From Mobula hypostoma (taxonomy: Eukaryota), in the NCBI RefSeq assembly GCF_963921235.1, contig NC_086097.1:77874001-77938000 (forward strand): 64,000 nt of DNA, in the 5' to 3' direction. Of this stretch, positions 1-64,000 are shown one piece after another. A model generated the notes under the pieces. It saw only the letters and a list, made by a program, of their open reading frames with translations. It searched no databases and was not told the origin of the DNA. Position 1 is the stretch's first letter, and each line of letters begins with the position of its first letter. The position numbers and the translations under genes are program-made.

Positions 1-694
1 GGATCATGGGACAGGAGGTCCGGGAAGAAAGACAAGGGGGGGGGACCCAGAGGATGGGCAAGAGGTACATTCAGAGGGACAGAGGGAGAAAAAGGAGAGT
101 GAGAGAAAGAATGTGTGCATAAAAGTAAGTAACAGATGGGGTACGAGGGGGAGGTGGGGCCTTAGCGGAAGTTAGAGAAGTCGATGTTCATGCCATCAGG
201 TTGGAGGCTACCCAGATGGAATATAAGGTGTTGTTCCTCCAACCTGAGTGTGGCTTCATCTTTACAGTAGAGGAGGCCATGGATAGACATGTCAGAATGA
301 GAATGGGATGTGGCCACTGGGAGATCCTGCTTTCTCTGGCGGACAGAGCGTAGATGTTCAGCAAAGCGGTCTCCCAGTCTGCGTCGGGTCTCGCCAATAT
401 ATAAAAGGCCACATCGGGAGCACCGGACTCAGTATATCACCCCAGTCGACTCACAGGTGAAGTGTTGCCTCACCAGGAAGGACTGTTTGGGGCCCTGAAT
501 GGTGGTAAGGGAGGAAGTGTAAGGGCATATGTAGCACTTGTTCCGCTTACACGGATAAGTGCCAGGAGGGAGATCAGTGGGGAGGGATGGGGGACGAATG
601 GACAAGGGAGTTGCGAGGAATAGTCCAGATAGCTGTGAGAGTCAGTAGGCTTATAGTAGACATCAGTGGATAAGCTGTCTCCAGAAACAGAGAC
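1..694 (-). mobile_element. Inverted copy of the adjacent Penelope-like element (left arm of a large fold-back; continues beyond window start)
   Basis: 1-614 is the reverse complement of ~1212-1842, with a ~17-nt deletion. 615-694 is the reverse complement of 755-834. Minus-strand translation gives DVYYKPTDSHSYLDYSS and the same GIY-YIG region. Confidence 0.9.
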
Positions 695-754
695 AGAAAG
701 ATCTAGAAAGGGGAGGGAGGTATCGGAAATGGGAGGAGCCAAATGGGAGGCGGG

Positions 755-2013
755 GTCTCTGTCTCTGGAGACAGCTTATCCACTGATGTCTACTATAAGC
801 CTACTGACTCTCACAACTATCTGGACTATTCCTCTTCTCACCCTGTCTCTTGCAAAAACGCCATCCCCTTCTCGCAATTCCTCTGTCTCCGCCGCATCTG
901 CTCTCAGGATGAGGCTTTTCATTCTAGGACGAGGGAGATGTTTTCCTTTTTTAAAGAAAGGGGCTTCCCTTCCTCCACTATCAACTCTGCTCTTAAACGC
1001 ATCTCCCCCATTTCACGTACATCTGCTCTCACTCCATCCTTCCGCCACCCCACTAGGAATAGGGTTCCCCTGGTCCTCACCTACCACCCCACCAGCCTCC
1101 GGGTCCAACAGATTATTCTCCGTAACTTCCGCCACCTCCAGCGGGATCCCGCCACTAAACACATCTTTCCCTCCCCCCCTCTCTCTGCATTCCGCAGGGA
1201 TCGCTCCCTACACAACTCCCTTGTCCATTCGTCCCCCCCATCCCTCCCCACTGATCTCCCTCCTAGCGCTTATCCGTGTAAGCGGAACAAGTGCTACACA
1301 TGCCCTTACACATCCTCCCTTACCACCATTCAGGGCCCCAAACAGTCCTTCCAGGTGAGGTAACACTTCACCTGTGAGTCGACTGGGGTGATATACTGTG
1401 TCCGGTGCTCCCGATGTGGCCTTTTATATATTGGTGAGACCCGACGCAGACTGGGAGACCGCTTTGCTGAACATCTACGCTCTGTCCGCCAGAGAAAGTA
1501 GGATCTCCCAGTGGCCACACATTTTAATTCCACACCCCATTCCCATTCTGACATGTCTATGTACGGCCTCCCCTACTGTAAAGATGAAGCCACACTCAGG
1601 TTGGAGGAACAACACCTTATATTCCATCTGGGTAGCCTCCAACCTGATGGCATGAACATCGACTTCTCTAACTTCCGCTAAGGCCCCACCTCCCCTTCGT
1701 ACCCCATCTGTTACTTACTTTTATGCACACATTCTTTCTCTCTCTCCTTTTTCTCCCTCTATCCCTCTGAATATACCTCTTGCCCATCCTCTGGGTCCCC
1801 CCCCACCTTGTCTTTCTTCCCGGACCTCCTGTCCCATGATCCTCTCGTATCCCCTTTTGCCTATCACCTGTCCAGCTCTTGACTCTATCCCTCCCCCTCC
1901 TGTCTTCTCCTATCATTTTGGATCTCCCCCTCCCCCTCCAGCTTTCAAATCCCTTACTCACTCTTCCTTCAGTTAGTCCTGACAAAGGGTCTCGGCCTGA
2001 AACGTCAACTATG
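755..2013 (+). mobile_element. Penelope-like retroelement (PLE), 5'-truncated; RT C-terminus, Cys-rich linker, GIY-YIG endonuclease, pyrimidine-rich 3' UTR
   Basis: ORF 743-1363 has STDVYYKPTDSHNYLDYSSSHP...KNAIPFSQF..LRRICS (PLE RT thumb) and CKRNKCYTC (linker typical of Neptune-type PLEs). Past an in-frame stop it reads FTCESTGVIYCVRCSRCGLLYIGETRRRLGDRFAEH (GIY-YIG). Confidence 0.92.
1974..2011 (+). ncRNA. Minimal type I hammerhead ribozyme motif (degenerate) at PLE 3' end
   Basis: tagtc-CTGACAA-a-gggt ctcg gcct-GAAA-cgTC-aacta. Matches the CUGANGA...GAAA..UH core; deviations are consistent with CpG transitions. PLE pseudo-LTRs are known to carry minimal hammerheads. Confidence 0.75.
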
Positions 2014-2320
2014 TCAATAAGCAATCTTTCTTTGTGTTTCCAATTTTAGATGTGGAAATAACTGTTCAGCCAAATTTTTCATGTGTTACTATTATTGCTG
2101 ATGTTCTCATGATTTTCATATTCTCAAAACATTCCACATAAAACCATACAGAGCAGATGACAGAAGGGAAAACTTGGATTTACCTTCAAAAATAATCTTA
2201 AATGAATGTTTCTGCATTTTTTTTAGTTTAAATATTGAGTTAAAATTAAACAATGACAAAATGTCGTTTTCTGTAAGGAGGAAAGATTACATACAACAGC
2301 AAATCCCACTCAATAACAGT

Positions 2321-5030
2321 ATCATCATCATTATTATCAGATTCCATGCCCAGTTTGAGCTTTGACTGCCCACACAAACTTTTTGGCCCACACACTCCTG
2401 TTTTGCGTCAAGTGGATCAGTTCATTGGTATTCATTTCCAGTTCTCTGGCTGCTGTCTCCATCGTCATTTATCTTTGCCTTCCTCTTGCTTTCTTCCCTT
2501 CAATCTTTCCCATAATAACCTTGCATTCTAACTCCTCTTTCCTAATCATATGTCCAATGAAGTTATGTTGCCTTTTCATGATCTCATACATTATTTCTCT
2601 TTTTGTGCTTGCTCTGTTCATGACATCCTCATTAGATATTCATCTCGTCCATGATATTCTTTGCATCCTCCTCAAAAACCAATCAGTCCTCCGTCAGTCC
2701 AGATTGGAAGCAGCATCTCCAACACCATCATACTGAGCACAGGGCCCCCCCAGGGCTGTGTGCTCAGTCCACTGCTGTTCACTCTGATGACCCACGATTG
2801 TGCTGCAACACACAGCTCAAACCACATCATGGAGTTCGCTGATGATACAACTCTGGTGGGTCTCATCAGCAAGAACAATGAGTCAGCATACAGAGAGGAG
2901 GTGCAGCAGCTAACGGACTGGTGCAGAGCCAACAACCTGTCTCTGAATGTGAACAAAACAAAAGAGATGGTTGTTGATTTCTGGAGGACATGGAACGATC
3001 ACTCTTCGCTGAACATCAAAAACTCCTCCGTAGAGATTGTTAAGAGCACCAACTTTCTTGGTATTCATCTGGTGGAGAATCTCACCTAGTCCCTCAACAC
3101 CAGCTCCATTGCAAAGAAAGCCCAGCAGTGTCTGTACTTTCTGCGAAGGCTGAAAAAAGTCCATCTCCCACCCCCCATCCTCACCACATTCTACAGAGGT
3201 TGTATTGAGAGCATCCTGAGCTGCTGCATCAATTTCCTGGTTCGGAAATTGCACCATCTCGGATCACAAGACCCTGCAGCGGATAGTGAGGTCAGCTGAG
3301 ATGATCATCGGGGTCTCTCTTCCCACCATTACAGACATTTACACCACACGCTGCATCCGTAACAGCATTATGAAGGACCCCACGCACCCATCACACAAAC
3401 TCTTCTCCCTCCTGCCATCTGGCAAAAGGCACCGAAGTATTCAGGCTCTCACGACCAGACTATGTAACAATTTCTTCCCCCAAGCCATCAGACTCCTCAA
3501 TACCCAGAGCCTGGACTGACACCAACCTACTGCCTCCTACTGTGCCTATTGTCTTGTTTATTATTTATTGTAATGTCTGTACTGTTTTATGCACTTTATG
3601 CAGTCATGGGTAGGTCTGTAGTCTAGTGTAGTTTTGTGTTTTTTTTTACGTAGTTCAGTGTAGTTTTTGTATTGTTCATGTAGCACCAAGGTCCTGAAAC
3701 ACGTTGTCTCATTTTTACTGTGTACTGTACCAACAGTTATGGTCGAAATGACAACAGAAAGTGTTTTGACTTGATCTTTGCTGCTTCAATTCGTTTCCTC
3801 GTGTTATTAGAGATTGTCCAACATTCTGAGCCATGTAACATAACTGGATAAACGTAACATTTCAGTACTCTAAGCGGTTGTCATGCCTAGTTTAGTATTG
3901 GTCAGTATACTCTTCATTCTCATAAAGGTGTCTTTTGCCATCCCTATTCGTCTTTTGATGTCCATGTCGCACCTGCCATCTGATGTCACCCAGCTTCCTA
4001 AGTAGCAAAAGTTCTGTACTTGTTTTATGTCTTCCCCGTTTATTCTCAGCCTGCAGATAGGATTCTCCTTCATTTTGGATATCACCATACATTCTCTCTT
4101 TTTGCAATTGATAGATAGACCCATTTTTGCACTTTCTTCAACAACTACATCAATTAAGTTTTGTAGTTCTTCCTCCGTACTTGCAATTAACACAGTGTCA
4201 TCCGCTTATCTGAAATTATTGATGTTTTCACCACCAGCTTTGATTCCCAAGATGTCTCCTATTTTTTATAATATTGTTTCACTGTACACATTAAACAAAT
4301 CGGGGAGAAAGCACATCCTTGTCTAACGCCTCTCTTGATTTTCATAAATTGACTCACTTTTCCATCTATTCTTACAACGGCAGTTTGTTCCTAGTACAGA
4401 TTTCTGATTAGGCGGAGGTCTTTCGAATCTAGATCTAGAGTTTCCTGTAATATTTTAAATAATTTATTATGCTTCACTTTATCAAATGCTTTTGTGCAGT
4501 TGATAAAACAAACAAATCTTTTTGCACTTGAATAGCTTGTTCTGATAGTATTCTTAACATCAATATTGCATTTCTTGTACTTCTGTCTTTCACAAAACCA
4601 CATTGTTCTTTACCTATTTCAGCTTGTATCTTTCTTTTAGCTCTTGTCATCAAAATTCTTCGAAGTATCTTGGTGATATGACTCATTAAACTTATGGTCC
4701 TATGTAATTCACATTCTATTGCTCCAGGTTTCTTAGGAAGAGTGATAAATACTGATTTTTTTCATTGATTTTGATTTTGATGGACTGAGTATATTCAGGA
4801 ATTGCTTGAAGACAATCAAGGTGAAAAAACAGAAACTAAGAAGAACATCCAAGTATTTTAAAATCTGAAGTTCATAATGCAATAAATAAGATGAAGAAAG
4901 GAAAAGCAGCAGGTCCTGATGAATTAGTGATAGAACAAATTATCACCCTTGAAGATTATGGATTTGAAAAACTTACTGATTTAATCAATGACATTTATGA
5001 GACTGGAATAATCTCAGAAGGGATGAAAAA
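2321..5030 (-). mobile_element. RTE-clade LINE, degenerate, split by a Rex1/Babar insertion (2681-3774), with an inverted 5' segment (~4770-5030)
   Basis: Minus-strand RT fragments MSHITKILRRILMTRAKRKIQAEIGKEQCGF, KAFDKVKH and ADDTVLIASTEEELQNL...KQVQNFCYLGS. (GAT)n-like tail at ~2321-2340. Candidate TSD tcaataacagtat (2310-2322) / tcaataataatat (5031-5043). Confidence 0.85.
2681..3774 (+). mobile_element. Rex1/Babar-type LINE 3' fragment nested in the RTE
   Basis: STGPPQGCVLSPLLFTLMTHDC...FADDTTLVGLIS..NESAYREEV and DPTHPSHKLFSLLPSGKR, with a (GACTT) tail. RTE sequence resumes on both sides. Confidence 0.85.
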
Positions 5031-5589
5031 TCAATAATAATATAGACAATAAAATGGTATCGTTAACACTTGCCTACTTGTAATAAAATTAAGAATGAGT
5101 AACCTGCTGCTTCTGGTTCACTTTTGGAAATCTGACTGCAACCTATCATATGTGCAGCACCACTGCTTCCTGTATATATGTTGTTTTAGATTATGGGGCT
5201 GTATTGGATCAAACTTCTCAACAATTGCAGATTATAATTATTTTTTGTACTTTACTAACCTAGCCGGATACATTTTAGAATGAACCAATGGTTATTATTT
5301 TGAAATTTCTGGTAAATGTAAGAGGATATTATTAATTCACCTATCTCCCCAGGGTTGTTTCTCTTTAACTTCCAGAAGGTATGTTTATAAATATTCAAGA
5401 TAGGTGACACAGTGCGCAGCCAATGCTCCTGCTGCCTCGCTGCCCCGGCAACCCTTGGTGGATGTCTGCGAGGAGCTTGTGCGTTCAACAAGAGAAAAAA
5501 AAGTTGAACGTAAACTGTACAAAATTCTACTAGAAACAACATGATTAGAAGAAAAAGATGTCCACTGTAGTAAAAAAGCAGAAATTCCC

Positions 5590-6095
5590 AGCCAGAAATT
5601 TTAATCCCGATTCCCATTACCATTCCGACATGTCAGTTGATAGCCTCCTCTTGTGCCACAAAGAGGCCACCCTCAGGGTTGAGGAGCAACACAGTATATT
5701 CTGTTTGGGTAGCCTCTAACCTGATGGCTTAAATACTGATTTCTCCTTCTGGTAAAAACAATTTTCCCTCCCCATACCCTCTTCTTCTATTCCCTACTCT
5801 GGCCTCTTATCTCTTCTCGCCTGCCTATCACCTCCCCTGGTGCCTCTTCTCCTTCCCTTTCCACTCTCCTCTCCTATCAGATTCCTTCATCTCCAGCCCT
5901 TTACCTTTCCCACCCACCTGACCTCCCCTATCACCTTCTAGCTATCCATCCTCCACTGCCCCCACCTTTTTATTCTGGCATTTCCCTGCTTCCTTTCCAG
6001 TCCTGATGATTAATCATTTCCCAAAACATCGACTGTTTATTCATTTCCATTGATACTGCCTGACCTGCTGATTTCCTCCAACATTTTGTGTGTGT
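5590..6095 (+). mobile_element. PLE 3' fragment (end of GIY-YIG, pyrimidine-rich UTR, degenerate hammerhead at 5998-6035)
   Basis: Homologous to 1520-2010. Contains cagtc-CTGATGA...caaaacatc-gactg, followed by the gatactgcctgacctgctga..tcctcca terminal motif. Confidence 0.8.
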
Positions 6096-6099
6096 GCCA

Positions 6100-6310
6100 T
6101 TGTAGTGTGTTCTTTCTGTGACTGTGTGAGCTTTCCCCCAGTGGCCCTGGTTTCCTGCCATTTCACAGGCTGATAGGTTAATTGGCTGCTGTAAGTTGCC
6201 CCTCATACGTACTGTATGTGGCTGGTAGAATCTGGGAGGAATCAGTGGGGATATGGGGAGAATAAAATGGGTGGGGTAGGATTAGTATAAAATTAGGTGC
6301 TTAATAGTCA
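6100..6310 (+). mobile_element. Degenerate V-SINE (HE1-like) fragment
   Basis: gtgactgtgtgagctttcccccagtggccctggtttcctgcca resembles the V-SINE core seen at 16019-16275. Confidence 0.5.
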
Positions 6311-6738
6311 GTATCAAAATTGATGCTCTAAAAGGGCTTTCCCCCTACTTTTCTTTACTAAAGTGATGTCCTTTGTTCACCAAGTTGTTCTAATTTCCTT
6401 TTAAATATCATTAAACTGAAGAGCAATTACAATATTTTATATCTACTTATAACATTTCTAGTTTCTGAATTGGAATCAGGTTTATTTGCATTGTTTTATA
6501 TGATATGAAATTTGATGCTTTGCAGCAGCAGTACAGTGCAAAGAAATTTAGAACATGTCAAAGCATACCTGGCCCTACCTGCACACAATCTTCTGGTAAG
6601 AAATTGCTTGAAAAGAGTTAATACTTACTAAAGAAACTGATACGTTGGAGGCCATCTTGGATTATTCCAGCCCGCACATCAGCATGACTTAGCTCAACGG
6701 GAAATCAAAGACTTGACCTCTGGTCTGCCCTCTGATTT

Positions 6739-6799
6739 GACTGATTGTTTCCACGGATGCTGCCCAACCTGCTGAGTTCCTCCAGCGTGTTGTGAATGT
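6739..6799 (+). mobile_element. 61-bp PLE terminal-repeat insertion with 13-bp TSD
   Basis: tgccctctgattt at 6726-6738 and 6800-6812 flanks gactgattgtttccacggatgctgcccaacctgctgagttcctccagcgtgttgtgaatgt, the sequence that follows the hammerhead in other PLE copies. Confidence 0.85.
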
Positions 6800-7769
6800 T
6801 GCCCTCTGATTTCTCTGTTTGGGAGTTAGCCAGTTTAGCTGTCAATCAAACTGAGTACCACTTGGTAAAAGCAAGTGCTCTCTAGCTTGACTCGTGCATT
6901 GAGGAAATTTGAATGTCCGATATTGTTTATTCTTTGCGGGCTGTTATTGTAATTCATTATTTCATATTGTAATAAAATCAATTATTTTGTGTCTATTATA
7001 TTTTTGAGAGCATAGTTTATCTGTTGTTTTAAAGTGCAAAAGGTACTACAGTTTTAATTTGTAATGTTAAAAAAATTCTGTTGATACTAGAAATCTATAT
7101 AATTAAGAAAATATTGGGAATACTCATCTGGTAAGATAACATCTGAATTCAAAGAAACAGTTTTAACATTTTTGGCTATCCCTTATAGTTTCAGAATAAG
7201 TGTATTTTGAGAATTGTCAATAAGATTTAAATTAAAAGGAAATGTTTAAATCAAGTTAGTCGAAAAGGTTATTTTGGCACAAATTATAACAGGCAATAAG
7301 GCCGCAAAGGTTTCCTCTGAGATGGAGCTATTGCTGATAGGGTTGTGGTGGAGTTGATGAGACTGGGCGGCAGATCAATAACAGGTTGGAGAGAGAAGCA
7401 GTTTATGTTGTTTGGAAATGAAAAGATGAGCTGTGCATTGCTTGCTACCTCATAGCTCTACACAAACCTCACAGCCTCAGAAATGCTGTGCTATGTTATA
7501 AGTTTATAGACTGTGGAGCTTACCTACTAATGGCGCTATCTGACCTGCACAACTGTGAGAGAAAGGATAGCCACAAGGTGGCTGTTTCAGAATGATACTT
7601 CTTGGATTTAGAAAAGTCAACCTCATCCACTTCTGCTTCTCTTTTGAATATTTACAACACATTCGGAAAAATAAATTCCTTCCTCTGTATAACAGAGATC
7701 CAGATTACTGCAGCTTGGTTGTTTACCTTCTCATTCTATTCAAGCAATCTGAAAACAGGCAGAAGGTAT

Positions 7770-9445
7770 GAACTGAATTGACATTATTTTCTACATCTTT
7801 CACATACATGAGGAGTAAAAATCTTTATGTTACATCTCCGTCTAAATGTGTAATGTACAATCATTGTAATGTACAATCATTTATAATAAATAGAACAGTC
7901 AATGTAACATAGGACACACTCAAATCAGCGTGAGTTAATCAGTCTGATGGCCTGGTGGAAAAAGCTGTCCCGGAGCCTGTTGGTCCTGGCTTTTATGCTG
8001 CAGTACAGTTTCTCAAATGGTAGCAGCTGGAATAGATTGTGGTTGAGGTGACTCGGGTCCCCAATAATCCTACAGGCCCCTTTTACACACTTGTCTTTGT
8101 AAATGTCCTGAATCATGGGAAGTTCATGACTACAGATGCACTGGGCTGTCCGCACCATTCTCTGCAGAGTCCTGTGATTAAGGGAGGTACAGTTCCCATA
8201 CCAGGCAGTGATGCAGCTGTAGAAAGTTCTTAGGATTTGGGGGCCCATACCAAACTTCCTCAATCGTCTGAGGTGAAAAGGGCATTGTTGTGCCTTTTTC
8301 ACCACACAGCTGGTGTGTACAGACCACATGAGGTCCTCAGTGATGTGGATGCCGAGGAACTTGAAGCTTCTCAACCCCAGATCCATTGTTGTCAATAGCG
8401 GTTAGCCCGTCTCCATTCCTCCTGTAATCCATAACCAGTTCCTTTGTTTTTGCGACATTGAGGGAGAGGTTGTCTTCTTGACACCACTGTCAGAGAGTTA
8501 ATTTCTTTCCTGTAGGCCACCTCGTTATTGTTTGAGATAAGGCCAATCAATATAGTGTCATCGGCAAATTTAATTAGCAGATTGGAACTGTGGGTGGTGA
8601 TACAGTCATGGGTATACAGGGGGTAAAGGAGGGGACTCAGTACGCTGCCCTGAGGGGCTCCTGTATTGAGAGTCAGAGGGGTGGAGGTGAGGGAGCCCAC
8701 TCTTACCACCTGCTGGTGATCTGACAGGAAGTCCAGGATCCAGCTTCAGAAGACAGGTCAAGTCCGAGGTCTCTGAGCTTCTTGTCAAGCCTGGATGGAA
8801 CTATGGTGTTGAATTCTGAACTGTAGTCCGAGAACAGCATTCTCACATAAACATCCGTCTTCGCCAGATGTGTAAGGACGATATGTAGAGCAGTGGCTAT
8901 TGCATCGTCTGTCGATTCGTTGTGTCAGAAGACGAATTGTAGAGGGTCCAGTCTGGGTAGTAGCAAGCTGTAGGTGTAATCCTTGACCAGTCTGTCAAAG
9001 CATTTGCTTTTTATTGAGGTGAGTGCGACAGGATGCCAGTCATTCAGGCATGTTACCTTGGTCTTTTTTGGTACAGGGACAATGGTGGATAATTTGAAGC
9101 AGGAGGGCACTCTACACTGGGAGAGGGAGAGATTAAAAATGTCAGTAAACACACCTGCCAGTTGTGCTGCGCACATCCTGAGTACTCGCTCTGGGATGCC
9201 GTCCGGTTCCGCAGCCTTGTGACTGTCCACACATGAGAAACATCTGCATACCTCAGCCTCAGAGATGACCAGGTTGCAGGTTGTAGCGGTGGCTTTCCTC
9301 GGAGGCTCAGAGTTAGCGACGTCGAACCGAGCATAAAAGTGATTGAGCTCATCTGGGAGAGAGGCCACGATGTTGGCGGCACCACAACGTTTGACTTTGA
9401 AATCTGCGATGGTGTGCAGCCCTCGCCTGACGTCACGTGTGCTAT
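7770..9445 (-). mobile_element. Rex1/Babar-type LINE, degenerate RT region
   Basis: [59 protein letters not shown] and RTNRLRDSFFHQAIRLIN. Confidence 0.9.
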
Positions 9446-9619
9446 TCATTGTGAATACGAAGAGAAAAATCGAGACCATTTACCTGAAGAACGGTATTTG
9501 AAAAGTTGTTGTCTGCAAATGTTTAAAAGTGCTTGTATTAATTATTTTACAGACGATATAGAGGGTCATAGTCAGAATCATAGAAGCATAAAGCAATGAA
9601 CAGGGTTTTGAAGCTTTTA

Positions 9620-10440
9620 CCCAATGGCAGCAAAACAAAAGAACTCATTATTGACTTCAGGAGGAGGGGACCGGCTGTCTATGAGCCAGTCCCTATCAGG
9701 AGATCAGAGTTGTAATCATTTCAGCGGATCTGTCCTGGGCCTAGCATGTAAGTCCAATTATAAAGAAAGCACAGCAGGGCCTCTATTTCCTTAGAGGTTT
9801 GTGAAGATTCAGCATGACTCCTAATACTTTGACAACCTTCTCCAGATGCGCAGTGGAGAGCATATTGGCTGGTTGCATCATGGCCTCATGTGGCAACATC
9901 AATGCCCTTGAATGGAAAATCCTCCAAAAAGTAGAGGATACAGCCCAGTCCAACACAGGTAAAACCCTCCCTACCACTGAGCACATCTGCATGGAGCACT
10001 GTCACAGGAAAGCAGCATCCATCATCAAGGGCCCCCACTATCAGACAATGCACTCTTCTCACTGCTGCCATTAGGAAAAAGGTACATGAGGATCAGGACC
10101 CACACTGCCAGGTGAAAGAACAGTTATTACCCATCAACCATTAGGCTCTTAAACCGGGGATAACGTCACTGACCCCAACAGTGAACAGTTCCCACAACCT
10201 ATGGATTCATTTTGAAGGACTCTTCATCTTACGTTCTCAATATTTATTGCTTATTATTTATTTATATTTTTCTCTTTTGTATTTGCAGTTTGTTGTATTT
10301 TGCCTATTGGTTGTTTGTTCATCCTGTTGGGTATGGTCTTTCACTGATCCTATTGTGTTTCCTGGATTTATTGTGTATGTCTGCAAGACAATGAATCCCA
10401 GGCTTGTATATGTCAACAGAGAGTGTATGTACTTTGAACA
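9620..10440 (+). mobile_element. Rex1/Babar-type LINE 3' fragment
   Basis: TLTTFSRCAVESILAGCIMASCGN..LQKV..TAQ, homologous to other Rex1 C-termini in the window. Confidence 0.8.
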
Positions 10441-10504
10441 TAACCCCAACATGTCAGTGTCAACTAAGGTGCTATGCTTGTCTCAATTGTCTGCATTTGA
10501 CCTC

Positions 10505-11010
10505 CACTCAGTGGTTACTTTATTAGATACACCTGCTTGTTAATACAAATATCTAATCAGCTAATCTGAAAAGCATGCAGACATGGTCACAAAGCTCAGT
10601 TGTCGTTCAGACCAAATATCAGAATGTCTAAGGAATGCGTTTCAAGTAAATGACCATGGAATGACTGCTGGTGCCAGACAGGGTGGTTTGAGTATATCAG
10701 AAACTGATGATCTCCTGGGCTTTTCACACGCAAAAGTTTACAGAGTATGGTATTATAAACAAAAAACATCCAGTGAATGGCAGTTCTGTGGGCAAAAACA
10801 CCTTGTTAATGAGTGAGGTCAGAGGAGAATGACCAGACTGGTTCAAGCTGACGGAAAGAGGAGAGTAACTCAAATAAATCATGTGTTACAACAGTGGTGT
10901 GCAGAAGAGCATCTCTGAATGCACAACACATCAAACCTTGAAGTGAATGGGTTACAGCAGCAGAAGACCATGAAGATACACCCAGAGCCATCTTCTTAGG
11001 TACGGGAGGT
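10505..11010 (+). mobile_element. Tc1/mariner-type transposon relic (N-terminal DNA-binding domain of transposase only)
   Basis: GARQGGLSISETDDLLGFSH..V.RV...KQKTSSE.QFCG.K.LVNE, then GQRRMTRLVQADGK..VTQI...NSGVQKSISECTTHQTLK.MGYSSRRP. Tc1-like end cactcagtggttactttattag, echoed at ~10980. Confidence 0.8.
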
Positions 11011-13624
11011 AGGTGGAAGGAGCATCAATCACAGAACAGTTTGTGGAATTAATGATAATTTAGTTAGAAATACTTTCAAAAGAGGGAAAATATATACTCA
11101 GAGTAAATATCCTGAAAAGTCATTTTCAACTTTGCTTGATTGATATGACAAATGTGAATTAGAAATAGCAATTTGATAAATCAGTATCAGTAAAACTCCA
11201 TAATGTGGTTCAGAGCAAACATGTTCCTCAAGGGAAAATTGTGACTGGATCTAAGACTGAATGAACATTAAGACTAAAGAAAGAATGTTTATATCTGACA
11301 TTACGCGTAGCAGAAGGGAAAGTTTGAATGCAAAGAGAAGCTTTGAATAAATGCTAGGATTTAAAAGCAAAGGAAATCCAAATCGACAGCATGTCTTGTA
11401 TAGATATCTTCAGAAGTTAATGCAACAGACTGAAAGAGCACACAATGAGATTTGTTGAATGCACTGTAAGCTTCAGTTCATGCTACAAGAAGTACTTTCC
11501 AGCAAAACTCCTTTGTATGAATCACATAAAAATCATGATTTGTGAGGGGGTCCTATCTCACCAGTGTTCAAAATCTGATTTTAAACAAACATGGCTTCTC
11601 GTCTCTAGGACAGATGGATGAGATTGAATAGCATGAGGAAACATTGTCTGCACAAGATCATATTTGTAGAACTGAAGTGTCTGAGCATTATCTGCCATGT
11701 TTCTTACTATAGAGAATCGACTTTGGAAGTTTTTCCTAGTAAAGTACTGTACATGGGGATATTAGAATAGGCTCAGAGAGCTAAATGACCTTCTCTGAGT
11801 CAGGGAAGGAAACCTATACTTAATCCTCATAGAAGGAAAGGAAAACCACTGCTCCTAGACCATTAATTCCTGAGTGTACAACAGGTAGGCCAGTTTACCA
11901 GTTAGTCTGTTGTTTCAAATGGATTCAGGACAACTATGATCTACCAGTATTTCTGTTTGATACATTACTTAGATATTCTTCAACCACTAACATATGAATC
12001 TGCACAATAAAATCCTTTCAGAGAAAATCCTCGCAATACTGAAAGTAGTGTTATGTTCCATATCTTTTAAAGTGGACACAAAACAGAGGTTAAACTCATG
12101 AGGAAATTGCTACCTAGAATTACATACAATGAGTCTTATAACATAACAAGTACAGCGCCTACTAACAAAAACCAGGACCCCACCTGAGCCCAAGGTTGTT
12201 ATCAAAGCAATTGCTGATGTTAAGTCCTTTACATGTCAAACTCATAAAGGAATACTGATAACATTTTTCATCATTCTTCTTGAATTTATACTGATTTGCC
12301 AATTATCACCAGCATAGAAGCTTGTATATTTATATGCAACTGACTGTTGTGCAGTTAATCCCTGAAATTAATACTGGGTTTTCTTTGTGATACCCTTCAC
12401 CATAATCAGAAAGATTTCTTTCACCAGCCACATCCAATTCCATATCTACGATCATTTCTACAGAGGCAAAGTATGCTGAGAGTGCAAGCAATAGGGGCTC
12501 CCATGAAAAACTAAAACAATTCCAGCCCAGTGCTTTACGTAATAAAATGGATAATGGATAAAAGAACAAATTGGCAAGACATCAATTAAGTCATGTCAAT
12601 ATGAATGTTGAAATAAACCATGCTCTGTTGGAATGAATAAAGTTTCTATTCATGACCTTGCCTATGGTATTTCATAGTGAGAAGATTGATCAGTTTTCAT
12701 TGTCTTTTGCAATTTGACTAAATAAAATATTAAAATGTGCTCTAACATTTGGGGCAAATCTGCCTTAGTTCTGACGTCCACTATGTTGAAACAATGGAAC
12801 TAAGGCAAATTCTTGGTTTTATTCAGGTAACTTGGACATGATGCTGGAACAGAAAGAGGCGTCCTAGAGAAGACCACGGTATTAGATTTATAATCATTCT
12901 GGTCAGTGAGTTGATGAAAATAAAACACAACTTGAAAGTTCACTTCTAAGAAATCATATCCAATGTCTCAAAGGAGCAACTTATTAACTGAGAACAAAAT
13001 ATCTCACATAGAGTAGTTCTGAGAATGCTGTCAATTGAGAGGTAAATCTGGGAAAAAAATTATAAAATAATTGAATATAATGGAATAAATTTTAAACAAG
13101 ATGCAGTTGGCCCCAGGACAGGCATTGCCACCTTTCTGAGAACATGTTTGTCAGAGAAATAATTTTTCAACAGAACTTTGGCAAAGTGGATACTCACAGT
13201 AACATTCTCATGTACAGGAATGATTTCAGTGGAACAAAACATGGAAAAGTACTCATTTTCAGGTTGGAATGATTCATGGGGGAAGATGTTGGTGCCAGAT
13301 TTTAGCTACTTCTTTCTCTTCATGTAACAGAGTAATAATATCCGCTAAGTCTTCCTCTATGTTATCAAATTCTTTCTTGACGAAGCTGTCTACCAGCACA
13401 TCTTTGGGGTGTGGGAGGAATGCAGAGCAATCACAGTAAACCCACAAATACACAAAACTCCACACTTGAAGCCTTGATTGATCCGGAGATGTGCACTAGT
13501 AGCACTAACTGGTGCATTACTTTGCCACCCACTCTCATGGGGAATATCACCTCCCCACTCACCCCTATGAAATTAATTGTATTTCAACTGATTGACAATG
13601 TCCAAAGCTCACTTCTAGCTTAGC

Positions 13625-15860
13625 CACAATCAGAATCAGGTTTATTATCACTGACCTACAGAACATCATGAAATTTATTGTTTTGTCACAGAGTACAGTG
13701 CACATCATAAAAATTATTATAAGTTTCAAAAATAAAGACATAAATAGTGCAAAAGAGGTAGTGTTCATGGTCTCTGCCAACTGATTTCTGAATGGACCTT
13801 GAACCCATCAAAACTACCTCACTTCTTTTTAAATTTCTGTTTTTGCACTGCTTATTTAATTTAACTATTATAGGCTCCAGTACCTCCTCCCTGATGGTAG
13901 CAATGAGAAGGAGGGGTGGGTCCTTAATGATGGATGCCATCTTCTTGAGGCCCTGCCTTTTGAAGGTGTCCTTTTGATGATTTGGAGGGATGTGCCTGTG
14001 ATGAAGCTGGCTGAGTTTACAATCCACTGTAGCTTCTTTTGATCTGTGGATTAGAGCCTTCACACCAGCTAGTCAGCATGCTCTCCACTGTGCATCTGTA
14101 GAGGTTTGCTAGAGTTTGTGATGACATGCTAAATCTCTTCAATCTTCAAATGAAGCATATCTGCTAATGTGCCTTCTCCATGATTGCATCAATATGTTCA
14201 GCTCAGGATGGACCTTCTGAGGTGTTGACGCATAGGATCTTGAAACTGCTCACCTTTTCCACTGCTGACCTCCAAGTGATGACTGATGTACGTTCTCCTG
14301 ACTTCCCTTTCCCGAAGTTCACAATCAATTCCTTGGTCTTGCTGATATTGAATGCATTATTTTTCGTAATACTAGTCAAGCAGTCATTCTATCTCATGCC
14401 TGTACTTTTCCTCATTGAGATTCTGCCCACAACAGCGGTGTCATCAGTGAATTTATCAATGGTGTTTGAACTGTGCCTGGTCATAGAGTCTAGAATGTAG
14501 AGAGTAGAGCTGTATGCTAAGCACACATCTTGAGGTGCTTCTGTGTTGATTGTTGGAGAGGAGGAGATGTTATTTCTGAACCCCCAATGAGGACATTACC
14601 AGTTGCAGGGGGAGGTCTGGAGGCCCAAGTTTTGAAGCGTTGAATAGCACTGAGGAGATTATGTTGTTGAATGCCAAGCTATAACCAATAAAGAGCAGCC
14701 CATCCTATGAGCTGCTTTTGTCCAAAGCCGAGTAGAAAGCCAATGAGATTGCACCTGCTGTCAACCAGTTGTAGTATTAGGCAAATTGCAGCAGGGCCAG
14801 ATCCCTGCTCAGGGGAGGAGTTAATTCTAGTCATGACCAACCTCTTAAAGCACTTCAGCACAGTAGATGTGAGTACTACTAAGCGATAGTTTTTAAGGTA
14901 GCTCACCCCTGCACTTTTTTGGGCATTGGTATGATTGATGGCTTTTCAAAGCAGCTGGGAACCTCCAACCATAACAGTGAGAGATTGAAGATGCCCTTGA
15001 ACATTTCAGCCAGTCGGTTTCCAGTGCCTTGCCGGGACCTGAAACCTGGTGAGGGTTTGCCATCTTGAAGGACGTTCTGATGTCAGTATCTGAGACAGAG
15101 ATCACAGGTTTGCCAGATGCTGTGGGGATTCGCACAGGTACAGTGTTATTCTCCCTTTCAATGTGTGCATAAAAGTCATTGAGCTTATCGGAGAATGAAG
15201 CTGTTAGGTTTCGCCTCATAGGAAGTGCTGGCAGGCAAACCCTGTAACAGTTGCATGTATCCAATTGTGTCTTTAACGACATTATGGCCTTTTCACACCC
15301 ATAATGACATTATGTGTCCCACCTAGATTTGTTTTAGAGTTCTGGATTGCACGTCTTGAACACCACAGATCTGGCCCTCAAGCAGACTGCAAACCTCCTC
15401 TAATACATGCAGAATGCTAGAGTTACTCAGCAGGCCAGGCAGCATCCATGGAAAAGAGTGAACAGCCGATCTTTGGTGCTGAAGGTCTCCGTAGATGCTG
15501 TCAGACCTGCTGAGTTCTTCCAGCATTTTGTGTGTATTACTTTGATATCCAGCATCTGCAGATTTCCTCTTGTCTGCAAATCTCCTGGTTCATCCAAGAC
15601 TTCTTCTGGTTTGGGATGTTTGCTATTTTCTCAAAGACACACATTCATCCACACAGGTCTTGGTGAAGTTGGTTTATTCATTCAGATTCGAAGAATACGG
15701 TCCAGTCCACTGATTCAAAGCATTCTTATAAACTCTCCTCCCCCTCCCTTGACTCTGTGGTCCTTTTCACTGGTACTGCAGTCCTCCGTCTCTGCCTATA
15801 TGCTGGAAGTAGAAGTATACCCAGATGATCAAACTAACTGGCGTGTGGGGCTGAGATGAC
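13625..15860 (-). mobile_element. Rex1/Babar-type LINE, highly degenerate, with nested PLE-derived repeat at 15400-15573
   Basis: YLKNYRLVVLTSTVLKCFKRLV and DKLNDFYAH. (TCTGAT) tail with 3' UTR motif aataaatttcatga at ~13625-13680. Confidence 0.8.
15400..15573. mobile_element. Short fold-back PLE-derived element with 13-bp TSD
   Basis: Arms agaatgctagagttactcagcagg / cctgctgagttcttccagcatttt. TSD ctgcaaacctcct (15387-15399) / ctgcaaatctcct (15574-15586). Confidence 0.75.
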
Positions 15861-16018
15861 ACAGTAAATGTTCTTGATGAAAGTGTAACAGTGATCAATT
15901 GAGCTGCCAGATTAAAGGTTTCTGTTGTATTACCATATTTATTTGATTGATATAAATGAAAATTTACATTGATAATTCTTATATATTCTTGTGCACTTAT
16001 TTTATGAAATGGTTTGAT

Positions 16019-16275
16019 ATTTATTTATTTAGCAATTCAGCATGAAAACGGGCCTTTCTGGCCCAATGAGCCTGTGCTGCCCAATTACACCCAGGTGACC
16101 AATTAACCGACTACTCACACGTCTTTGAAATGTCGGAGGAGACTAGAGCACTTGGAGGAAACCCATGCAGTCATGGGGAGAACGTGCAACCTCCTTACAC
16201 TCAGTGGTGGGAATTGAACCTGTGTCTCTAGTGCTGTAACAGCATTATGCTAACTACTCTGCCACCATGCCATTC
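16019..16275 (-). mobile_element. tRNA-derived V-SINE (HE1-like), near full length
   Basis: Minus strand has A-box-like TGGCAGAGTAG, B-box GGTTCAATTCC, V-domain-like tctccccatgactgcatgggtttcctcc, CR1-like 3' end gggccagaaaggcc and a (TAAA)n tail. Confidence 0.8.
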
Positions 16276-18039
16276 ACATTTGTTAGGTAAAGTTTACAAT
16301 GAATGTTATTGAAAGAGCAAAAGGGGATTCAGATGCCACAACTTAAGGAAATGTCTTTGTGGAAAAGAGGCCAAGACCATACCCTTCCTTAGACACCAAT
16401 CAGACTAGCACAGCGTGGGATTTGTCAGAAGGAGATAATGCTGAACTATTCTGAGACAGGTCGTGCCAACAGGGCTTTTACCAAACCATGAGAATTGTGG
16501 TATGCCAATCTACAAATACCATCCCAAGAAAAACAGCAGGAGTTGGACACACATTAAGTCTGCTCATCGTTTCAGTAAAATCAGGATAAATACCTAATTT
16601 TTCTGCCTGCTCACTATATCCCTTGATTCCCAAAAAGTCCAAAAGCTTTACATCTCTCTACAGCTTGGGGCTTTGAGGCCTCAGTCATCGTCCACCAATT
16701 AAGAAGAGGAATCACTCCGAGTATCTTGTGGTAAATTGAGTACAGTATATCTGAATACATTAAAGATTTTTCTTAGTGAGGATTGCCCCTCAGTAATATT
16801 GATCAGTTAGGCAGAGAGAGGATCTGTATTTATGGACAATTACCTTCATCGGCTCAGTTAGCAAACACATAAATTTACAAAACTAATTACCTGTGTGCAC
16901 ATCCACTAGGTTTCCCTGACCCTCCCAGAACAGTTGAAGAAGAGAGAAGGTAATACCCAGGAAAACGAGTCAGCTTCTGATATGATCTCCACATAACTAA
17001 CATGGAGTTCTCCGCATCCACGATGGTTGTTCTCCATTGAACTGTCACTGCTTGTGCTCCCAAAATCCGTTGGTCTTTTTCTTTTCCTTATCAGATCAAT
17101 CTGTGATATTTCAATTTCATTGGCTAAAGGTCATCTGACTGAACTGTCTCTCTTTCTCACTAGATGTGGCCTAAGGTGACAAGTAGTTCCTTTCAGCCTC
17201 GTGACCTAGGTAATGTCTTTTGATCTGTTCAACTCAAACTGGTTTAAACTAGTTTAAGCAAGTCAGTCAAACATTGGACCCAGCTGATCAGATCATAGAC
17301 CGGTTCTTCTGCAAATTTGCCATTTTACAAAATAAATAGCTTCTTATCTGAGAATGGTCTCAGATCATTAGCAGAATTTCCTTCCGTCCAACTTTGCTGG
17401 TTAAGTTATCCGGGAGCAAGAGCCAGGTCAACAAACAGACCTGGCTCTTGCCAGACCTGGCGCGTGAAAGAGCAATTTCACAAAATATTGCCTCCATTCC
17501 TGCAAACACACGGCAAGATTTTTGCTTTGTTCTATTTCTATTGCCCTTGCCTCATCTCTATTTGCTAATTTGTGGATTGTAGTTCTTTCTGGCCTACAGT
17601 GATTTGCATTTCCTTCATATGCAAAAAATTCTTTGGCAAGTTTTTGAAAGTTTTTAATGCTTTTGCATGTTGTTGAATATTTTGAAAGTCGGGGTACTTT
17701 TAGGGTTTGACAGCTTTACATTTGCAGCCAGACAATAGACATGTTCCTGGTTTGCTGTCCGTTTCAGGGATGGGGCTTAACCAACGGATTTCAATCTATG
17801 GCATCTACTCCACAGGGCCACGATTGCTCAATTATTAAGTATGTCATAGAGTCAGAGTGTCATACATGATGAAAATAAGCCCTGCGGCCCAACTGGACCA
17901 AGCTGACCACAGCATCCCCACTTTTGTCCCAGCTTTGGGCCCATAAAAACCCTCCGAGCTCTTTCCTGTCCAAATGCCTCTCCAATATTGCAATTGTGAA
18001 CTTTGATCACTTCCTCTTGCAGCTGGAGTACAAGTCTTT

Positions 18040-18212
18040 ATATTTAAGGCAGGCTGATAGATTCTTGATTGGTCAGGGCATGAAAGGTTACGGGGAGAAG
18101 GCAGGAGTTTGGGGCTGAGAGGAAAATTAGATCAGCCATGATGAAATGGCAGAGCAGACTCGATGGGTCGAATGCCCTAATTCTGCTCCTATATCTTATG
18201 GTCTTATGGTCT
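18040..18212 (+). mobile_element. CR1 3' end
   Basis: Conserved CR1 3' hairpin gatgggtcgaatgccctaattctgctcctat followed by a (CTTATGGT) octamer tail. Confidence 0.75.
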
Positions 18213-19281
18213 TCATTCCAAAGGTTCATTTATTATCAAAGTATATATGGAATATACTAATATGAGATTCTTCTCCAGTTAGCCACAAAACAAAGAAAAC
18301 CATGGAAGTAAGTTCAAAGAGAAACAGCAAACCCAACCCCTGCACAAATAAAGAACGGTGACATGATCATTAACCCTCCCAACACCCCCTCCCCACCCAC
18401 ACAAAAACAGGTAATCATTGCCCTCTGTGTAAAGAAGTTACCTCTGGGGTCTCTTTTAAATGTTTCCCCTGTTATCTTGTACCTGCACCGTTTTGGACTC
18501 TCCAAACCTGGCAAAAAGGCTACAACTTGTCCACCTTATCCACATTTCTCCTGATAATATAAAATTCTATGAGGTTACTTCTCATTCTCATGTGCTCTCC
18601 GAAGAATAAAAAAATCCAGGGCAAAATTTATTCAATTTGTGCATACGAAGTGGATTTAACAATATGTGCAATAAAGTTAACTTAAGGTTTACCTCAGGAA
18701 AAGGATCAGGTAGAGTTTTGTTGAATAATAAAGACCATTTGAGTAGGGGAATCCATTACTTTTGCAGGCAGAGGAGTTGAGGTATGGGAGTGTGTGACCA
18801 CTGGAGGGTGATGCTTGTCACCATTGACTCTGAAGGCATTAGTCTTCTGATGGAGTGAGAAAGGAAACACTGTTCCTGACAGATTCCTGGTGGCTCGACT
18901 TCAAAATCTTTCTCGCCTTTCTCCTTTGATCATGAGTCAGTACGAGGCTTCGCCCCACAGCCTTTGTCCTCCTTGTCCCAGTCACACAACAGACTAGCTG
19001 GGAGTCTTCCAAATATAATAAAATGACAATTGCAAAACTGTGGCAAGTCCAAAGTTCAGCACGGGTGACTGCAACTCACTTTCTTGCAAATGATTTCCAA
19101 ATCAACTCAAAAATAATTAATGATGCTGAACAGTTCAGCACAAGAACAGGACTTCTTGGTCTACAGTGTTGTGCCCAGTGCTAATCTCTTTGGTCCATTT
19201 CCTTCATTCTCTGCATACCTATATGCCTGCCTATAGGCACCTTAAACACTTTTGTCATATGGGTGAGAAGCCAGAAAGTGG

Positions 19282-20062
19282 TGTAACGCTCAGCTATATT
19301 GGCTCGTATATATCTAGGGGAAATCCCACCCAGCACCGACCTGAACGCTTCCCACGGAGTCGGTTGCTGTACCACTGCCACCCAAATCAATCCCAAACAT
19401 AAATCCTCAGCCAGCACACACAGTACGTTTTACCAAGTACATTTTATAGATGTTACTAAGTCTATGAAATTAATATAAATTTGATACAGAAAAGGAAGTA
19501 ATGGAGAAAAAAAGGCGCCAGACTTATCAAAGTTCAAGTTCTTCGTGCGCAAGTTGGAGCTAAGAAATTCCTGGTGACCACTCGGACCCCGTTGACTCCC
19601 GGCTTGGGACCACCCAGACCCCGTCAACTCGCGGCTCGGGACCACCCGGACCCCGCCGACTCGCGGCTCGGGACCACCCGGACCCCGTCGACTTGCAGCT
19701 CGGGACCACCTGGAGTGATCAACTGGAGCGTTTTCGCATGTCTGTCGTCCTCCCAGTCTCTCCTCCAACTCCCCGCCAAAACCCCGTCCACCGTTCTCCC
19801 CGTCTCTCCTCCGACTCGCCCCAAAAATCCCGTCCCCAGTCATATGACACAGCATTATCACCCCAAGAAATAATAACATGAGCACCCATTGGCTGATAGC
19901 ACCCTGCTGTCTGTATTAGCCCAAGCAAATGTCCAGCTAGAGACTTTCTCAGCATTTAACATAACAGAGAAGCCATTTTAATCCACATACGCAGCAGTTT
20001 AAAATATTAACATAACAAAGAAGCCATTTTAAATTTAACATACAAAGAAGAGACCCCGTACA
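19282..20062 (-). mobile_element. Solo LTR (781 bp)
   Basis: TGTAACG...CGTACA termini with a perfect 4-bp TSD GTGG (19278-19281 / 20063-20066), inserted in CR1. Strand inferred by analogy to the Gmr1 LTRs. Confidence 0.85.
19576..19710. repeat. CpG-rich 32-bp tandem repeat, ~4.2 copies, inside solo LTR
   Basis: Unit gaccacccggaccccgtcgactcgcggctcgg starts at 19576, 19608, 19640 and 19672, with a partial copy at 19704. Confidence 0.95.
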
Positions 20063-21059
20063 GTGGTAGTAGAAGATTGCCTCTCTGAGTGGAGGCCTGT
20101 GACTAGTGGTGTGTAACAGAGATCAGTGCTGAGTCCTTTGCTGTTTGTCATCTATATTAATAACCTGGATGATATTGTGGAGCTGGAGCTGCAGACTTGT
20201 AAATGACACCAAGATTGGGGATGTAGTGGACAGTGAGGAAGGCAATCATGGCTTGCAGAGAGATCTGGATCAGCTGGAAAAATGGGCTTAAAAATGGCAA
20301 ATGGAATTTAATGCAGACAAGTGCAAGGTTTTGCACTTCAGTAGGACCAATCAGGGTAGGTCTTACACAGTGAACAGTAGGGAAATGAGGAGTGTGATTG
20401 AACAAAGGGATCTGGGAATACAGGTACATAATTCACTGAAAGTGCTGTCACAGGTAGATAGGGTTCTAAAGAAAGCTTTTGGCACGTTAGCCTTCATAAA
20501 TCAATGTATTGAGTACAGAAAATGGGATGGTATTTTGAAGTTCTATAAGAAGTTGGTAAGGCCTAATTTGGAGTATTATGTGCAGTTTTGGTTACCTATC
20601 TACAGGAAAGATGTAAGCAACGGTGAAAGAGTGAAGAGAAAATTTACAAAGATGCTCTGGGTTTGGAGGGTCTGAGTTAGAAGGAAGAACTGAATTGGTT
20701 AGGACTGTATTCTTCAGAACATAGAAGGCTGAGAGGAGATTTGATAGAGGTAAACACAATTATGAGGGTATAGATAGAGTAAATGCAAGAAGGCTTTTTC
20801 CACTGAGGTTGTGTGGTCTACAGCCAGAGGTCATGGGCTAAGTGTGAAAAGTGAGAAGTTTAAGGGGAATGAGAAGAAGCATTTTCACTCAGAGGGTCAC
20901 AAGTGTGTAGAATGAGCCGCCAGCATAAGTGGTGCATACGAGCTTGATTTCAACATTTAAGGTAAGTTTGGATAGTAGTGATATGGAGGACTATGGTCCT
21001 GGTGCAGGTCACTGGGCTGAAGGGCCTGTTTCTGTGCCGTATTTCTCTATGCCTCTCTG

Positions 21060-22900
21060 AGTCCTTGAAAGTGACTCCATTTCAGCGGAAAGTTTAGTGA
21101 TGGGACGAGTGAAGTTGAGTGAAGTAATCCCCTCTGGTTCAAGAGGGTGATGGTTGAGGGATAATAACTTTTCTGAACCTGCATGGGGGTGTGGGTCCTG
21201 AGGCTCCCGTGCATTCTTCCTGATGGCAGCAGTGAGAAGATATCATGGCTTGGACAGAGGGGGTTTTGATGATGAATGCTGCTCCCCTGCAAAGGTACTC
21301 AGTGTAGATGTGCTTAATGGTGGGGAGATATTTATCCATGGCCATATCCACTACTTTTTGTGGGCTTTTCCGTACAAGGGCATTGGTGTTCCTGTACCAG
21401 GCCATGATGCAACCAGTCAATATACTCTCCACCACACATCTATAGAAGTTTGTCAAAGTTTTAGATGACATGCCAAATCTTCACAGACATTTAAGAAAAT
21501 AGAGGCACTGCCATGCTTTCTTTGTAATGACAGTTAGGTTCTGGATCCTGGACAGATATACTAAAGTGGTAACACTGAGGAATTTAAAGTTCCTGACCTT
21601 CTCCGCTTCTGATACCCTGATGAAGATTGGCTCATAGACCTCTGGTTCCCTCCTCCTGAAGTCAATAATCAGCTCCTTGGTCTTGCTGACATTGAGTGAG
21701 AAGTTGTTCTTGTCGCACTACTCTGCTAGATTTTTAGTCTCCCTCCCGTATGCTGATTCATCATCACACTTGATTCAGCCAACAATAGCATTGTCATCAG
21801 AAAACTTAAATATGGCATTGGAGCTGTGCTTAGTCTCACATTCGTAAGTATAGAGTGAGTAGAGTATGGGACTAAGCCTTGTGGTGCACCTGTGTTGAGG
21901 GAGGTTGTGGAGGAGATGTTGTTGTCAATCTGAATAATCTGGGATCTGCAAGTGAGGAAATCAAAGATCTTGTTGCACAAGGAGGTATTGAGGTCAAGGA
22001 CTTAAAACTTATTGATTAGTTGTGAGGGTCTGATAGTATTGATTGCTGAGCTGTAGTCAATAAAGAGCATCCTGATGTATGCAGCTCTGCTGTCCACATG
22101 TTTCAGGATTGAGTGAAGAGCCAATGAAATGGCATCTGCTGTTGACCTGTTGTGACAGTAGGCAAATTGGAGTGGATCCAAGTCACTTCTCAGGCAGGAG
22201 TTGATATGTTTTTTGTTGGCAACCTCTCAAAATACCTCATCACAGTGGATGTAAGTGCTACTGGATGATAGTCATTGAGGTAGGTTACCACGTTCTTCTT
22301 AGGTACCAGTATAATTGAAGCCTTCTTGAAGTAGGTGGGTACCATGGACTGCCAATGCGATATCAGTGAACCAGTGAACACTCCAGCCAGTTGATCTGCG
22401 CAGGTCATTAGTACTCGGCCAGGTACACTGTCTGGGCCAGGTGCTTTCTGTGAATTCAGCCTCCTGAAGGATACTCTCATATCAGCCTCAGAGACAGTAA
22501 TCACAGGGTCATCTGGGACAGTGGAAGTCCATAAAGGTGCCTCCATGTTTTCATGATCAAAGCGAGCATAGAAGGCATTGAGCTAATCTGGGAACAAATC
22601 CTTGTCACCTATGTTGCTTGGTTCCACTTTGTAGAAAGTGATAGCATTCAAGCCCTGCCACAGCTGTTGAGCATCCTCCATGATTCAAGTTTTGTCTGGA
22701 ATTGCCACTTCCCACATGAGATGGCTTCTGGAAATCATACCTGGACCTCTTGTATTTAACTTGGTTGGCAGTCTTGCATGCCACTGATCTGGCCCTCAGA
22801 AGATTGCAGATCCCATGGTTCATCCAGGACTTCTTTTTAGGAACCATTTTGTGGGGACACACTCGTCTACGACAGTTCTTATGAAGTCTGTGTACGACAA
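21060..22900 (-). mobile_element. Rex1/Babar-type LINE, degenerate
   Basis: [59 protein letters not shown] and TLTNFYRCVVESILTGCI. Confidence 0.88.
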
Positions 22901-23984
22901 CAGTGGTGTATTTTAACCAAGATATTAGCCTGGTTCTTCAGATCTGATTTCCTATCTATGCATTAGTTCAGTCCCACTGAGCAGAGGGAAACATAACTTA
23001 ATTTATTGTTTCATATAACTGAACTACTGGAAAGTCAAGGATGATAGCTTGTGATGGCAGTGTGTGGCTGTTTCAGATTATGGGCATGCCAAAGCATCCA
23101 TCTAGTAATGTGGAAAGTGACACCATGTGGTTAAAATTACTGCAAAATAAAAAGATAGTACGATTGTGATTAAAAAGTTAATAACACAATCCAGATTTCA
23201 ATTTTGGCATTGGTCAAAAGAAAACAGCTTTACACTTTCAATTAAATGGGTTATGTTGGAATTATAGAAGATGAAAAAGATGTTTTGTTTTTCTTGCTGC
23301 TGTAATGAAACAATTATCTATAAATGAGTTAGGTATTCTGATCATACTTGCTTTCTTGGCAACAACCATATGCTTGAAGAGCTCCATGTTTACATTTACT
23401 GGAAATTTACATCATTTGACAAGGAAAGAACGTAAGTTCCATTGCCATCAACATAATACGAAAACTTGTATCATGAAAAATTTCCTTTTGGAAGACCAGG
23501 TAGAGAAATTTCACCTCAAGTATGTTCAACTCTTCTGTCAGCTATTTTCTCCACTAAAATAAGTGGAATTACCTGTCTTTTTTTGTAGAAAAGGCAATGA
23601 CTGCATATAAGCAGATAGTCTTGTGTCATGTAACAATAAAAAGCAAAATTCCAAAACTCTCAATTGGTTGCATTGAAGTATTTGTGTGTATCTTGTGGAT
23701 ATAAGCTAGAAAATGCTAAGCTGGTCTGCATTCACAATAATTGAGCTTACTGCAGTGTAGTAAGTTCACAAATTTATTATCTCAGCGGTGAAAGGCAGAA
23801 TTATTAGACTAGTATCTGGGAGCTAACACCATTCATGCAGGCACAAGTGCAATTGCCAATAGTAGCAAGGGAATTTAAATTCAATTAAATTAGTAAGTAC
23901 AAGGTTAGAATGAGTGCTGGAGATCACAAGACATTAGGATGGTCATAAATACTCATTCAGCTCACTAATGTTCTTAGAGCTAAT

Positions 23985-25840
23985 AGGACGATGTTTCAAT
24001 CCTTATGATAAGTTGGCACTCTCGATGTTGGCAGTGGGCTTGGAGTGGTGACAAGGAGGGTAGGTACCTCATCAGGGTTGTCAGGTGGGCTCTCTCCTTC
24101 TTTGACGTTTAATTGATAAGCCCACGATGTCTCCAGAGGGCTCACCGGTGCTACCTGGCACCGCAGATACACCCCCCTCAGTTCCATACCCTCCTGTCTT
24201 CATCTTGCAGCCCAGTTGTTGTATTTCCTTTTAATCCAAATCCAATTACTACTTTCTTCTGCTGCATTTGACAAGGACTTGATTGCTTGTTGGAGTGAAT
24301 AACCCCAACCCCCATCTTTTTCAATAGACTGGTCATAGGTGTAGCCCACTTCTACAGGGAAAACCTTGGTCTTCCAGCCGTTCTGAGAAGCTTCAGTTAC
24401 CAGTTCAGAGTACTTGGTCTTTTTCTTCTCATAAGCTTCTTCAACACCATCTTCCCATGGTACTGTCAATTCCACAACATATGCCAACTTGGCTGTTGTG
24501 GACCACAGGACCATGTCTGGCCGGAGTGTTGTAGCCACAATGTCTGGGGGAAACACAAGCTCTTTTTTCCCAAGTCCACATCCATTTTCCAATCCCGAGC
24601 AACCTGCAGAATGCTTACCTCTTTTGATGTTATGTGGTGCTCTGGATGTTGGCCTGCTGGTACAAATCGTGTGATGTGAACATTTCTTGCTGATTTTTGT
24701 GAGAGAGCATTTGTGGTGATTCGCCACTGTTCCAAGATTGATGCCAGCTGTCTGAGAACTTGGTTATGCCGCCAAGTATAATGCCCCTGGTTGAGGCTCA
24801 TGGTGCATCCTGTTAAAATGTGCCTTAGTGATCCAGGTGCTTGACAAAGAGAGCAAGCGGGGTCTTCTCCCCACCACTGGTTCAGGTTCTGGGGTGTGGA
24901 CAGGAGGTCATAAGTGCCTCTGATGACAAAACTTAGCCAAGATCCCTCCATCTCCCAGATGTCACACCAGCTGAGTTTCCTCTTTTCCAAGCTCTCCCAA
25001 ATAGTCCATTGGCCCTGCTTGGCCATTGAGACAGCCCTGGCATGTTGCTCTGCCTCCTCCTGTCTTCACAACTCCTCCACCACGAGCCGTCTCTTCTGCA
25101 CTGGTGTTGCCTTGTGCCATTGAGGAGCTTTTGGGACGAGCCCGAGCCCGGCTCTCACAAGTTGGACTTGGCCAACCACATCCCTGAAGCGAAGAGCAGA
25201 CTTAGCACTCTGAATGGCCTCAGATGGGGTCCACTTCCTACCCGTTGCCACACCGGGGGCCACTGTTCAAATAACAGTATCTTCAGATTCAGTGAGGGGC
25301 ATGACCAACCTTGCTTTGGTGCATTTGAATTCTTCCACAAGACTTGCAATTGGTAATTCTAATTTGCCATTCCCGTACAGTCCAACAGGACTTGAGCATT
25401 GTGGAAGTCCAAGCCACTGTTTCACATGTGTGCTGATCACTCTTTCGAGCTTTTCCACCTTGTTGATGGGGATTTCATACACTGTTAAAGGCCACGTGAG
25501 TCTTGTGAGTATGCCGAACTGGAAGCACCACAGCTTGAGTTTTCCTGGCAGCCAGGTCTTGTTGATGCGAGCTATGTACATGATGGCATCCTTTTTGAAT
25601 TGTTTAAACTGCTCAGTGTCCTTGAGCTTAGCATCATACCATCGGCCCAAGCTCTTCACTGGCATTTCTGAAACAGTTGGGACGAGTGTTCCGTCAATAT
25701 GAAATCTTTGATCCGTGACTTGACCTTTGACAATGGAGATGCTTCTGCCCTTGCTGGGCTTGATCTTCATTCTTGCCCATGTGATGTTTTGATGAAGCTT
25801 TTCCAGAAGTCTCTTGGTGCAGGGGACAGTTGTCGTCATT
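23985..25840 (-). mobile_element. Restriction-like-endonuclease non-LTR retrotransposon (HERO/NeSL-like), 5'-truncated
   Basis: RT C-terminus (WARMKIKPSK..KSLGRWY), CCHC knuckle CSLCQAPGSLRHILTGC, YTWRHNQVL and REL motifs LRPDMVLWS...VELTVPWED..EAYEKKKTKY...VEVG. Several frameshifts. Confidence 0.88.
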
Positions 25841-28800
25841 ATTACTTTCTCATCTTTGAAGGAAAAAAAGGATGTACAATTAATACCATTTTACTTTCAT
25901 AGCTGCATATTCAGAAACATCAATTGAAACTGGGTGAGTGTGAGTAATCCCATGGATCATCCCTCCAGATTGGAGTCTCTAGATTTGTGATCGATGGTGA
26001 TGGTTCTGCTATCATTTTTAGTGGTGGCAGTGTAGAATTAGATTAAAGTATGCAGCTTCCCATAATCAACATTATTGGCAATTTTGCAGTTCATTTATCT
26101 CCTTCACTCTGCGATTCCTAATCTTTATTTTTCATGTGGAACCTTTTTGAAATTCTATCTAAAGGACATCACAATCCTCACTCTTTTTATTCCCTTCCTA
26201 AGTATCCTGTCAGATTATTTAATCATAGCTTAGTATTTTGATAACCACACTAGTTATTTCCATTATTATATTTTCTTCCTTTAGCTGTACTTCAGTAATT
26301 AATTTAATGCAGATGGGAGAGGGGGAGGGGGAAGAGGGAGGGGACAGAGAGGGGTACAAGTAGGGGAACAGAGATGAGACAGAGAAGAGGAGATTCACTA
26401 GGATGTGCTTGGAACACAGGGCAACAGTTGAAGGGAGAAATTGGACAATTCTGGGTTTATTCTCTGGAATGAGGAATGACATCATAATAGTTTACAAAAA
26501 TATCCTATATAGATAGGATATACAGTCAGGACCTTCATTTTTTTTTATTGAGCAGGGGAGTCCTAAACCGGAGGCAATTGGTTTAAAAGTGAGAGGGGAG
26601 AAAGGGGATCTGAGGGGTTAGTTTTTTTTAATAGAGAAAGTAATGAATATTTGCTAGAGAAGGTGGCAGAGGGAAGTACTCTTACAACAGTTAAAAGGCA
26701 TCTTGGAAAGGAAAAGAGGGATATAATCCTAATGCAAGTGTATGTGATCACCACAGATCAGCATGGACGAGGTAGGTCTATACTGTTACATTTCTGTGAT
26801 TCTATAAAGTACAGATACTATTATCATTGCTATTATTGACATTCAACTGACAGGTTTATCATTCACAGGTTTTGTTCTGTCCATTCTGTGTATGAAAACA
26901 TTGATTGTTCAGCAGTCCTGGATGACATTACACTTTCTCAGCTTAGTAAAATACACCATTGTCTCTGCTTTCTTCTTTCAAGTGACTGTGCGAAGATAGC
27001 ATCTGGAGGTGAAATTGGATCCTTGATTTTACTATTTTGCCAATTATTTCTTTCTTTCCTATCTCAACAACATTAATGTTTATTTTAAGTTTAGCCTCTA
27101 GCAAAAAAAATATTTTGTTAACCTCTTAAAGAAATAGTCATTAAATGCAAATCATGAATATTCTTTATATTTTTCTGTGAATAGCTTTTACGTTTCACTG
27201 GCTCACTAGCCATTGGCCCTGTCCTTACTTGAAGTTTCCTTTTGCTCCTTATATAGAAATACTATTATTTATTTTAACCTTTGTTAATAAATTTACAGTA
27301 CTTTGAGCTTTTATATGCCTCTGATTCAATTATGTAATTTCACATCACCTTCCTCATAGTTTTTGTGAATTTCTCTCCTACATTCTCTGTATTCCTTATC
27401 ATCCCCCTCATCTTCAGTACCTCAATATTTCATGTATGCTGTCTTTTATAGAACTAATTAGTTGTTTATTCACGGTGTCCCAATATTACCTTGCTTGTTT
27501 TGAGGTTTTAGTGACCTACACTTCTCCTGAGCTCTCTTCCACTTCTAGTTCTTTACAGATTTAGAAATATTGAAATTTAACTTAACTTACTTTAATCACT
27601 TTGCTTCATGTCTTGTTCTTTTCTTATCTTTTACCTGTCTGCACTATGAATGACACTAATCTTGAAACTTGCTGCATTGCTACCAGCATGTCTCCAGTTC
27701 TTAGCAGTCTCACCTGTTCTAGTTCACCAACCAATTCAAAACCCAGAGGTAGTAATTTTTTTTTATTGTCTCATCTGTATTGGTTGAAGAAAGAGTCCTG
27801 TATATTAGCGTAAAATCTTTATTCCCTTGAGGTTTGTAGAGTGAATTTCAGATACAAAATACAGATACATTTCTGGGCAACTACCTATCTTCTAGTTGAA
27901 GAAATAGATTGAACTGTTCTATTTTAACATAGTGCACATTTGTGACTTATTGGTAGATTTTATGTTTTGTGCATTTATAAAACAGTATAACCATCAGTTT
28001 TCTCCTCTGCAACTGCTTCACTTGGACAGCCATTTGCTCAGTGGTATGTTGGTAAGGGTACTGGCTGTATTCTCCACTGTCTTTTTCCACAAACTGACAG
28101 GAATTAGCCTATGTCATTCACTCCTGACAGACTCACTGATTTGATTATTTATTGTGTCTTTTGACATTTGAGTTCTTGAAAGCTGTCAAGATGAAATAGG
28201 TTATCCAAAGAAGAAAAACACTAAAAGCTTTTCCCCTGCACTGGCACTTCAGCTTAATGAAAGTGCACACTGTTCGATATACCACGCAGGTTGTAATATT
28301 CTAGCCAGCCAGTGTGGTCAAGAACTACATAAACGAGCATTTGATTATATTGGCTGGCATTAAATGAAAATGCCTTTTCATACAAGCACACTATCCACAT
28401 TAATATAAAATGGCTTCAAACTGAAGATTCCAGCAGCCCAGCCAACATTCTTTAATGGAAAAGAAATGAGGTTTTAGCAGTCAAATTAAAATTAATTAAT
28501 AGCAAAAAAAAGATGGAAAATAAAAAATGCACATACAGAGAATGAATTACACATTCCTGACTAACAAGAGGGGGTTACAAAAACATCATAATATACAGGG
28601 AACTGGGTAGCTCATTAGTCTGAGCATACTGCCATTTACTGCACATGGATGGAATGAAATTCTCTGGTCTCAAGATTAACTATGAAAAATTGGTGTTACT
28701 CAAAGTCTATATAAATGCAAGTCTTTGTCTTTTGTTAAATTGTGTGAAATTAGTTTGTACTTTTATTCATCCATTCTGCTTTAGACTAAATCATATTTAC

Positions 28801-30409
28801 ATCCATTACATCAGATTATGAGTTAACGAATCTGAATTTCTGTTAAAGTTGCTCCTGCCTGTGATTGGTCTTTAGATTCACCATCTAACAACACATTATT
28901 TTCAGCTTACTCATTCCTTGCTTTTTTAAATTGTGCATTCAAGATGAATGCTCTAGAAATTGACAGAAAGCAGACCTCCATGACATTTAGCTAAACTGAA
29001 AAAAATAATTTTTGTTAATTTTGAAAATAAAATGTCAACCAGCACAAATCTGTTTTTCAACTAATCAGCACAGTGGACCACACTCTAGATGACGATTCTA
29101 GGAACTGGTACTTAGAAAACAGAAGGAAAACCACTATTATTACAATTGTCTCAATGTATACAATACCCCCCAGCATCAAAAGCATGGTTATATTCCTCCT
29201 CAGTTATTATCAGAAGCAATTTTCTTGCAGTTTTCCTTCTGAATGCACAGATGAAGAAATGCAAAATTTATTAATAGATTACCTGCTTTGCTGCATAACA
29301 AAATAACAAAATTTATTCTAATTATAATAGTCCTATTAAGTTTCCTTCTGTTGATACAGTCCACAGAAAATTGCAGATTTGACCACTACAAAAGTGGCTG
29401 TCCCACTTTGTTGAATCCAGTGAATAACTGGTCTTGCTATGTTACAATCCATCACTGCACTTCTGTCAAACTCTCGTTTTCTCTTCCTTTGTCTCGCCTA
29501 CAGATTTTCTTTCCTCACTGTCCTTGATATGGGAATGGCTGGAGACTGAAAGTGTATATCTGAGACATATGACACTTCTGTAGTAAGTGGAGAAATGGGA
29601 GGATTTCTTGCCAAATCACACATTAAGTATCAATGCCTGTATTTCATGAAAACACATGGAATTGCTCTCCCTTATGCCTTTAATTTCTTGGACTATTTTG
29701 ATAGGAACTATAAATAACTATCAAATGGAAAATCAGGAAGGAAAACATTTCTGCCATTATATTTATCCATAAGGGCAATGATACGATGTAAAAACCAAAT
29801 GGATTTTTTATGGAATAGCCAAACAATAACGCAATCTCAAATCTTTCTTCTGTATCTCACTGAACCCATTACAGTCATTTGTTGTGACGGATGGTTTAAG
29901 TGCATGATAAAACACTGTCAGATTAAATTACTCTGATAATGTTTTTTTTCTTCACAGCAATGAACTAGTGATCTAAACGCCTGTAAAACTTCCAAAAGTT
30001 ATGTTCCTTAACTGTCCACAAATTCCAGGGTATTTATTGAAAAAGAAACATATCATTGTAAGGTAATGATTTAGCTTGACATTACAGAATTTGGAATTCA
30101 TTGCTTTCCACTTATTGTATATTTACATGTGTTCAGCAGCTGCCTTTAAAATTAAGTTACAATGATTAGATGACTATCTGTGCAAACTCTTTTAAGTTCA
30201 GGCTCCGGGGAGGCGTGGCAGTGAATTCCGCCAGTTTCTGACTTCATCAGAAGGACACTTACTGAGTGCTGACAGGCACGATGAAACCACCCTGTGATCT
30301 GACCACACCAGGTGGCTAAGGTAATAATACACTGCCACTGCAATCCTTCTTCGTAGTGTTGATTTTTTTTCCCCCTGAAACACTGGCTTTTGAGAATAAA
30401 CATAAATCA

Positions 30410-31555
30410 ATTAAATGTCCCACAGTTCACTTGACTATACCTCATCCCACCCTACTTCCTGTAAAAATGCTATTCCCTTTTCTCAGTTCCTTCACCTCTG
30501 CCACTTCTGTTCCCAGGATGAGGCTTTTCTTTCCAGGACATCGGAAATGTCCTCCTTCTACAAAGAATGGGGTTTTGCTCCCTCCACTATTGATGCTGCC
30601 CTCACCCGTATCTCCTCCAATTCCCAAACATCCACACTCACCCCATCTTCTCACTGTGGTAGAGTTCCTTTTGTCCTTGTCGTCCTCTCCATGAGCACCC
30701 ACATCTAATGCACCATACTCAGCAACTCCCACCGTACCTTTATTTCCCATTTCCCTCCTGCCTTCTGCAGAAATCCCTCGATGATAAATCCCTCCCCACT
30801 AACCTCCCTCCCAGCACTTATCCCTGCAAGTGGCCTAAATGCCACACCTGTCCATACACTTCCTCCCTCACCTCCATTCAAGGTGCCAAACAGTCCTTCC
30901 AGGTGAGGCAACACTTCACCTGTGAATCTGCTGGGGTCATCTATTGTGTCCAGTGCACCAGATGTAGCCTCCTCCACATTGGTGAGGCCCGTCATAAACT
31001 GGAGGGCCACTTTGATGAGCACCTCCTCTCCATCTGCCTAATGTTGAACTTCCCAGTGACCAAACACTTTAATTTTGATTCCCATTCCCGTTCTGACATG
31101 TTGGTCCATGGCCTCCCCTTGTGCTAAGATAAAGTCACCTTCAGGGTGGAGGAGCAACACCTTATATTCTGTTTGGTTAGCCTCCAAATGATGGCATGAG
31201 TATCAATTTCTCCTTCTGGTAAAAAAAAATCCCCTCCCCTCCCCTCTTCTTCTATTCCCCACTGTGGCTTCTTATCTCTTCTCACCTGTCTAACATTACC
31301 CCCTGGATCCTCTCCTCCTTCCCTTTCTCCTGTGGTCCACTCTCCTCTCCCATCAGATTCCTTCTTCTCTAGGCCTTTATTTTTCTTACCCACATGGCTT
31401 CACTTAGCACCTTCTCACTATCCTCCTTCCCCTCCCCCCACATTTTTATTTTGGTGTCTTCCCCCTTCCTTTCCACCCCTTAATAAGGATCTCAACCCGA
31501 AGCGTTGACTGTTTATTCATTTCTATAGATGCTGCTCCTGACTTGCTGAGCTCCC
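30410..31555 (+). mobile_element. PLE fragment (RT thumb, Cys linker, GIY-YIG, 3' UTR, degenerate hammerhead 31478-31511)
   Basis: LDYTSSHPTSCKNAIPFSQF, CKWPKCHTC and GVIYCVQCTRCSLLHIGEA; a diverged relative of 755-2013. Confidence 0.9.
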
Positions 31556-32504
31556 ACCTCCGTTTCCACGCCCCCCCCCCCCCCGCCAGCAGGCTGACAA
31601 AGCCAGTAATGGAGTCACAGAGTCCTGGTGTAGATAGACTTACTAATGCTACTTGTTCTGACTTTCCCTGGCATAATTGTATGGTGTGGCCCCTAGGCAT
31701 GAGACCCTTGAGGTATGGAGTGTAATACTAATATAACCCTACTTGTCAAGATCCACCAATCCATGCAAGTGTTATACATGTATCAGATTCAGAAAGGACG
31801 AGTTTGATCACTGATGCTCCTCACATAGGCAAAGAGCCTCTTGCTATTCTTGACAAAGGGTCACATGTAAAAACCTTGTTGCAGAGTGAACTATGAAAGG
31901 GGACCTTTGCAACCTGAGATCTATTCACTCTTACCATGGAAGGAGATGGAAAGACAATTGAAGTGAAAGTAAGGATTTACCTACTTATTCTTTCACTGGC
32001 TGCGGATATCACAGGAATACTGGCATTAATTGTCCTTCCCTGATCATCCCAGAGTGGGCCATTATGAGTCACAACATTGTCTGGCAGCACTTGCAAAACC
32101 CTCTGTGTGAAGAAGGTCCCCTTTAGGCTTCCCTTAAAATATTTCATCTTTAAGCCTTAACCTATGACCTCTAGTTCTAGACTCACCCTGCATCAGTGGA
32201 AAAAGCCTGCTTGCATTTACTTTATCGACACTCCTCATAATTTTGTATCCCTCTGTCAAATCTCCTCTCAATCTTCTATGTTCCAAGGGATAAAATTCTC
32301 AGCTATTTAACCACTCCCTATAACTCTGGCCCTCAAGTCCTCAGAAACGTCCTTGTAAATTTTCTCTGCATTCTTTTAATCTTATTGATATCTTTCCAGT
32401 AAGTAGGTGACCAGAACGGCACAAAATACTTCAAATTTGGCCTCACCAATGTCCTGTACAACTTCAACATCCCAACATCCCAACTCCTGTACTCAATAGT
32501 TGTC

Positions 32505-32750
32505 TATTTATTTACAGATACAGCACGATAACAGAACCTTCCAGCCTTCCAAGGCTGTGCTGCACAATTACAACCATGTGACCAATTAACCTACTAACCC
32601 GTGTCTCTGGAATGTGGGAGAAAAAAGGAGTGTGTTGTGAAAAGCCAGGTGGTCATGGGGAGAACGTACAAACTCCTTACGGATAGCAGTGGTATTGAAC
32701 CCAGTTCACTAGGTACCATAATAGCATTATGCAAACCGTGCAGCACCAAA
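32505..32750 (-). mobile_element. V-SINE (HE1-like)
   Basis: Homologous to 16019-16275 (gtgaccaattaacc..., ggtcatggggagaacgtacaaactccttac, B-box gggttcaatacc). Confidence 0.75.
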
Positions 32751-32940
32751 TTCATGATCGCCAGCATAGAGATGGCGGAGACTGAGACTCATACAATGCT
32801 TTTATTTATGAAGGATAATGCACCAAAAGTTCCCTTTATGACCCCATCTACCTGTGACACCACATTCAAGGAATTATGGATTTGTATTCCCAGATCTATC
32901 ACACTCCTCAGTGCCCTACCATTCATTGTGCATGTCCTAC

Positions 32941-34224
32941 TGTGATGGTACTGCATTGTCTGCCTGCAGGGCCCTGAACTCAAAGGAAGATTTTAACTTT
33001 AATCCAATATCCAGTAGATATCTATGAGTACTCTCACTGTAGGGAGGTTATACTGATCCATGTACTCTACAAGGCCTAGCTTACTTCCCTGTCTAGTCTC
33101 TTTGGTGAGGTCTAGTTGCCAATATCCACACTTGAGTGGTGGGTCCCCCCTCCCTCCTAAAGAGGAGATATATCCAGCGAACAAAGCTGTTTTAACTTTA
33201 ACTTAAATTTTATTTTTAATAACATACGTTTATTTTTGGACAAATACAGTAGTTCTTAACACACATTTAACACTCACAGAGGATTTCTGATGTATAAAAG
33301 ATTTCCAAATTTCAAATGATTTATGAACTACAAAGGATTTACAAACTCAGGAACAATTCTTATGAACTAAAAGAACATGCCAACGAGTTGCAGACAATCA
33401 AGACATCTATTAAAGAAATCGAAAGCTGAGGAATGAATTCTAGTTCTTCTTTCTGTCTCCTCATCTTTCTGTCAATCTCCTTGTCATTTCTAACAGTCCC
33501 CAGTGCGTTCCAATATTTATACTGCATTGCTACTAGTTGACATTATTTGCATGTGATGTTTCACAGACACCTTTGTTGGGATAAAGTAATTCGCACAAAT
33601 GGTCTAAAAGCTTCTAGATCCCAAATACCTAAAATACACGTTGTGACGGCTGGCTCTCTGGGCACACAAATATCCCAACCTTTGACTGATCGTACCTGGG
33701 GCCATGTTTGTGTTTGGCTAATGCAGTCAAGAAATCAGATTCAGGTTTAATATCACCGGCATTTCATGAAATTTGTTGCCTTTGCGGCAGCAACACAATA
33801 AAATACATAATAATAGAGAAAGTAACTGTGACTTACAGTAAGAAATGCAGTGACTACAGTGAGTATTGTGGTCACTTTATTTTGCAATCCATACCTCTTA
33901 GCAGCCAGCCCCCTGTTATAGGTGAGTGGCCTCTGCTGTGTAACGCTGTTTGCAAAGTTGTGCTTTTATCTTCAAACTGATTGTTGCTTGCAATTTACAT
34001 TTAGAACTGACAACTCTTATTTACAACAACAAGCTGAGCAAGGAATACTTGTTAGAAGTTTAACTTTGTCACAAACAACTCTGACCCTCTGGAAAAGTCA
34101 CGCTGCTGCCCTAGAAATCTGACTACTACTACTACGTTGACTCTGGCCTAGGGGGCCAGCGTCGGGCAGATTTCTGAAGTTAGCAGTAAGCCTCCTGGGC
34201 CCTGGAAAATCAATATAAATCACA
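32941..34224. mobile_element. Probable solo LTR (~1.28 kb including a small LINE-tail insertion at ~33735-33830)
   Basis: TGTGAT...ATCACA inverted termini and a 4-bp TSD ctac/cgac (1 mismatch). Precisely interrupts CR1. Confidence 0.75.
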
Positions 34225-34820
34225 CGACCCTGGTTTGTCCTCCCAAAGTGCAACACCTCTCAATTGTCTGTATTAAATTCCACTTGTCATTTTTCATCTC
34301 AATTTTTCCAGCTGGTCCAGATCCCACTGTAAACTGCGATAACCTTCCTCACTATCCACTATGGCCCCAGTCTTCCTGGCATCCACAAATTTGCCAATCC
34401 AGTTTATCATGTTATCAGCCAAATCATTGATATGGATGACAAACGGAAACAGATCCCAGTGCTGATCCCTGCAGAACACCACCAGTCACAGGCCTCCAGT
34501 CAGAGAGGCAACCAGCTACTACCACTCTCTGGCTTCTCCCACACAGCCAATGTCAAATCCAATTTACTTCTGAGCATCACACTTAGGAATTCCTTCCCGA
34601 AAGGCATGAGTGAATCAGACAAGTGGACTTGTTTTCACTAGACTCTGATAGTTTCCTGGTTACCCTTATTGATAGCAGCTTTTTACTTAAGATTTAATAA
34701 TTACCTATAATCGTGTGAATTTAAGCTACCCAGCTGTCTTGATTCAATTTAAACTCAGGTCTATAAATCAATATTCCACACAGTCAGATAAATGGCCATA
34801 CCAACACTATACTATCACAT

Positions 34821-35376
34821 GTATGGGGTGTCAGGGAGAGGTAGCACCCCTGGTGGGGGAATATGTCACGTCCTTTTCAAGGCGGTTAATCCACCTTTGG
34901 TCCCCACCTGGCACACAGCTCTCACCTGTGGCTCCCTGTAGCTGTTTGCATGCGACAGCAGCCACACCCCAGGCAATGGCTTCAAGAAGCCGGCTAAACC
35001 AGGTGAGGGTAGCCGACGGGTCTCAAACCCTCGGTGAGATAGGGAGTTGTCTATCCCAGCATGTGAAGACAGACTCCAGTGGATTGAGCGGACGAGACCA
35101 ATGGAAGGTCCAACGGTCAAGAAGGCGGTCACTGCAAGCGTCGTGGAACGTGTAGAGCAGGACAAGACACAGAAGACGTCCTGGTCATCCACTGCGCCTA
35201 GTCCCATCTCCAGCCGTCTCAACTCCGTCTTGCCACTGGATCCACATGGGAATTGGGAAGAGAGAGTGAGGCTGACACTGTGCAACTCTCCCTCACTTAA
35301 ATCAAAATCAAGCACTAGTCTCGACACCGTCATAATGGTGTTAAGGTCCTCGTCAACGTCGACGATGGACGAACAC
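34821..35376 (+). mobile_element. 556-bp non-coding retroelement (RTE-type non-autonomous, SINE-like) with 12-bp TSD
   Basis: Perfect TSD atactatcacat (34809-34820 / 35377-35388). GC/CpG-rich with no RT. The RTE affiliation is inferred from TSD length and 5' UTR character. Confidence 0.8.
34825..35009 (+). ncRNA. HDV-like self-cleaving ribozyme candidate
   Basis: P1 GGGGTGT(34825)/ACACCCC(34964-70); P2 CTCACCTG(34921)/CAGGTGAG(35000); P3 GGC/GCC; L3 starting TCC; P4 GGCTTC/GAAGCC; J4/2 GCTAA. All elements are in nested double-pseudoknot order. Confidence 0.7.
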
Positions 35377-36156
35377 ATACTATCACATCTTGTTGGCCTC
35401 TAAGAACAACAAAAATAGTTTAAATAACTGCTTAAAAGGGTTACAGTTGTAACACAAAAGCATGCTACTATCATTAAACAATGGCATATTGACTGATACA
35501 CAAGTAACAAATATTTCTGCTTAAGATGCTGCATAGTTCCTTGGTGTTTTGAAACTACAGGTTTTCACCATTTTTCAAATTTGAATCCTTTGGCAGAAAT
35601 AAAACACTCAAATGAATCATTCAAGAACTTCCAACAATTCTTGAACTGGCCAGTTATGTCATAAAAATTCATGGAGCAAGGTGACCTTTAAGAGAAACCA
35701 CCATCTCTGAGTTGGTTATACTAGTTAGTTAGGAAGCTAATTTACTAAATGATTTTACATTTGAATCGTTTTCTCTAGTTAGCTTGCACTTGGAAAATAT
35801 CTTTTCCCACTCCATTTCCCTTATTTTTTCCCATTCCAGTTTTGAATTTTAACCATTTGCACTCAGACATTTTTATGCCAAAATGGTTTAAGGCAGGGAA
35901 AATGCATCTTTTAATTTTATTATTAATATGAGATGAATAAATTTGTGATTAGAGGTAAGAATGAGAATCGAAAGGAGTGGAGTAGTCAATGTAACTTCCT
36001 TTTCTCTGTGTTCCAATGCATTTTCAGCCAGTTAGTGAAAACGGAAATCTGTTACTAATCCAAAATGTTTTTAAATTGAATATTTGTTTTCTTTAATTAT
36101 TCCTAGTTTATTCAGTGAGAAAAACAATATAAGGACTGACATGCTGGCTTCTTATA

Positions 36157-37359
36157 AGAGGTCAGCATGCAAAATCAACACACATGGGGTTGAAGGCAGT
36201 GGATTGAGAACTACTGGACTACAGGACATCGTTTCAACCAAAAAAACGATCATTTCAACCCAAAGGCAACCTAACCTGAAGGAAATACCCAATAGAATGT
36301 TTAAATTATATAGTAGTGACTCCTAAGGCATTCTCTGGTTAATCATTAAGCTTCAGCTAGAGGTTAACATGAAGTGCTTTGAAAGGAGATTGAAATTCAG
36401 AGACAGACAACCAAGTGTTTACCATGGCTCTCAATAACTATAATACCTGCATTTGACATTGTTTTGCTCTTTGAACCAGATCATATTCAATTCAGGCTGC
36501 ATCTATGGAGAGCAATAAGCCATAAACATTCCGGTCCAAGACCTTATCTAGGTGTGTTCTCACCAGTGAAGTCCTCAACCATAGGGTCAACCATAGATGT
36601 TGTGTCCCAGCTATCTACATGATATGCAAACCAGTACACACACCAAGGCAGTACGATATGAAAAACAAGCTGTTGTCCATGTAGCTAATGAATCCAAAGG
36701 AATGGCAGAGACTGATATAGGCTGGCATCTGGCATCGCAGAAGATGCTGGTCAGAAGTTGAACTCAATGTAGGACTGCAGGAGGGACTCCAGCTCTGGAT
36801 TTTTCCTTCGACTTCACTCCCAAAGTCTTCCTATAAGTGGGTATAGCTGCAAGGCACCGTAGGTTTGAGATTAGAGTTCTCATCCTCCTAAATGAGCTGC
36901 TAACCACAGCCTACGAGCCCGATCTGCCCAAAGTGAATGGTTTTAATGTGCCAGTAACCCACGTTTGTCCCTTCGCCTGTCAGTAGAAATGGTTCTGCGG
37001 GATTAGTAGCTAAGCCACACGTGAAGGCCAAGAGCTGGACTTGGTCATCAGAGCTATTTGAGATGCATGCTATGGGATGCATTTAATAGGTAGTGGGAGC
37101 TTGTCCTCACTACCACTCCCAGCCATAACAACCTTTAGAACCACTGGTGTTCTCACCAATATAATAATAATCATCGTCATTATTATTATTATTCAGTTTC
37201 CTCATCGAAATCGCAGATGTTTTTGTGGTTGGCTGGAACCCAAGCACTGATCCCTGTGGTATACTGAAAAGAATGTTTATTCCTCGATGTCCTGTAGTCT
37301 ACCAGTTCTCAATCCACTGCCTTCAACCCCACGTGCGTTGATTTTGTATGCTGACCTCT
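36157..37359. repeat. 75-bp inverted repeat pair (36157-36231 and 37285-37359)
   Basis: agaggtcagcatgcaaaatcaacacacatggggttgaaggcagtggattgagaact...acaggacatcg matches the reverse complement at 37285-37359 with only a handful of mismatches. Confidence 0.9.
36566..37146 (-). mobile_element. 581-bp non-coding retroelement (probably RTE-derived SINE-like) with 12-bp TSD
   Basis: Perfect TSD gtgttctcacca (36554-36565 / 37147-37158) and no coding capacity. Strand and family are inferred. Confidence 0.7.
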
Positions 37360-38599
37360 ATGGATTTTTATTATAAGCTCTCAGAAAATATAGATAAACT
37401 ATACCCCTAGTTCTCCATTCTCTACTTCACTGCTTACGCTCTGCATAAAACCTTCCATGAACCAGAGCATTTTGGAAGTTGACTGCCAATAATGTATTAT
37501 TTCTGTGGCTACCTATTTTAGTTCTCTTTCAGTCCCATTAAATTTACTGCCACAATATTTTCACTGATATTAATTTTGTTTAGCTCCTCATTTGCATTAC
37601 ACTCTTCACTCCTGAGTGCTTCTGGGAAGCTACTTTACTTTTCCTTTTCTGAGGTATTTTTCCACAAAGATAAAACTAAAATATTTTGTATAATTATCCT
37701 TGCTTTTTAATTCTCCATTACAAATACACCTGTTTCTGGTTGAAAAAGATAGAAAATTGATTTCACTAATCGTTTTTCTTTGCATGTATATACCAGTAGG
37801 AGCTTTTACAGATCATAGGTCTTATTCCCAAAATCTTGCTGTGACATGGAACAATCTACAATTAACAACTAGTCCTTGAGACTCTGCCAAAAGAATGCTA
37901 ACGGGCCTTTGAATTCTTATTGTTGTCAGTGGCTTTTGTACTGCTCTTAAAAATTTATGTTGATCAGAAATGGTTAAAATGAGTTTAATGGAAGTCAAAA
38001 TATTTTAACAAATAAAATGATAACACATTTACTAAAATATCACCTTTACAGACCATTAATTAAAAATATTGAGATTAAAGAAAAAATTTTAAAGACCTCA
38101 TCTTACTTACATTTTCATTTCTGGTGGTCTCATTCAAGTGAATAAGACTGTGCTAACAGCCAGCCATGACTGAGGCCGGATGCAAAGTTCAATCATCTGC
38201 ACTGCTAAGGATGTTTATTCTCTGGCAATGTAACCTGGAATGGATGGTAAATATTGGCCTTGCCACTGACATACATATTCCATAAACTGGATAAATAAAT
38301 GAAAATTTAATTTTGATAAATCCCAACATCAGTTCTTAAAATAATTTGCTGTAGCAGTCTGACCTACCCGACAGGCCCACACAAAAATATCTGCTCTTAG
38401 AACCTGTGCCAAGTCAGAGTGTTCGAGCAGGAGTTCCTTCATCTTAATGGAGATGTCATTGTGAGAGGTGAAAATTAGATGTTACCTTTTTTAATTATTT
38501 ATGCTTGCAGCAGTGTTCATAAATTCTAAGTGCTTTTCAGTGATTTAATCTTTTTATCTTTTAAAAAGTAATTTATTAATTATACTTATTTCATTCTTT

Positions 38600-39360
38600 A
38601 TTGAAGTGGCAGCATGTTTGAACACAGCAGCCTCTCTGGGGCCTACCAAAGGTGCTCTGTCCTTTGCTAAATGTGTTTTTTATGATTGAAAGACAGTGCT
38701 GGGCTCCAAGAACTTTGGGTGCAGCAGGTCTACTGCACCAGTGAGCTGCTTGTTGATCGAAGTAGCTAGCTGGGATGTCAAAGGAGCTGCCCGTAGTGTT
38801 GGAGAAGGAGACAGCTGAGGGCTGGGGAATGAGCTGGTTGAAATGTTGGAGGAGCCGGACTGGGTTTGGAGGAATGGTGCTGGCTACAGACCGTAATGTT
38901 ATCTGCTACTCGAAGGCATCGGAGTTGGTGAGCAATGGCAGCATGCAGTGTAACCATGAGTGACTGTCTTGGATGTTTCTCCTGTGATCACATGACTCTG
39001 TTGGACACTGATAATATAAATTGGCACAGGCCTGGTTCCCTTGTTTGGTGATGAGACAGGCACCATAGGACCTGTGTAGCCTCAGTTGTGGTGAGGACAA
39101 GGCCTCAAGTCGCAGGCTTGCCTGCTGCTGCTGTCCAGGTAAGGTGGCACTGGAGGCAGTGAAGCATGGCAGCCAAGCTCAGTTATGGACTGGCATCTAC
39201 CATTGGTGCTGCCCTCCAGTGTTCAATCAGTAGAATGACAAGCTGATTTGCCAGGAACAGTACCAACTATGTGTGGGACATGTCATTCAAAGTCTTGGAC
39301 TACATGTATGTTTTGTTTTTGCTCGCTGTTTTGAATGTGCTGTGTATGTTTTGCACCTTG
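38600..39360 (+). mobile_element. Old non-autonomous element, possibly related to the 47939-48655 type
   Basis: GC-richer island with a similar start (gaagtggcagc...cagcctctctggg) and a T-rich end with ttttgcac. Weak evidence. Confidence 0.35.
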
Positions 39361-41652
39361 TCTGTCCATCATGCTCTTTGTATGTGCCCTGCTTTGTTGC
39401 ATTTTCTGCAAGTTTTGCTTTTAAACCTACATTGGTCTGGCGTATGCGAGTTCCTGCCACAATGGTAACATAATTTGCTCAGCCAGGCTGGTTTCTGTTC
39501 AGATGTTGCAATTTTGCTCACTTTCATTTTCATTCCTGACTGCAATTCAATTCCTTCTCTGGCTGCTGTTTCCACTAATACAGCAATTTCAACTATTCTT
39601 TTAAACATAAATTGTACTTCAGCTGGGAGGTATTTTTTGAAAACCTCCTTTCAGATTCCACAAACTAAAGAATCTCTCAGTGCATCATTAAACGCATCAC
39701 TGAACTGACAATGCTAAGACATCTTCTTCAATTCAGCCACATATGCTGATAAGGACTCCTGTTCTTTTTGACTTCACTTCTGAAACCTAAAGTGTTCAAC
39801 AATCAACAATAGTTTCAGTTCTACATGTTCCTGCATTGCTTTAATGATATCAGCAAAGCTCATTCTGCTGGTTTTGCTGAAGTAGTTAAACTTCCAAGGA
39901 AACTGTATGCTCCTCCACCTATTACACTCAGCAAAACTGGCACTCGCTTTGTATTGCTTATTTCATTTGTTTCAAAATGATAACAACTCTAAAGTGGTTT
40001 AAATCCTATTTACAGGACAGGGAATATTGATTGGTAGCTGCATATCTGACTGAACAAAAATGACATGTGAAGTACCTCAAATGCCCATATTAGGGCCTCT
40101 TCTGTTTAACATAAACATGCTCCCTCTAGCTCAAATCATGGTGAGCAACAAAATTTCTTATCATAATTATGCAGATGACACTCAGATTTATATGTTAGTG
40201 TCATCAAGTGACTATGGTCCCATACAATCACTAAAAAACTGTATTGAACAAATCATTGATTGGATGAGCCAAAATTTCCTCCAGTTAAATGAAGCGAAAA
40301 CTGAAATAATTGTTTTTCATGCCAAAAAAGAATGAGTAAAAGTCAGTGTTCTTAAAATCCCTATCACTACAGACCACAAATCAAGCCAGAAATCTTGGTG
40401 CTGTGATGGACTCTGACTTAAATTTTAATTGCCACATTAAGATAATGACAAAGCCTGCCTACTACCATCTTAAAAATACAGCGAGAGTTAAAGGGCTTAT
40501 GTCTTAGCAAGATCTAGAAAAACTCATGCATGCATCTATTTTTAGCAGGCCTGCCTACTGTAAGGGTGTTTTTACAGGTCCCTGAAAAAACAATCCCCAA
40601 GGCAGCTGCAGCTCATTCATAACACTGCTGCTAGAGTCCTCATTAAGACCAAGGTAGTAGAATCTATCACTTCAGTTCCCAGATAGCCACGCCATCAGAG
40701 GATTGACTTTAAAATATTACTACTGGTTTACAAAGCACTGAATGTCTAGGGCCAAAATACATCTCTGATCTCTTGCTGCATTATGAACCTTCCCGAGCTC
40801 TCAGGTCATCTGGGGCGGGCCTGCATACTGTCCCCATTTTACAACTAAACATGGTGAAGCAGCTTTTGGGTATGATGCTCCACATATATGAAATAACCTT
40901 CCAGAAGATCTGAAGTCTACCCCAACTTTAAGCTTGATTAAATCAAGGCTTAAAACTTTTCTTTTCATTGTAGCTTTTAATTAGAATCTCCTGTGCCATA
41001 ACTTCTATTTATCATATCTATTTTTGTGTGGTTTTATTCTCTTACATATTGTCTGAAACTTGATGCTTGTTTTTTATATCTTCTTCCATGTAAAGCACTT
41101 TAAATTGCCTTAAGTTTGGAAAGTGCTATAAAAATAAACTTGGTTGCTTCAAAATGCTGCTCAATTAGCTCAACATACAATATACAGTTATCTGTCATGC
41201 AATTGAACACATCTATCTTTCCAATGCACCCAGCCATTTCTGCTTTTTAAAAAAATTATTATAATCACCCAGTACTTACTGTTCATGAACTCATGAATTT
41301 CATCCAATTATTTCTTTATTCTTTTAACTCAACTGTATGCTGTGCTTCCAAAGAAAAAAGAACGCTCTGCCTTTCTACAGGTAGCTAGTCTTCTCAGATT
41401 TATTTATAAAATTTACTCTTCACCATTGTTATGTTTTGTAATTCCAAAACATAAAACTAATCAAAAGAACAACATGGAGCAACGAATAATGTGTACATTT
41501 AGTTTTCACTTTAGTGAGGCACTTATGTGTGGTGTAATGGTGTGTGCCATTCACATACTTTTATATATGACCCATAATCAATTATGTAAACAACAAAGAA
41601 AGCTTAATCAAACAATATATACACAATATTACTGAAATATTAAATACATAAT
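39360..41652 (-). mobile_element. Mag-like Ty3/Gypsy relic: 5' LTR (~41427-41652), PBS-like tggtgaagag and gag, split by an L2 insertion
   Basis: MAGCIGKIDVFNCMTDN...IEQHFE|NEISNTKRVPVLLSVIGGGAYS joins across L2. Tandem knuckles CYHCGRNSH..DQCRFK.KTCRKCNKAGHIQRA. Confidence 0.75.
39980..41143 (+). mobile_element. L2-clade LINE 3' portion with 13-bp TSD
   Basis: [44 protein letters not shown] and L2 tail gtaaagcactttaaattgcc..aagtgctataaaaataaa. TSD ttgtttcaaaatg (39967-79) / ttgcttcaaaatg (41144-56). Confidence 0.88.
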
Positions 41653-42081
41653 ATAAATAGCGCAAAAGGAGAACAAAAAGGAAGAAAAATAGTAAGGTAC
41701 TGAATATATAAAGTATATGTTTGTTGACCATTCAGAAATATGGTGCTAGTTTCTATAGATATGCTTTTTGTTTGCTGTGGGTAGAAAACAAAGGTTGAAG
41801 ATCACACATTTAGCAACCAATTTCTGTTCGAAAACAGCAAAATTGTCACTGCCTGTTCTGTAGTGATATCTGACATTGGGAAAACATGCTTAAGAGACTT
41901 ACATCAAGGAAGATATAGGCCATTTTCTCATGACCTGTAAGTGATCACTTGTGGGACTTTATGGATGCAAACAGCTTTCACCCATAAGCAGTATTTTAAA
42001 ACTGAGAGCAAATCAGGCTAATTTCAGGGTAATTTTCTCGATGTGTAACCACTGAAATCAGATGCAATTGGTCAAATCCTG

Positions 42082-42275
42082 AAACAAGAGATTGCAGATG
42101 CTGAAATCTGGAGCAAAGGTAAACTGCTGGAGGAACTCAGTGGGTAGGACAGCATCTGTAAGGGAAAGGAATTTTCCTGATACAGAGTCTCGACTCAAAT
42201 TATTGACAATTTCTTCGCACCCCTCCCCCCACAGCAGCTCGACCCTAAACGTTCCCTCAGGATTCTGTTTATTTA
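42082..42275. mobile_element. Old fold-back PLE-derived repeat with degenerate hammerhead (~42175-42208)
   Basis: tgcagatgctg...ctgctggaggaactcag arm, then cctgatacagagtctcgactcaaattattgac. Confidence 0.6.
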
Positions 42276-42449
42276 CCTTTTAAACAACCTGAGTCTGGTC
42301 AATTGAGTCTACTCCAGTGTTAAGTTTCCTAGCATAATTCACATTTCCCAATAAATGGTAAATCTTATTTGACTTAATCTTCTTTGAATATTATTCAGTA
42401 TGAATGTTTTTTTTCTAGATGAGGAGACCAGAATGATTCCTAACCATAT

Positions 42450-43120
42450 ATAGAAACATAGAAAACCTACAGCACAATACAGGCCCTTCGGCCCACAAAG
42501 CTGTGTTGAACATATCCCTACCTTAGAACTACCTAGGCTTTACCAATAGTCCTCTATTTTTCTAAGCTCCATGTAGCCATCCAGGAGTCTCTTAAAAGAC
42601 CCTATCATTTCCGCCTCCACCACCACTGCCAGCAGCCCATTCCATGCACTCACCAATCTCTGCGTAAAAAACTTACTCCTGACATCTCCTCTGTACCTTC
42701 TTCCAAGCACCTTGAAATTATGCCCTCTCATGCAAGCCATTTCAGCCCTGAAGAAAAGCCTTGACTATCCACACGATCAATGCCTCTCATTATCTTGAAC
42801 ACCTCTATCAGGTCATACCTCACATCCTCCATCACTCCAAGTAGAAAAGGCCGAGTTCACTCAACCTATTCTTATAAGGCATGCTCCCCAATCCAGGCAA
42901 CATCCTTGTAAATTTCCTCTGCACCCTTTCTATGGTTTCCACGTCCTTCCTGTAGTGAGGCGACCAGAACTGAGCACAGTACTGCCAGTGGGGTCTGACC
43001 AGGGTCCTATATAGATGCAATAATACCTCTCAGCTCTTAAACTCAATGCCACGATTGATGAAGGCCAATGCACCATATGCCTTCATAACCACAGAGTCAA
43101 CCTGTGTTGTAGCTTTGAGT
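42450..43120 (-). mobile_element. CR1 3' portion
   Basis: LYRTLVRPHWQYCAQFWSPHYRKD and FFTQRLVSAWNGL, with a (TTTCTATG) tail. Confidence 0.9.
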
Positions 43121-43668
43121 TACCCTTGTTAATTAGTGTCAGTTGCATATTTTCAATATTAATATTTGAAAATTTGTCCTCTTAAATTCTGGCTGAACTT
43201 GCATACAAGTCTACTGTAACCTGTTTTCAACTACACCCAGGACTCCCTCACCACCAATTTCTATCTCACCACATAATAAATATTCTGTGTACCTGTCATG
43301 ATTATCAAAGTAGATGGCTTCACATTTTTTCTACATTATATTCCTTCTGCCTTGTCCTTGTCCAATCACTTATTTTATCCAGGTACCCCTAAAGCATTTT
43401 TACATCATCTTCTATACACGTAATCCTGTCAAGTTCAATATTATCAGCAAATAAGAAAAAAAACTGACTTTTCGTACCATCAGTAAAATTGTTGATATAC
43501 TGTTCCCACTGGTCACAGCTAGCTCACTTAACTTGAGTCTGTTTGTTCCTACTTCTTTTGTTTTCTGTCCAATTACCAATTTTCTATTCATGTCACACCC
43601 TATCCTTATTAACCAATTTCCTGTCAGTGAAGTGGAACATTATCAAAAGTATTCTGAAAATCCAAATT

Positions 43669-44530
43669 CAATAGATTCCAGGAATTGGGACACATTGGGA
43701 CTAGTACATTTTGGCCCAATTAAGTGGCTGCCCTGATTAGCCAAAGAGTCACGGAAATAGTTAAAAAGGTTAAAAAAAAAGACAAACAACCGTTTAAATG
43801 AGTAGCAAATTATGCATTTAAATTAAATTCAGAACAAATTATAACACACAAATACTACTACAGTAATACAAAGCTGTGTATTAGTTCTTAATAGTTATCG
43901 ATGGAGGAATTCATCTGGCGTACGCTGCTGTGTTCTTTTGATTGACTGTAACTGAACAACATCAGTGCAGACAACTAGTGCAGATAATGGATTGCCTTCA
44001 TTGCCTTCCTGCATGAAGTAATGTAGTAATCTAATAATAAATCTCCTGGCATCCTGCATAGTCACTAGATTAAATTCAGATGTGTCATCTTCATCTCTTT
44101 CCTCGTCCTCATATTTCCTGCCATGGTGTTTTGATACAATGCTTTCAACAACTGCATCCTCCAAATCTACATTTTCATCATAACATTCAAGAGAAAACTG
44201 ATCAATTTCTCTAACACTTCTGGCAGGGAAAGTGCACATATTTGTAGATAACTTCAAATCCTTTGTAGTTCCGAACTTGTTGAAGTAGTGAAATCATTCC
44301 ATTTTCACTCACAGCTGTTTTTGGCATTTGCAAGCCATTCAAATGTATGCAACTGACACTAATAAGAAACTGTTCAGCAACAGTCTCCTGTCCAAATTAA
44401 GTGGCATAGTGGCCCAAATAAATGAAGGGAATCCCAGCTATTTTCTCAATAACTTTTTGTTCTGTAAGAGTTGTCCCAAATATGTGATTTCCCCCATTAC
44501 CCAATGGCCCAATTAACTGGAATCCACTTG
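43669..44530 (-). mobile_element. pogo/Tigger-like DNA transposon relic (internally deleted)
   Basis: Imperfect TIRs caatagattccaggaattggg / cccaattaactggaatccacttg and repeated subterminal ccaattaagtggc. Acidic C-terminal segment EDEERDEDDTSE..TMQDARRFIIRLLHYF resembles Tigger/CENP-B tails. Confidence 0.65.
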
Positions 44531-45179
44531 TTTTATTGTTCAATGTTATTAGTGGTGATACAAATATTCACAGTGGACATGACACCAGTAAAACATTTTC
44601 TGCAGGATTTCAGGCATAAGCTTTAGTGAAAGTGGTTCTGAATGATTGTTTACACACTGCTCAATATCAGGGCACAATAGGAAGAATAGGAACCTATTCA
44701 CTTGTAAGTAAATTGGTAAAACTGTGACAATTTTTAGTAATAAATGTTCAGCTATATTTTGTTGGCAAAAATATTATATTCAAGTTCCAGCCACAAAATC
44801 ATTACAGTTATTTTGATCATAGTCCATCCTAATTATTGGAACTAAATAAATCAGCCAGCACCTCACTAAATATGACGAGATGTTCCCACAATTAACTGGC
44901 AGCAAGTTTAAGGTCCTCAGCAGTTATGATTACAAAGCAAAATGATATTACTTCACCATGATGTCATTTAATCTCCCATGCTTAACACAAGTGCTGTATC
45001 CATTAGAAAGATCAAAAGATTTCTGCCCGGTCATTTTGCCCCCTCTTTCATACTTGTTACTAATCAGGGAGTTACACTTTCAAATATGGACACTCGCCAA
45101 ATTTGCAATAGAATTGGGGGCTTTCATTGTTTCCCATCCACCCTTAGGGTAATACCAGCTTTGTCATCTGAAACTTCTG

Positions 45180-45585
45180 GTAATTTCTCCCTGTTTCCCC
45201 TTCTCTCTTTTTCCATTTCCCATTCTGGTTCCCCTCTCACCCCTTCTCGTCTCCTCACCTGCCCATCACCTCCTTCTGTTGCCCCTCCTCCTTCCCTTTC
45301 TTCCATGGTCCACTCTCCTCTCCTATAAGACTCATCCTTCTTCAGCCCTTTACCTCTTCCACCTATTACCTTCCAACTTCTTTATTTATACCCCCTCCCC
45401 CATCCACCTTCCCCCTTCACCTGGTATCACTTATAGCTCACCTGTCAGCTTGTACATCTTCCCCTCTCCCCCACTCCACTTTTTCTTCTGGCTTCTTTAC
45501 CCTTCCTTTCTAGTCCTGATAAAGAGTTGGTCCAATCCATCAATTGTTTTCTCCTTCCATAGATGCTGCCTGACTTGCTGATTCT
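45180..45585 (+). mobile_element. PLE 3' UTR/terminal repeat fragment
   Basis: Pyrimidine-rich tract homologous to 5750-6090 and 31220-31550, ending gatgctgcctgacttgctga. Confidence 0.7.
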
Positions 45586-45589
45586 GAGA

Positions 45590-46265
45590 TACATCCTGTG
45601 GATGCGCTGGGACACACCATCAGTGATGTAACCTGGGGTCGTCAGGCGTTTCGGGTCTTTCGACACCATACACCCTCGCCCAGGTGATCCTGCCGGGGTT
45701 GATCAGACCCCAGCTTGTGTCCCAGCAGCATTGGCCCACGGGTCACCCCTCCTGATCCACAGCCATCTCGAGGCTCTCTCAGTGGCCTCTGTGATCGCTT
45801 TCCTCTTGCCAGCCCCAGTGATGCCAAGTAGGGGGTAGACTCTGCAGAGTGAGCAGCCGGCAGAACCCCTGCACCCCACTTCGATGGGCTTGCAGTGAGC
45901 CTCCCAGCCTTGCCTCCAGCACTGCTCCACCAGCTCCTGGTACTTGGCCCGCTTCCACTCATTTGCCTCTTCAATGTGGTCCTCCCAGGGAACTGCCATC
46001 TCGATGAGGACAACCTGCTTCGAGGACACTGAAGAAAGGACCACATCTGGCCTCAGTGAAGTTGTTGCTATTTGGTCGGGAAACTTCAGCTGCCTCCCCA
46101 GGTCAATCTGAAGCAGCCAATCTGCTGCGGTGCTAAGCAGGCCCGATGATGATGCTGGTCCAGGCTGACGTAAGGGTTGTGCTCCGGTTCTGACAAAGGA
46201 GATGTTCTTCCTCTGACCACTCTGTTTGCTGGTGGTCATGGCCATTGCAATGCTCTCTGACACTG
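45590..46265 (-). mobile_element. Second HERO-like REL retrotransposon 3' fragment (different subfamily)
   Basis: DLGRQLKFPDQIATTSLRPDVVLSS..VVLIEMAVPWED.IEEANEWKRAKYQEL...PIEVGCRG..ERASRWLWIRR. Confidence 0.88.
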
Positions 46266-47938
46266 GAGGTGGTCCAGGAGGGAGTCATTAGGGTAATTTT
46301 TGGGACGAGAGGGCTATCCTACTACAAATAGCTAAAGCACTTACAGTAGATCTACATATATTCTTTGGAGTTTACAAGACTAAAATGTTCCCGTTCAAAC
46401 ATATAAGATCCTAAGGGTATCTGACAGGGTAAATAAAGATACGTTTCCACCAATGGAAGAGTCTCATATAAGGAGACGTACTTCCAAGATGAGGTGGCAG
46501 TCACATGAATGTGAGTTGCATAAGAATTTCTTCCCACTGAGAGAGGATAGAAACTTTTTGTCTATCTCAGAGAGCTGTGGAAGCCAGATCATTAGAGATA
46601 TTTAAAGAGAAGGTGAACGAATATTTGAAAGATCGGTGAATGTGGAATTGGAATGGAGGGAGAACAACATCCTGAGACAGGTCATGAGGAGCCAGGTGGC
46701 CCACAACTGCTCCTATTATCTTACTTGCTTGTATTAGAACTCATTATGAGGTAGACCAGTAGAGTTAACCCCACATCACAGTGATAATGAAGACATCAAG
46801 TAGGCAAAACTGACCATGTGTGAAGCATTCATGTACTGAATTCATTAGAATGGTTTCAAAGTATAAAAGAAACTGTTTCTATTTAATTTTGACATTGGTT
46901 CATTTGGAGGAGAATAGAACAATATGAATATGGCTGTTAATTTAGTGAATTATTAGGAGAGAAAGATTTCTGGACATGTCTCAGGCAACATTAGATAGCT
47001 ACAGCTTGCCAAAGAGAAGAAGTGGTTAAATTAAATTGTCACACCATTATTTAACTAGAAGTTCTACCAGTATAATAGAACTGCATCTCCAATCAGAAAA
47101 AGTGGTAAACAATAGGGACAAGTCAAAAATTCAGCTTTGTAATACTCCTTGAGGCTTGAGAAAAATTAACAGGCTCCAGTTTAGACACAGATGCTACCCA
47201 GCCTACAAAGTATTTAAAAGATTTATTGCTGTTGCTTTCACGCACCAAATGTTAGAGGAATTTCTTGACAAATCACCCTCAAAGGATCTAATGGGCTCCT
47301 GCTTCTCCTATGAGCTGTTAGTTTCTTCCTGTAGGTGCTGGGAAATTGTTATGTATTTTCATAATTTTCTGTTTTTATTAATCAGTGACATGTATTGGCA
47401 GGATTCAACCTATACAATATTAAACGGCCAAAGATTAAAAAAATATACTGTTCTTCTAGTTCCTAGAATCCAATATATATGATAAATAAATATTTTTACT
47501 GAGATTTAAAGCAAATTTACGATTAGTTACTAACACCCCTCTATGAATTTGATGGTCAGATTGATTGACTTAGCTGAATAAAATGTTAAAGCATTAATTA
47601 ATGCAATTGATATTAAGCAGGCTATCTATGAATACATATGTAAAAGTTGCCACTGCAGATACAATTTGAACCCATTTTTACATTCACTGGGGTGTTTCAA
47701 CATTTTTCTACACAATAATGATTCGTTGGACTAAAGATGACCATTTAATAAAAAAAGATCAAGCAGCTGAAATAAGAAGAGAAATTGCAGGAGATAATCA
47801 ATATGTCAAGCGGCATCAGTGGAGAAAGAACCAGAGGTAATCTCCCAGATGAAAGAACCCTCATCAGAGCTGAAAAAAAATTATGAAAAGCTATTGACTT
47901 GAAAGTATGACTGTTTTCCTTTCACTCTTTACAGATGC

Positions 47939-48105
47939 GGCAGGAGAAGAGAAGAAGATGGCGGTGCGACGGCAGCGTGCGTGGTCTCTCCGGTGATTGA
48001 TATCTGTAATATGTCAAATAGGAGACCGTGCACAATTCTAATTTGATGGAGACGGACGTGATAGTACGGAGGAACATCTGGAAAACTTCTGAAGTACCCG
48101 CTTTG

Positions 48106-48136
<31 letters not shown>

Positions 48137-48655
48137 GTGGTAACTGGAATCTCCGGAGCAGAAGGCCCAGAATCCTCGACTTTGCTTGTTTCGGCGGCTG
48201 GGGCGAGGTCGAAGGTGCTCGGCAGAGGATGGCGCTCGGGAGGCTGCATCGGAGGGGCTGGTCGGTGGCTCGAAGTTTTCGGATGGATGGACTCAGTGTC
48301 GGCTGTGATCGGCTGCTTCCAAGGCATCGACGTTGACGGTGCCTGGAGGTTTATAGCAGGGAGTTTCTCCCTTTTGCCGCCTGCTATCGGGGACTCGGGA
48401 GTCAATCGACTCGGGGACTTGGAGACTATTTTTTTACCGTGCCCATGGTTTGTTCTTCATCAAATTATGGTATTGGTTTGCACTGCTGTAACTATATGTT
48501 ATAATTATGTGGTTCTGTCAGTGTTAGTCTTTGGTTTGTCCTGTTTTCTGTGAAATCACTCCGGAGAAACATTGTATCATTTCTTAATACATGTATGCAT
48601 TCCTAAATGACAATAAAAGAGGACTGAGTGTTCTCATAATCTAATCTAATCTAAT
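47939..48655 (+). mobile_element. Young ~715-bp non-autonomous SINE-like element with LINE-type ends, nested in an old PLE repeat
   Basis: 5' aagatggcgg, CpG-rich body, (GCT)n at 48104-48131, AATAAA and a (TAATC)n tail. The 3' end resembles the Rex1 3' UTR at 3690-3770. It splits cagatgc|tgcctgacctgctgag. Confidence 0.7.
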
Positions 48656-49489
48656 ACTGCCTGACCTGCTGAGTATTTCCAGCATGTTCCATTCTTATTT
48701 CAGGCCTCAGATATCAGTCTTTCAGTGACCGCAGAAGCAGAGCACATTCGCGTTTCTTCCAAAGAGGAATGCAGGACTGTATTATGTCATCGGTTACCAT
48801 GTAACAGAAGGCCACATCAAGGCAAGCTAGAGAAAAGGTGTACATTTTCCCAGCCTTTAATAGTACCTCAGATGCTGAGTGACCTGCCAATAGCCAAAAT
48901 TGTTTATTTCATTCCTACTATTTCAGCTATAATCCAAATAGAAAATTATAGAAATGTTTAGCAGGCCGGGCAGCATCTGTGGAATCTGTAACTTCAAATA
49001 TTTAAGGTCAAAGACCCTTCCTCGGAACTGTTCAAGAATCTGCAATTTTTGTTTTCATTGTAACCTTGAAGCTAATTTGCATCAATCAATGTGAATAATA
49101 TCACGATAGGCTGCATATTTATGCAAAGAATGGTTAACATCTAGACCTCCTAGATGCATCTTACCACCTCTAACTCTCAAGCCAAGCCTAAGTGATAGAG
49201 CTGCAGTAACACTCAGACAGCTTCACACTATCCAGGACAGGCCACATCACGTAATCAGTATATTTATATCCACTTGTTCTTTCACTTCCATTCAATGGCT
49301 TCACACATGAGATTTAGAGATTATTCCAGTGGCAGCTGCCTCTTTACTACCTCTGTCATTGAAAATGACAAGCTCAGCTTCAAGTCAAATCCCATCCTGG
49401 AAAAGGGAATGTTTTGGCATCTCTTCATTGAAGTTAGGTCAGAATCCTGCATTTCTCCCAGCCCACACTTAGATTGCAAGGACTGTGGC

Positions 49490-51996
49490 AATGGTAAAGT
49501 TAAGAAACTGCATGGATGAAAAGAACCTGTTGGGAGTTACACAGGTGACTAAATAGTAGCAAAAGTGTGGAGGACAATTTACAAGAGATAGAAAAGGCAT
49601 GTAAGAAAGGCAATGTTGGGGTGCTCATAGAGGACTTCAATATGCAGGTAGACTGGGAAAATAAGATTGGTGCTGAATTGCAAAAGAAGGAATTTGTAGA
49701 ATACCTGTGAGATAGCTTTTTAGAGCAGCTTGTAGCTGAGCCCACTAGGGAAAAGCCATGTCTGGATTGGGTACTGTGCAATGAACCAGATTTGGTTAGG
49801 GAACTTAAGGTAAAGGAACTCTTAGGAGACAGTGGTCATAATAGAGTAGAATTCACCCTACAGCTGGAGAGGGAAAAGTTAAAATTGGATGTATCAGTAA
49901 AAGTAACTATGGGACATGAAGGAAGAGCTGGCCAAAATTGATTGTAAGAAGCCCTGGCAGGAATGATGGTAGAGCAGAAATGGCAGATGTTTCTGGAGGT
50001 AATTCAAAAGATACATGATAATTTCATCCAAAACAAGAAGTGGCATTCCAAACGGATGATGGGTCGGGGGGGGGGGGGTGATCTCAAAGACAGCATAAAA
50101 GCAAAAGAGAGGGTATAAAATATTGCAAAAAATTGGGAGGGTAGAGGATTGGAAAGATTTTAAAAATCAACAGAAAGCAATTATAAAACCAATAAATGAG
50201 GAAAATGAAATATGAAGTAAGGTAGAAAATAATTTAAAAGAGGACCCCTAAATCTTTTTCAGATACGAATATAAAGAATAAAAAAGATGCAAGAATGGAG
50301 ATAGGACCAAGTGAAAACTACACTAGAGAAGTAGTAATGAAAACAAAAAATGGTGGAGGTCTTCACTGTGGAAGACAGCAGCAATGTGCCAGAAATTTGA
50401 GAATCAGGATGGCAGCAGAAGTCAGAGTAGTTGCTATTACTAAGGAGAAGGTGCTTAGGAAGCTGAAAAATCTGAAGGTGTTTAAGTCACCTGGATTCAA
50501 TGGACTGCAATTTAGTGTTCTGAAAGAGGTATCTGAAAAAATTGTGGAGGCATTAGTAATAATCTTTCAAGAATCACCTGAGTTAGAAATGGTTCCAGAG
50601 GACTAGAAAATTGCAAATGTCACTCCACTTCCAAGAAAGGAGGGAGGAAATTATAGGCCAGTTAGCCTGAGTTCGGTAATTGGTGAGATTTTAGAGTCCA
50701 TTATTAAAGAATGGGTTTTCGGGAATTTGGATGCACATGATAAAGCAGGCCGAAATCAGTATGGCTTCCCTAAGCAGAGATCTTGCCTAACAACTCTGTT
50801 GAAGTTCTCTGAGGAAGAAATAGGTAGGATAGATAAAAGAGAACATACAGATATTGTTAACTTGGATTTTCAGAAGGCTTTTGACGAGGTGCCACATATG
50901 AGGCTGCTAAACAAGATAGGAGCCCACCATATTGCAGGAAAGGTACCAGCATGGATGGAAGATTGGTTAACTCACAGAAAACAAACAATGGGAATAAAAA
51001 TGGCCATTTCTGGTTGGTTGTCAGTGACTAGTAGAGTTCCACAGGAGTCTGTGTTGGGTGTACTACTTTTCATGATCTGCATGACAGAACTGATCTCTTT
51101 ATGGCCAAGTTTGTGGATGATACAAAGATAGGTAGAGGGACAGGTAGCGCTGAAGAAGTAGGGAGTCTGCAGAAGGATTTGGACAGGTTGGGAGAATGGG
51201 CAAAGAAGAGGCAGATACTGCAAAGGGAAATTTATGGTCATGAAATTTGGTAGAGGGTATAAAAGTGTATTCTATATTCTAAACATGCTGCGAATTCAGA
51301 AATTGAAGATGCAAAAGGACTTAGGAGTCCTAGTGCAGGATTCCTTAAAAGTTAACTTGCAATGTTAGTATTCCTTTCAAGAGGAGTAGAATATAGAAGC
51401 AGAAATGTAATGCTAATACCTTATGAAGTAAAGGTCAGACCGCATTAAGAGAGTTGTGAGCAGTTTTGGACCCATATCCAAGAAAAGATAGGCTGGTGTT
51501 GGAGAAGGCCCACAGGAGTATACAAGAATAATCTTGGGGATGAAAGGGTTAATATATGAGGGGCATTTTGAGGCTTCAGGCCTGTATTCATTGGAGTTTA
51601 GAAGGATGAGGAAGGATATCATTGCAATCTAATATTGTAAGGGGGTCTGAATTCAGTGGATGTACAGAGTATGTTTCCATTAGTGGAAGAGTCTAGGATC
51701 AGAAGGCACATCAGAATAAAAGGATGTCCCTTTAGAACAAAGATGAAGAGGAATTTCGTTAGCCAGAGGATGGTGAATCTGTGGAATTCATTGCTAAACG
51801 TAGCAGTAGAAGCAAAGTCATTGAGTATACTTAAAGTGGAGGTTGATAGGTTATTCATTAGTAAGTTCATCATAGGTTTACAAGAAGAAGACAGGAGAAT
51901 GGGGTTGAGAGGGAGTAATACATCAGCTTTGACCAGCTGGTGGAGCAGATTTGATGGGCTGAATGGCTTAATTCTACTCCCATGTCTCATGGTCTA
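49490..51996 (+). mobile_element. CR1 LINE ORF2 (APE endonuclease remnant + RT), degenerate
   Basis: DFNMQVDW, KSPGFNGL..VLKEV, NYRPVSL, LDFQKAFDEVPH, VPQESVLG, KFVDDTKIG and QRMVNLWNSL; CR1 3' hairpin. Confidence 0.9.
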
Positions 51997-53068
51997 ACAT
52001 CAGATGGTAGTTCAGAAATGTGACAGGTAGTAGTGGCTTTTGCAGCATTACTAATGTCATAGGTGAAAAATGAAGTCTATTTGAAAAAGAACAGTATATT
52101 TTCAGATTTTTTAAAGTTTAATTTTAATATTTCATGTTAACTATGTTGTGCTGTTTGGATATAATTAAGCTTAAAATCAAATCCAGTCATCCTTTTTTTC
52201 ACTTGGAGGTTTCACATTTAACAATAAATAGAGTGTGATAACATCCTGCTCTGGGATCACTAGATTTCATTTCATAACTCAAACAGAAAAGAAGGGAAAG
52301 TATTTCTGGTAATATTTGCCATCTTATCCTCATGGGTCACAAACATGAGAAAAAATGGCATTCAATGAATTCTGGATAAATTTGCTTCTAAATTCAAAGA
52401 AGTTCAGAAGAACAAGATAAACAAATACTTTGTGGAACTCTTTTTTAGCAGAAATGTTGGCACCACTGTTAGGACAGATTGAAAGCCTGGAATTATGCTG
52501 CTTTGTCTTTTTGGAACAGATGGCTATTTTACAAAGTACTTTTTTTGGAAGACTTAACTGTGACAATTCACTTTCTAATCAAATCGATCATTTTATACTT
52601 TCTTCTTGCTTGTTAACAAGAGGATAGATTTATTATTGCCCCAAGTTCATTAAGGGTTAATCCAACCCAATGAAAAGGAGGTGTGCATCAGCCAAAAGGG
52701 TGAGACTGAGACCCTTTCATTTCTAAATGACATGAACAGAACAACAGAACAAATAACTTTTTTAAAACAATTCAACAGATATCTTGGATTTTTTTATATC
52801 TATTTGGCATTAACTCATAATTTGGTATATTTAATTAGTTTAATTTCACAAGCAAACTAGAATGTGAGAGAGGTTGTGTATTATCATGTCCTCAACTGAT
52901 TAGGGAAGGTTCAATAAACATTCAAATTGTCCAGAGAATATTTTTGTTCAATTGCTTTACTATAAAAATGCTCAGTACACATCAGTCATAACCGAAACCC
53001 AGTTGGCAGCATTCATACCTCTCAGTAAGCAGATTAATGGATTCAGTCTCCCCCTAACCCCCCCCCCA

Positions 53069-53096
53069 AACACACACACACACACACACACACACA
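53069..53096. repeat. (CA)n microsatellite
   Basis: ~13 consecutive CA units. Confidence 0.95.
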
Positions 53097-53180
53097 GTGC
53101 TGTACAGGTGGAGGTTTTGCTTTCTGATGAAATGTTAAAGCAAGTCTTCATCCCCTTTCTCAGGTAAATGTAAAAGCTCA
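53095..53180 (+). mobile_element. Ancient Deu-domain SINE relic (AmnSINE/SacSINE-like)
   Basis: cagtgctgtacaggtggagg..ctttctgatgaaatgttaaa...tctcaggtaaatgtaaaag resembles the Deu domain as I recall it; not database-checked. Confidence 0.45.
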
Positions 53181-53820
53181 GAGGTTCTTACAACACAACC
53201 ATTCCCCAAAGTACTTCATTGGTTGCAGAGTGCTTTGAGTTTTCTTGAAAAGGATGTGATGGCATGGTCTTTCTTTATGCCAGTGATGGTAGCAACAGCA
53301 CTCACTGCATTTTTCTGTTTGCCTTGTTGAATAACAAAAATTGCAATTGCTCTGCAATCACTCGATCTGTGCTTCCTCACTTCGTTGCTTTTTTGTTTAT
53401 CATTTTAAAGATTACACAGCACACTTGCATTTTAATTAAAAATTACTGAATCAGAATCAGGTTTAATATCACCAGCATTGTTGTGAAATTTATTGTCTTT
53501 GCAGCAGCAGTACAATGCAATACATAACAATAAAAAAGCACAGTAAGTATATATACTGTATATTAAATAGTTAAATTAAATAAGTCATGCAAAAACAGAA
53601 ATTTAAAAAGTAGTGAGGTAGTGTTCATGTTGTCAATGTCCATTCAGAAGTCAGATCGCAGGGGGAAGCTGTCCCTGAATCACTGAGTGTGTGCCTTCAG
53701 GCTTCTGTACCTCCTTCCTGATGGTAGCATTGAGAACAAGGCATGACCTGGGTGATAGAGCTCCTTAAAGATGAACGTTTCCTTTTTGAGACTTCACGCT
53801 TTGAAGATGTCCTGTACACT

Positions 53821-53979
53821 ACACGCACAACACGCTGGAGGAACTCAGCAGGTCGGGCAGCATCTGTGGAAACGAACAGTCAACATTTTGGGCTGAGACC
53901 CTTCGTCAGGACCCAATGAGTTCCTCCAGCGTGTTGTGCATGTTGCTTTGACCCCAGCATCTGCAGAGTATTTTGTGTT
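53821..53979. mobile_element. Short fold-back PLE-derived element carrying a hammerhead
   Basis: Arms gcacaacacgctggaggaactca / tgagttcctccagcgtgttgtgc; inserted in Rex1. Confidence 0.8.
53877..53912 (-). ncRNA. Minimal hammerhead ribozyme motif (degenerate)
   Basis: Minus strand gtc-CTGACGA-a-gggt ctca gccc-AAAA-tgTT-gactg. CUGACGA and stem II are intact; differences from the 1974 copy fall at CpG positions. Confidence 0.72.
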
Positions 53980-56402
53980 CCCAAATACTACGGAGGCTAA
54001 TGACTATGATGGAGCTGACTTTCTGCAGCTTATTTTGTTCCTGTGCAGTAGCCCTAGCCCCCATACCAGACAGTGATGCAGCCAGTTAGAATGCACTCCG
54101 TAGTACATCTGGAGAAGTTATTGTGCGCTTTAGGTGACACACCAAATCTCCTCAAATTCCTAATGAAGCTGCTGTCTTGCCTTCTTTGTAGCTGCATCAA
54201 TATGTTGGGTCCAGGTTAGATTCTCAGAGATATTGAAACACGAGAGCTTGAAATTGCTCAGTCTTTCCACTTCCAACCCTCTAGGAGGACTGGTGTGTGT
54301 TCCTTTGTCTTACCCTTTCTCAAGTCCACAATCAATTCTTTGGTTTTACTGACAACGAGTGCAAGGTTGTTGCTGCGACATCACTCAACTAGCTGACATA
54401 TCTCGCTCCTGCACGCTCTCTCATCATCTGAAATTCTGCTAACAATGTTGTATTGTCAGCAAATTTATAGATGACACTTGAGCTGTGCCTAGCCACACAT
54501 TCATGGGTGTAGCGAGAGTAGAGCAGCGGGATAAGCACACATCCCTGAGGTGCACCAGTGTAGATTGTCAGCAAGGTGGAGATGTTATTTCCAATCCACA
54601 CAGGTTGTGGTTTTCCAGTTAGGAAGTCAAGGATCTAGATGCAGAGGCCCAGCTTCTGAGCTTTTTGATCAAAACTGTAGGAATAATTGTGTTAAACGCT
54701 GAGCTGTAGTTAATAAACAGCGTCCTAACATAGTTAGTTGTATTGTCTAGGTGATCCAAGGCCTGTGAAGAACCGCTATAGACCTATTGTGGCAATAGGC
54801 AAATTGCATTGGATTCAGGTCCTTGCTGAGGCAGAAGTTAATTCTAGCCTTAACTGACCTCTCAGAGCACTTGATAACTTATGTGAGTGTTACTGGATGG
54901 TAGTCATTACAGCAGTTCACCCTGCTCTTCTTGGGCACAGGTACGATTGCTTCCTTTTTGAATCAAGTGGGAACTCCCAAATGTAGCAATGAAAGATTGA
55001 AAGTGTCTTTGAACACCCCCACCACTTGGTTCGCACAGATTTTCAGAGTCCTTCCAGGTACACCACTGGGGCCTGTCGCCTTACGAGGATTTACCCTTGT
55101 GAAAAGCAGCCTGACATTGGCTTCCAAGACAGAGATCACAGGATCACCGGATACTGCAGGGATCCTGTTAGCTGTAGTTTTATTCTTCCTTTCAAAGTGT
55201 ACATAAAAGACATTGAACTCTTCTGGGAGGGAAGCATCACTGCCATTCATAATGTTAGCTTTTGCTTTGTTGGAAATACTGGCCTGCAAACCCTGCCAGA
55301 GCTGACATGCATCCGATTCCACTTCCAACCTCATTCAGAATTGTTCCTTTGATCTTCAGACAGCCTTCTACAAGTCATGTCTCGTTTTCTTGTACAAACC
55401 CAGCTCACCAGACTTGAATGCCACAGATATAGCCCTCAGCACACCACGAACCTCCTGGTTCATCCATGGCTTCCGATTTGAGTCTGTACAATAAGTTCTT
55501 GTAGGCACACTCTCATCCACACAGGTTTTAATGAAGTCAGTGATAGCTGTGACATAGTCATGCAGACTCAAAGATGAATTCCTAAATGCAGTCCAGTCCA
55601 CCGATTCAAAGCAGTCCTGTAGGTGCTCCTGCACCTCCCTTGTCTATACCTTCTTGGTCTTCACTACTGGTGCTGCAGTTTTCAGTCTCTGCCTATACTC
55701 AGGGAGTAGAAATACAGCCAGGTGATCAGACATTCCAAAGTGTGGGCATGGGAAAGCATGGTAAGCACTCTTGATGGTGGTGTAACAATGGTCCAGTGAG
55801 TTGGCTCAGCTGGTATTACAAGTGATTTCTTTGTAATAATTATTTAGAGACTTTTTCAAGCTTGCTTGGTTAAGGGGGAAGGCATCAGGATGTGCTGTTG
55901 ATTATATTGCTCAGTTCATCTAGAGCATGCTTTACACTGGCTTGAGCTGGGATGTACACCACTGCCAAGATGATTGCTGAAATATCCTGCGGCAGATAAA
56001 ATAGACGACGCTTGATCACGAGGTGCTCCAGGTCTGGTGAATAGGACTGGGACAGAAATTGCCTTCTGCTTTCAATGTTAATTCATGCATAATATGTTAA
56101 TTCATGCATAATATTTTGGCGCATTGTACAATATTAAAGAAAACAGGAGGCCAGACCTTCATTTTCCACAGTTTAGCAATACTGTACATCACACATGGAT
56201 CATGAACAGATGTGTTAACTGATGAGTTCTACTGAGGAATCTTGATCAGATGGATTATGCAAGATCCCACTCCACATTTATTTTAGAGAGTGATTCATTT
56301 TAAAACAAAGCTGTATAACTTCTTCTACATAAATTATTAATCTTCCAGACCTATTGTATATATTGTTGGTTATAAAGGCAGTTCCCCCTCATGTGTTCAT
56401 CT

Positions 56403-57304
56403 TGTTACGTACCCTGTAACTGGGTTGCCAAACCAGCAGAAATGGATCACTCAGTTGGAGTCTGGATTACTAGAACTAAGAAAATTTTATTAAAGAAACA
56501 AGCAACACAGTACTCTAATCAAAGGATAATAAATGCAACAGTTCAGCAATGATAAACACACATGTACACAGAATTAAGATAACAGGATCAATCAAGCTCT
56601 ATCGTTGTCTAGGGGTAAATGACCAGTTTCAAAGTGACGCAAAGTTCAGTTCAATTTAGTTCAGTTCAGTTTGCAGTAATTGCTGCCGTGGGAGATGGAC
56701 AGTAGGGGGAAAGAGAGAGAGAGCAAAATGAATGAATATTCAAATGTCTTCCACACACAGACCTTCAATATTCTTCACAGTCAGCTTTCGTGTGAGCCCT
56801 TTGTGATGTCATTTGAGGTCACCGACCGTGACCCCTCCGTTTCCAGATATGATCGTTTCTCTGCGGTGAACCTGGCACCCAGGCAAGGGCGGACACACAC
56901 CAGGTTCCCGCCGATCATGTCTTTCCACCCTGTACGTCTTTGGCTTGAATCCGTGACCAGCCATCCAAAACTTCCCACCAACTTGTGGGAGACGCATCGC
57001 TTCCAGGGTCTCGTTACCTCGGGGTGTCGTGTGTGTCCTGCTTTAGCGAACCTGTCCCTTTTTATCCCCCTGCTGGGGTATCGCCTGTCCATCACTTTAA
57101 ACAGTTCAGGGTTTAAAGGGGGAGCCGATCTTGACAGCTCTCCTTCCATTAGACTCTCCCGTCCCTTCATTAACATCTCCAAGTGCAGCTCTATTGTTTT
57201 CCTTATCTCTCTCTCTCCTGAAGACAGGTGGCAGACCAACTGCTGATCCCACTGGTGCCAGCCCAGGCCAGCTAACATCGTAATTTATGTGTATTCTCGT
57301 CACA
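56403..57304 (-). repeat. 3' LTR (902 bp)
   Basis: Direct repeat of 60592-61476. AATAAA on the minus strand at 56486-56491. Confidence 0.95.
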
Positions 57305-57317
57305 CTTCCCACCTTTA
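57305..57317 (-). promoter_or_regulatory. Polypurine tract
   Basis: Minus strand taaaggtgggaag directly precedes the 3' LTR. Confidence 0.8.
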
Positions 57318-57419
57318 AGGATTTTTACCGGGGTAAAAATTACAAACATGAATACATTATTTGATACACACAAATATACATCTTTATCAGCTATTTGGCT
57401 AATACAGCGAATTTGAAGT

Positions 57420-58555
57420 TGTCAACACCTGACAGACAGTCAGCCATCACATTTTCTGTTCCTTTTATATGTGTTATTAATAATCCCTTAGACCAGGCTC
57501 CAACTTAGCAAACTTCGTAGTGGCCAAAAACACTGATGAATTGCGATCAATGTAACCTCTCATTGGGGTTTGTCCTGGACCACAATAACAAGGGTCGTCC
57601 CATTCCGACTTAGTTTTCTCTCGCAAGGGCTTAGTAGGAGGGGGAGGGGTAGTAACCGCAGAGTTATTGCAAAACCTCCTACAGTACCCCACCATCTCCA
57701 AGAGCCTTCTGAGGGCCCTCTTGTCTGTCGGGGTTGGGATGTCAGAGATACCCGCACTTTAGCTTGCATCGCTGCCAGCTGCCCCTGTTTCACCACAATT
57801 CCCAGGTAAGTGACCTTCGTGTGGCCGAACTCATTTTTTTCAAGGTTCACTATCAAGCTGGCTTCAGACAGCCGTATTACATCGCCAATACACACCTCTG
57901 TGTTCGTCAGCCCTTTCGTCACTGAATTACTCATTCTATAGGACTGATGCTCGCTAGGCTAGCCTAGTGTAACAAACACCACCCAACATCCCAGTTCTTT
58001 GCATTGCCTCGGGACAATCAAACACACGTGTGCGAGTCGTTTAATTACTTCTCCTAAAGAGTCGCTTTGTTCGGGGATTAAGGGAGAGACCTTATCAGCA
58101 GAGCTGGCCAAAACAATAGCCTTCTCCCATCTGGTCGATACCATACTCATCTTTTCAAAATGGTTTTTTTCTCTTATCAGGGGGACCCTAGCTTCATTGA
58201 TTTCCACGCTAACACCGACTAGGTTTGTTAGCATATCAAAAGCCTGTGACCGTCTCAGTTCGCGTCGGCCATAATCAATAACATCCTTCCTCCGGTGCAG
58301 CCGGTAAACTTCTTTCATGATTCCACCAATTGTTTCCTCCAGCACCTCAAAATGTCAACCGAGGGGTACCTTGTGGGCCAGGTTAAAAATATCATCCCCA
58401 TAACTCTTTTGCACCACCCCCCATTCCTCATCTGCGGGTACGGTACTTGGTCTCCCTTTCTTCCTTAGCACTTCCTCCTCCACACAATAGCCTACTAGTT
58501 CCCTTGTTAATTCTGTGTCAGAGAGAGCTGTCTCCGCCCAAACCATCAGCCCCTC
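57420..58555 (-). pseudogene. pol: Mosaic of pol remnants: integrase zinc-binding N-terminus, RT core/thumb, RNase H C-terminus
   Basis: IFNLAHKVPLG*H (INT); EVCIGDVI..RLSEASLIVNLEKNEFGHTKVTYLG (RT, YIDD degenerated); RFLEMVGYCRRFC; HIKGTENVMADCLS (RH end). Stops and frameshifts throughout. Confidence 0.85.
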
Positions 58556-58558
58556 GTC

Positions 58559-60492
58559 TCACTCCTGCGCCTGCACAAATTCTTTCCTGGTTAATGCTAA
58601 GTCTGTCTCAGCTCCCTCACTACCTCTTGTTTCACTACACTCCTTCTTTTCACTTTCTACCCCCTTCTCGTACAAGGCTGGCAGAAACGTCTCAGCTAAA
58701 TTTACTACCGCAGTCCCGTGATGAACCTGTGAGTCCATGGGCAGGGCCTCAATGCTGGCAGGCTGACCTGTCAATCTCACAGCTGGGAACACGATTCCCC
58801 CGGCCAGGTCATTACCGAGCAAAACTTCCACGCCTTTCATCGGTAATTCGGGCCTCACCCCGATCGTGACTAGTCCAGAGACCAGGTTGCTTTGTAAGTG
58901 TATCTGGTGCAAAGGGACTGCCTCTGTCCCTTCCCCAATACCTTTGACCTTGACCTCCCCAGTCTGGGTCTCTGAGCTAAACTCTAATACACTCTTCAGT
59001 ATCAGTGACTGACATGCTCCCGTGTCTCTCCAGATCTGCACTGGAACTGGTTTTAACCCCTCCTTCACTGACACCAATCCGGCCGAGATAAACCTCTCGC
59101 ACCCTTCCTGAACTTTGGCAGACCTGTCCTTTCCTAGCGGTTCGTTTACCAGCTCGATACAGCCAGTCAAAATCGCCGTTTTTCCTTTTCCCGTCTCCTT
59201 CTTTGGGGCAAAGCACCTGGACGCAAAGTGTCCGACTTTCCCGCAATTATAACAGACGACCCCAGGAGACTTCCTACCAGACTGCTCCCGGTCTACCTTA
59301 TCCTTCTCACTAGTCCCCGGCTTACTTTCTGACTTTTCTGGTGGACTCTCCCCGCCGTCCTGACTACCCTTCTGGTAGCCTTTACTCGGGGCAAACTTCA
59401 TTTTATGCGTCAACGCATACTCATCCGCTAACTTAGCAGTTGCGGCTAACATGGCTGCCTCTTTCTCATCCAGGTAGGATCTCATACCCTCAGGGACACA
59501 ACCTTTAAACTGCTCAATCAGGATCAGCTGTAGCAGTCTGCCATAATCCCCCTCTACCCCCTTCGAGGTGCACCAACGCTCACAATATGTCTGCATCTCA
59601 CGGGCAAACTCTAAATACATGCGGTCCCACTGCTTCCTCGCATTCCGGAACCTCTGCCGGTATACCTCCGGGACCAACTCATAAATCCTGACGATGGCCT
59701 CTCTCACCACCTCATACCTCTGGGCATGTTCCGTGGACAAAGCTGAGTAAGCTTGTTGGGCTTTTCCTTTCAGTACACTCTGAAGCAAAACAGCCCACTT
59801 ATCCCTCAGCCAGTCCTGACTTGTAGCAACTTTTTTGAAATGGGGAAAGTACCGATCCATGTCGGTATAGTCAAATGGGGGAACTAGCCTAACCTCCTGG
59901 GTCGCCCGGAACCCTCCACCTTGGTTCGGCATGGGCCCCTGCTCTGCCCTTATCCTTAACTTCTCCAGCTCAAATTCCCTTTCCCTCTGTTTCTCCTCTC
60001 GCTCCAACTGTCTCTCTCTCTCTCTCTCCTGCCTTTCTAACTCTCCCTCCTGCCTTTCTAACTCTTTCTCTTTCTCCTGCCTTTCTGTTTCTCTTTCTCC
60101 CGCCTTTCTAATTCTCTCTCTTTCTCCTGCCTTTCTAATTCTCTCTCTTTCTCCTGCCTTTCTAACTCTCTCTCTTTCTCCCGCCTTTCTAACTGTTTCT
60201 CTTCGTGTTCTAACTGCCGTACCCGGAACTCGTGCTCGAGTCTCAGTTTTTCAAGCCGCACCTGTACCGCATCTCCAGCAGGTTTTTCAATAGACACCAC
60301 CTCCAGCTCGTCTTGGGGAAACACACCTTTTGATACATAGTGCTCTACGATAGCTCTGTGTATCTCCTCTCTCCTCATTGTCGACTTCCCCTTAGCAAGA
60401 TTCAACCGTTTGGCCACAGCTACCAATTCCGTTTTCCTGGCATCCTCTAATGCCTCCAAGGTCGGCGCCTTTATAAATTCCTCAACCTCCAT
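58559..60492 (-). pseudogene. gag: gag-protease polyprotein with one frameshift in an internal tandem repeat
   Basis: ATG at 60492, coiled-coil repeat, SCAN-like capsid segment LILIEQFKGCVPEGMRSYLDEKE, knuckle CYNCGKVGHFASRC and protease IWRDTGACQS...LLGND. 482 codons are open downstream of the shift. Confidence 0.92.
60005..60200. repeat. 27-bp coding tandem repeat (ERELERQEK)
   Basis: gcctttct recurs at 60031, 60052, 60079, 60102, 60129, 60156 and 60183 (spacing 21, 27, 23, 27, 27, 27). Confidence 0.92.
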
Positions 60493-60569
60493 TTCTGCTG
60501 TTTGTCTTTTCTTTCTTTCGGGAATTTTGACCCAATCAATTTACTCCATCCCAAATTTAGCATTCAAAA

Positions 60570-60587
60570 TTGCGGACGAGAACCCCA
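60570..60587 (-). promoter_or_regulatory. Primer-binding site, tRNA-Pro-like
   Basis: Minus strand tggggttctcgtccgcaa lies 4 nt after the 5' LTR and resembles the tRNA-Pro complement TGGGGGCTCGTCCGGGAT with mismatches. Confidence 0.75.
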
Positions 60588-60591
60588 CTTA

Positions 60592-61476
60592 TGTTACGTA
60601 CCCCGTAACTGGGTTGCCAAACCAGCAGAAATGGATCACTCAGTTGGAGTCTGGATTACTAGAACTAAGAAAGTTTTATTAAAGAAACAAGCAACACAGT
60701 ACTCTACAAAAGGATAATAAATGCAACAGTTCAGCAATGATAAACACACATGTACACAGAATTAAGATAATAGGATCAATCAAGCTCTATCGTTGTCTAG
60801 GGGTAAATGACCAGTTTCAAAGTGACGCAAAGTTCAGTTCAGTTCGCAGTAATCGCTGCCGTGGGAGATGGACAGTGGGGGGAAGAGAGAGAGAGGAAAA
60901 CGAATGAATATTCAAACAGTTTCCACACACAGACCTTCGATATTCTTCGCAGTCAGCTTTCGTGCGAGCCCTTTGTGATGTCATCTGAGGTCACCAACCG
61001 TGACCCCTCCATTTCCAGATACGATCGTTTCTCTGCGGTGAACCTGGCACCCAGGCAAGGGTGGACACACACCAAGTTCCTGCCGATCGTGCTTTTCCAC
61101 CCTGTACGTCTATGGCTTGATCCTGCCATCAGCTGTCCAAAACTTCCCACCGACTTGCGGGAGACGCATCGCTTCCAGGGTCTCGTTACCTCGGGGTGTC
61201 GTGTGTGTCCTGCCTTAGCGGACCTGTCCCTTTTTATCCCCCTGCTGGGGTATCGCCTGTCCATCACTTCAAACAGTTCAGGGTTCAAAGGGGGAGCCGA
61301 TCTTGACAGCTCTCCTTCCGTTAGACTCTCCCGTCCTTTCATTAATATTTCCAAATGCTGCTCCATTGTTTTCCTTATCTCTCTCTCTCCTGAAGACAGG
61401 TGGCAGATCAACTGCTGATCCCACTGGTGCCAGCCCAGGCCAGCTAACATCTTAATTTATGTGTATTCTCGTCACA
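60592..61476 (-). repeat. 5' LTR (885 bp)
   Basis: Direct repeat of 56403-57304. TATA-like GATAAAAA on the minus strand at 61231-61238. Confidence 0.95.
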
Positions 61477-62399
61477 ATCTGTACAGTGAAGTAGCAAACA
61501 CTCATTTCATACAGAACCTTTATCAGATCAGTAATATTTTCAGCTCATTTATCTGAGCTGAGATTCATTCCTGAGCACAGGAGAAAGAGTTGAACAATTA
61601 ATTCTCTCTCCATTCTTTTCTTATTCTGGAATATAATAGAAGAGGTATCTCAATCTGGAATTTATTGGAAGAGGTGTCTCAAAAAGTTGAACAAAGTTGA
61701 ACAATTAATTCTTCCTTATTCTTATCTTTAGCTGGGATTTATTGCAAGAAGTACAGTACTTTTCAAAAGTCTTAGGTATATATATTGCACTGTAGTCCTG
61801 CAACAAAAAAAAACAAATTTCATGACATATATGAGTGATGATTCTAATATGGGTCTCTGTTGTGGACTGAGAGTGGGAAGGGACAGGGAGTGGGGAATCA
61901 TGGTTGGGAAAAAGGGAAGGGAGAGGAGAAGGAGCAGGAAGCACCAGGGAGACATAATGTAATGATCAATAAACCAATTGTTTGGAATTAAATGACTTTG
62001 CCTGGTGTCTCAGGGCTGGATGAGTCTGCACCCGTGCTGCCCTCTGCCCTTGTCACTCCCAAATCACAGTACTAATTCTTTATGTTTTTCAGCAGCAATA
62101 ACAGCCATTACCACACTGCCAGTTTTACATTTGGTCAATACATCTGAATAGATAATCAGATGGGAAACTAATTACAATCAAGATAAGTACTTAGGAAGAT
62201 TCTTTCATTATTTTAATAGGGGTGATTCTGATTCAACTAATGAAGTAGCACATGTCAGGGAATAAGAGATATTTTTTTAAAAAGGCAATCAATTCACCAA
62301 GTGAGTTGATGTTCCTGCATGATCCTACCCTCTGTAGGAGGGTAAATTACCATTCTTAGATAATTGTACAACATGAATTACTGACAATACATTGGGAAA

Positions 62400-64000
62400 T
62401 GCTGTGCAAAGTGTGGTTTCCTGATTACACATAGTTGGCTAAGGCATTGTGCAATCTTATCTCACTTGTTAGGAAAGATTGTCATTGTACGTGCGATATG
62501 GAACGAAACCGACACAGAAGGAAATCTACATTTCAACCCAAACAATTTTAAAACTTATTAATGCACTGTTTTAATTTTGAAAATCTGCTCAGTCAACACA
62601 CTCTTATATGAGTGAGTAGTTTCCTGGAATTCATTCTGTGTGAATACCAAGCTGATGACATGAGCCATTTTGGCTGGACTGGACTGGACTTGTCGGAAAC
62701 AATTGGGACCAGAGGGGACTGGACTAGGCTAGACCAGATTGGTTGGGACTGCTCCCCTCCCTCACCCCTCTACACAGATCCCAGCTGGATTTGAATGAAT
62801 GTGCAGGGCATGTGTCCTTTTACTCTATATGTTCACATGTTCACCATGGCTGAGACCAGCCAGCAGCATACTGAACTGTGGAGGACTGACATTGAGGAGG
62901 AAAGAAGTACTTTTGTTACAATTGCTAGAAGTACCTAAACTGCAATAAATATATTGCTGAATTTTGCCTAATAACATTGCAATCAAGTCTCCTGTCAATC
63001 AGATTAGTTTCTCAAACATTCCCCACACACGTCCAGAAGGTGAAGAGTTCATGAAAGGGAGCAAGAGGAAAATTAGTCGAAGCTTGGTATTGCATTTTAA
63101 TTAGGAGGGCAGTTATTTCATTCCAAATGATACTATATTCTTCCTATAGTGTGGTGGCCAGAACTGTATACAATGCTCCAAAACAGGTGCAGCATGATGT
63201 TCCACCTGTTATACTCAATGCCTTCTTCTCTACTTAATCCACTGGAGTCACCACTTTTAGGGAGCTATGGGCTTGTACTCTAAGGTCCATCTGTACATTA
63301 ATTTTCCTGAGGTCCTGGCATTTGTATATTGAAACAGAATTTCATCTCCCTAAATGCACACTTAGCCCAATTAAATTCCACCTACCACAACTCCACCCAA
63401 CTCTCCAGTCGATCTATGCCCCACTGTATCCTTCGATAAAATTTCTTTGCTATCCGACTCCACCAATGTAATAGGCTTCACTTCTGATTATTGTTTTGTT
63501 AAACCAGCAAACCTGTGCAGTGTGTGATTTCCTGATTACAAATAGGCCAAAACATTGAATTGGTAACCACAATCATTTACAATAAGGAGCATATCATTGA
63601 AAGCTCTAAACTTTATCCTGACCTACTAAATTGCTGGATGATATCTCAACTAAGTTGGGATGTCAGTCATTCTTTAAACATTTTTTAAAATCTACCACAT
63701 AGGAAGTGTGTCCTTATACTTCACACATTCACAATGGTTCACAGCTGATGGAATGGATAAAGTAGAATTGGACAGGTTGGGTCCAGACCAGACTGAACAG
63801 AGTTCACTAGAGATGTAGCTGGCCAGTCAGACCCACACAGAGCTAGATAAGACAAGACTAGGTAAAAGTCAGGACCAGACCAGTTGGGTCCAGACTAAAC
63901 CAGTTAGTTCTGACATTGTGGAAGGAAGATGTACTTTGGTTAGAACTGCTGAATGTGCCCAAACTGCAATAGGTGTATTGATAGATTTTATTGCATTGAC
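62400..64000. repeat. Old diverged tandem duplication (~62400-62965 vs ~63510-63990) separated by a CR1 relic (~63125-63470)
   Basis: Shared blocks in the same order: ctgtgca..gtgtg.tttcctgattaca; gtgtcctt.tact...ttcac; ctgacattg.gga.g.aaga.gtacttt.gtta.aa.tgct...gt.cc.aaactgcaata. Confidence 0.75.

Follow-up and report, generated by a model that had tools for sequence, protein, structure and literature searches.

A predicted HDV-like ribozyme with a hairpin in its L3 loop at the head of a bipartite RTE-type element family in Mobula hypostoma

Introduction

The closest described counterparts of the structure reported here are the HDV-like ribozymes located 5′ in non-LTR retrotransposons (R2, L1Tc/ingi and RTE elements), among them mosquito drz-Agam-2, which has a P1.2 helix. 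With these our candidate shares the P1–P2–P3–P1.1–P4 order, the cut at the first base of P1, the J4/2 cytosine and a long, structured J1/2 joining P1 and P2, as set out in the parts of the sources covered (PMC4908430; PMC3774820); a duplicated P1 has also been modelled for R2 (PMC3774820). It differs in that L3 is 26–29 nt long, compared with 7–8 nt in CPEB3 and HDV (10.1101/2022.09.22.508989), in that the P1 strand is doubled in tandem, in that Rfam does not detect it and in that its activity is a prediction.

Protein-free elements with such a ribozyme are also known. The SIDEs of R2 and the NARTc, RIME and SIDER elements of L1Tc–ingi are internally deleted LINEs in which, as in the element here, both the ribozyme at the 5′ end and the recognition end on the 3′ side are retained (PMC3414825; PMC4035085); the present family, by contrast, belongs to another LINE clade, has dispersed T|A targets and comprises thousands of copies in a 3.5-Gb genome. 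The same build of 5′ UTR plus 3′ tail is found in the bipartite RTEs of Repbase, MAR4_MD, WALLSI3 and RTESINE, which have been proposed to retain the 5′ ribozyme of their LINE (PMC5786205). MAR4_MD is ~552 nt long and homologous to our family from its nt 346, and nt 370–519 of the LINE RTE-11_PSi differ from it at ~11 of 150 positions by eye (PMC5786205 and supplement); the parts of that paper covered here contain no ribozyme fold for this RTE lineage. An earlier, sequence-only reading of the locus had held a J1/2 of ~90 nt and a protein-free carrier to be unusual, a view that these precedents do not bear out (PMC4908430; PMC3414825; PMC4035085; PMC5786205).

Here we analyse an insert in a stretch of 64,000 nucleotides from Mobula hypostoma (contig NC_086097.1, positions 77,874,001 to 77,938,000, forward strand), called the window, whose numbering is used throughout. 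We consider it highly probable that the insert is a 5′-clipped copy of a non-coding family in which the 5′ UTR of a 4.1-kb endonuclease–reverse transcriptase LINE of the same genome is joined to the stop codon and 3′ tail of that LINE, and that the first 190 nt of this family form a predicted HDV-like ribozyme that likely cuts before the first G.

Results

The insert and its partner LINE

A letter check of the window showed that the insert is 556 bp long and is flanked by an exact 12-bp target-site duplication (TSD; 34809..34820 and 35377..35388), the 5′ copy of which begins with A after T, the T|A target of the family. These boundaries agree letter for letter with the sequence-only reading, as do its P2, P3, 28-nt L3, P1′, P4 and C34994. 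Open reading frames overlapping the element are short and none was assigned. The same reading had seen no obvious Pol III boxes, and an A-box pattern found no match inside the element. The left flank (34300–34560) is presumably, judged by eye, a decayed minus-strand fragment of another LINE.

One long copy in the pattern sample led to a 4.1-kb LINE in the same genome (L200). It starts with GGGGTGT, has a near-exact flanking duplication and contains an open frame of 1109 aa with RVT_1 and Exo_endo_phos domains. The window element is 90.5% identical to L200 over its nt 1–516 and matches it again from the L200 stop codon to the tail. After the predicted ribozyme, the insert consists of the remaining 5′ UTR of the partner LINE (35008..35332), whose final stretch is the complement of the first part of the 3′ UTR, followed by its stop codon TAA, 3′ UTR hairpin and short (CA/CAA) tail (35333..35376). 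From these alignments we read the element as a LINE 5′ UTR fused to TAA and 3′ UTR with ~3.5 kb deleted. It has the ends of a LINE joined, no open reading frame and many copies with TSDs of their own, which identifies it, at the level of sequence, as a bipartite non-autonomous LINE.

The partner is likewise classed from its sequence as RTE-type. It has one long AP endonuclease–reverse transcriptase frame, a single-frame layout being a feature of the RTE clade, together with a short 3′ UTR, a (CAA)n-type tail and an A-starting TSD. A-starting TSDs and (CAA)n tails are traits of RTE elements (PMC13295347), and homology by eye extends to RTE-11_PSi, RTE-3_AMi, RTE-1_PSi and MAR4_MD (PMC5786205 supplement). 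Protein comparison against a reference set without named RTE proteins returned only generic endonuclease–reverse transcriptase, L1 and R2 matches. The carrier is protein-free, as had been supposed; what was taken for a SINE-like oddity is a bipartite element derived by deletion from a LINE of RTE type.

Several other partners and origins were considered and dropped. Loci with PF20049 had no DNA match to the element, those with PF03372 were other LINE types, and the best protein matches to L163 were a sister LINE without a ribozyme. A Vingi/ingi origin was set aside on the RTE-type partner and tail, and a tRNA, 7SL or 5S SINE on a head that is the LINE's own 5′ end, with no A-box or Rfam match.

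The search pattern was also run on metagenome contigs, where it found four loci (L163–L166). Each is a long LINE that shares this head, and two contain frames of 1,100 aa with RVT_1 and endonuclease domains. In viral contigs the pattern gave 0 matches.

An HDV-like fold with covariation in the element head

A double-pseudoknot descriptor, loosened to accept a long L3 and written after the site was known, matched once in the window and in 0 of 30 block shuffles. P1, P1.1, P2, P3 and P4 can be placed as a nested double pseudoknot in the right order. A predicted J1/2 hairpin domain (34826..34916), closed by P1.2 (34826–35 with 34907–16), is followed by the 5′ strand of P2 (34921..34928), which pairs with 35000..35007, and that of P3 (34930..34932), which pairs with 34961–63. 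After L3 come P1′, the 3′ strand of P1 (34964..34970), the 3′ strand of P1.1 with a GCAA J1.1/4 (34971..34976; P1.1 reads AG in the window copy and GG in the family), the P4 hairpin (34977..34992) and J4/2 (34993..34999) with the candidate catalytic cytosine C34994. P1′ and the 3′ strand of P2 were placed by motif letters and covariation. Equivalents of U20, C21, C22 and G25 and the J4/2 cytosine are present in family copies, and J4/2 shows 0 changes in 180 alignment cells.

Covariation was assessed with one copy each of six families: the window family, a sister family in the same genome, and L163–L166. Two-sided changes were found in 9 of 41 pairs (two each in P1, P1.2 and P2, three in P4), a number reached by 0 of 500 shuffles and compared with 1–3 in slid controls; the relatedness of the six sequences inflates this test, and shuffles can be beaten without structure. 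The pattern used to find L163–L166 fixed P3, P1.1, J4/2, part of L3 and the start of the L3 hairpin, where invariance holds by construction, and left P1, P1.2, P2 and most of P4 free. The MAFFT alignment misplaced P1 of L165 and P2′ of L163 and L164, so that 9 of 41 is an undercount; anchored pairs were scored separately. There are exceptions to perfect pairing: P1 pair 7 is a C–A mismatch in two families, and P2 has one extra base in L163 and L164.

The compensatory conservation of P1, P2 and P4 that the sequence-only reading had named as a check is therefore present, and its central proposal, that a protein-free family of retroelements is headed by an HDV-like fold, is well supported by the comparison of sequences; cleavage is a prediction. 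Its suggested comparison with Rfam gave nothing, in that no HDV-type model matched the window, the window copy or seven related loci.

The L3 loop carries a predicted hairpin

In all six families, L3 is 26–29 nt long and can be written as U20-C21-C22-N-N-G25-N plus A, then a hairpin of 5–6 bp and one base (residue numbering of the active-site loop from PMC1874588). In the window copy, the part of canonical length (34933..34940) reads UCCCUGU+A (family UCCCCGU+A), and the hairpin predicted to follow it, as an insertion on the 3′ side of the loop (34941..34959), has arms at 34941–45 and 34955–59. The insert falls at the position of HDV U27, a residue that is dispensable in HDV. With an L3 longer than the 7–8 nt of HDV-like ribozymes, all six families are classed as a variant and not as standard members. 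A long L3 of 28 nt with its own hairpin, as first noted in the window copy, thus recurs in six families.

A real ribozyme in which the L3 insert is not a helix, being conserved as sequence (a protein site or tertiary contact) or forming one long irregular stem with P3, is an unlikely reading. The five hairpin pairs contain 0 two-sided changes and, in L166, one mismatch, and the minimum-energy fold of 34929–64 in the window copy is one long stem in another register. Against this, the stem stays at 5–6 bp while the length and letters of its loop vary, the two one-sided changes (L163 and L165) yield G–U pairs, and the same hairpin is predicted in five of the six sequences folded. We therefore favour an inserted hairpin.

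One short-L3 pattern run on the element's own genome gave 0 matches. Patterns that allowed a different P1′ or a different start of the hairpin matched 2 and 12 loci, respectively, and every one of these was a decayed copy of the family. No HDV-like ribozyme with an L3 hairpin was found in the parts of the literature searched (PMC6765202 and PMC9901934 among them; Ruminski 2011 and Webb 2009 lay outside its scope). The L3 hairpin appears to be an undescribed structural twist on a known kind of element.

The family begins at a tandem P1 strand

The family starts GGGGTGT-AT-GGGGTGT-C, with a first heptamer 9 nt upstream of G34825 that is identical to the second. Among 56 distinct copies, the top matches to queries whose first base was family position 6 or 2, the match begins at the first G in 37, at positions 2–7 in 18 and later in 1. 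A search anchored at position 15 found the first unit kept in 27 of 30 copies, and a hand count of the 100 listed 19-mer rows gave 64 with intact GGGG, ~9 with one mismatch and at most 4 starting at or near the second unit. The 5′ end of the family, as read from DNA junctions, is the first G of the upstream heptamer, which is also the first base of P1. The sequence-only reading had taken a cut at G34825 to define the family 5′ end and had proposed checking whether full-length copies start there; they start 9 nt upstream. G34825 is not the first base of the family because the window copy is a 5′-clipped one: the first 4–5 nt of the family, including GGGG at nt 1–4, are absent, and 34821..34824 hold what is left of the true 5′ strand of P1 (family nt 6–7), followed by the AT linker. 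An upstream GGGGT as target-site sequence was considered and dropped. The long J1/2 noted earlier stands, at 98 nt instead of ~90, since the family 5′ end is the upstream heptamer.

A sharp 5′ end is also compatible with an internal Pol II promoter. The fold would then be kept for protection or for binding a protein, and the hairpin in L3, as an insertion in an active-site loop that could impair catalysis, would mark a catalytically weak or silent variant. There are precedents in the parts of the sources covered: the first 77 nt of L1Tc are promoter and ribozyme both (PMC3383444), and for templates of R2, cleavage may be less important than the fold (PMC11331408). However, P1 pairing follows the exact first base across families, and the first part of L3, J1.1/4 and J4/2 keep canonical lengths. 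Moreover, a young sister LINE (L167–L199; 65% protein identity to L200), which shares element nt 232–510 at 75% and has no ribozyme, has ragged 5′ ends in the sample examined. We regard a promoter origin of the 5′ end as quite unlikely and a ribozyme cut as the better account.

The position of that cut depends on which heptamer serves as P1. In the window family both pair 7/7 with P1′, a tie. In L163, the first heptamer has T at position 2, matched by A in P1′, and a compensatory change of this kind marks the first heptamer as P1; in L165 it starts with A, with U opposite. Pairing with P1′ for the first and second unit, respectively, is 7 and 3 in L163, 7 and 5 in L165, 6 and 5 in L164 and 7 and 6 in L166. 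In each of the six intact representatives, the predicted fold gains 9–16 kcal/mol when the first unit serves as P1. This unit is predicted to be 72–100% unpaired, and freeing the second would cost 6.8 kcal/mol in an intact copy and 11.6 kcal/mol in the window copy; the second heptamer (34825..34831) is accordingly predicted by the folding model to be locked in P1.2, outside P1. In one sister-family copy (L258) the first unit is predicted to be paired inside J1/2.

Use of the second heptamer (G34825) as P1, with a cut there that defines the family 5′ end, is very improbable. In its favour, the window copy retains only this heptamer, with a fold 4.6 kcal/mol better than with the clipped first unit. 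In the sister family the first unit is absent, by an ungapped measure, from 13 of 30 copies (about 9 when inspected), and three units occur in 2 of 30, so that a second site may be used there, as in the duplicated-P1 model of R2 (PMC3774820). Against it, such a cut would erase the first unit within one cycle, few copies start there, and the covariation of L163 involves the first unit only. The first heptamer is thus our P1. The sister family (L242–L271) opens with a perfect tandem of 9 nt, in one to three units, and has a C–A mismatch at P1 pair 7.

Copy number and state of the window copy

A search of the Mobula hypostoma genome (3.48 Gb) gave 4,804 candidate copies, of which 40 were scored and 30 retrieved, at ~94% identity. 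Family-type 5′ ends, counted by an exact 19-mer near the 5′ end, number at least 1,876, a lower bound that covers only sites with a non-C base before the element and includes long copies. The ~560-bp form is the majority among 30 copies in genome order, of which 6 have an intact core by strict criteria.

Exact TSDs of ≥9 nt were found in 43 of 84 copies examined; T precedes 41 of these 43, and A is the first base in 37. Among GGGG-starting copies, T lies directly upstream in 43 of 55 (part of this sample excluded C); where a TSD was found, the T is half of the time inside it and half of the time among extra bases. U at −1 is the context of fastest cleavage in genomic HDV (PMC1874588), and a link to the T upstream of these copies is speculation by analogy. 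T is also enriched at the position 13 nt before the TSD (25 of 43). This is a single peak, whereas in other RTEs a run of T near −10 has been described. One copy (L155) has its first 149 nt inverted relative to the rest, resembling twin priming.

Relative to the majority sequence of the first 30 loci, the window copy is 5.5% diverged (mean 2.2%); in this set, CpG sites change 6–7 times faster than other sites. Damage to P1.1 by a CpG-to-CpA change at 34971 had been suspected from the window alone, and the family bears this out: G34971A is a CpG-type change, and 28 of 30 aligned rows, read by eye, keep G. The window copy, then, is without G1–G4, has C22–A38 as a P1.1 pair and would need 11.6 kcal/mol to free its second unit, and for these reasons it is likely inactive as a ribozyme, having lost the first four bases of P1 and one P1.1 pair. 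Weak P1.1 helices can still cleave (PMC13635239). A competitor of P1′, GCACCCC at 34844–50, had been flagged as a threat to the fold; it is private to the window copy, and the family reads GCACCTC.

The deletion junction and 5′UTR–3′UTR pairing

The deletion junction coincides with a complementary pair between 5′ UTR and 3′ UTR. When the whole of L200 was compared with its tail, the longest exact complement measured 10 nt and lay at nt 505; in L163 it is likewise 10 nt, at nt 501, with different letters; shuffled tails reached 10 nt anywhere in 3 of 40 (L200) and 4 of 40 (L163) cases. Inspected by eye, RTE-3_AMi and RTE-1_PSi share this complement and show a change on both of its sides, in the part of the published sequences covered. 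The junction complement was not the best exact match in L197, L199 or L165, and a duplex-energy scan ranked the junction site best in 0 of the five elements scored. The literature search, which covered its sources in part, found no 5′–3′ pairing for RTE. Pairing as the cause of the place of deletion is suggested by these sequences as a lead.

A composite form was also observed, with a ~145-nt tRNA-derived SINE exactly at the 5′UTR/3′UTR junction (L102, L129, L134, L144, L151 and ~10 of L242–L271). In L134 and L144, one TSD encloses the whole composite. The form occurs in both ribozyme families and fits template switching at a paired site.

Discussion

Taken together, these results suggest a mechanism that begins with a read-through transcript. 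J1/2 would fold into a long hairpin in which the basal P1.2 masks the second GGGGUGU and the first stays accessible. P1, P2, P3, P1.1 and P4 would then form, with the extra hairpin protruding on the 3′ side of L3 and the cytosine of J4/2 serving as general acid. Self-cleavage would free the element RNA from longer host transcripts, and the partner protein would recognise the 3′ hairpin and tail of this uncapped RNA and copy it into a T|A target. The deletion itself likely arose by a jump of the reverse transcriptase across the loop closed by 5′UTR–3′UTR pairing.

If the ribozyme cleaves, a helix can be accommodated within the active-site loop of the HDV fold, which would offer a new place to attach modules; present searches have a blind spot, as the lack of an Rfam match indicates; and the family is a concrete case of bipartite RTEs spreading through an inherited LINE ribozyme (PMC5786205). 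The 5′–3′ pairing would offer a testable reason for repeated deletions at one place in this clade. RTE UTRs serve in gene-writing templates (PMC13708176), a use that gives their 5′ processing practical importance; a fold in those elements is conjectural. More tentatively, and with less confidence than doubt, we propose that one widespread RTE lineage (LINEs 49–65% identical in protein) carries an undescribed HDV-like subtype, with an L3 hairpin and a doubled P1 strand of which P1.2 hides the second copy, that standard models miss, so that thousands of copies may lie unannotated in large animal genomes, and that the 5′UTR–3′UTR loop sets the birthplace of bipartite short elements.

Related LINEs and a shared stretch

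Three observations concern other elements of this kind. The GC-rich 5′ part of the sister LINE without the fold (for example L197:195-746) contains an intronless glyoxalase-family frame (PF13669), partly common to several copies, which we take to resemble methylmalonyl-CoA epimerase; judged from its sequence, it is possibly a captured host mRNA that replaced the ribozyme. An unrelated LINE (L061, G000:C36) has an intact 1018-aa frame with DUF6451 that is 28–30% identical to the RTE proteins here. Finally, family nt 358–505 (window ~35173–35320) are ~92% identical by eye to the turtle element RTE-11_PSi (PMC5786205 supplement). Near-identical words to this stretch occur in runs of 11 organisms, and its horizontal transfer is possible on sequence grounds.
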